From Trichodesmium erythraeum IMS101 (lineage in GTDB: Bacteria > Cyanobacteriota > Cyanobacteriia > Cyanobacteriales > Microcoleaceae), in assembly GCF_000014265.1 (NCBI RefSeq), contig NC_008312.1, positions 4,680,001 to 4,712,000 on the forward strand: DNA of 32,000 nt. The letters are read 5' to 3'. The notes under the pieces were generated by a model. The model was given only the letters and a program-made list of their open reading frames with translations. It ran no database searches and was not told the DNA's origin. The first letter of the stretch is position 1. The number at the start of each line of letters is the position of its first letter. Made by a program: the position numbers and the translations under genes. Shown in pieces: positions 1 to 32,000 of the stretch.

Positions 1-2
1 TT

Positions 3-1199
3 GACCCTATATTTCTTACCGCAATGCCCCAAAGAATTTTTGGCATTATGGCTAACTATACTTTGTTAGCTATTCCCTACTTTATTTTTATGGGGGGAAT
101 GTTAGAAAAATCTGGCATTGCAGAACAACTACTGGAAACAATAGGAATATTGTTTGGTCGAGTTAGAGGTGGTTTAGCTCTGGCAGTTGTTCTTGTCGGC
201 GCTCTTCTAGCTGCTACTACTGGTGTTGTTGCTGCTACGGTAGTCGCAATGGGGTTAATTTCTTTACCTATTATGTTGCGCTATGGGTATAATAAAGAGT
301 TAGCTACAGGTGTAATTGTAGCATCGGGAACTTTAGGCCAGATTATTCCCCCTAGTGTGGTTTTAGTAGTTTTGGCAGACCAACTGGGAATTTCTGTTGG
401 TGATCTATTTATTGGTTCTATTTTGCCTGGTCTAATAATGGCAGGAACTTTTGCTCTTCATGTTTTGATTGTTTCTTTTATACGACCAGATTTAGCACCT
501 GCTTTACCAGCAGAGGTACGAAATATTGGAGGGAAAAATCTCTGGATGAGGGTGCTAACCGTAATGTTTCCACCATTAATCTTAATTTTATTAGTTTTAG
601 GTAGTATATTTTTTGGTATTGCTACACCTACAGAAGCTGGTGCTGTGGGATGTGTGGGAGCGATCGCTCTTGCTATAGCTAAAGGTAAGTTTAGTTGGAC
701 CTCTTTAAGAAAAGTATGTGATGTTACCCTCCGCACAACTACTATGGTAATGTTTATACTTTTGGGTTCCACTGCGTTTAGTTTAGTTTTTCGAGGAGTC
801 GAAGGCGATCGCTTTATGTTTGATTTGCTTTTTAATCTTCCTGGTGGTACGACTGGTTTTTTGATTGTCAGTATGGCAATTGTTTTTTTTCTTGGTTTTT
901 TTATTGACTTTTTTGAGATTGCTTTTATTGTTGTACCTTTATTTGTACCTGTTGCACAACAACTTGGTATTGACCTAGTTTGGTATGGTGTGATCTTAGG
1001 GGCTAATCTTCAAGCATCTTTTTTAACGCCTCCCTTTGGCTTTGCCCTATTTTACTTACGAGGTGTAGCACCTTCAGAAGTTACTACTGGTCAAATATAT
1101 AGAGGTGCTATTCAGTTCATCTTACTTCAGTTATTGGTTTTAGTACTGATTATTACTTTTCCTAGTATTGTTAATTTTCTACCCTCATTGAGTGGATAA
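3..1199 (+). CDS. dctM: TRAP transporter large permease subunit (DctM family), 5'-truncated by the window edge
   Basis: The frame-3 ORF is open from the first bases of the window (DPIFLTA precedes the listed Met). It is a strongly hydrophobic multi-TM protein with DctM-like motifs (IPYFIFMG, GGLALAVV, LGQIIPPS, PPFGFALFYLRG). Confidence 0.85.
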   Translation, partial: DPIFLTAMPQRIFGIMANYTLLAIPYFIFMGGMLEKSGIAEQLLETIGILFGRVRGGLALAVVLVGALLAATTGVVAATVVAMGLISLPIMLRYGYNKELATGVIVASGTLGQIIPPSVVLVVLADQLGISVGDLFIGSILPGLIMAGTFALHVLIVSFIRPDLAPALPAEVRNIGGKNLWMRVLTVMFPPLILILLVLGSIFFGIATPTEAGAVGCVGAIALAIAKGKFSWTSLRKVCDVTLRTTTMVMFILLGSTAFSLVFRGVEGDRFMFDLLFNLPGGTTGFLIVSMAIVFFLGFFIDFFEIAFIVVPLFVPVAQQLGIDLVWYGVILGANLQASFLTPPFGFALFYLRGVAPSEVTTGQIYRGAIQFILLQLLVLVLIITFPSIVNFLPSLSG

Positions 1200-1226
1200 A
1201 GATTTGATACCAAAATTCTCATGGAT

Positions 1227-1252
1227 AATGTATTTAATAAATACATTTTTTT
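1227..1252 (+). terminator. Possible weak intrinsic terminator after dctM
   Basis: Inverted repeat AATGTATT / AATACATT with a short loop, followed directly by a T-run (TTTTTTT), 28 nt after the dctM stop. The stem is AT-rich with only one G:C pair, so it is weak. Confidence 0.35.
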
Positions 1253-1377
1253 ACCAGATTTAATATAAATTTAAGTATAAAGATAAGAAGAATAAATATT
1301 TATAACCTTTGGTCATAATTGCTAAATAATGATTACTGCTAAACTTAGTATAAAAAATAAGTAAAACTTTACCTCGT

Positions 1378-1710
1378 GTATTTTGACTAACTTAAGACTT
1401 GAAGCTATTGCTCCCAAATAAATAATTAAAAATTTTTCTTCACTATTGCTTATATCAAGAAGTTTAATATATACTGAACTCTCAGTTTTAATTTTAGTCT
1501 TGAGGGTTTACTTCTGATTACTATAAAAGTTAGTATTAAAAATGATTGAAAATTAATTGGGTATTTTTACTAACTCAAGACTTAAAGCTATTGGTAACCC
1601 AATAATTAAAAAAATTTCTCAACTATTGCATAGATGAAGAAATTTAATATATACTAACTATCAACTTCAATTAATAGGAAGTTATTAAAAATAAGTCTAG
1701 TTCAACTTGG
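1378..1710 (+). repeat. Tandem duplication of the region upstream of the small ORF (copy 1 about 1378-1560, copy 2 about 1561-1710)
   Basis: Both copies read GTATTTT(G/T)ACTAAC(T/C)(T/C)AAGACTT(G/A)AAGCTATTG ... ACTATTGC(T/A)T ... AA(G/A)TTTAATATATACT ... AAGTTA(G)TATTAAAAAT ... TTGG in the same order. Copy 2 lacks about 33 nt that copy 1 has. Confidence 0.7.
1626..1655 (+). promoter_or_regulatory. Putative sigma70-type promoter for the small ORF (TTGCAT ... TATACT). An equivalent TTGCTT ... TATACT is at 1446-1475 in repeat copy 1
   Basis: -35-like TTGCAT (1626-1631) and -10-like TATACT (1650-1655), or the overlapping TATATA, with 16-18 nt spacing. The same arrangement is conserved in both tandem copies. 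It lies about 65 nt upstream of the ATG at 1721. Confidence 0.3.
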
Positions 1711-1720
1711 AGATATTAGT

Positions 1721-1894
1721 ATGAGTATGTCAAAAAAAATTGATGTTCAGCCAGTTCGGTCTAGTAAAATTCAGGTAGAGGTAAAAGATATTCTACAAAA
1801 TTCACTAGGAAAAAACTCACAAACAGGATTAAATTTTGACGCAGATGGTGGCGATCGTCACTTTGACTCAGATGGTGGTGATCGTCATCACTAA
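1721..1894 (+). CDS. Small 57-aa peptide, MSMSKKIDVQPVRSSKIQVEVKDILQNSLGKNSQTGLNFDADGGDRHFDSDGGDRHH (candidate RiPP-type precursor). Not in the supplied ORF track because it is under 60 aa
   Basis: ATG at 1721 is preceded by GGAG (1709-1712). The ORF is locally GC-richer than the flanking AT-rich spacer. The C-terminus is a 27-nt direct repeat (1835-1861 and 1862-1888) encoding FDADGGDRH and FDSDGGDRH. Two of the three nucleotide differences between repeats are synonymous (GGC/GGT, CAC/CAT). Confidence 0.5.
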   Translation: MSMSKKIDVQPVRSSKIQVEVKDILQNSLGKNSQTGLNFDADGGDRHFDSDGGDRHH

Positions 1895-2775
1895 GAGTTC
1901 AATATTTAAGTATTTGAATGTTTGTTTTAGATGCTTAGGGGGTTAAGAGTTACCTATCATTAGTATCTCTAGCCATGTTAGTCTGAACATGACAAATAAA
2001 AAAAATATTATGGTAAAAACTTTCCCCTTTTATATCTAAATATGTATATATCAAATATTTTTGAGCGTTTTTTACATGCAATAATAGATAATTTTATATA
2101 ATTCAGAGAATAAGCGTTGAAAAAAAACTATTTAACATTTAACTTAAGAGATTAATTAAGATATGTAAATGTAATAGATTGTAAGGAATTTTATTTAAGC
2201 ACCTAAATAAAAAAAGTAACCTTCCCTAATTTTATGTAAGCCTTACATGAGAAGGAATTCATCTAAAAAAGTGTATGATTAATCTTGTATTCTTACTTGA
2301 TTTTACCTGTTCCTAATAAAGCTTTGAAATATAAGTGTTTATTCTTTTTAGATAGTATTTATCAAATATATAAAGTGCATAAATATTCTATTTTAGGTAA
2401 TAGATAACAGGACAAGTAGAGAAGAGTAAAATAATATTATACAGGGGATTCTATCTTTGTGAGGTAAACTCTAGGGCAAGAAATATTTAATTATTAATAT
2501 ATATACTTCATATACTTAGAATATACTGTATCATTAATATCAGAATATCTATATACAAGAAAACTATTATTTAAGATAAGTAAATATTAAGTTTAAAAAA
2601 TTAAGAATTCCTAAATAAACCCATATATCAATGAATTAAGATTTAGTTGAGTTCAAATGATATGATAGACAAAGTAAAAATCAGCTTTGACTAATCTATG
2701 ATGTGCTAGTAAAAATCCTTAACTAAACTTAATAAGACCATAAACTTCAAAAATTAATAGAAAAAATTCTTAATT

Positions 2776-3933
2776 ATGTCGTATCTAACACATCTAATAC
2801 AACCATTAAAGCAAGAAGAATTTTTAGAAAACAACTGGACTAAGAAAGCGATCGCTATCTCCAATAAAGGAGAGAAAGATTTTACAGACCTATTTTCATG
2901 GGAAAAACTTAACTACCTACTAAACTTTCATCAAATAAAATATCCCGATGTGCGACTTGCATTTGATGGAAAAGTTCTGGAGGAAAAAGAAAATAGAAAT
3001 TTTACTCAATGGTGCGAAAAAGGAGCAACCTTAATTCTAGATCAAATTCATAGAAGGATTCCAGAAGTTGCTATATTTACTTCAAAACTCAGCTACGAAT
3101 TAGGATACCCAACTCAAGTCAATGCTTATTGTTCTTGGTCTAGTAAAAAAGGATTTTCTCCTCACTACGACACTCACGATGTATTTATTTTGCAGGTAGA
3201 AGGAAATAAACAATGGTATGTGTATAATGACACCTTCAAATATCCATTGCCAAACCAAAAATCATCTTCTTTTACACCACCTGAAAAAGAAGCATATTTG
3301 AGTTGTATTTTACATCCAGGAGATGTACTTTATATACCTCGTGGACACTGGCATTATGCAGTGACAAAAGAGGAACCATCTATTCATCTTACTTTAGGTA
3401 TTCACTCTTCAACAGGTGTGGATTTATTGGAATGGTTAATTGGTCAATTACAATACAGAGAAGAATGGAGAACAAGTCTAGCGTTAAGAATAGATGATAC
3501 TTCTTTTAATGTTAGTGTAGAAAATTTAATTAAAGACTTAAAAGAGTATATAAATAATCACAATATTAGCGAAGAATATAATAATTACTTGGATGGTTTA
3601 GCAAAACCTTTTGAGCAGTATAATTTACCTTATCAAGCTGGATTTCATATTTTTCATAGGGATATCGATACTAAATTCAAAGTGTCTCAGTTTCAACGTT
3701 TAAAAATTTCCAAAATGGCTGATGATGATGGATATAAAATTTTAGTTTCTGGTAAAGAGGTATCTATTCGAGGAGTACCAGAATATTTAGTGAAAAATTT
3801 ATTTAGCCGAGAAACATTTACTGGAAAAGATATCATAAATTTATTACCTGACTATGACTGGGAAATAGATATTATGCCCATGTTATCAAAGCTAGTTAAT
3901 GAAAGAGTTATTTTTGTAGAATCAGGGCTGTAA
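2776..3933 (+). CDS. JmjC / cupin-4 family Fe(II)- and 2-oxoglutarate-dependent oxygenase (ribosomal-oxygenase YcfD/RoxA-like fold)
   Basis: 385-aa ORF. It has an HxD motif (H130-Y-D132 in SPHYDTHDVFILQVEGNKQW) and a distal His in YIPRGHWHYA about 62 residues later. That is the facial-triad spacing and context typical of cupin_4/JmjC ribosomal oxygenases. A winged-helix-like C-terminal extension follows. Confidence 0.8.
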   Translation: MSYLTHLIQPLKQEEFLENNWTKKAIAISNKGEKDFTDLFSWEKLNYLLNFHQIKYPDVRLAFDGKVLEEKENRNFTQWCEKGATLILDQIHRRIPEVAIFTSKLSYELGYPTQVNAYCSWSSKKGFSPHYDTHDVFILQVEGNKQWYVYNDTFKYPLPNQKSSSFTPPEKEAYLSCILHPGDVLYIPRGHWHYAVTKEEPSIHLTLGIHSSTGVDLLEWLIGQLQYREEWRTSLALRIDDTSFNVSVENLIKDLKEYINNHNISEEYNNYLDGLAKPFEQYNLPYQAGFHIFHRDIDTKFKVSQFQRLKISKMADDDGYKILVSGKEVSIRGVPEYLVKNLFSRETFTGKDIINLLPDYDWEIDIMPMLSKLVNERVIFVESGL

Positions 3934-4029
3934 ATATGAATATATTTTTTTATTGATGTTGATTAAGGAGTTAAATGTTATGAAAATCAAATTGTAATTA
4001 ATACTCAATTAGTATGTATCTGAATAGTA

Positions 4030-4182
4030 AGATAATATATCGTTTAAAACTCATTTATTAGAGAAAAATTGAGAGGTAAATTACTTATGAATTTATTACT
4101 TAAACATAACTGATAAATAGATACTATGGCTATATTATCAAAGCCAGTAACTGAAATTAGTGAAAAAGTTATTTTTATATAA
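4030..4182 (+). pseudogene. Decayed tandem duplicate of the last ~50 codons of the JmjC gene
   Basis: 4086-4182 aligns by eye to 3828-3933: AT(A/G)AATTTATTAC...ACTG..AAATAGATA.TATG.C.AT.TTATCAAAGC.AGT.A..GAAA...AGTTATTTTT.TA.AA. The residual ORF MAILSKPVTEISEKVIFI (4126-4182) matches the JmjC C-terminus MPMLSKLVNERVIFV. Stop codons lie upstream in that frame. Confidence 0.6.
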
Positions 4183-4201
4183 TTAAAATAGGAGTTTAAA
4201 G

Positions 4202-5209
4202 ATGAATAAGTTTTTTTGTTCTAGCGCTTGCCGAGAAGCAGATGAAGACATTATTGGAAGTGGTACGAATTATTCAGTTTATGTATTGATAGAATGTCCT
4301 TACCCTTGGAAACATAATGCTTTCGAGTCTCGTTTTTTACCAAAAAACTTAGAGATGTTGATGGCAAAAGTGAAAAGGGATAAATTGTCTCTCAGATTTT
4401 TACTGATTACTCAAAATCAAAATTATAGGCAAAATAACAGAAAGATTTTAATTTATGAAAAAAATAAATCTTCATTTATCAATAGTTATAAAAAATATGA
4501 GTTTGACGTAGATCATCCTGAAAAAATAGCTCCAATTATTCAAAAATACTTAGCAGGAGATAATTTAGATACTAACACTCAAAATCCTCAAATAAGAGAT
4601 CTATTAGTTTGTACTCATGGTAGTCACGATAAGTGTTGTGCTAAATATGGTAATCCGTTTTATGCGGAAGCTAAAAAAACTATTTCTGAATTGGGTTTAA
4701 AAAATACAAGAATTTGGAAAACAAGTCACTTTGGTGGTCATAGGTTTGCACCTACTATGATTAGCTTTCCTGATGGTAGATATTATGGATTACTTAATCG
4801 AGAATCTTTTCAAACAATTTTGCTACAAGCCGGGAATATAAAATTATTAAGCCAAGTTTATCGAGGTTGGAGTATTTTACCAACTTCTATTCAAGTGTTG
4901 GAAAGAGAACTTATCTTCCGCCACGGTTGGGAATGGTTTGAGTATAAAATTAATCTTTTACATCTGGATATTAATTTCGATAAAACATTAGTTCAAACTC
5001 AATTAGCTGTGCTTAAACCAGATGGTTATCAATATATTTGTCAAGCTAAATTAGTTAAAGATGAAAGTAAAACTATCTATATTAAAGGATCTTGTGATGC
5101 ATCTCACGAGTCCGAATTTATAAAGTATGCTGTCAGTAATCTTAGCTTCATAATTGAGAAGAAAACTTCTGAAAAAGTGTTAATAAGTTCTCATACAAAG
5201 GTTAGTTGA
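4202..5209 (+). CDS. Sucrase/ferredoxin-like (Suc_Fer-like) thioredoxin-fold protein, Apd1/Aim32-type bis-His [2Fe-2S] candidate
   Basis: GGAG (4191-4194) lies 7 nt before the ATG. The N-terminus has GT..YVLIECPYPW, typical of the family. It has C137-x8-C146 (CTHGSHDKCC) and H176-FGG-H180 (HxGGH), which is the Cys2His2 ligand pattern described for Apd1/Aim32. Confidence 0.75.
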   Translation: MNKFFCSSACREADEDIIGSGTNYSVYVLIECPYPWKHNAFESRFLPKNLEMLMAKVKRDKLSLRFLLITQNQNYRQNNRKILIYEKNKSSFINSYKKYEFDVDHPEKIAPIIQKYLAGDNLDTNTQNPQIRDLLVCTHGSHDKCCAKYGNPFYAEAKKTISELGLKNTRIWKTSHFGGHRFAPTMISFPDGRYYGLLNRESFQTILLQAGNIKLLSQVYRGWSILPTSIQVLERELIFRHGWEWFEYKINLLHLDINFDKTLVQTQLAVLKPDGYQYICQAKLVKDESKTIYIKGSCDASHESEFIKYAVSNLSFIIEKKTSEKVLISSHTKVS

Positions 5210-5402
5210 AAACATGAATTGATTTGGTATTTCTCAAAACTAAAATTGCTGACTAGTATCTTTAATACCTATTATTTGATAAATTTATAATCATTCACAA
5301 AAGAGACTATTATCAAAAATTTTAGTTACTAATTTTCTCAAGTTTTTTTTGAATAAAAAGCTTTACCTATAAATTCTTAGGATAAAGTAAGTTAAGGAGT
5401 AT

Positions 5403-5811
5403 ATGATTGAACCTTTAGGAGCTAAAGTCCTCAATCTATCTAAATGCTCTCCTGATTTTAACCCTATTGAATTATGGTGGTTACAACTAAAGTCTTTTAT
5501 AAGCAGTTTTTATCCCACTACAACAGAAATGGTTGATACGGTCATTTCTGTTGCATTTTAGTTAAGGGTACCTTGTCAAAAAATATGTCAAAAACATCAT
5601 CAAACTCTTATTTAGTAAAGGTTTTACATGTAATCAACTTGTTCCATGACACATGACATATTCAGCTTTAATCCTTTTTTAGCTATAGCTTTGTATTTCC
5701 CTCGCTCCTACTAGCAACTACAGGTATTTTCTCGGTAAAAAATGTCAAAGTACCATTAATATTCTGCATTTAAAAAACTTGTTTATTAAGTGCTGTTATT
5801 GTAACTCATAA
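5403..5811 (+). pseudogene. IS630-family (Tc1/mariner-like DDE) transposase C-terminal remnant, interrupted
   Basis: 5403-5561 translates to ...SKCSPDFNPIELWWLQLKSFI... (the YSPDLNPIE..W..LK motif around the catalytic E/D). 5758-5811 translates to NILHLKNLFIKCCYCNS*, the typical cyanobacterial IS630 C-terminal tail. There is no N-terminal or DDE core, and the two pieces are in different frames. Confidence 0.65.
5562..5759. mobile_element. MITE-like ~198-bp insertion with imperfect terminal inverted repeats, splitting the IS630 remnant
   Basis: The left end TTAAGGGTACCTTGTCA (5562-5578) matches the reverse complement of the right end TTAATGGTACTTTGACA (5743-5759) at 14 of 17 positions. The interior is non-coding. 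It sits exactly between the two transposase-homologous pieces. Confidence 0.4.
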
Positions 5812-5892
5812 CAATAAGAAGTGGTGTATAAATTTAAAATATATTAGTTGTTTGATTAGGCAAATTGAAGATTTTTTTTATTAAAGATAAAT

Positions 5893-6351
5893 CTATAAAT
5901 TCTGAACATCAGGTAAATTAAAGAGCATAAATTGGTGCGGTATTCCTAAAAAATTAAGTTGTTGACCAGTGCTTATAAAACCTATTTTTTCATAAAACTT
6001 AGATGCACTCAAACGAGACATTACTCTCAAAGATTTTAATTGTTTTTCTTTGGCAATTTCAATGATTTTTTGAATTAAAGCTGTGCCTACTCCCTGAGAT
6101 TGAAATTTAGGTAAAACAGCAACATATGAAATACTTCCTAGTTCTGTAGATAATTGTCGCAGTCTAGCCGAACCAATAATTTGTTCCTCATAAACAGCAA
6201 TAAAATGTAGAGAAGAATCATCATCGTCAGACTCATCTTTTTCTGTTCCTCTTTCCATATCTATCGGTTTTCTTAAAACTACCCAACGTTGATAATACAT
6301 ATTTTCTTTTTCTTGTTTGTTTTGAATTCGGCTAATCTTAAACTTTAACAT
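5893..6351 (-). CDS. GNAT-family N-acetyltransferase
   Basis: 152-aa ORF with acetyl-CoA-binding motif A (VLPKFQSQGVGTALIQKIIEIAKE) followed by FYEKIGF. Confidence 0.85.
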   Translation of the reverse strand: MLKFKISRIQNKQEKENMYYQRWVVLRKPIDMERGTEKDESDDDDSSLHFIAVYEEQIIGSARLRQLSTELGSISYVAVLPKFQSQGVGTALIQKIIEIAKEKQLKSLRVMSRLSASKFYEKIGFISTGQQLNFLGIPHQFMLFNLPDVQNL

Positions 6352-6644
6352 TTTTCAATTTTAATTAATTCAAGGATCTCTATTTGATTTAATCTAGATT
6401 TTTATTTATGGGTTGCTAAATACAATTTGATAACTAATAAAGCAATCACTGAAAATACCCATAATGAAATACAATTCAGAATAATGAATCATTAATATCT
6501 TATTAATAAAAATAGACCACTTTTATACAATTAAATATAATGTCTATAAATTATAGATGGAATAAAAAGCAGTAAAGTAATATAATTAAATAATTCCATA
6601 ACTATTAGCTACAATTAACCCCATCTCTGAGTTTTAAGTAGAAA

Positions 6645-7367
6645 CTACTTAGACCAAGCTGGATGAGATAATATAGACGCAAACATTCGTACTCCACGGA
6701 GTAAATTAGAAAGAGGTAGATGACCTTTTGGAGCACTTAAATTCCAAGTAAATTCATTAGGGTATCTACTCCAAGTATTGCCATTTTTCCAGCCAATTTT
6801 TGGTAGAAACTTATCCCAATTTTTCCCTGATCCCAACCAAATTTCTCTCTGTACGGAATAGCCAAATTTACCTTCTGAATAAATTAACCACATGTTATTA
6901 ATAGTTTTCATATCTGGAATTGGAATACTATCTACTTCTGAAAAATAAAGCCACTTTCTTTGTATCGCTGCTTCTCCTACTAACTCACACAATTTTTGCA
7001 TTGTTAATTTATCAGCTTCTAAAAAATCTTGATGGGCTAATTTGACTTGTAAATGACTGTAGTCGATATTAGATGCTGAATTGATTGGTACAACTCCTAA
7101 GGGAAAGTTTTTTTGTATAAATTCATCAACTTTAGATGACTTAATTTGACGTAAAACTTGATATATTTTTCCCTTAACTATAGTTGGCGAATCTAATTTT
7201 TTCTTCTGCAAAAACTCCATGAGAATTTCTACACCTTCATCTCCTATTTTTGCTAAATTAGGAATTACCTGCAACTGTTTTTTTTCAGAACCAGATTCTA
7301 GTTGATACTCTAGTTCAGATATATTAAATGAAGGGTATTTTGTAAAGTTAGTTTGTGATTCTGTCAT
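6645..7367 (-). CDS. gun4: GUN4 domain protein (Mg-chelatase activator / porphyrin-binding, Ycf53-like)
   Basis: The C-terminal domain has the GUN4 signature: DSIPIPDMKTINNMWLIYSEGKFGYSVQREIW...GWKNGNTW...FTWNLSAPKGHLP. The N-terminal domain is helical. Confidence 0.85.
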   Translation of the reverse strand: MTESQTNFTKYPSFNISELEYQLESGSEKKQLQVIPNLAKIGDEGVEILMEFLQKKKLDSPTIVKGKIYQVLRQIKSSKVDEFIQKNFPLGVVPINSASNIDYSHLQVKLAHQDFLEADKLTMQKLCELVGEAAIQRKWLYFSEVDSIPIPDMKTINNMWLIYSEGKFGYSVQREIWLGSGKNWDKFLPKIGWKNGNTWSRYPNEFTWNLSAPKGHLPLSNLLRGVRMFASILSHPAWSK

Positions 7368-7372
7368 TTCAT

Positions 7373-7421
7373 TTATTAGTTATTAGTTATTAGTTATTAG
7401 TTATTAGTTATCAGTTATTAG
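7373..7421. repeat. Heptanucleotide microsatellite (TTATTAG)x7, sixth unit TTATCAG
   Basis: Seven contiguous 7-nt units read directly from the sequence, starting 6 nt upstream (on the minus strand) of the gun4 start codon. Confidence 0.95.
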
Positions 7422-7559
7422 TATATCTAGGAGTCATAATTATATTCATAATTCTGTAGAACCTGTCAGTCAATTAATGGGTTTCAGAATTCTACAAAAT
7501 TTGATTATTTACTAGTATTGAATTAGTAGTCATTCCCCTATCTCCTACTAAGATTAATT

Positions 7560-8840
7560 CTGACGACTCCTTGTTCAATAATATTTTGACATCCTCCCCG
7601 GCTATTAGGCATGGGGTAGGGGGTTATTGTAAACCGAAACTCCAATACAGTTTGACTTTTAATTGACTTCTGCAATTTTTGGTCGTGAGGACGAAACTTG
7701 CACTTGCCTTAGACTTACCTCCACGTCCGTTTTTTTCTGGTGACTGCCTGCCTGCGACTAATATATCTACTGCTGCATTTTGATCACGTTCGTGTTTAGC
7801 ACCACAGTTGAGAGACTCCCATTCACGAATTAATAAATCTAATTTTCCTCCTTTAACATCAAATACAGCTAGAGTAAATTTGAAATGTTAGTTCTCAACG
7901 TCGAATTACTCTATGACTGCGGCTATATTTTTTTGCCTTTCCTTCTAACAAGGTTTCGGCATTACTTCATAACCATTCATTAGAGACCCAAACCTCTTGG
8001 GGACGGGTTACGCTTTTGACCACTAAAGAAACATATAATACCTCTACAAAAATCAATTGTTTGGTTTTCACTAATTATTTTAGTAGATAATTTATCCATA
8101 AAATCTGTTTTTATGTTCTTTTGTTTCCCATGAAATTTAGCAATTTTAACTTGTGCATTTTTATATTGTTTAAAACCCCCTACTTTTTTAGATAAATACT
8201 TACCTAACACGTTACACAGATCCTATGAAAGAGGGCACTTACTGATTAATCTTTTTCTTTAAGAGTTTTTGTGCATGAATTTTATTACTTTTACTCAAAG
8301 TAGCAAAAGTTTTAATACCTAAATAATTATCTACTTAATCATCAGTTTTAGGAATGTTTTCTAGATTAATTTATCTTACAAAACTTAATAAATATCTATT
8401 AGTAGAGTATTTAATAATACTTACTGATGATACTTAATCCTTACAACTTTCTCAACCAAACTACTCTTAATTTCCAAACTTTAAGCTATATTAGGAAATT
8501 TATGCTGAATAACTTTCAACCCTGACCGGACCTAACAGTTTGCATATAACTTCAAAGTTTTAAATTTAGGAGATTTAACAGGTTGACTTTTAGTTGATCT
8601 AAAAAAGTTTTGATAGACTTGGTTTAAATCATTTACACATTACTGCAATGGTATAGTAGAAACTTATGATAACTATTTTCTATCTTGAGTCTTTTTAGCT
8701 TGAGTAATAAACTGTTTTTCTAGTGTAGCGGGGGAGTTAACAGGCTTCTTCTCTCCTAATAATTACTTTTTATAATCATAAAGCTAGACTATCATTCAAC
8801 ACAAAATGGACACAGCTATTATGAGCTTTGCACTATCAGT
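7560..8840 (-). pseudogene. tnpB: Degraded IS200/IS605-family tnpB (OrfB/IS1341-type RNA-guided nuclease) element, with many stops and frameshifts
   Basis: Minus-strand pieces match TnpB in order. N-terminal: ...VNDLNQVYQNFF..STKSQPVKSPKFKT... Middle: ...LGIKTFATLSKSNKIHAQKLLKKK... and KNAQVKIAKFHGKQKNIKTDFMDKLSTKIISENQTI (ORF 7980-8210). C-terminal: LEGKAKKYSRSHRVI... and REWESLNCGAKHERDQNAAVDIL, the zinc-finger/RuvC-III region. The frame ends near 7624. There is no tnpA. Confidence 0.7.
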
Positions 8841-8862
8841 ATTTTCGCTTATGGCCGATGTT

Positions 8863-9375
8863 TTAAACCGAATTTTTTGGTAAAATACTATTAATAATTC
8901 CAGTAGTAGAAGTTGGCACTTCTATTTGAATTATAGATACTTTACCACCATAATTTTTTACTTTTTGAGCTTCTGGTAATGTTTCAACAGAATAATCGCC
9001 ACCTTTAACATAAATATCAGGTTTAAGTCGTTCTATTATTTTAGTAGCAGTAGTTTCATTAAAAATTACTACTCCATCAACCGGTTTGAGAGCTGCTAAA
9101 ACTTCAGCCCGTTGGGTTTGTGGTATAATTGGTCGCATTGGGTATCCCTCTTTTTGGGGTTTAAGATTTTGCACTGACCAATCACTATTTAATCCTACTA
9201 TAAGCGATCGCCCTAGAGACTTAGTTGCCCACAAATAACGAACATGTCCAGCATGAATTAAGTCGAAGCACCCATTTGTAAATACTAAAGGTCGCCAAAA
9301 AGTTGCTTGAGAATTAATTAGTTGTTCTAGTTCAGTTAAATTGTATAGGCCAGAAATTAGTTTTTGGGAGTCCAT
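8863..9375 (-). CDS. rfaE2: D-glycero-beta-D-manno-heptose 1-phosphate adenylyltransferase (RfaE domain II / cytidylyltransferase-like)
   Basis: 170-aa ORF with VFTNGCFDLIHAGHVRYL (HxGH nucleotidyltransferase motif), IVGLNSD.SV, RPI, DIYVKGGDY and STTGII. Confidence 0.85.
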   Translation of the reverse strand: MDSQKLISGLYNLTELEQLINSQATFWRPLVFTNGCFDLIHAGHVRYLWATKSLGRSLIVGLNSDWSVQNLKPQKEGYPMRPIIPQTQRAEVLAALKPVDGVVIFNETTATKIIERLKPDIYVKGGDYSVETLPEAQKVKNYGGKVSIIQIEVPTSTTGIINSILPKNSV

Positions 9376-9896
9376 TTTTTCTTATGTCCCTTGATACTTC
9401 ACCTTAATTTATATCTTCTTCAGTAGGTGTTTGATATTTATGTTCAAAAGCATAATGAACTAAACTGGGAGAGAAAATATTTCAATGAGGGCTTTCTCAT
9501 GATTTTACTCAAATGAGTTTATACATTTCGAGGACCAAGGATCAAGCGATCGCTAATCTGCTTATTTGTCAAATGTAGAAATAGAGAATACAAGTATAGC
9601 AAAGTTGTTGATAATTGGTATAATTCGATAGCAATGGCCTGGAAGTTTAGGAATATATAATCAAAGAGAAAGAAGCATAAAGCTACAATTAAACTCATCC
9701 AAAACAAAACAAGTCTAATAATGAGTTAAATTAGAAATAAAAATACTAAATATAATTTAAAGTAAAATGCCAAAAATTTGGTAAATTAATGTTAGTAAAT
9801 ATCCCATAAAAAAGTAATGCATGATGTAAAAAATGATTAAGTAAGGGGATGATAAAAAGCCCTAGTCAATGGTACTATCTGTCCAATATCCGAGAA

Positions 9897-10360
9897 TATA
9901 AGCACTCAAAATTCAAGATAAAAAGGATGAATTGATTTAATTTATTTAGATAAAAGTTAGTTTTTTTGAAACATTATTCCTCTTAATAACTACTAGAGAT
10001 AAGTAGAAGAATAACTTGTAAAAGTTTTAAGATAAAGCAATAAATTTTATGAGATTAATGAATTGCAAATAAGGAATTATCGCACTTCCATAGTCAAGGG
10101 AAATCTTAATAGTAAAGTATTGATTAAGCTTTGGAAAAATTTATTCATAAATTTTCTAAAGAAATTTATTTGTTATTAAATAAGGGTCAATTAATACTAA
10201 TGATAGTATACTGAACAAATTACAATAATGGAAGTAAAAAAACTAAAAATATTTGGGTTGCTTACCTAGTAACAGAAACCAAATATAATATAAATAGGAG
10301 ATTAATTAAAAATGAATAGGTTAAAGTAGAAGCTTCAACTGGAAAAGCTTACTTAAATCT
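9897..10360 (+). repeat. Dispersed AT-rich repeat, copy A (~460 bp), homologous to 21746-22225
   Basis: Collinear blocks are shared with copy B: TATAAGCACTC.AAATT.AAGATAAAAA.GAT.AATTGATT.AATTTA; TTCATAAATT.TCT; AAACTAAAAA...GGGTT...ATATAATATA.AAATA...TTAAAGTAGA...GCTTACTT. Confidence 0.6.
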
Positions 10361-11159
10361 ATTAAAAGAGTTCTTAATAAAAAACAGAATAGAATAAGCA
10401 TGCAATGAATCTTGCTTATGCACTTACTAAAAAATAGCAGATGAAATTTCTCATTTTTATTCAAAATTTTACTTAATTTATTGAAATATTATTATAAAAA
10501 AGTGAGTGATTTAAATTAAAATAAGAAACAATATTAAATAGTATATATACCAAACCCATAAAATCTAAGTTTTAAAGAAAAAGTCTAACTTTGTTCATTA
10601 ATAATCAATTAAAATTATATAACTGAATAATTATAGTTTACACACAAAAGCTGAATATTGAGATAAGGTTTGGGAAAAATAGACAATTAGTAATAGTTGC
10701 AGAATATTAATTTTTATATATTTTTCAGGTAAGGGAAAATTTCAAGTGAGGGAATATGAATTGAAATACCAGTACAATATAATTTACCTATTCTATACCT
10801 ATTCTAATTATATGGGGTCTTTAGAAGGTAAATAATTCAGCTTGTATAAATGTGTAATTAATTGTGTGTAACTGCTTAGTAATATAGGCACTTTTTTATG
10901 GGTAATACCACTTAAACTGATTGATCATCATAATTCTGTATTTATTCAACCAACTATAATTAGGACTTAAAAAAAATCTAGTAAAAATTAGAGATGGAAA
11001 AATCTGATGGGCTGTGCTTAAACCCTGTCATAATTGTAAAAACAGAATGCTATTTTGAAATGGGGAAAATATATTTCCACCATCAGTAATAGATTGTATC
11101 TTCAACATTCTTGATCTACTATTTCCAGTAAACTATAACTAAGAACTCAGTAAAATCCC

Positions 11160-12008
11160 ATGAAAGCAACAAGTATCCGTCAATATTCCTCAATAGCTGC
11201 TAGGACTCTGATAATAGTAGGAGTAATTATGATTTTGTCCTCTATACTTGACTTTATAGTCCTATCAGTTCCTTCTAACATAGAGAACATATACAGCAAA
11301 ACATGGCAAATAAATTTAGCAACTCAAATAGTCGATCGGGGGATCATTCCTATGATAGGAATGGCCTTATTATTCACAGGTTACTGGGTAAGAAGTAATT
11401 CCGGCCTTCAAAATAACTCTACATCTTCAATATTAGATTTAAGATTTTGGGCACTTTTACTAGCTAGCTTATTAGCATTGATATATCTACTACTATTTCC
11501 TTTACACTTAAATAATACTCGTTTAGACAAGGCTGAGTTGATTCAACGCATCGAGCAACAAGCAAGCCAAGCTGAAACACAATTAAAAGCTCGTCTAAGT
11601 AGTAATGAATTTAAAAATCAGATCCAGGAAAGACGAACTCAATTGAAAAATCAACTGACTACCTTGCTAGAAGATGAAACTAGGTTAAATGAAGCATTAG
11701 AAAATGAAGAATTACCAGACCAATTAAAAACTTTATTAAAAACATCAAAAACAAACAACAATTCTCAAGCTATCAATGAATTTATCAATGATCAATTCAA
11801 ACAATTACCAAATCAACTTACAATGAGAATTCGTGATCGTAAGCAAGAATTAGAAAAACAAGCTAATAGAAATTCTTTTAAATCTAGTCTCAGAACAGGT
11901 ATAAGCAGTTTACTTTTAGCAGTCGGTTATATTATGATTGGTTGGACAGGATTAAAAAATATGGGAATTATTAAAGGTAAGGGAAGTCGCCAAAATCCCG
12001 CTAGGTAA
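11160..12008 (+). CDS. Integral membrane protein with a central coiled-coil (HpsJ-like, hormogonium polysaccharide locus family; the family assignment is from memory)
   Basis: 282-aa ORF with an N-terminal TM (TLIIVGVIMILSSILDFIVL), the motif QIVDRGIIPMIGMALLFTGYW, a Gln/Glu/Lys-rich helical middle and a C-terminal TM. It sits upstream of a GT2 gene. Confidence 0.6.
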   Translation: MKATSIRQYSSIAARTLIIVGVIMILSSILDFIVLSVPSNIENIYSKTWQINLATQIVDRGIIPMIGMALLFTGYWVRSNSGLQNNSTSSILDLRFWALLLASLLALIYLLLFPLHLNNTRLDKAELIQRIEQQASQAETQLKARLSSNEFKNQIQERRTQLKNQLTTLLEDETRLNEALENEELPDQLKTLLKTSKTNNNSQAINEFINDQFKQLPNQLTMRIRDRKQELEKQANRNSFKSSLRTGISSLLLAVGYIMIGWTGLKNMGIIKGKGSRQNPAR

Positions 12009-12415
12009 TTACAAAGCAGTACATCACAATTACAATAGAAATCAGCAAAAGTAAATTAATAGTACTGAAAGAGAAAGTGTTAACTTAAACTTAATGCCCA
12101 ATACCTTACCAATTGGATATTTATTTATAGCAGATTTCATCTGAGTAAGCTATAGCTGTTGCGGTCAAGATGCCGATGATAAAAAGGTTTGATTTAAACT
12201 CCACCGACCATGGGATGTCTTCTTTAATACTTGTACTTCATACACTTAGAATCTGCTGTAATTTAATTACCTAATTTAATATTTAAGTAAGTACACAAAA
12301 TTAGTTACACATCTATACAAACTAATTATTTGCGTTTTAAAGATTGCAAAGAACTAGAATAAGTAAATAATTTTGTTTAAGTACTTATAAAAGAGCAATT
12401 GCTAAAATTAATAAA

Positions 12416-13294
12416 ATGTTCTCAATTTATATACTGACTTACAATGAGGAAATAGATATTGCTGCTTGTATTAAGTCAGCAATGCTGTCAGATGACATTA
12501 TAATAGTTGACTCCTTTAGTAGTGATCGGACAATAGAAATAGCTCAATCTTATCCTGTAAGAATAGTCCAAAACAAATTTAAAAGCCATGGACAACAAAG
12601 AACATGGATGTTACAGGAAATTAGTGCCAAATATGAGTGGGTCTATATCCTAGAAGCAGATGAACGGATAACCCCAGATCTATTTAATGAATGCCTAAAA
12701 GCAGTCCAAAGTGAAAAATATATTGGGTATTACGTCGCAGAACGAGTGATATTTATGGGAACTTGGATTCGCCATAGCACACAATATCCCCGCTATCAGA
12801 TGCGCCTATTTCGTAAGGATAAAGTCTGGTTTAGTGACTATGGTCACACAGAACGAGAAGTTTGCGACGGTCCCACAAGTTTTTTGCAAGAAACTTACCC
12901 CCATTATACCTGTAGTAAAGGTATGTATCGTTGGATAGAAAAGCACAATCGCTATTCTACAGATGAAGCTTCTGAAACAGTTAAACAACTAGAAAAAGGA
13001 AGCATATCTTGGAAAAGCCTATTTTTGGGCGGGTCTGAAGTAGAGAGAAGACGTGCTCTAAAAGATTTTTCCCTACGCTTGCCTTTGAGACCAATAGTTC
13101 GTTTTATATATATGTATATTTTTCTCAGGGGATTTCTTGATGGCCAAGCTGGATTAGCTTGGTGTACCTTGCAAGCTTTCTATGAATATCTCATAATAAT
13201 TAAAGTCTGGGAAATGAAAAATATGCCTGCACCATCATTAACTTCAGCTGTCGATACCAATTCGCCAAAATTAGAAATAGAGGCACAAAGGTGA
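12416..13294 (+). CDS. Family 2 glycosyltransferase
   Basis: The N-terminus IYILTYNEEIDIAACIKS...IIIVDSFSSDRTIEIA and the later EADE motif are typical of GT2 (GT-A fold, DxD-like). 292 aa. Confidence 0.85.
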   Translation: MFSIYILTYNEEIDIAACIKSAMLSDDIIIVDSFSSDRTIEIAQSYPVRIVQNKFKSHGQQRTWMLQEISAKYEWVYILEADERITPDLFNECLKAVQSEKYIGYYVAERVIFMGTWIRHSTQYPRYQMRLFRKDKVWFSDYGHTEREVCDGPTSFLQETYPHYTCSKGMYRWIEKHNRYSTDEASETVKQLEKGSISWKSLFLGGSEVERRRALKDFSLRLPLRPIVRFIYMYIFLRGFLDGQAGLAWCTLQAFYEYLIIIKVWEMKNMPAPSLTSAVDTNSPKLEIEAQR

Positions 13295-13299
13295 AAGTT

Positions 13300-14070
13300 A
13301 AACTAAGGAATCCCATTTTCAGTTTCCCTTTATAGGGTCTGCTTGTTTTCAGAACTGGAAGTCAAGCTTTTACTTCATCTGGCTTTCTCTGCTAAATGTC
13401 CCTTTCCACGGGTATACTCAAAGACCTCCTACCTCAGACCTAATAGGCTTTTCCAAAAATGCCGATTTTGGAACGGCGGAGCAAGGAGTTGATAACCTTG
13501 TCTGGAGATGTCTAATAATTCCTAACGGTTAACTGCTTGTATATCCTTGGCAGTTTTCGAGTCATGGGAGTATTGTTGGAGTAACTACTTATTTTTGATT
13601 GCGTTACTACCCCACCCTCCGAACTTAGAGTAACGTGGTCAACCTCAATACTTAACCAGGACTTGTAACGCTCTGTCATACATCCCTAGGATGCCTAACG
13701 GGCGCTTTTCGTCTTTACCTTAGTTTGATATTGGTGACTCTTTCAGCTCGCCTTTAGGTTTTATATAGATTTACTAATTTTAGTCGCTGCTTAGGTGGGA
13801 GACTTTTAATTCCATCTATCCCGGCGGTTTTCTTATCTTGGTTTTCCTGACACACAAGTCTAACAGCTAGGAACAAGGGGTAATAACTTTTGGTCAGAAG
13901 TCTTTAGTATTTAGAGTGTAAAGCGGATTTCACTACGGTTGGACGCTCTGTAAATTAACTTTTGCAACTTAAATACCTTCTTCAATAGCCTTTTTCCAGT
14001 CTATGTCCTTCCATTTAAGACTAGGATTGACACTTGCCTAAGACGGTAAAATGTTCCGTGTCCCATCATA
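13300..14070 (-). pseudogene. Group II intron reverse transcriptase/maturase relic (N-terminal RT domains only, multiply frameshifted)
   Basis: Minus-strand fragments in order: KDIDWKKAIEE, VFKLQKLIYRAS, LLDLCVRKTKIRKPPG.MELK (compare AVRRVTQ.N.GK.TAGVDG), GKDEKRPLGILGMYDRALQVLVKY (compare RPLGIPT..DRA.Q.L.K), SKFGGWGSNAIKNK (compare SYGFRPGRS) and SHDS..AKDIQ. Stops are present in every frame. Confidence 0.65.
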
Positions 14071-14428
14071 CCCTTAAAAAGGATTTTGATTTTTTCTCTG
14101 ATATTTAAGGTGAAAAAATCAGAGACTCTGTGAGAAAGTTTAGTAAATTATGGGGAGATATTTTAAGAGCTGTTTAATCTTACTGGGGGGACTCCTCTTA
14201 AATATTTCTTTAGAAAAATTACCACTACTTTGACAGAGCAACAATTATACTAAAAAATCTAATGCACTATTTTTAGCTGTTTCAGTCTACTACTGTGCAT
14301 TATTAACAAATACTTATAGCGGCTGATTCATAGCTGGAAAAAAAGTAAATGTTAAGTTCAAAGTTTATCATTAAAAATACATCCAGTTACAGTCGCAAAT
14401 CTACACCAGAATCTGAGTAAATTAAACT

Positions 14429-16336
14429 ATGCATCTAAGCGAAATTACTCATCCTAAACAGTTACACAATCTTTCAATTCATCAACTAGAAGAAATTGCT
14501 AGACAAATACGAGAGAAACATCTAGAAACAGTTGCCACAAGTGGAGGCCATCTAGGTCCAGGGTTAGGAGTTGTAGAGCTGACATTAGGTCTCTACCAAA
14601 CTCTCAATCTAGATCGGGACAAAGTTATTTGGGATGTAGGCCATCAAGCTTATCCTCATAAAATTATCACAGGTCGATATCACAATTTCCATACTTTGCG
14701 ACAAAAAGATGGTATTGCAGGTTATTTAAAACGATGTGAAAGTAAATTCGACCATTTTGGTGCTGGTCATGCCTCTACAAGTATCTCTGCTGGTTTGGGG
14801 ATGGCCTTAGCCAGAGATATGAAAGGAGATAACTTTAAAGTAGTTTCCATTATTGGGGATGGTGCTTTAACTGGTGGTATGGCTTTAGAAGCCATTAACC
14901 ATGCAGGTCACTTACCCAAAACTAACATACTAGTTGTGTTAAACGATAACGAGATGTCCATTTCTCCTAACGTAGGTGCAATTTCTCGCTATCTCAACAA
15001 AATGCGCTTATCCCCACCGATACAGTTTCTTCAGGATAACTTAGAAGAACAATTCAAACAGATTCCTTTTGTTGGTGAAACCTTTACACCAGAAATGGAA
15101 GGCCTCAAAGGAGGAATGAAGCGTTTAGCAGTGTCAAAAGTGGGGGCTGTAATTGAAGAATTGGGCTTTACCTATATGGGTCCTGTTGATGGGCATAATT
15201 TAGAAGAATTAATTACAACTTTCAACCAAGCTCATCAAATTCCCGGACCAGTATTAGTTCATGTTGCCACAACTAAGGGTAAAGGATACCCAGTTGCTGA
15301 AGAGGATAAAGTTAGTTATCATGCTCAAAATCCCTTTAATTTGGCCACGGGTAAAGCTTTACCAGCAAGTAAGCCAAAGCCTCCTAAATACTCTAAAGTT
15401 TTTGCCCATACTTTGGTGAAACTTGCGGAAAATAACCCCAAAATTATTGGTATTACTGCTGCTATGGCAACTGGCACAGGTTTAGATAAACTTCATGGGA
15501 AACTGCCAAAACAATATATAGATGTTGGTATTGCAGAACAACATGCTGTGACTTTGGCAGCAGGTTTAGCTTCTGAAGGAATGCGACCAGTGGTTTGTAT
15601 TTATTCAACTTTCTTGCAACGAGCTTATGACCAAATTATCCATGATGTCTGTATTCAAAAGTTACCTGTATTCTTCTGTTTAGACCGTGCTGGTATTGTA
15701 GGTGCAGATGGTCCGACTCACCAGGGAATGTATGATATTGCTTATTTACGTTGTATCCCAAATATGGTAGTTATGGCGCCTAAGGATGAGGGTGAGTTAC
15801 AACGGATGGTGTTGACTGGTATTAAACATACGGATGGGGCGATCGCTATGCGTTATCCTCGTGGTAATGGTTATGGTGTGCCTCTGATGGAAGAGGGTTG
15901 GGAAGCTATTACTATTGGTAAGGGTGAGATTCTGCGGAATGGTGATGATGTGCTGATATTAGGTTATGGGTCTATGGTCTATTCGGCTATGCAAACAGCA
16001 GAAATTCTCAGCGAGCATGGTGTTGCTGCTACTGTCGTAAATGCTCGTTTTGTCAAGCCTTTGGATACAGAATTAATTCTACCTTTGGCACAACGCATTG
16101 GTCAGGTTGTGACTATGGAGGAAGGTTGTTTGATGGGTGGTTTTGGTTCGGCAGTTACGGAAGCATTGATGGATAATAATGTACTTGTACCTGTTTTACG
16201 TTTGGGTGTACCTGATAAGTTGGTGGATCATGCTAAACCTGATGAGTCGAAGGCTGATTTGGGTTTGACTCCTTCTCAAATGGCAGAACGTATTTTGCAG
16301 AGTTTTAAGCCTAGGTTATCGACTATTAATGTTTAA
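14429..16336 (+). CDS. dxs: 1-deoxy-D-xylulose-5-phosphate synthase
   Basis: 635-aa ORF. It has the canonical N-terminus [21 protein letters not shown], the ThDP motif [18 protein letters not shown]...[14 protein letters not shown] and a transketolase-like C-terminal domain. Confidence 0.97.
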
Positions 16337-16394
16337 TAGAGTTGTTGGAAGTCTTAAATAGACTTCTGGTAAAAAGTTAATCTAGGGAGGTTCC

Positions 16395-17165
16395 ATGTTT
16401 ATTTGGGTATTGGTAAAATGAAGGAATGAATTAAGCTTGAATGGGCACTTCTCCAAATTTGAGAAGCGTGATATCAATAGACCAATAGAATATTTGAGTA
16501 TATCAATGCATTTTGAATAACACAAGGTTTTGCGATGGAAGCGACCTTGGGGTCGTGTAAGTGGGTGTTTTCCCCTTAGAAGTTGCTCATAGAGGTCCTA
16601 CTTACAATCTTTTCTCCATTAGGTATCAAGCCTGGATAAACATGAGTGCCATAAGTAACCCAAAAGCAACACTGCCAACAAACGTTAGCAAAGCTTAACC
16701 TCATCAATAGCCTGCCATAGCGGTTGAAAAGTATCAGCACTGTGGTGTCCCATTATCCAACTCAGAATTCCTGGACGGAAATGGTTTAGCAAGGTCTAGA
16801 ACCACACCTTGTTTTTCTTACAACCAACAAAGGTTGCGAGTTCATTAAGTTTTTCCACTTGGGTTAGTTTATCTGGGTCATAGCTATCAGATAAGCGTTC
16901 CCCAGTGTGTTTTATCTAATTGATCAGGCGTTAAATTTGTCGTCCCTCTCACTCTGGCAATTTCTCTAATACCCATACCGTTGACATACATTCTCAGATA
17001 TAGCCACTTGATATCATCGCTGTATCTTCGTGGTTGAACTGGCTTGATGAACTGACGAGTACAAGCGACGCACATAAGGTTCTAGTTGCCCCATTGATAG
17101 CCCTTGTTTTCGGATGTGCTGGCTGCTATATTTAGCATATTTATGGGCTTATCTCTCATAATGGT
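16395..17165 (-). pseudogene. IS1-family transposase pseudogene (relic 1)
   Basis: Minus-strand pieces: ..CVACTRQFI....RRYSDDIKWLYLRMYVNGMGIREIARV (ORF 16887-17075, zinc-finger plus HTH part), LNELATFVGCKKNKVWF, LSWIMGHHSADTFQPLW and RKTLCYSKCIDILKYSIGLLI (C-terminal IS1 signature). They are interrupted by stops and frameshifts. Confidence 0.65.
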
Positions 17166-17943
17166 TAGTGACGTTAACTATCATGAAGCAACAATAGATT
17201 CATTCTGCTATCTACCAACCTCTCTTATCTGTATTAACTAGTTAAGTAGGAAAAACTAAATTTATGTAAAAGGAGAAATAATGGACAATTAGATACACCG
17301 CAACTATCGCTAAATTAAAGTGTATCAGATCACAGGTTCAATTGACGCTGAGAGCCAAGAAGTGAATCTTGCAAAAATTTGGGAAACTGAAGTTGTTGAG
17401 GATATTCGCCCTACCTTTCTGGAACACTTAGCAATCTTTTCTATTAATTAATAACTCACACCTCACCAATAGCTTGCCTTTGCCAAGCAGGTTGTTGATA
17501 TAATGGAATACCAACTGCTTGAATAATTGCCTGAATGTTCGCAGATCACACCGGTGCTAAAGTTGGAGCATGAGCGGGCAAACTTTGGATATCTGGGGTA
17601 TTCTGATACCATATATCTAGAGTATCCGCCAATGGGGAGTATCCTCTAGGCTGTTAATCAGGGTTAAGATAAAGACACGATATATAGTGCATGGTAATTT
17701 AGTAACCTTCACGCTCTGGGAGTCATTAGGCCCGGCGCTCCTATACACTCCATGCGATCGCTGAACTATTTTTATGAGAGTCATCGCGAAATAGAGGAAA
17801 AAAATCGCTCCAACCTAGACAAAACAATAATTTAAAGTTTTTTTTGCTTGCCAATAGCCACAATCTTTACACAACAAAGTTTTTGGTAATTTTTTAAGTT
17901 ATCAAGGGACAAGTATATTATATAAAATCCGGTTATATAGTTA

Positions 17944-18347
17944 ATGTATATAGATTTCGGAACTTCTGGTGGAGATGATTTGATTTATGTTAATGATGAT
18001 TATTATTGGAAGAATAAAACTAAAAAAACAGATTTAAAAAACAGGATTTGGATATTATTTGGGAGACTTGTTAGAGGTAGGGGAAAGACTAAAGAAAAAA
18101 CCTATTATATAAGGCCAATACTAAATTTATTGAAGTAACTTACAATATATTATATCACTTTATCACTGATTATCCAAGGGAAGCAAGTAAAATTAATGAA
18201 CGCTTTATAGAAAATATCCATCAACCCTCTAAAACCAAATTCATAAGAGGATTTAGCTTAATTTTAGATGATACTGGTCATTGCAAAATTTTAAATTCAT
18301 ATCTGAGATTCTATCCGGAAAATAGCACCAATAGCTTGAGACATTAG
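17944..18347 (+). pseudogene. Possible IS701/IS4-like transposase N-terminal fragment (frameshifted)
   Basis: The frame ending at 18347 reads ...ITDYPREASKINERFIENI....IRGFSLILDDTGHCK... This resembles the conserved L(I/V)(I/L)DDTG..K block (first catalytic D) of IS701-type DDE transposases. Upstream ORF 17944-18138 is in a different frame. Confidence 0.3.
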
Positions 18348-18376
18348 GAAACTTCCATGATTTCCTAGTAGGAGCT

Positions 18377-18835
18377 ATGCCACCAAAAGCTTATTTGAAA
18401 CAGTACCTAACTATAGAAGAACTGAAAATTCGCTACCGACAAGCTCCAGACACCATTGAATCCCGTCGGTGGCATCTCCTGCTTCTAATTGCCCAAAAAT
18501 GGTCTATTAAAAAGGCAGCTCAAGTTGTTGGACTTAATTATGATTATGCTAAAGAAATTTTTGGTCGGTACAACCGAGAAGGACCAGAGTCTGTAAAGAA
18601 TCGTAGCAAAAATCGTCAACCACCACCTGCTAAATCTTTATTGACTCCTGAGCAACAACAGGAACTATTAGTAGCCTTACAAGGGCCAGCTCCTGATGGC
18701 GGGCTATGGTCTGGTCCAAAAGTAGCTCATTGGATAGCAAAGAAAACTGGTCGATCTCACGTTTGGCCTCAACGAGGTTGGGATTATCTTAAAAAGTTGG
18801 GTATTGACTGGAAAAAAAAATATCACAATGATTGA
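18377..18835 (+). CDS. IS630-family transposase N-terminal HTH/winged-helix ORF (orfA-like). The DDE domain is missing, so the element is truncated
   Basis: The 152-aa ORF has ..RRWHLLLLIAQKWSIKKAAQVVGLNYDYAKEIFGRYNREGPESVKNRS......LTPEQQQELLVAL.......GLWSGPKVAHWI..KTG..... WDYLKKLG, typical of cyanobacterial IS630 orfA. Homology ends at an A9 run (18812-18820). No transposase catalytic domain follows in any frame. Confidence 0.7.
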   Translation: MPPKAYLKQYLTIEELKIRYRQAPDTIESRRWHLLLLIAQKWSIKKAAQVVGLNYDYAKEIFGRYNREGPESVKNRSKNRQPPPAKSLLTPEQQQELLVALQGPAPDGGLWSGPKVAHWIAKKTGRSHVWPQRGWDYLKKLGIDWKKKYHND

Positions 18836-18865
18836 TAATTCTTGATTAGATTTGGTCTTTAGTCT

Positions 18866-19096
18866 TTGGGAAACTTATTTTGTACGGAGCCTTCAGATTT
18901 CTGTCTGATACCAACTTTTTTTTATATAGACCTGGCCACAGTTATTGGGAAGCAGATCAGGAAGTGTAAGAAAGAAAAAAGGGAAAAAAGATTTAATTGT
19001 ACTTTGACCAGATATCTGCAATGTTCTAAATACTTTTCCGGAGTCATCGTAAAAATCTTGATAAATTTGAATGAAGGTTGTCAAAACTATCAGTAA
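18866..19096 (+). pseudogene. Possible continuation of the IS701-like relic (weak)
   Basis: FYIDLATVIGKQIRKCKKEKREKRFNCTLTRYLQ loosely resembles the LYLP..W..D..RC.KAGIP....F.TK..LAL block of IS701-family transposases. There is no other support. Confidence 0.2.
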
Positions 19097-19160
19097 TGAA
19101 TAATTATCAATTATTTGTTTGGCAAAATCTGACATAGAAATATACCAAGATTTAGTGGTT

Positions 19161-19859
19161 ATGAAAATTAATACTTCTACAAAAATAATTGTATTATTTG
19201 CATTATGTTTGGGAATTAACTTAAGTATCAATAATACCGCTGATGCTAGACCAAAAAATAGGTTAATTTGTCAAATAAGAGCAGAATTATGCTCAAAAAA
19301 AGAAAGTAATCTTTTATGTACAAAAGATGACAGTTGTTCTCAGAAAAAAGTAGAAAGTTGTGAGCAAGATAATCAGATATCCTGCGATAAAACACAGTCT
19401 ACAATTCAGGAATTTAAACCTGTAATTCGACCTAATAAATTTTCTTGTGATGAAGGTGAAAGTGGTATTCCAACTACTTTTGTCAAAACACCACAAGGTG
19501 CTTATCCTGTGATTCGCTGGGTTTCTAATTATTTCTTATCTGCTGGATATAGTCCCATGACTCGTTGTCGTCAAGTATCAAACAAATTTCAATTATTTTA
19601 TGATGATGGCAGACTAGATTATATTACTACTGGCATTGTTAACCGTCAACCTGTTGTCTGTATTTCTAGTCACAAGGGTGGTCCCTGTCAAGGGGTTTTA
19701 TTTACTCTCAAACCTAATCAAAATGCTAGCAAAACAATTCAAAAATTATTTGATATTCGGGTTGGTGCTACCACAGGTCCACTATATGAAAGTAGTTCCC
19801 GTTTCTATTTAAACTTTAATGATTATTTAGAAAGTTTAGCAAACAAGGGTATGGAGTAA
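19161..19859 (+). CDS. COP23 (circadian oscillating protein 23) domain protein, secreted or periplasmic
   Basis: I prefer the ATG at 19161 (MKINTSTKIIVLFALCLGINLSINNTADA is a signal peptide) over the TTG at 19119 in the ORF track. The C-terminal domain reads F.C....GIPTTFVKTPQG.YPVIRWVSNYF..AGYSPMTRC..VS.KFQ......L.YITTG..N.QPVVC....GG.C...LFTLKP, which matches my recollection of the COP23 family. Confidence 0.75.
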   Translation: MKINTSTKIIVLFALCLGINLSINNTADARPKNRLICQIRAELCSKKESNLLCTKDDSCSQKKVESCEQDNQISCDKTQSTIQEFKPVIRPNKFSCDEGESGIPTTFVKTPQGAYPVIRWVSNYFLSAGYSPMTRCRQVSNKFQLFYDDGRLDYITTGIVNRQPVVCISSHKGGPCQGVLFTLKPNQNASKTIQKLFDIRVGATTGPLYESSSRFYLNFNDYLESLANKGME

Positions 19860-19865
19860 TATTTT

Positions 19866-20720
19866 GTGAGTTTGCGATGGTTGATATTAGCAGTTTGTAT
19901 TGGTAGTGAGTTATTTTATTTTTCAATACAAACGTTACCTAAAAAATTGCCTGACTTGGAAAGTTCAGCAACTCAAATACAAAGTAAAAATTGTACTAAC
20001 TGTAATAATTTTTGTACCATTAAAGAGCTTAAAAGTTTAGCTAAATCAATCACCGTTAAAATTATTTCGGAAAATGGTTGGGGTTCAGGAATTATATTGA
20101 AACGAGAGAAAAAAGTTTATACAATTGTTACTAATCAGCACGTTTTAGATACTAACTATAAATCTTATCTGATTCAGACTCCAGATGGTCTTTTTTATCA
20201 AGCAAATCAAATAGAAAATGAAGGCTTTCAAGGAAATGATTTAGCTCTATTAAAGTTTCGTAGTACTAACTCCAACTATACTGTTGCATCTCTCGAAAAT
20301 TCTGCTACCCTTTCTCCAGGAGATAAAACTTTTGCTGCCGGGTTTTCTGCTTTAGAAAAAACTCAATACATAGAACTTTTATTCACTAGAGGAAAAATTT
20401 CAATTTTGTCTGACCGCCCCTTAGAAAAGGGTTATCAAATTGGCTACACTAATTTGATAAAAAAGGGCATGAGTGGGGGTCCTTTACTGAATATTTACGG
20501 GCAAGTAGTTGGTATTAATGGAATGCACGCTTATCCTTTATGGGGAGATCCTTATGTATATCGTGATGGTTCCCAACCAACTGAAAGTTTACGTCAACAA
20601 ATGAGTCATTTAGCATTTGCTATTCCTATTGAAACTGTAGCTAAATTAGCTCCAAATTTGCATCTATACAAATTATTAAGCTCCAGAAAATTTTTACTAG
20701 CAAGAAAAAGGCAAAAATAA
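19866..20720 (+). CDS. Trypsin-like (S1/chymotrypsin-fold) serine protease with an N-terminal membrane anchor or signal
   Basis: The GTG start lies 6 nt after the COP23 stop, with GGAG (19852-19855) upstream. The catalytic triad context is TNQHV (His), NDLALLKF (Asp) and KGMSGGPL (Ser). The N-terminus is hydrophobic (WLILAVCIGSELFYF). Confidence 0.8.
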   Translation: MSLRWLILAVCIGSELFYFSIQTLPKKLPDLESSATQIQSKNCTNCNNFCTIKELKSLAKSITVKIISENGWGSGIILKREKKVYTIVTNQHVLDTNYKSYLIQTPDGLFYQANQIENEGFQGNDLALLKFRSTNSNYTVASLENSATLSPGDKTFAAGFSALEKTQYIELLFTRGKISILSDRPLEKGYQIGYTNLIKKGMSGGPLLNIYGQVVGINGMHAYPLWGDPYVYRDGSQPTESLRQQMSHLAFAIPIETVAKLAPNLHLYKLLSSRKFLLARKRQK

Positions 20721-21745
20721 AGAAGGGAAATAGATAACTCTATATAGTAATTGGCTTATAGTTTGTAATATTTTATAATTACGGAGTTTGTTCCCTTAAC
20801 CTAAACAAATATAGTATAAAAAGACTAAACCCCTACAGTTTTTTTTATAAATTATTTAATGCTACTTATAGATTAATAAAGTTCACTTAAAGATTTTTTT
20901 TTAGGAATTAGTGTCGAAAGAGAATTAAAAAGTTATGTTTGCACATCATGACCTTTGCTCCCCATTCCATATGTTAGGAATGTTTTTGTTAAGAGAGGAA
21001 AATGTTAGGAATGTTATGTAATTGCTCATGAGGTAACTTTAGTATTTTATAGATTCAAAAGCTAAGAGCTAACTGCTAATAACTGAATGCTTACACATAA
21101 TCGTTTCATAAATTATGAGCTTAGGTATTATATCGACCGTATTAATTTGCAGTTTTTTTATATTTATGCTCAAAATTTATCTCTTGTAAAAATATTAAAA
21201 CACTAGAAATATTTAAGTAATTTTGCAAAATTAATTAAGTATATTTAATAATTAATTTTTAGTATAAAAAAACAAGAAATGTTTATATAATTATGATATT
21301 TATTAGAGACTTAATACTATGGAATAGAAAGCTTTTATAAAGTATGATTATCATAGTAATTTTAGTTAATTTAGGGATACAGCTAAATGTATAATATTCA
21401 GCAGTTAATAATTTACTATTAAATAATTTAGACAATGTTTAAGTCAGTAATAAATCGTTCTTATTTAATCTTTTCATGTCAATATCTAGCAATATTAGGA
21501 CTATATCATCAAAGATTAAGATACAAAAAATAAAAATAAAAATCATAAAAAAAATTAAATGTTAGTTTTTTTTTTAATTAAAAGCACTAAATAAAATTAA
21601 AATTCAAACAAAAAAAATGGGGATTTAATATTAAAAAATATTCAATAAAATTAATTATAAAAAGTTAATCATGAGATTGAATGTATCAAAATTTAAATAA
21701 GTAAAAGCTCTAATAAATCATAGCTATAAGTAAAAAAAATGAGGC

Positions 21746-22225
21746 TATAAGCACTCCAAATTAAAGATAAAAAAGATAAATTGATTCAATTTAATTTTTT
21801 ATAGGAAATTAGATTTGCTTTACTATATTTTTCTTATTTATTGCGTAAAAATGTATAAAAAAACTAGTAAAAACCGTAAAATTAAAGTAGTAATTTTTAT
21901 TGGCAAATTAATTTACAGCTAATTATTTGATGTCTATATTAAATGTCAATATGAAGATTAAAGTAGTGTTATTTATTGAAAAAAACATTCATAAATTGTC
22001 TCATTAAGCCGTAGTTATTTTTGAGCAAGCGTCGATTCATACTAATAAAAATTTACTAAATAAATTTGAATAATAAAACTAAAAAAAATATAGAAATATG
22101 TGGGTTAACTGCCTATTCACTAAAAGCAAACAGAAGAGAAATATAATATAGAAATATTATGCAAATTTACTAAATCTAAATGGATTAAAGTAGAGTTAAT
22201 TGATAACTGAAATAGCTTACTTTAT
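21746..22225 (+). repeat. Dispersed AT-rich repeat, copy B (~480 bp), homologous to 9897-10360
   Basis: It has the same collinear blocks as copy A. It contains three internal ATTAAAGTAG sub-motifs and ends about 200 bp upstream of the protease-TPR gene. Confidence 0.6.
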
Positions 22226-22431
22226 AGTCCTGATAGAAGGTATACAAAGAATAAAACACACAGGATAAAAATACTCCCAGTGCTCTTAAGAGCAAATATT
22301 AGCGGACAATTCACGACAATTATAATGCACCACTAACCTTACTTCAATATTTCAAAAAAGTGCTTAGTAAAGCACGGAACAAAATATGTAATTAATTTAG
22401 CTTATACATTTATATTTATTCAAATAAAAAT

Positions 22432-23958
22432 ATGAGATTTCAAAAAAAATTATGGGATTTAATATTTTTTTTATTCCCAATTAAACAATTACTTATTAGT
22501 TTTTCCTTATTACTTATTTCTCCTACATTAATATTTTTCAAACAACCTGCTGCTATAGCCTTAATGGCGGATAAAATTAACCAAATCTCTACAGAATTTA
22601 CAGTATTAATTGATGCTATAAATCCTGCTTCTGGAGTAATTATTTCTAGAAAAAAAGACACTTATTATGTTTTAACTGCGAACCACGTCGTCGAAACTCA
22701 AGATGAATATGCAATTTTTACCAAGGATGGAGAAAGATATGAAGTTGATTATCAAAAAATAATTAAATTGCCAGGAGTTGATTTAGCAGTTGTAGAGTTT
22801 CGGAGTAGTAAAAATTATCAAGTTGCTACTTTAGCTGATTATAATTATCAAGCAGAATTTCGTCATGTTTTTGTGTCTGGTTGGCCTGATTCAAGATTAC
22901 CTTTTGATGAAAAAGAACATTTATTTAGTCCGGGATTATTAATTAATAAAGATTATGAATTAGCCTTTATTAAGGATCCTATTTCTAATGGTTATGAACT
23001 GTTTTATAATAATATTACTAAGGTAGGTTTGAGTGGTGCACCTGTTTTAGATACTCAAGGAAGAGTGATTGGAATTCATGGTGCCTCTGAAGGTACAAAA
23101 ATTTATGATGAAGAGTCTAATTCAGTGGAAAGGGTGAGTATTGGTTTTAGCTATGGTATTCCTATTAATATTTTTTTGAAATTGGCAGATAAGTTAAATA
23201 TGGGATTAAATTTTCAATTGGAATATTCATCGCCACCACCACTAACTCAAAAAGAAGCTTTTTCTATAGAAGCTTATTTAAAAGTTCCAGAAACAAGAGA
23301 TATTTCTAGTGCAGTAGCATGGGCAAATCATGGGAATTATTTATATCGTTTAGATAAATTTGAAGAAGCATTAGTAGCTTTTGAACGCTCAATAAAAATC
23401 AGGAAAAATTTCTATCCAGCTTGGTATGGGAAGGCAAATGTATTGTCTGCTTTAGGTAGGTATGATACAGCAATAGATTGTTATAAAAAGACAGTAAAAA
23501 TCAAACCAGACTTTTATTTAGCTTGGCGAGATAAAGGAGCTTTATTTGCTTATTTAAATCGACATTATGAGGCATTAATATCTTTTAATCAAGTAATTAG
23601 ATATAAGCCAAATGATTTTGCTGTTTGGTATCTGAGAGGTAATATTTTAACAACACATTTTCAGGAATATAAAGAAGCGATCGCTGCCTATAACAGGGCA
23701 ATTGAATTAAAGCCTAATTTTGCTTATGCTTGGATAGGAAAAGGGGAAGCTTTTTATCGTTTAGGAAACTATGAAAAAGCTAGAGAGGTTGCTCAAAAAG
23801 CAGTAAAACTTAAGCCTAATGATCCAGAATTTTTGACTTTTTTAAATATTCTGGAGAAACATAGTTTACCATCGGCTCCTATTAAGCCGATACCAAATAA
23901 AGGAAAGGTTGAAATAATAAATTATCCTTCTCGTAAACAACCTAACTTATTGTGGTAA
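22432..23958 (+). CDS. Trypsin-like serine protease domain fused to C-terminal TPR repeats
   Basis: It has an N-terminal TM (LLISFSLLLISPTLIFF) and the triad context TANHVV, VDLAVVEF and VGLSGAPV. It is a paralogue of 19866-20720. The C-terminal half has about 5-6 TPR units (AW...G..L..L.R..EA...Y...I...P....AW). Confidence 0.85.
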   Translation: MRFQKKLWDLIFFLFPIKQLLISFSLLLISPTLIFFKQPAAIALMADKINQISTEFTVLIDAINPASGVIISRKKDTYYVLTANHVVETQDEYAIFTKDGERYEVDYQKIIKLPGVDLAVVEFRSSKNYQVATLADYNYQAEFRHVFVSGWPDSRLPFDEKEHLFSPGLLINKDYELAFIKDPISNGYELFYNNITKVGLSGAPVLDTQGRVIGIHGASEGTKIYDEESNSVERVSIGFSYGIPINIFLKLADKLNMGLNFQLEYSSPPPLTQKEAFSIEAYLKVPETRDISSAVAWANHGNYLYRLDKFEEALVAFERSIKIRKNFYPAWYGKANVLSALGRYDTAIDCYKKTVKIKPDFYLAWRDKGALFAYLNRHYEALISFNQVIRYKPNDFAVWYLRGNILTTHFQEYKEAIAAYNRAIELKPNFAYAWIGKGEAFYRLGNYEKAREVAQKAVKLKPNDPEFLTFLNILEKHSLPSAPIKPIPNKGKVEIINYPSRKQPNLLW

Positions 23959-24070
23959 TTAACATATAAATGAATAGGAAATAGGAAATCACAAATGGTA
24001 AGTATTCAATTATTAACATTTTAGTAATGGAGTGACACGTCTAAAAATATAAGGCCTATAAGAAGGAAAT

Positions 24071-24110
24071 AAAATCCAACAATGATAAAAGTAGGTTGGA
24101 TTTTGTTCTA
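24071..24110 (+). terminator. Possible intrinsic terminator after the protease-TPR gene
   Basis: 10-bp perfect stem AAAATCCAAC / GTTGGATTTT with a 14-nt loop. The 3' arm runs into TTTTGTT. It lies about 110 nt after the stop codon. Confidence 0.3.
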
Positions 24111-24794
24111 AGACTCAACAAAGCCTTATTTTACTATTTTAGTTTGTCGCTCCAGTCGTTATATTATTGAACATAAAAAAACATTATACTGTATTTTTTA
24201 TTAGTTAAAATTAACGGGAACATCTAGACCATAAATGTCGGCATATTCTACAGATTAACCCCACAAAAATCGGGAATGTTATGACAAGTTTTTTGGAGCT
24301 CATTTGATTGTTGAATTAAGCATTCAGCTATTGATAGTCAGCTTTCGGCTGTTTAATTAATGGCATTAGTCGTAAAACTGAGTTATCTATCCGGATTTAT
24401 TAAAATAGTTCAGAATATTAAAGTATAACTAGTAAACAAAATTTTTCTTAACTTGACACAACAAACAAAAATGTTTTCCTCAATATTAAAGATTGTTAAC
24501 TACACAGCAGAATCAGAGCAGAGAATATTTTTTAACAAAATATTAACCTAGGAATTAATAGGATTAATTTATCTCAATTGCTAAGAGCAAAGGTAAGGTA
24601 TTTATATCTGTACTTATAAATAAAATAATAGCTATACTTTAGTTAATATTTTAGGGGTATTTTCTGCTAATTAATAATTGTGTTTTCTTGCCATATCTTA
24701 CTTATTATTTCCCATCTTATTTTTGATATTTTGTAATACATTTAATATCGACAATTCAAAAATATTAGTTTTTATATAGCAAAAGGAGTAATAT

Positions 24795-26996
24795 ATGACG
24801 ATATCCAGATCATCTCAGTTGAATTCTACAAGTAATATTCATAATCTAAGTAACCCTGGTCAAATTAGTGGTGCTAAATTTAATGATATTAATTTCAATG
24901 CAATATTAGACCCTGGAGAATTAGGTTTACGAGATATTACTTTATACTTAGACCTGAATCAAAATAAATTTTTAGATGAGGGAGAACCTGCCACTATTAC
25001 TGGTGTTAATGGTGAATATTCTTTCCGAAATTTACCTCCTAATACTTATATATTGCGAGAAATTTCTCCAATAGGTTTTGCTTCAACTACTCCCGACCCA
25101 ATTTTAAATGTAATTCCAGGAAGTAATCTAATAGTAAATGTTGGGAATGTAAGCAACCGTGGTCAAATTAGCGGTGCTAAATTTAATGATATTAATTCCA
25201 ATGGAAAATTTGACTCTGGAGAATTTGGTTTACAAGATATTACTTTATATTTAGACCTAAATCAAAATCAATTCTTAGACAACGGAGAACCTGTCACTAT
25301 TACTGATGTTAATGGTGAATATTCTTTCCAAAATTTACCTCCTAATACTTATATATTGCGAGAAATTTCTCCAACAGGTTTTACCCCAACTACTCCCGAC
25401 CCAATTTTAAATTTAACCCCTAACAGTAATCTAATAGCTAATATTGGGAGTGTAAGTAACCGTGGTCAAATTAGTGGTACTAAATTTAATGATATTAATT
25501 CCAATGGAAAATTTGACCCTGGAGAATTTGGTTTACAAGATATTACTTTATATTTAGACCTAAATCAAAATGGATTTTTGGATGAGAGAGAACCTGCCAC
25601 TATTACTGGTGTTAATGGTGAATATTCTTTTCAAGATCTACCGCCTAATACTTATATATTACGAGACATTTCTCCAACAAATTTTATTTCAACTACTCCC
25701 AAATCAATTTTAAATGTAACTCCGGGAAGTAATTTAATAGCTAATATTGGGAGTGTAAATAACCAAGGTAGCATTAGTGGCATTAAATTTAATGATACGA
25801 ATACTAATGGAATATTTGACCCTGGAGAATTAGGTTTACAAAATATTACTCTATATTTAGATCTGAATAAAAATGGATTATTAGATGGGGAAGAACCTTC
25901 CACTATGACTAATGTTAATGGTGAATATTCTTTCCAAAATTTACCTGTTAATACCTATATAATTAGGGAAAATCAAGTATCAGATTTTATCCAAACTACT
26001 CCCGACCCTATTATTAATGTTACTCCAGGAAGTAACATTAGAAATATCAATATTGGTAATGTAAATAATCGAGGTAAAATTAGTGGTACGAAATTTAATG
26101 ACACAAATACTAATGGAATGTTTGACCCTGGAGAATTAGGTTTAGCAGATATTGCTTTATATTTAGACCTAAATCAAAATGGATTCTTGGATGAGGAAGA
26201 ACCTTCTACTATTACTGATGTTAATGGTGAATATTCTTTCCAAGATTTACCTTCTAATACTTATATTTTGAGAGAAATTTCTCCTCCAGGTTTTGCTAAA
26301 ACTACTCCCGAACCTGTCGTGAATGTCACTCCAGGTAGTAACATTACAAATATTAATATTGGTAATGTAAATAATCGAGGTGAAATTAGTGGTACGAAAT
26401 TTAATGATACGAATACTAATGGAATATTGGACCCTGGAGAATCAGGTTTAGCCAATATTACTTTATATTTAGACCTGAATAAAAATGAATTATTGGATGA
26501 GGGAGAACCTCAGACTATTACTGATGTTAATGGTGAATATTCTTTCCAAGATTTACCGCCAAATACTTATATAATTAGGGACGATCAAGTGATAGATCTT
26601 GACCAAACTACTCCCGACCCAATTGTTAATATTACTCCAGGAAGTAACATTAGAAATATCAATATTGGGAATGTAAGTAATCGAGGTGAAATTAATGGCA
26701 TTAAATTTAATGATAAAAATACAGATGGGATATTAAACCCTGGAGAAAATGGTTTAGGTAACTTTACCTTATATCTAGATTTGAATGACAATAGTCTCTT
26801 AGATTTTGGGGAACCTGCAACTATAACTGATGAATTTGGCTTCTATTCATTTAAAGATTTACCTCCCAATGTTTATATAATACGAGAAGTGCAAAAAATT
26901 GGTTTCTCTCAAACTACTACTGATCCAGTTGTTAATGTAACTCCTGGCAGTAATATTAATGATATTAATATTGGCAACTTTAATGAATTTATTTAA
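24795..26996 (+). CDS. Repeat-only protein: 7 tandem SdrD B-like / Cna-B-type Ca-binding Ig-like domains
   Basis: AAGGAG (24783-24788) precedes the ATG. The 733-aa product is 19 aa followed by 7 repeats of 101-105 aa, each reading N.G.ISG.KFND.N.NG..D.GE.GL..ITLYLDLN.N..LD.GEP.T.T..NGEYSF..LP.NTYI.RE......TTPDP..NV.PGSN. The D/N-rich loops resemble SdrD-B Ca sites. Confidence 0.85.
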   Translation: MTISRSSQLNSTSNIHNLSNPGQISGAKFNDINFNAILDPGELGLRDITLYLDLNQNKFLDEGEPATITGVNGEYSFRNLPPNTYILREISPIGFASTTPDPILNVIPGSNLIVNVGNVSNRGQISGAKFNDINSNGKFDSGEFGLQDITLYLDLNQNQFLDNGEPVTITDVNGEYSFQNLPPNTYILREISPTGFTPTTPDPILNLTPNSNLIANIGSVSNRGQISGTKFNDINSNGKFDPGEFGLQDITLYLDLNQNGFLDEREPATITGVNGEYSFQDLPPNTYILRDISPTNFISTTPKSILNVTPGSNLIANIGSVNNQGSISGIKFNDTNTNGIFDPGELGLQNITLYLDLNKNGLLDGEEPSTMTNVNGEYSFQNLPVNTYIIRENQVSDFIQTTPDPIINVTPGSNIRNINIGNVNNRGKISGTKFNDTNTNGMFDPGELGLADIALYLDLNQNGFLDEEEPSTITDVNGEYSFQDLPSNTYILREISPPGFAKTTPEPVVNVTPGSNITNINIGNVNNRGEISGTKFNDTNTNGILDPGESGLANITLYLDLNKNELLDEGEPQTITDVNGEYSFQDLPPNTYIIRDDQVIDLDQTTPDPIVNITPGSNIRNINIGNVSNRGEINGIKFNDKNTDGILNPGENGLGNFTLYLDLNDNSLLDFGEPATITDEFGFYSFKDLPPNVYIIREVQKIGFSQTTTDPVVNVTPGSNINDINIGNFNEFI
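24852..26993 (+). repeat. Tandem 303/306-bp coding repeats x7 (units start at 24852, 25155, 25458, 25761, 26067, 26373 and 26679)
   Basis: Unit boundaries were located by the recurring AAC/AAT-CGT/CGA-GGT (N-R-G) codons. Units 1-3 share long identical nucleotide runs and the later units are more diverged. Confidence 0.95.
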
Positions 26997-27098
26997 AATA
27001 GTTTGACAACATAAAGTTCGATATAAATCCTAAATAATTTTAGATAAAGTTCTATGATACTGCATTTATATTTAAAATTATTTAGTACTAGTATATGT

Positions 27099-27146
27099 TA
27101 TAATAATACCATAGTATTTCTAAAGATTAACTATGGTATTATTGTA
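27099..27146 (+). terminator. Strong hairpin downstream of the repeat protein gene (possible terminator)
   Basis: Perfect 14-bp inverted repeat AATAATACCATAGT (27102-27115) / ACTATGGTATTATT (27130-27143) with a 14-nt loop, extendable by a few pairs. The trailing sequence is U-rich but not a clean U-tract. Confidence 0.4.
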
Positions 27147-27419
27147 TTATAATAGTACTATAAAATGAATTAGTATTAGTACTATTCTTTATCTATTTGA
27201 CGAAATAATATTACTATGAAAGCTTATGTTAATCTAGAGATAGATTTTACAGGAAAAGATTATTTTTTATTTGAAATAACTCGCTAATCTCATAAAAAAA
27301 ATGTGGTTTATCTGTAGAAATTGAAAAAAACATAGCCTCAATTTAGGGTAAAAGATAGTGGTTTAGTGATAGGTTAAAATATTGTTTCATTAGCTCTAAC
27401 TGCTATGCAAATTTTTTTG

Positions 27420-28280
27420 TCTACTTTACAGTTTGGGGAATAAAGTAAAGACAACAAGGTAGTGCCTCAGTAAAGTGTGGGATAAGTAATTAAGTCGTTC
27501 CCACTCCAAGGAGCGATCGCGTTCCTCAGCTCTTTGCCTAGCAGTATTTTCTTTGGGACTATGAACCCAAATCAAATAAAGTAGGCCCTCGCCAACCTTA
27601 CTGTTACCTCAGTTTGTTGCCAGAGCTTGCCAAATTTATTCTCTCGGCGATGCCATCGACCGAGCTGCTGTCTGATAATTCCATTTGTGCCTTCCAATTA
27701 CAGGGCAATGGTTTTTACCAATAATGTGTTCTATTACAGGGCAATACTCGTTCATACCCTCCAATCATCAGTTAGCCATTTTTTACAGCTAGTTTTCCCT
27801 TCTGTGTTGACGACCAATTCCTCAATGAACTGGTCAGTATGTTTACTTACTCTAGCACTCAGAATTAATCTACTGGATGAAGCCTAGGGGCTTGCCAACC
27901 CAAGAATTCCCTTCTCTCAATTCCTGATACTGGCACTGTTTTTGTTTTTTTGGATGAGTGACCAAAACTCATCACTGTTGATTTGTGAGGTATTGATATT
28001 CTGGAGATGAGCATTATGAATCTATTTGTTCTTTTTCAGAGGGAGCTCTCACCAAACTAACTATCGTATTATCGGCCAAATTCACTGTTCGACTAATCCC
28101 TCTTAAACTACTGCCCTCAACGTGAGCCTCTAGAACCATTCGTATTTGTTCAGGTTGAATTGTTCTACAATAGTAGAGAGTGTCAAAAGTATCGGTAAAA
28201 GTTTGTAGGCATTCAGGACAATAATATTGTTGACAACATTACTGGTCTTTCCATTTTTATGAGTTTTCTGATGGGGACAT
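27420..28280 (-). pseudogene. IS1-family transposase pseudogene (relic 2, a different subgroup from relic 1)
   Basis: Minus-strand pieces: CPECLQTFTDTFDTLYYCRTIQPEQIRMVLEAHVEGSSLRGISRTVNLADNTIVSLV (zinc finger plus HTH), DE.WSLIQKKQKQC and TDDWRVYERVLP...HIIGKN....IGRHKWNYQ (compare TD.W..Y....P...H.I.K..T..IER.N..LR of IS1 InsB). Many stops are present. Confidence 0.6.
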
Positions 28281-28447
28281 AGAGTACATTATAGAAAGTA
28301 TTTAAGGACAACGATTATATTACCATTCCCAAAATTTCTTGATGCACTAACCGTAATTCTTATAAATTAGATTTGTGTATGGGTAATGGCAATCAGATAG
28401 AGTTATTTTCATTTCCTAACTAACCAAGAAGATTGACTCAGCCATAA

Positions 28448-28621
28448 GCTTGTGGTCTAATAAATTTAGATTTAGAAGTAGATAATATTGATGAGTCTGT
28501 TGATTATTTTAAATATCACGGTATAGAAGTAGAAAATATTAGAACTGACGAAATAACTGGCAAATGTTTTACTTTCTTTCTAGATCCAGATAAATTACCC
28601 TTAGCAATTTATAAAATTTAA
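28448..28621 (+). pseudogene. C-terminal fragment of a VOC/glyoxalase-family protein (no start codon)
   Basis: The open frame after the stop at 28445-28447 reads ..GLINLDLEVDNIDESVDYFKYHGIEVENIRTDEITGKCFTFFLDPDKLPLAIYKI*. This is the second beta-alpha-beta-beta-beta module pattern of VOC proteins (...V.D.D......K..G.........G....F.DPD....E.). There is no in-frame ATG/GTG upstream. Confidence 0.45.
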
Positions 28622-28722
28622 TATTTTAATTAGTAGTTTGATGATTATTATTTAAAGTAAAGGTAGTAAATAGGAAGTAGCTAAGACTAAAATTGAGATA
28701 GTTTTTTGAGTAGTTTTATTTC

Positions 28723-29409
28723 CTACTTATTCATCTTTTGTTCTGTCGATAATTTTTGCCCAATTCGAGGTTCTTTACAAGCTAAAAGTCGTTCAATATT
28801 GCTAATGTGACGCCAAATCACATATATACCACCAGTAATAGCAAATATCTGATAAGGAAGTGGTTGACCTGTGAAAAACATCAAACCAGAAACAGAAATA
28901 GCAGCTATAATAGAACTCAAAGAAACAATACGACTAATAGTAAGAACAACAATAAATACAGAAAGTGTTCCTAAACCAACAACCCAAGAGATTGCTAATA
29001 AAATACCCAGACTAGAAGCAACAGACTTGCCTCCTTTAAAACCAATCCAAATAGATTTAGTATGACCTACTATAGCAATTAATCCGGCTATTATAACCAT
29101 CCATTCTTTTGCTGTATCAATATCAGTTACTCCAGCAATAATAGTTAGGTTTTGAGCAAACACCAGAGAGTAAATATAGCGAACCAAAGCGATCGCTAAT
29201 GCACCCTTAAAAATATCAATAACCAATACAACTAAAGCAGGCACATTTCCCAAAGTTCTTAATACATTAGTTGCGCCTGTGGAACCAGAACCCTGTTCAC
29301 GAATGTCAACACCATAAAACCAAGAACCTATCCAATAACCACTAGGAGTAGCACCCAATAGATAGGCAACAATTAATATTACTGCATTTAGTACTAACCA
29401 ATTAATCAT
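28723..29409 (-). CDS. plsY: Glycerol-3-phosphate acyltransferase PlsY (acyl-phosphate dependent)
   Basis: 228-aa polytopic membrane protein with the PlsY motifs GSGSTGATNVLRTLG, GHTKSIWIGFKGGKSVASSLG and HRxNI-like WRHISNIERL. Confidence 0.92.
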   Translation of the reverse strand: MINWLVLNAVILIVAYLLGATPSGYWIGSWFYGVDIREQGSGSTGATNVLRTLGNVPALVVLVIDIFKGALAIALVRYIYSLVFAQNLTIIAGVTDIDTAKEWMVIIAGLIAIVGHTKSIWIGFKGGKSVASSLGILLAISWVVGLGTLSVFIVVLTISRIVSLSSIIAAISVSGLMFFTGQPLPYQIFAITGGIYVIWRHISNIERLLACKEPRIGQKLSTEQKMNK

Positions 29410-29745
29410 TAACTTATTCCTTTAAAAAATTAGCATGGCGCTACGCACCAGTCAAAAGTCATGTATTCAAAAATAATTAATGAAGTGAGTTTTTCGGACT
29501 TTAAATGATCCGGAAATATGATTTATCAATGTCCCTACTCTACATAGGTAGTGCTATAATAGAAGCAATCAATGTTAGATATTTTTGGATAAATCTTTCC
29601 TCAATTAATGACATAGTTAAAAAATAAATTATAATTTTTCAATATGCAACACTTTTTGGTGTTAGTAATTTCAAAAATTAACCAGGCATTGGTAATAAAG
29701 AGAATAATTTATTTCATGTCTGCCCACTTTTTCCTTTTTTCTTCT

Positions 29746-30918
29746 TCAATAAAATTTATCGGTTGAGTTTTGAGAATTAAGCTCAGGAGCAAAGGCCAAC
29801 CATAGAGGAAACTGTAACATAGAAAGACTAATTTTATCTTCCGTATCATCAATCACAATTATTGGTAACTTGCCCTGCCTCACCAACCGATCTGCTTTTT
29901 GGGCCAATACTTCCGATTCCTCAAACAAAGCCACACCTCTCTCTGGGCTAAAATCACGGCGGTCAATTCCCAGACAATCTTGTAAACCACGACGCCATTC
30001 TCCCAAACGCTCAGGAGAATTAGCAAGTATCAGAGGACGTAGCCTTGTATCATACAAATCTCTGAGTATAGAAACAATTGCCGAAGCCACCAAAATATTT
30101 TGTAAGCGACTACCCATAGTTCGGAGGGAACCACGACCACCTTGAGAGAAAAACCAATTTGAGACTCTTTCTGCATGAATAGGCTCAAATGTACGCCGTA
30201 ATTTCCAAGGGAGACCATAATAATCAGGCATCTTCCTATATTCCTCCATAATCTGGCGAATCTGTCTAGTTTGTTCCTCAAAACCCATTTCAGCAAATTT
30301 AGGATTTTCATAATTGTTGACAGATATAGGAACATCTTCCACTATAGGAGTAGGATACTCCTCTTTTTGTGGAGTTAACTCTAACTGTTCGGCAGCAGCA
30401 GCCAAATCTTGCAAGCTTCCCACCAAATAATCTTTAAAACCCTTAATTCTAATTGCCAAATCCTGAGAAGTGCCAGCAAAAGTAGTCCGCATCTCCTTTT
30501 CAATACGTTCTTTGCGATGCTCTAGTTTTTCTACCTCTATTTGCAAGGTTTGTTTATGTTGCTCCAACTGACTTAAAGCTTCTGGGACTAAACTCCCTAT
30601 AGCCTTAGTTTGGGCTATCACTTCTTGTTGTAATTTAGCCTTAATTTCTTGTAAAGTAGCTATTTCTTCTTTCAAGTTTTGTTGTTGCTGTAGTCGATCA
30701 ATAACTACTGTTGTTAATTCTTTTTCATTTTTATCAACTGGCGCGGTTGTAGAGTCCTCAGTCAAACTAGAAGAATCTGTAGAAAGAGTTTCAATCTTGA
30801 TTTTTTCATCTAAGTCGGTAGCTTCAGGAATTATTTGATTTAAGTTATCTGAATTCACTGAAGTTTTTGTTAATGGTTCTTTTGGTTCTTTTGGTTGTAT
30901 TTTGTCTGGGTACATCAT
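29746..30918 (-). CDS. Conserved cyanobacterial coiled-coil protein (DUF3086-like; family name from memory)
   Basis: 390-aa ORF. The N-terminus is low-complexity, followed by a heptad-rich Q/E/K region (LQQQQNLKEEIATLQEIKAKLQQEV...LEHRKERIEKE) and a conserved-looking C-terminal domain (YGLPWKLRRTFEPIHAERVSNWFFSQGGRGSLRTMGSRLQNIL). Confidence 0.75.
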   Translation of the reverse strand: MMYPDKIQPKEPKEPLTKTSVNSDNLNQIIPEATDLDEKIKIETLSTDSSSLTEDSTTAPVDKNEKELTTVVIDRLQQQQNLKEEIATLQEIKAKLQQEVIAQTKAIGSLVPEALSQLEQHKQTLQIEVEKLEHRKERIEKEMRTTFAGTSQDLAIRIKGFKDYLVGSLQDLAAAAEQLELTPQKEEYPTPIVEDVPISVNNYENPKFAEMGFEEQTRQIRQIMEEYRKMPDYYGLPWKLRRTFEPIHAERVSNWFFSQGGRGSLRTMGSRLQNILVASAIVSILRDLYDTRLRPLILANSPERLGEWRRGLQDCLGIDRRDFSPERGVALFEESEVLAQKADRLVRQGKLPIIVIDDTEDKISLSMLQFPLWLAFAPELNSQNSTDKFY

Positions 30919-31162
30919 GAAAAAAAATATAAAAAATTTATACTATTGAAAAAGAAAAAATTCCCATAGCTAGACTAAAAAAGCTGTAGTAATTTATGAA
31001 GTGGAAATAACACAGAAAAACTTTTGTTTTTCCAATCTCAAACTTTACATATTCTAGCTAGTGCAGTTTGTGACAAATAAAATAACTGATAAATTACAAA
31101 ATTATTAAAGTAATACTCATCAACAATACTTTTTAATTTTGATTTCTGGGTAGCGGCATCAG

Positions 31163-31555
31163 TTAATCCTGATTTAAAGGAAAGTTATTTTCTAGGCAAG
31201 TTCGCAACATTTTAGGATCAAAAATAATTGGTAGAAAATGGATACTTTTAATTTCCCTAAAATAGAATAGAATGGGAATAGGAGACCAGAATATTTCCCA
31301 GTTGAGCCAATCTTGATAAGGAAAGTTTCGTAAGAGTTTCTCTGAACGGTATACTTCTAAGGCTGTCTCAGTAAATTTCAGACGGATAGTTATTGTTTGA
31401 ATTAATAGAAAAAGTCCCAATATAGCGATCGCTATACTCACCCATTTTTGTATAAATGCCAAAGGTAATGCAGCAATTATTAGGACTAAAGGAATTTTAT
31501 AACTAGGGGCAAGTTCAATAGCTTGTTTTGCTTGTGAGGTAGAAATAGTAGTCAT
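31163..31555 (-). CDS. Small two-TM membrane protein (DUF3119-like; family name from memory)
   Basis: 130-aa ORF with two hydrophobic helices (IPLVLIIAALPLAF, VSIAIAILGLFLLIQTI) followed by RNFPYQDWLNWEIFWSPIPILFYFREIKSIHFLPIIFD. Confidence 0.7.
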   Translation of the reverse strand: MTTISTSQAKQAIELAPSYKIPLVLIIAALPLAFIQKWVSIAIAILGLFLLIQTITIRLKFTETALEVYRSEKLLRNFPYQDWLNWEIFWSPIPILFYFREIKSIHFLPIIFDPKMLRTCLENNFPLNQD

Positions 31556-32000
31556 AGTTTTATGTTAATTAATTCAATATAATTATCTATTTTTATTTTC
31601 TGTTTCTTGTTATCTACAAAAATCAGTCAAACATAATATTTGAGTGATTAGTTATTTCTATTCGGTGCTTCAACTGGAAGTATATGCAATCTTTATTCTA
31701 CAAGCATACGAGGTCGAACTGAGGTGACATTGCTAAGTTGTTGACTGCATTCAAACCTCATTTCACAACTAAAACTACACTAAAAGTATTTCAGCTAACA
31801 TAACTTTTTGCTCTTTATTTGGGTGCAATTTATTTTTTAATCCAAGTATTATAAAGCAGATAATTGGTTATTGTTATATTATAGATAATATCAGATTACA
31901 GCAAATACTTACAAAGCCTAATTTTTAAAACTTCAAAAACTACAATTGCAATTACTTTTTTGGTAATGAATCTTACCACCCTCTTAAAAAAAGTTTTTTT

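Follow-up and report, generated by a model that had tools for sequence, protein, structure and literature searches.

A gene cassette conserved among cyanobacteria is found in the analysed stretch of Trichodesmium erythraeum IMS101 DNA (32,000 nt; hereafter the window), and on balance we favour the view that its JmjC oxygenase modifies an acidic repeat peptide, most likely by beta-hydroxylation of Asp. The three same-strand genes for the peptide, the oxygenase and a Suc_Fer-like protein were recovered together with every other feature described in the original prediction (Table 1). That prediction proposed an undescribed peptide-modification cassette; the peptide-oxygenase pairing and the precursor-like build of the peptide are retained here, but not Arg/His as the target, the dedicated Fe-S partner or the novelty of JmjC enzymes in RiPPs.

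Table 1. Features of the cassette, in positions of the window
Feature	Position	Strand	Basis
Tandemly duplicated upstream region	1330-1672	+	Direct repeats D1, D2, D7-D9; blastn
5' leader hairpin AACTTC-N9-GAAGTT	1663-1683	+	Equivalent hairpin in 68 unique loci
Shine-Dalgarno GGAGA	1709-1713	+	Follows the 5' leader hairpin
Precursor-like peptide gene, 57 aa	1721-1894	+	ORF call; translation MSMSKKIDVQPVRSSKIQVEVKDILQNSLGKNSQTGLNFDADGGDRHFDSDGGDRHH
Leader motif S15-I24 (SKIQVEVKDI)	1763-1792	+	Family alignment A2
Core 1 (NFDADGGDRH)	1832-1861	+	27-nt repeat, family alignment
Core 2 (FDSDGGDRHH)	1862-1891	+	27-nt repeat, family alignment
Long AT-rich spacer	1895-2775	+	881 bp, 23-28% GC
ROX-type JmjC/2OG oxygenase, 385 aa	2776-3933	+	Pfam, invariant residues, PDB and Foldseek matches
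Metal triad H130 / D132 / H193	3163-3165 / 3169-3171 / 3352-3354	+	Invariant residues
Candidate 2OG-binding Lys145	3208-3210	+	Alignment to NO66
Degenerate copy of oxygenase gene's 3' end (source 3760-3922)	4012-4183	+	blastn; repeats D6, D13
Suc_Fer-like thioredoxin-like protein, 335 aa	4202-5209	+	PF06999, E 1.2e-32
Candidate [2Fe-2S] ligands C137 / C146 / H176 / H180	4610-4612 / 4637-4639 / 4727-4729 / 4739-4741	+	Invariant columns in A3
Small GNAT acetyltransferase, convergent with Suc_Fer-like gene	5893-6351	-	Acetyltransf_10, Acetyltransf_1, E ~1e-18

The peptide and the JmjC oxygenase are a tightly linked pair, and the linkage is strict both ways. Among species-level genome loci in which 600 nt or more precede the oxygenase, a peptide gene stands in front of it in 75 of 75, and a reverse scan using the peptide motif alone found the oxygenase directly downstream in 15/15 metagenome loci, so that, for peptide and oxygenase, the co-occurrence across cyanobacteria sought by the original prediction is borne out. 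Of 85 loci searched with the peptide HMM, 82 give a match to the ORF, and in the three others the oxygenase lies no more than 550 nt from a contig end. The pair is a feature of filamentous cyanobacteria, spanning Oscillatoriales, Nostocales and Leptolyngbya JSC-1. According to ORF clustering, only the peptide, JmjC, Suc_Fer-like and GNAT genes are common to all genera, and no conserved protease or exporter accompanies them. Within 10 kb there is also no conserved gene for a leader protease, an exporter or a separate RRE, and it may therefore be that the product is never released in the manner of a classical natural product.

In its build the peptide family resembles precursor peptides: a conserved leader is followed, at a fixed spacing, by between one and three cores, which vary. 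The T. erythraeum ORF is matched by the family HMM at 8.9e-29, the sole match within the window; it has no family match in Pfam or NCBIfam, and a signal sequence is absent. Across the family the leader is nearly invariant (SKIQ[VI]E[VI]KEI, in its fuller form R-x-S-K-I-Q-[VI]-E-[VI]-K-[ED]-I), and its anchor Ser lies 24-25 aa ahead of the first core Asp in 64 of the 66 unique peptides (25 aa in T. erythraeum). The cores, present in one, two or three copies with a period of 9 aa, follow the consensus D-x-D-G-x-D, with alignment columns D40, D42, G43 and D45 invariant or nearly so. The two T. erythraeum cores arose by tandem duplication of 27 nt (copies at 1835-1860 and 1862-1887, 92% identical), and degenerate cores are seen in three Trichodesmium MAG peptides. 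The adjacent Arg-His pair that had been pointed out in each core does exist in T. erythraeum, but it is restricted to the Trichodesmium/Okeania/Dapis clade. Because only D-x-D-G-x-D is kept, hydroxylation of Arg or His is unlikely to be the chemistry of the family, and Asp is a likelier target than either.

Several conserved non-coding features surround the peptide gene. The upstream duplication has a unit of ~183 bp (copy 1 at 1330-1493 and copy 2 at 1515-1672, 77% over 164 nt by blastn); position 1378, where the cassette was originally taken to begin, belongs to copy 1. Copy 2 contains the boxes TTGCAT (1626-1631) and TATATA (1648-1653), which would function as a promoter judging by their promoter-like sequence, together with the conserved word TTTCTCAACTATTGC, which other genera also keep ahead of the peptide gene. 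A scan with the promoter consensus performed no better than on shuffles. The 5' leader hairpin recurs at the equivalent place in the 68 unique loci (mean z -1.95 against mononucleotide shuffles), with stem sequences that vary between genera. Downstream, the spacer of about 880 bp noted in the original prediction was confirmed at 881 bp, but only the Trichodesmium clade has it; outside that clade the peptide-oxygenase gap mostly measures ~95-250 bp and holds a terminator-like hairpin. This arrangement in other genera, a hairpin and then a T-run between precursor and enzyme genes, is like that of many RiPP operons. Two parts of the long spacer, ~145 nt at its start and ~240 nt at its end, are conserved in the Trichodesmium/Dapis/Okeania clade (blastn against loci L006-L022), and its last 27 nt (AATTAATAGAAAAAATTCTTAATT) are the counterpart of a fixed-position element before the oxygenase start in other genera, with motif counts of 40/80 and 31/80 against ~2 expected. 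Folding of the conserved 3' part of the spacer was not significant (z -0.98). The two T. erythraeum genes lie 881 bp from each other and probably have separate promoters.

The promoter word, dyad, 5' hairpin and terminator-like hairpin after the ORF, as well as the lack of a Pfam or NCBIfam family for the ORF, would also suit an untranslated segment acting as a cis-regulatory leader or small RNA of the oxygenase operon. We find this hardly credible, since it is the amino-acid sequence that is conserved: in the conserved blocks of the peptide pS is 0.70, near saturation, versus a pN of 0.15, indicating coding-level selection. In addition, changes in repeat number occur in 27-nt units and preserve the frame, GGAGA is properly spaced from the ATG in nearly all loci, HMM E-values reach 1e-20 between orders, and no Rfam family was matched.

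The oxygenase matches JmjC_2 (PF08007, E 1.4e-28) and Cupin_8 (8e-9). Its HxD...H facial triad is intact, as had been predicted, and is invariant along with K145 in 18 homologues. The triad aligns with the HYD...H motif of NO66, and K145 seems to fall at the 2OG-binding lysine of that enzyme, by residue count along the alignment. Sequence matches in the PDB are NO66, YxbC, MINA53 and YcfD, and an AF2 model of medium confidence (pLDDT 64) gave full-length Foldseek matches to NO66, MINA53 and YcfD (E 1e-16 to 1e-12, ~18-22% identity). The C-terminal domain has no Pfam PqqD match and no PDB sequence match. RRE-like folds have been reported fused to PF08007 JmjC domains (PMC12710340), and their defining order is also found in the cassette oxygenase. 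A degenerate copy of the gene's 3' end lies in the spacer before the Suc_Fer-like gene (69% over 172 nt by blastn), and in Okeania and Dapis loci this unit forms tandem arrays, repeated up to 5 times.

The resemblance in fold and domain architecture to ROX enzymes, YcfD included, and the label 'ribosomal protein L16 Arg81 hydroxylase' given to many homologues by JGI would be expected if the oxygenase were a housekeeping ribosomal-protein hydroxylase of the YcfD/RoxA type (uL16 Arg) and the small ORF were unrelated and merely syntenic. This seems very unlikely to us. The original prediction had named an L16-type orthologue as the finding that would speak for a housekeeping role, and, judging by the E-values, close orthology with YcfD does not hold, the match to it being weak (5e-8, versus 2e-17 to NO66) and also below that to YxbC. 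The strict two-way peptide linkage is kept across orders that share no other synteny, and relatives of Trichodesmium hold a second oxygenase paralogue in a different context. Dolichospermum and Nodularia, many of which have Suc_Fer-like homologues, are absent among the 120 best oxygenase matches, which argues against a universal housekeeping role. Distant clades, in which a motif-bearing Asp-rich protein is encoded upstream, also speak against it, as does one oxygenase located in a lanthipeptide cluster.

These distant clades bear on the target residue as well. A clade with 45%-identical oxygenases keeps the peptide (SRIEIEVSDE...GFDKDGDD), JmjC, Suc_Fer-like and GNAT genes along with a methyltransferase, while the Arthrospira oxygenase (41% identical) follows three genes whose products combine NRIQ[IM][DE]I[ET]D[LI] with a DRD[FY]NYD-type tail. 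At 38% identity the oxygenase comes after two proteins with signal peptides, which bear SIQVTDLD or GIDVIELD and tails very rich in Asp, and a 34%-identical oxygenase sits within a class I lanthipeptide cluster. The pairing of distant oxygenases with small proteins having Asp-rich tails points to Asp as the target, as far as these sequences can indicate. Against this stands the fact that characterised ROX enzymes act on Arg or His of ribosomal proteins, and the absence of such a peptide near the Argonema and Phormidium ETS-05 oxygenases (44-47% identical) counts against the explanation favoured here. So do the three MAG peptides with degenerate cores, the 881-bp separation in T. erythraeum, and the absence of PqqD and PDB sequence matches for the C-terminal domain of the oxygenase.

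In the mechanism that we propose, the small gene would yield a precursor-like peptide composed of an N-terminal recognition segment, a variable spacer of ~14 residues and one to three acidic 9-residue cores built on N-x-D-x-D-G-x-D. The recognition segment, corresponding to the fuller leader motif above, is probably a beta-strand, and would be bound by the ROX-type Fe(II)/2-oxoglutarate oxygenase, probably through its C-terminal RRE-like domain. The enzyme would then oxidise a core residue, most likely by C3 (beta) hydroxylation of at least one conserved Asp. The outcome would be an acidic peptide rich in beta-hydroxy-Asp, with metal binding (Ca2+ or Fe3+) as a likely property.

A different fate for the peptide, which we regard as rather unlikely, is that of an intracellular, never-cleaved partner: a pseudo-substrate or regulator, a donor or buffer of Fe2+ or Ca2+ for the oxygenase, or a signalling substrate. 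It is consistent with the lack of a signal sequence and of any protease or exporter conserved with the cassette, and with cores that, read directly, resemble DxDxDG-type metal-binding loops, the class to which we take their D/N-x-D-x-D-G spacing to belong. The peptide gene's own conserved promoter region, dyad and structured 5' leader also suggest tight regulation. In the signalling version, by analogy with FIH/HIF, the hydroxylation state would report O2, 2-oxoglutarate or iron, with the Fe-S protein as redox input; cyanobacteria use 2OG as their central C/N signal. However, a conserved leader followed by fast-diverging cores of variable number is typically seen in precursor peptides, related clades carry the leader-type motif on secreted or lipoprotein-type proteins, and members of the oxygenase family occur in genuine RiPP clusters.

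The Suc_Fer-like and GNAT genes are usual neighbours of the peptide-oxygenase pair, not obligatory ones. Among 62 informative loci, the Suc_Fer-like gene is present in 61 and the GNAT gene in 57, in the same order and orientation in 56 of these, with a median gap of 40 bp between the two. The predicted CX8C and HxGGH motifs were identified as C137-x8-C146 and H176-F-G-G-H180, both invariant; C6, C145 and C298 are additional invariant cysteines, and a C-terminal alpha+beta domain of ~110 aa follows. The AF2 model (pLDDT 68) and the sequence revealed no significant relatives in the PDB by fold or sequence. The description of this protein as a dedicated partner could not be upheld: in Dolichospermum and Nodularia, homologues ~51% identical stand by themselves, which leaves its place in the system insecure, and Rivularia-type loci consist of peptide-JmjC-GNAT without it. 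We regard it as a frequent but dispensable accessory, which may give redox support or a follow-up oxidation. The convergent GNAT gene, expected downstream, was verified by Pfam, its best NCBIfam matches being far below the family cut-offs; it belongs to the cassette as an accessory, frequent and dispensable, which might perform an acetylation.

Among known systems, the ROX enzymes (YcfD/RoxA, NO66/RIOX1, MINA53/RIOX2) share with the cassette oxygenase PF08007, the HxD...H triad, the 2OG-binding Lys, a predicted three-part architecture and the expected chemistry, C3 side-chain hydroxylation within a polypeptide. Unlike them, it is coupled genetically to a small peptide of its own and not to ribosomal proteins, and the conserved candidate targets are Asp instead of Arg or His.

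The earlier view that RiPPs built on a JmjC hydroxylase were undescribed has been overtaken by the literature. CzlI, which converts Phe to Tyr in curacozole (PMC11575548), and BipG, an Orn hydroxylase of biphenomycin (PMC12707348), are published JmjC tailoring enzymes and set a precedent for peptide hydroxylation by this type, and RiPP-like contexts have also been noted for PF08007 JmjC proteins that bear RRE-like domains (PMC12710340). Such Fe/2OG enzymes act on ribosomal precursors and need flanking or leader sequence (PMC11575548, PMC12707348, PMC12710340). CzlI and BipG, compared here by description, are likewise Fe/2OG JmjC enzymes, but they are accessory to other maturases (azole-forming, MNIO, radical SAM) and come with proteases and transporters, whereas the cassette JmjC is the only enzyme always beside its peptide, the cores are of the acidic D-x-D-G-x-D type, and protease and transporter are unlinked.

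SmaO, an Fe/2OG enzyme, converts Asp to beta-hydroxy-Asp in a RiPP, and a second iron enzyme encoded alongside, SmaX, oxidises it further to aminomalonate (PMC12186529). SmaO is thereby a precedent for the Asp reaction favoured here. The two offer a possible analogy for the JmjC and Fe-S protein pair; however, the terms JmjC and cupin are absent from PMC12186529, the partner is an HD-domain enzyme and not a thioredoxin-like Fe-S protein, and the cluster includes a PCAT transporter.

The Suc_Fer-like protein resembles Apd1 and Aim32 in its PF06999 match and its invariant C-x8-C and H-x3-H (HFGGH). Stegmaier et al. 2019 reportedly described a bis-Cys/bis-His ligand set for both, and part of the literature terms them thioredoxin-like ferredoxins or 2Fe-2S proteins. 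In contrast, the cassette protein is bacterial, carries the extra C-terminal domain and C6, C145 and C298, and its type is also found without the oxygenase.

The N-x-D-x-D-G-x-D core shares the D/N-x-D-x-D-G spacing of EF-hand-like DxDxDG loops, with putative metal binding, but misfits the canonical 12-residue pattern, having N at position 1 and residues of interchanged character at positions 8 and 9. Beta-hydroxy-Asp is an Fe(III) ligand in cyanobacterial siderophores, and cyanochelins are linked with hydroxyaspartate in part of the literature; cyanochelins are NRPS-made, whereas the cassette peptide is ribosomal.

The cassette of peptide gene, JmjC_2 oxygenase, Suc_Fer-like protein and GNAT acetyltransferase is real and widespread. 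Scanning GTDB (one genome per species) with the oxygenase alignment gave 342 relatives, and the best 80 of these 342, which are 53-90% identical and were taken with 10-kb flanks, belong to Trichodesmium, Dapis, Okeania, Microcoleus, Tychonema, Moorena, Symploca, Caldora, Coleofasciculus, Microseira, Lyngbya, Scytonema, Brasilonema, Stigonema, Iningainema, Iphinoe, Rivularia and Leptolyngbya JSC-1. A small peptide ORF is found upstream of the oxygenase and on the same strand in all 75 loci with at least 600 nt of upstream DNA (tblastn and peptide HMM); the sole misses are three loci truncated at a contig end. Conversely, when metagenome contigs were scanned with the peptide leader motif alone, the oxygenase was found directly downstream of the peptide in 15 of 15 loci. 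The co-occurrence of peptide and oxygenase, for which the original prediction proposed a neighbourhood analysis, is hence borne out both ways, and the putative precursor has a putative modifying enzyme constantly beside it, as is expected of ribosomally synthesised and modified peptides (RiPPs). Among the 62 loci whose downstream sequence reaches 3.5 kb or more, 61 have the Suc_Fer-like gene after the oxygenase and 57 have the GNAT (missing from five long loci); the gene order and convergent orientation of the window are retained in 56. ORF clustering of the 80 loci at +/-10 kb revealed no further gene family common to the genera and no shared protease, transporter or separate leader-recognition element (RRE) protein across them; the leader protease and/or dedicated exporter by which RiPP clusters are also recognised is thus not part of the conserved set within this range. 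The DctM, GUN4 and cytidylyltransferase neighbours are kept only in the Trichodesmium/Okeania/Dapis clade, and because of this confined synteny we considered but rejected a connection of the cassette with the adjacent DctQM transporter or with GUN4.

Within the window, the ORFs, domains, and catalytic and ligand motifs all lie where they had been described, and the observation underlying the original prediction is correct in all its details. A protein of T. erythraeum 21-75 matches the oxygenase with 100% identity, and the locus is also present in several marine metagenome contigs. The region upstream of the peptide gene occurs as tandem copies with a period of ~183 bp (77% identical over 164 nt), and no ORF follows copy 1. 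Between the oxygenase and Suc_Fer-like genes, part of the intergenic DNA derives from the 3' end of the oxygenase gene itself, as a decayed copy. This 3'-end unit, ~260-300 bp long, is seen in up to five tandem copies in Okeania and Dapis, and its duplication or tandem repetition accounts for the long spacers of the Trichodesmium/Okeania/Dapis clade. Both the DDE_3 and the OrfB_IS605-like remnants inflate intergenic distances in T. erythraeum. With its promoter region duplicated, its peptide-oxygenase gap extended and a decayed 3'-end copy inserted, co-transcription in T. erythraeum is doubtful, but the functional linkage of peptide and oxygenase does not rest on it.

Features of the cassette region in the window and of related loci (identities are those of the oxygenase relative)
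Feature	Sequence	Positions	Strand	Remarks
Duplicated upstream segment (promoter and 5' leader) of peptide gene	window	1330-1493 (copy 1) and 1515-1672	+	direct repeats, blastn
Conserved non-coding elements upstream of peptide gene	window	1613-1655
Peptide ORF, 57 aa	window	1721-1894	+	C-terminus of two 9-aa units from a 27-nt duplication
Peptide-oxygenase spacer, AT-rich	window	between 1894 and 2776	+	881 bp
Dyad before oxygenase ATG	window	2749-2775
JmjC_2/Cupin_8 protein (oxygenase), 385 aa	window	2776-3933	+	Pfam
Oxygenase/Suc_Fer-like spacer	window	between 3933 and 4202	+	268 bp
Decayed copy of oxygenase 3' end	window	4012-4183		copy of 3760-3922
Suc_Fer-like protein, 335 aa	window	4202-5209	+	Pfam PF06999
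DDE_3 transposase remnant, 52 aa	window	5403-5561	+	between Suc_Fer-like and GNAT
Hairpin, 15-bp stem	window	5521-5553		within DDE_3 remnant region
GNAT, 152 aa	window	5893-6351	-	Pfam
OrfB_IS605-like fragment, 76 aa	window	7980-8210	-	mobile-element remnant
Tandem oxygenase-3'-end units	L016, L010, L013 (Okeania and Dapis)	6678-7919, 6129-6789, 4600-5410
Hypersaline cyanobacterium, 45%	L113, JGI Ga0136447_1002731	639-8210	one strand	45-aa peptide SRIEIEVSDE...GFDKDGDD, oxygenase, Suc_Fer-like, methyltransferase, GNAT
Arthrospira platensis NIES-39, 41%	L108, AP011615.1	3804-7164		three consecutive genes (444, 107, 85 aa) before oxygenase
Metagenomic clade, 38%	L111			preceded by two small proteins that bear a signal peptide or lipobox, SIQVTDLD or GIDVIELD, and tails extremely rich in Asp
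Full-length JmjC_2 (member P0278), 34%	L112	1-8016		inside class I lanthipeptide cluster
Paralogue, Trichodesmium sp. MO_231.B1, 41%, 422 aa	L105	6001-7269		between two large TPR-glycosyltransferase genes
Argonema, 47%; Phormidium ETS-05, 44%				no peptide or Asp-rich-tail neighbour seen

The peptide is a real, selected coding sequence and, as its alignment suggests, it is built like a precursor peptide. Among 25 diverse aligned peptides and 69 unique tails, the leader of this short product is nearly invariant (SKIQ[VI]E[VI]KEI), whereas the cores are more variable, differing in sequence and occurring in one to three copies. Across orders the pattern reads R-x-S-K-I-Q-[VI]-E-[VI]-K-[ED]-I, ~14 free residues and then L-N-x-D-[AS]-D-G-[GS]-D; in 64 of the 66 unique sequences the first core Asp stands 24 or 25 residues after the anchor Ser. 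A single core is seen in 44 sequences, two cores in 13 and three in 9, with a strict 9-residue period; in three Trichodesmium MAGs the leader is intact but the cores are degenerate. In the conserved blocks pS is 0.70 (near saturation) against a pN of 0.15, a comparison that is somewhat circular since the blocks were anchored on the amino-acid motif, and in nearly all loci the ATG is preceded by GGAGA as Shine-Dalgarno sequence. The peptide matched no family in Pfam or, above cut-off, in NCBIfam, and its database homologues are named 'hypothetical protein'. It is almost devoid of Cys and aromatic residues, which makes cross-linking chemistry unlikely. The cores do not conform to the canonical 12-residue EF-hand loop, D-x-[DNS]-x-[DNS]-G-x-[ILV]-[DENQST]-x-x-[DE]; for instance, in the core NVDADGSDVTNE positions 3, 5, 6 and 12 fit, but position 1 is N, position 8 D and position 9 V, so that only the shorter D/N-x-D-x-D-G spacing is shared.

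Several non-coding signals accompany the genes. In genera outside the Trichodesmium clade, mostly 95-250 bp separate the stop codon of the peptide gene from the start of the oxygenase gene, and in this gap (loci L025-L084) lies a strong GC-rich terminator-like hairpin with a T-run, whose stems differ between genera with complementarity kept by compensatory changes; the layout fits transcription of the precursor gene in excess of the enzyme gene. Directly before the oxygenase ATG an imperfect dyad, ATTGAKAA-N3-5-TTMTCAA (TTGA[GT]AA ... TT[CA]TCAA), sits at a fixed position, with motif counts of 40/80 and 31/80 loci where about 2 are expected, and a related word also precedes the peptide promoter. 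Across genera, loci L025-L085 share a conserved non-coding architecture ~60-135 nt before the peptide ATG, with the word TCAACTATTGCAT, a dyad TTGACTT-N5-7-AAGTCAA that overlaps a -10-like TACAGT and is a candidate operator, and the motif AATGGGTGAYTACT shortly 5' of the Shine-Dalgarno sequence. The peptide mRNA in most cases folds into a hairpin in its 5' leader, variable in sequence but always self-complementary (mean z -1.95), as judged by per-sequence folding, the MAFFT alignment being too poor there for covariation. For the conserved 3' stretch behind the peptide gene, folding was not significant (z -0.98), Rfam at gathering threshold gave no match in the whole window, and consensus promoter and terminator scans of 1200-6500 yielded counts equal to shuffles, which is uninformative in such AT-rich DNA.

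The oxygenase shows the hallmarks of the ribosomal oxygenases (ROX), namely a JmjC_2 beta-helix (PF08007, E 1.4e-28), the HxD...H triad and a 2OG-binding basic residue. H130, D132, H193 and K145 are invariant among 18 aligned homologues; the first three align with the HYD...H motif of NO66 (HMMER alignment), and K145, counting residues along the same alignment, presumably stands at the 2OG-binding lysine of NO66. In sequence comparison the proteins of solved structure that come nearest are NO66 (2e-17), B. subtilis YxbC (4e-16) and MINA53 (1e-15), which score better than E. coli YcfD (phmmer E 5e-8, over residues 12-212 only). An AlphaFold2 model of medium confidence, built from the 18-sequence alignment (pLDDT 64, pTM 0.54), displays the three ROX domains, i.e. 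JmjC, helical dimerisation and C-terminal winged-helix-like, and in Foldseek it was matched along its full length, in alignments exceeding 400 columns, by NO66, MINA53 and YcfD (E 1e-16 to 1e-12), with high rmsd due to domain placement and weaker matches to FIH and JMJD5. The protein therefore belongs structurally to the ROX family but is no YcfD orthologue, and NCBIfam contained nothing above cut-off. Its C-terminal ~90 residues are modelled as three or four strands (299-332) followed by three helices (336-375) at pLDDT ~67-81. For this domain Pfam gave no PqqD match and, at E up to 10, nothing meaningful, and a PDB profile search returned a chance affibody match only. RRE-like folds fused to PF08007 have been reported (PMC12710340). 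Sequence searches do not confirm RRE homology here, and from the model we infer that the C-terminal domain may have an RRE-like role.

Genomic context points to the upstream peptide as the likely substrate rather than to a ribosomal protein (uL16 Arg81, uL2 His216 or uL15 His39). Concerning the target residue, the Arg-His pair that had originally been proposed does not hold up, as DGGDR[NH] is found only in the Trichodesmium/Okeania/Dapis clade and most genera possess DADGSD[VL][TS]NE; Arg and His were both rejected because neither is conserved across the family. The family alignment shows an invariant first Asp in the core, followed by a second Asp, a Gly and a last Asp that are nearly invariant. 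The residue two positions before the first core Asp is usually Asn but also His, Asp, Gly, Gln or Ser, and this variability makes it a poor candidate. JmjC hydroxylases typically act on C3 of Asn, Asp, His, Arg or Lys (PMC11575548), and from this usual chemistry and the conserved core Asp, beta-hydroxylation of a core Asp is the most economical prediction.

Deeper relatives of the oxygenase bear on the same question. A HMMER search of 1.84 billion representatives yielded 461 clusters at E <= 1e-30; many of these relatives are full length, with 28-47% identity. Wherever a partner is visible, it combines a strand-like IQ[VI]E[VI]x[DE][IL] motif with an Asp-rich C-terminal tail, which speaks for Asp being the target and for recognition through the motif. 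In Arthrospira all three upstream products carry NRIQ[IM][DE]I[ET]D[LI] and have C-terminal tails rich in Asp and Tyr, of the DRD[FY]NYD type (e.g. DRDFNYDNDRG), and two of them have Sec-type signal peptides, so this locus looks like a secreted-substrate version of the system. In the hypersaline cyanobacterium (L113), a PKMT-like methyltransferase is inserted between the Suc_Fer-like and GNAT genes; a TonB-dependent receptor adjoins the cassette and is a weak hint of a metal-chelate role. The relative within the lanthipeptide cluster stands in the order LanB N-terminal part, C39 ABC transporter, 449-aa protein of unknown function, JmjC, LanB C-terminal part and LanC. The Trichodesmium paralogue, whose cluster also has members in Okeania SIO2F4 and Dapis, is placed in a different, uncharacterised context (read from the Trichodesmium locus only); 3 kb upstream of it lies the gene of a Nif11-like protein of 152 aa whose tail consists of Pro-rich repeats.

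The Suc_Fer-like protein has the PF06999 domain (E 1.2e-32) with the C-x8-C and H-x3-H signatures of Apd1/Aim32, and C137-x8-C146 and H176-FGG-H180, invariant among 18 sequences, give it the same candidate ligand set as these [2Fe-2S] proteins. Three more cysteines, C6, C145 and C298, are invariant as well, and a second metal or redox site is possible on the basis of the alignment. PDB profile searches with the alignment gave nothing, Foldseek with the model gave no match at E <= 1e-3 (weak cystatin/NTF2-like and NDUFV2-like matches only), and NCBIfam gave nothing above cut-off. The C-terminal alpha+beta domain of ~110 aa has only weak cystatin/NTF2-like fold matches, and Pfam at E up to 10 returned nothing meaningful for it. 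Full-length stand-alone homologues, ~51% identical, occur in Dolichospermum flos-aquae (CP051206.1) and Nodularia (JADEWH010000006.1), in unrelated neighbourhoods with no peptide, oxygenase or GNAT within 8 kb, which shows that the gene has a function not tied to the peptide/oxygenase pair; conversely, Rivularia and one metagenome locus possess peptide, oxygenase and GNAT without it. The original prediction of a dedicated partner is not supported, in view of these exceptions. Cyanobacteria keep very little synteny over such distances, and the presence of the gene in 61/62 loci and in the 45% clade still argues for a functional tie. It is best described as a frequent accessory of the cassette. 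Speculatively, and by analogy with the SmaO/SmaX pathway (PMC12186529), it might re-reduce the oxygenase iron or perform a second oxidation. The GNAT is small and generic, with the Acetyltransf_1/_10 fold (E ~1e-18), and reached no specific NCBIfam equivalog.

The chemistry and the biological role of the cassette we infer. As product we predict an acidic peptide whose D-x-D-G-x-D units contain hydroxylated Asp; it would be a candidate gene-encoded Ca2+ or Fe3+ ligand and would bear on iron and calcium handling by Trichodesmium and mat-forming cyanobacteria. We regard it as rather unlikely that the cassette represents a previously unknown class of ribosomal, beta-hydroxy-Asp-rich metal-binding peptides, with a ROX-type JmjC as the single class-defining maturase and the bis-His Fe-S protein as a new kind of 2OG-oxygenase partner; the same low expectation covers, jointly, a variant in which peptide hydroxylation would act as an intracellular O2/2OG/iron switch. 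If the metal-binding reading were true, Trichodesmium and most mat-forming filamentous cyanobacteria would possess a gene-encoded metallophore or calcium-binding peptide. If the more general inference of peptide modification holds, ROX-type JmjC enzymes, until now known as hydroxylases of ribosomal proteins, would also be the founding enzymes of a peptide-modification family spanning at least 80 sequenced filamentous cyanobacterial species, including the globally important nitrogen fixer Trichodesmium. The cassette also gives a defined biological context to the poorly understood bacterial Suc_Fer-like (Apd1-type) iron-sulfur proteins. With just two to four genes, a candidate substrate of 50 aa, a spacer of fixed length and a clear recognition motif, the system is compact enough for a direct test by co-expression and mass spectrometry.

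The literature searched, which did not cover Xia et al. 2025, said to concern 2OG-dioxygenase macrocyclisation in RiPPs, contained no description of the peptide family, of D-x-D-G-x-D cores or of the Suc_Fer-like pairing. The initial claim that no RiPP with a JmjC hydroxylase had been described needs correction, since CzlI (PMC11575548) and BipG (PMC12707348) are already known as JmjC peptide hydroxylases that tailor RiPPs, and Asp hydroxylation by an Fe/2OG enzyme is known in a RiPP from SmaO (PMC12186529). Compared with a textbook RiPP pathway, the cassette is without protease and exporter but alike in its precursor and putative leader-dependent maturase, and, with leader dependence and chemistry both predicted from sequence, it would constitute a minimal RiPP-like pathway.

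Follow-up and report, generated by a model that had tools for sequence, protein, structure and literature searches.

A conserved small peptide gene paired with a JmjC oxygenase gene in Trichodesmium erythraeum and other filamentous cyanobacteria

The peptide gene and its upstream region

The DNA analyzed here (the window) is a stretch of 32,000 nucleotides from Trichodesmium erythraeum IMS101 (contig NC_008312.1, positions 4,680,001 to 4,712,000), and coordinates below count from its first letter. The peptide gene and the elements 5' of it are as follows:

1421..1475, + strand: extra upstream copy of the promoter-like element below, 85% identical (2 matches in the window against 0 expected)
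1601..1655, + strand: conserved upstream element AATAATTAAAAA..TTTCTCAACTATTGCAT..N17..TATACT, near-invariant in 11 Trichodesmium/Okeania/Dapis-type loci
1663..1683, + strand: small 5'-UTR hairpin AACTTC-N9-GAAGTT, 6 pairs
1709..1712, + strand: Shine-Dalgarno GGAG, 8 nt before ATG 1721; GGAGA in most orthologous loci
1721..1894, + strand: peptide gene, putative precursor/substrate peptide of 57 aa (55 aa if ATG 1727 is used)
1763..1792, + strand: leader motif SKIQVEVKDI, residues 15-24, the best-conserved segment of the family
1832..1858, + strand: Unit 1, NFDADGGDR, in the family frame N-x-D-x-D-G-x-D-x (TRF, unit comparison)
1859..1885, + strand: Unit 2, HFDSDGGDR; HH and the stop codon come next, at 1886-1894

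The 57-aa product of ORF 1721-1894 (+) is MSMSKKIDVQPVRSSKIQVEVKDILQNSLGKNSQTGLNFDADGGDRHFDSDGGDRHH. Its second in-frame ATG, at 1727, stems from a 6-nt ATGAGT duplication that is unique to the window among the relatives compared; the RefSeq entry has 55 aa and the GenBank entry 57 aa, both labelled “hypothetical protein”. A sequence-only reading had singled out this ORF for a GGAG at the right distance, for forming a GC-richer island in an AT-rich spacer and for ending in a tandem FDADGGDRH/FDSDGGDRH motif, all of which held up: the Shine-Dalgarno is placed as listed above, GC content rises from 0.23 in each flank to 0.37 within the ORF, and TRF reports a tandem repeat at 1835-1887 with a period of 27 nt, 2.0 copies and 92% matches. 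Three nucleotides separate the two 27-nt units, GCA/TCA (Ala/Ser) and, as the same reading had correctly counted, the two synonymous changes GGC/GGT and CAC/CAT. GC by codon position within the ORF is 0.57/0.33/0.21, a coding-like pattern. Hydrophobic and polar residues alternate in the leader motif in a β-strand-like manner.

The element at 1601..1655 contains a -10-like TATACT (1650-1655), which makes it a candidate promoter/operator for the peptide gene. CAACTATTGCAT occurs once per Trichodesmium/Okeania/Dapis-type locus, about 100 nt 5' of the start. The additional copy in the window belongs to a tandem duplication of ~180 nt (1378-1475 versus 1561-1655) seen in this genome only, the relatives having a single copy. 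A scan for consensus promoters gave nothing above background, with fewer promoter-like sites than in shuffled sequence; the TTGCAT-N17-TATACT element falls narrowly below the thresholds of that scan and was hence not called. A terminator scan found none, and an Rfam scan of 1150-2850 at E <= 1 returned a mir-155 match alone, which we judged to be due to chance.

In 4 of the 11 sequences compared, one pair of the hairpin at 1663..1683 has switched from UA to CG, a compensatory substitution. Across 42 orthologous loci the 5'-UTRs fold with a mean z of -2.0, that of the window itself being only -0.4. RNAalifold detected no structure common to 23 diverse 5'-UTRs, with the single folds still stabler than shuffles.

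ORF length alone carries no significance here: an ATG-ORF of at least 57 aa appeared in 391 of 2000 shuffles of 1200-2775. Because neither length nor the promoter and terminator scans exceed chance, the reality of the gene must rest on homologues and synteny, which support it strongly. Judged by these, ORF 1721-1894 is a genuine conserved small gene of filamentous cyanobacteria.

The peptide family and its gene module

Searching for homologues, as the sequence-only reading had proposed, returned relatives with 1, 2 or 3 units that retain the same neighbours. We collected ~87 distinct homologues from Trichodesmium, Okeania, Microcoleus, Scytonema, Moorena, Leptolyngbya and others; close homologues number 17, and a search among 1.84 billion proteins contributed 27 additional small-protein cluster representatives. 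All homologues share a leader, SKIQ[VI]E[VI]K[ED][IL], while the tail varies in sequence and in unit number. The distance from the leader motif to the first D-x-D-G-x-D is 17-18 residues in 73 of 78 peptides, although the sequence of this spacer is itself variable. A second 55-aa gene in one locus (L003) was considered as a relative and proved unrelated. Neither Pfam nor NCBIfam has a family for four variants of the peptide or for the clade-2 precursors, and literature searches turned up no account of the peptide family or the gene module, with overlap possible with Xia et al. 2025 (J Am Chem Soc 147:26693), on 2OG-dioxygenase macrocyclisation in RiPPs.

Homologue lengths differ by whole 9-codon units. 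Among the 87 distinct peptides, 41 have one unit, 27 have two and 8 have three, and the remaining 11 have degenerate tails, as found in two Trichodesmium MAGs (L005 and L006). The nonapeptide units are contiguous, with neither spacers nor protease recognition sequences between them. Unit expansion has recurred in several lineages, and by this comparison the tandem copy in the window is a lineage-specific expansion of a family whose commonest form has one unit. Over 119 units, Asp is present at positions 3, 5 and 8 in every case (119/119) and Gly at position 6 in 116, with position 1 occupied by Asn in 91, His in 11 and Asp in 3. The family-wide invariants of the unit are D-x-D-G-x-D; its Phe, Arg and His are restricted to the Trichodesmium/Okeania lineage. 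Two groups were tested for pN/pS and gave 0.52 and 0.31, indicating constraint that is only moderate.

Downstream of the peptide gene the window encodes three further proteins:

2776..3933, + strand: ribosomal-oxygenase-type JmjC (PF08007) Fe(II)/2-oxoglutarate (2OG) oxygenase, 385 aa, putative modifying enzyme
3655..3930, + strand: C-terminal domain of the JmjC protein (model pLDDT 87.7; Foldseek versus PDB)
4202..5209, + strand: Suc_Fer-like thioredoxin-like ferredoxin with a CX8C...HX3H bis-His [2Fe-2S] motif
5893..6351, - strand: GNAT acetyltransferase, convergent with the Suc_Fer-like gene, a module member in most genera

An HMM of the peptide detects a plus-strand ORF 8-1500 nt 5' of the JmjC gene in 57 of the 58 clade-1 loci with enough upstream DNA. 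The order is peptide, JmjC, Suc_Fer-like and, usually, a convergent GNAT gene, and the outer flanks vary between genera. Comparison of these loci establishes that the gene is real, and with it the motif architecture of the product and the conserved synteny. The gap between the peptide and JmjC genes is 880 nt in the window and 640-1500 nt in the Trichodesmium/Okeania group; since this gap is long and the peptide gene appears to have its own promoter, co-transcription with the JmjC gene is not implied. Among the orthologous loci compared, the conserved module contains neither a protease nor an exporter or transporter. TldD/PmbA was considered as the missing protease, and this pair is adjacent in Microcoleus/Tychonema only. 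The locus of a Streptomyces homologue (L082) was considered as a biphenomycin-like cluster and is not one. Small ORFs also lie upstream of the JmjC genes of a paralogous clade (~40% identity); they carry a strand motif, I-x-V-E-V, and repetitive tails rich in Asn/Asp, and this clade includes precursors with Sec-type signal peptides.

The JmjC oxygenase and its neighbours

The JmjC protein matches Pfam JmjC_2 (PF08007) with 99.4 bits against a cut-off of 22 (E = 1.4e-28). In sequence, the solved structures closest to it are NO66, YxbC, MINA53 and YcfD, and the full-length structure model aligns with NO66, MINA53 and YcfD. The catalytic residues are intact: H130, D132, H193 and K145 are invariant in 52 sequences, K145 being the equivalent of the 2OG-binding Lys355 of NO66. 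A JmjC domain is followed by a helical (dimerisation) domain and a C-terminal winged-helix-like domain. The enzyme shares its fold, HxD...H triad, 2OG-binding Lys and three-domain layout with the ribosomal oxygenases (ROX: E. coli YcfD/RoxA, human NO66 and MINA53; JmjC_2/Cupin_4) and with B. subtilis YxbC. The known ROX substrates are uL16 Arg and uL2 or uL15 His. Whereas the ribosomal proteins that ROX enzymes hydroxylate at Arg or His are encoded elsewhere, the JmjC gene here is accompanied by a dedicated peptide gene, a [2Fe-2S] protein and a GNAT, and because this peptide gene adjoins, we infer that the substrate is something other than a ribosomal protein.

The best PDB matches of the C-terminal domain are TbiB1 with bound leader, ThcOx, McbBCD, TruD/LynD, PqqD and the PbtF RRE, these RRE matches being weak (E 0.1-1, TM 0.55-0.65). 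The C-terminal domain of an ordinary YcfD-like ribosomal oxygenase (4csw) matches as well or better, so the RRE-like fold is a family trait and no proof of leader binding. The fixed spacing of 17-18 residues between leader and unit supports the presence of a docking site. Earlier work describes fusions between RRE-like domains and PF08007 (PMC12710340).

JmjC enzymes that act on RiPP precursors have been described: BipG, an ornithine hydroxylase in biphenomycin biosynthesis (PMC12707348), and CzlI, a Phe hydroxylase in curacozole biosynthesis (PMC11575548). They too are Fe(II)/2OG enzymes working on a ribosomal precursor, in a leader- or flank-dependent manner. However, theirs is a tailoring step in large clusters that also encode MNIO/rSAM or YcaO/cyclodehydratase enzymes, a protease and a transporter, whereas the JmjC protein here is the sole obvious peptide-modifying enzyme, and its precursor family is unrelated to theirs.

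The Suc_Fer-like protein scores 114 bits against a Pfam cut-off of 34.9, keeps C.HG.HD.CC and H.GGH in 59 of 59 orthologues and carries a C-terminal extension of ~110 residues; comparison with PDB sequences found no relative. It shares with the Apd1/Aim32 ferredoxins the CX8C...HX3H motif as defined for proteins of that type (PMC8482512). We found no literature report tying the Suc_Fer-like/Apd1 family to peptide modification or to JmjC enzymes. The GNAT was considered as RimI and, with 38 bits against a cut-off of 86, can be assigned as a generic GNAT only.

Proposed function and alternative explanations

We lean towards reading the peptide as the dedicated, cis-encoded substrate of the downstream JmjC oxygenase in a RiPP-like system, and infer the substrate relationship, chemistry, target residue and final function as follows. 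The leader strand SKIQVEVKDI would dock onto the RRE-like C-terminal domain of the enzyme, and the spacer of ~17-18 residues would then let the Fe(II)/2OG active site reach the N-x-D-x-D-G-x-D-x unit(s). One side chain per unit would be hydroxylated, most likely Asn/Asp, with His possible at unit position 1; this target is a guess by analogy with FIH, NO66/MINA53 and YcfD. The bis-His [2Fe-2S] Suc_Fer-like protein could give or remove electrons, and may rescue the iron centre or perform a second redox step, while the GNAT may acetylate the product. The duplicated unit of Trichodesmium would provide two modification sites per molecule. The pathway more likely ends in a small acidic peptide or protein that carries modifications and plausibly binds metal than in a set of excised cores.

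RiPP-like logic fits the neighbours because a JmjC hydroxylase with an RRE-resembling C-terminal domain coincides with a fixed leader-unit distance. The locus has the short ORF, the conserved leader with variable core and the adjacent gene for a putative modifying enzyme expected of a RiPP precursor; the leader protease and/or exporter likewise expected in such a cluster is missing. The suggestion of the sequence-only reading that this is a multi-core RiPP precursor thus survives in part: unit number varies, a hydroxylase is the neighbour and leader spacing is fixed, but one unit is commonest (41/87), the units abut and no protease or exporter is conserved. Precursors of the cyanobactin PatE type and some microviridin precursors likewise have an N-terminal leader and tandem short repeats of varying copy number. 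In cyanobactins, protease recognition sequences lie on both sides of each core, and the clusters encode the proteases; here, by contrast, units abut, no protease is conserved and the single unit predominates. Bufferins are reportedly widespread, housekeeping-like RiPP metallophores, made from a small precursor by an iron oxidase, with a product that handles metals. The present family resembles them in its broad, housekeeping-like pairing of a small precursor with an iron oxygenase and in the Sec-type signal peptides of the paralogous JmjC clade. It differs in that bufferin enzymes are MNIOs (DUF692) acting on Cys, whereas the present peptide is Cys-free and the enzyme is a JmjC oxygenase.

We also considered that the peptide might be an unmodified small acidic Ca2+- or metal-binding protein with an EF-hand-like DxDxDG loop, its neighbours being related in function without modifying it. 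The N-x-D-x-D-G of the unit corresponds to loop positions 1-6, where D/N-x-D-x-D-G fits 116-119 of the 119 units, a terminal Glu occupies loop position 12 in 33 of the 87 peptides, and more repeats would mean more binding sites. However, loop position 8, hydrophobic in EF-hands, is Asp in all 119 units, the Glu at position 12 is missing from the peptide of the window, and leader conservation, fixed spacing and near-obligate pairing with a hydroxylase would be left unexplained, making this account unlikely. A canonical EF-hand was rejected on the same Asp at position 8 and on Glu12 being confined to some members; the peptide also has no helix-loop-helix or EGF scaffold. An RTX nonapeptide repeat (GGxGxDxUx) was also rejected: its period of 9 fits, but the unit, taken from its GG onwards as G-G-D-R-N-F-D-A-D, mismatches at positions 4 and 6, and there are only 1-3 units. 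Asx residues within Ca2+-binding modules are known substrates of 2OG oxygenases; AspH β-hydroxylates Asp/Asn in Ca2+-binding EGF domains, and FIH hydroxylates Asn/Asp/His. The earlier suggestion that an Asp/His-rich tail binds metal lost its His component, which is not general because His, Arg and Phe are confined to one lineage and the family invariants are D-x-D-G-x-D; the acidic residues may bind metal.

Of similarly low probability is a role for the peptide as regulator or pseudo-substrate of the oxygenase, whether it inhibits the enzyme, acts as an adaptor or forms a hydroxylation switch that senses O2/Fe/2OG like FIH/HIF. Tight gene pairing without protease or exporter genes would suit such a role, as would the putative conserved promoter/operator and structured 5'-UTR of the peptide gene and the regulatory roles that ribosomal-oxygenase and FIH relatives have on proteins. 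However, neither a partner nor a domain for regulatory output is apparent, and recurrent unit expansion suits a dosage of product or sites better than a switch.

It is very improbable that the ORF is a uORF or attenuator whose translation controls the JmjC operon, with the peptide product irrelevant. Though it is a short same-strand ORF 5' of the operon and the 5'-UTR is structured in many genera, its amino-acid sequence is kept across many filamentous cyanobacterial genera with synonymous changes, in the Trichodesmium/Okeania group its distance to the JmjC gene is 640-1500 nt, and the terminator/attenuator scan was empty. A chance origin of the ORF across a tandem repeat of non-coding DNA, to which ORF length is no obstacle in so AT-rich a spacer, is effectively refuted by the conservation of frame, start context and stop among 87 distinct homologues, by the codon-position GC pattern and by repeat-copy differences that are mostly synonymous.

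β-Hydroxy-Asp is a chelating group in many marine non-ribosomal siderophores, and we know of no siderophore pathway identified so far in Trichodesmium. It is a long shot that the module makes a ribosomally encoded Fe(III) or Ca2+ metallophore, with the JmjC enzyme turning unit Asp/Asn into β-hydroxy-Asx. Were this so, the peptide would be a hydroxy-carboxylate chelator whose denticity is raised by the unit duplication in Trichodesmium/Okeania, the module would define a new RiPP class by its ribosomal-oxygenase-type hydroxylase and bis-His [2Fe-2S] partner, and Trichodesmium would have an iron-binding molecule encoded in its genome.

A distribution this broad and housekeeping-like, together with the putative conserved promoter/operator, suggests a physiological role over that of a strain-specific antibiotic, metal handling or within-filament signalling being candidates. 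If the peptide is indeed the substrate of the JmjC oxygenase, the locus would represent an undescribed peptide-modification system of 3-4 genes, widespread in filamentous cyanobacteria and present in Trichodesmium, a globally important N2-fixer. The poorly understood Suc_Fer-like/Apd1 ferredoxin family would be tied to a concrete pathway, and bacterial homologues of the ribosomal oxygenases would gain a genetically linked, non-ribosomal substrate, which would make their specificity directly testable.

The peptide gene and its homologues

The ORF lies upstream of a gene for a JmjC_2 (PF08007) Fe(II)/2OG oxygenase.

1709-1712, + strand: GGAG Shine-Dalgarno, 8 nt ahead of the first ATG
1721-1894, + strand: peptide ORF, encoding MSMSKKIDVQPVRSSKIQVEVKDILQNSLGKNSQTGLNFDADGGDRHFDSDGGDRHH

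The sequence-only reading had described this ORF, its GGAG, its contrast in GC and a 27-nt repeat with three differences, and all are present. GC is 0.37 in the ORF (0.57/0.33/0.21 by codon position) against 0.23 on each flank, and TRF reports the tandem repeat at 1835-1887 (27-nt period, 2.0 copies, 92% matches); two of the three nucleotide differences between the units are synonymous. The length is not unusual by itself: 57 aa or more is reached in 20% of spacer shuffles. Consensus scans found no promoter or terminator excess around the gene, and an Rfam scan of the peptide region gave no match. The ORF is already annotated as “hypothetical protein”, with conflicting starts in public records: 57 aa (e.g. 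MBS9770561.1) or 55 aa (WP_196797054.1, T. erythraeum contig). The second in-frame ATG, at 1727, stems from a 6-nt ATGAGT duplication (1721-1729) particular to this genome; orthologues start MSK.

By protein search, 17 homologues (55-92 aa) came up in Trichodesmium, Okeania and other cyanobacteria, and a profile run against 1.84 billion cluster representatives added 27 small proteins of 41-75 aa. We fetched 80 genomic loci via alignment of homologues of the JmjC protein, which is 100% identical to a T. erythraeum 21-75 protein and so places the window in that species, and ran a peptide HMM against all their stop-to-stop ORFs. Among the 58 loci with a JmjC protein at least 48% identical and enough upstream sequence, 57 have a match on a + strand ORF a short way ahead of JmjC. 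The sole exception, a Rhizonema MAG (L052, 2300-5923), lacks the peptide despite ample flanking sequence, with no Suc_Fer-like or GNAT gene in the 1.4 kb downstream of JmjC up to the contig end; the module is possibly decaying in a lichen symbiont. Within the Trichodesmium/Okeania group the leader has a pN/pS of 0.52; within the Microcoleus group the value, taken over the entire gene, is 0.31. Judged by its homologues and their synteny, the ORF is a real, conserved gene, and the earlier question of whether relatives vary in unit number and keep their neighbours is answered positively, with one to three units and the same neighbours.

We drew the anatomy of the family from 87 distinct peptides. 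A variable N-terminus is followed by an almost invariant leader, [RK]-x-S-K-I-Q-[VI]-E-[VI]-K-[ED]-[IL], and by a spacer to the first D-x-D-G-x-D whose sequence varies while its length is fixed (17-18 residues in 73 of the 78 peptides). The tail holds one to three copies of a 9-residue unit with the consensus N-[FTV]-D-[ASG]-D-G-[GS]-D-[RLV], in which D3, D5 and D8 occur in 119/119 units, G6 in 116/119 and N1 in 91/119 (His in 11). The Phe, Arg and His that had drawn attention in the window prove to be features of the Trichodesmium/Okeania lineage, not of the family. A single unit is commonest (41 peptides; such peptides mostly terminate SNE or TNE), followed by two (27; Scytonema, Brasilonema, Symploca, Caldora and part of Trichodesmium/Okeania) and three (8; other Okeania and Dapis), the remaining 11 having degenerate tails. 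Position 4 is identical among units of one gene (all Ala, all Ser or all Gly), which points to recent unit duplication or concerted evolution. In Trichodesmium MAG_R02 (L005, 4056-4208, LNFASDGASDGSDRHH) and MAG_R04 (L006, 2293-2445, LDFDGDGDSDNSHHYA), the tail has decayed beside an intact leader and JmjC gene (about 90% identical); the core thus appears to evolve fast within Trichodesmium.

Upstream region and limits of the module

Across the 11 aligned loci from Trichodesmium, Okeania and their relatives, an almost invariant element, AAATAATTAAAAA..TTTCTCAACTATTGCAT..N17..TATACT, lies ~70-120 nt before the peptide gene. A related element, TCAACTAnTTGC..TTATTGACTTC, occurs in other genera, where (L022, L026-L030, L041, L050 and others) TCAACTAnTTGC directly precedes a TTGACT -35 box ~100-140 nt before the peptide start, and GGGTG..TAC recurs ahead of the Shine-Dalgarno. 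In the window, the 5′-UTR of the peptide gene holds a short hairpin:

1663-1683, + strand: short 5′-UTR hairpin with one compensatory pair

Hairpins are much longer in other genera (e.g. a 21-bp stem in L039; mean z -2.0 over 42 loci), and RNAalifold found no common 5′-UTR structure. The recurring motifs and long hairpins suggest a common transcription-factor site and an RNA element, and the upstream sequences support a peptide gene that is independently transcribed and probably regulated. A start site near 1660, as guessed earlier, would fit TATACT at 1650-1655. A second copy of the element, seen in the window alone, lies 180 nt upstream (tandem duplication, 1378-1475 and 1561-1655, 75-85% identity); since relatives are single-copy, the duplication may give T. 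erythraeum two start sites or a decoy operator.

Gene order after the peptide is constant: JmjC_2 protein, Suc_Fer-like protein and a convergent GNAT, with the 3′ ends of the last two genes usually overlapping. The outer flanking genes differ wholly from genus to genus: Trichodesmium and Okeania have DctQM and GUN4 there, one relative has an Na+/H+ exchanger, and methyltransferases, permeases or a sensor kinase occur elsewhere. The GNAT is missing from the deepest-branching members and the Suc_Fer-like gene from one Rivularia MAG, so we take the core to be peptide, JmjC and Suc_Fer-like genes, usually with the GNAT. Peptide and JmjC genes are separated by 640-1500 nt in Trichodesmium, Okeania and close relatives and by 8-400 nt in other genera; in the window (1895-2775) and its equivalents (L001, L008, L012) this spacer is strongly AT-rich and contains neither an ORF nor an Rfam match. 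Between the window's Suc_Fer-like and GNAT genes (5210-5892) is a DDE_3 (IS630-type) transposase fragment (ORF 5403-5561), which looks like an insertion scar given the overlapping 3′ ends in most other genera.

No protease or transporter belongs to the conserved module in the neighbourhoods compared. In Microcoleus/Tychonema only, a TldD/PmbA peptidase pair adjoins it; the pair may be a processing protease of that lineage, or its position may reflect no more than synteny:

L015, L017, L020, L026, L031, L032, L036, L040, L047, L085: TldD/PmbA pair, downstream of GNAT

The module's proteins and a paralogous JmjC clade

By sequence, the nearest solved relatives of the JmjC protein are NO66 (2e-17), YxbC, MINA53 and YcfD. 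In its AlphaFold model (pLDDT 78), NO66, MINA53 and YcfD align over the full three-domain length, followed by YxbC and then FIH. The iron ligands H130, D132 and H193 are invariant in 52 homologues, as is K145, which aligns with the 2OG-binding Lys355 of NO66. Hydroxylation targets are Asn, Asp and His for FIH, His for NO66 and MINA53, and Arg for YcfD; from these relatives we infer a hydroxylation chemistry.

Modelled alone (pLDDT 87.7), the C-terminal domain has four strands and then three helices, with extra short strands between helices one and two and after the last helix. Its best PDB matches are RiPP recognition elements (leader-bound TbiB1, ThcOx, McbBCD, TruD/LynD, PqqD, PbtF), a likeness that E-values of just 0.1-1 make suggestive at most; a YcfD-like enzyme's C-terminal domain is also among the matches. 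A 2025 survey independently observed RRE-like folds fused to PF08007, and JmjC homologues from bacteria in RiPP-like settings (PMC12710340).

The Suc_Fer-like protein conserves C-x-H-G-x-H-D-x-C-C and H-x-G-G-H in 59/59 orthologues, and so has the bis-His [2Fe-2S] signature CX8C...HX3H known from Aim32/Apd1 (PMC8482512). The GNAT scores far under the cut-off for RimI and is a generic GNAT.

A paralogous JmjC clade (~40% identity) has small upstream ORFs and neither Suc_Fer-like nor GNAT genes. These ORFs carry an S-x-I-[EQ]-V-E-V-V-[DN]-L strand, many with a Sec-type signal peptide, and end in long, repetitive, low-complexity Asn/Asp-rich tails: (NS)n, NFDQRR x4, DYDRGQ x3, DxNQ x4.

L061-L084: paralogous-clade examples, e.g. 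L074 5379-5774, L068 5341-5778, L061 5294-5710, L076 5489-5830, L065 180-449

The clade looks like a sister system with putatively secreted substrates, and its tails support Asx as the probable target of hydroxylation. In Streptomyces pinistramenti, a 46-aa ORF (MAKIPAAPKSEVHAGRQPKRIGFSVETVKTAQVKSVPNLEVDQKDV; L082, 5771-5908) that shortly precedes the gene of a JmjC homologue (39% identity) has a strand-like motif akin to the leader, so the pairing may reach beyond cyanobacteria; the surrounding genes do not fit a biphenomycin-like cluster.

A candidate substrate of the JmjC hydroxylase

Given the leader strand, the fixed ruler, the repeated acidic core and the adjacent hydroxylase with its RRE-like domain, we think that the peptide is the dedicated candidate substrate of this enzyme, in an arrangement matching leader-guided peptide modification. 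The β-strand-like leader would guide the peptide to the RRE-like domain, the spacer would act as a ruler ahead of the core, and JmjC would hydroxylate position 1 of the unit (Asn, sometimes His or Asp) or an invariant Asp. More speculatively, the ferredoxin-like protein would probably contribute a redox step and the GNAT an acetylation, by analogy with the GNATs of other RiPP pathways. For JmjC enzymes that act on RiPP precursors, BipG (PMC12707348) and CzlI (PMC11575548) are precedents.

The sequence-only reading proposed a multi-core RiPP precursor. Its leader and repeated units stand, and unit number does vary, whereas the classical form fits less well: units adjoin directly without recognition sequences between them, the module conserves neither protease nor exporter, single-unit members predominate, the tail has decayed in two Trichodesmium MAGs, and in Trichodesmium/Okeania the peptide gene lies 640-1500 nt from JmjC with its own conserved upstream element. 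For these reasons the end product may be the whole modified small peptide.

That the Asp-rich peptide binds metal and acts unmodified seems to us unlikely beside the adjacent hydroxylase, and its being a regulator or pseudo-substrate is equally so. A uORF is very improbable.

The peptides match no Pfam or NCBIfam model, and the literature covered, one possibly relevant paper lying outside it, held no description of the family or module. We rate a 2OG oxygenase that modifies a peptide under the guidance of its leader as a known kind of system, and this enzyme set and candidate precursor family as undescribed. The module is unusually widespread, in a manner more like housekeeping genes.
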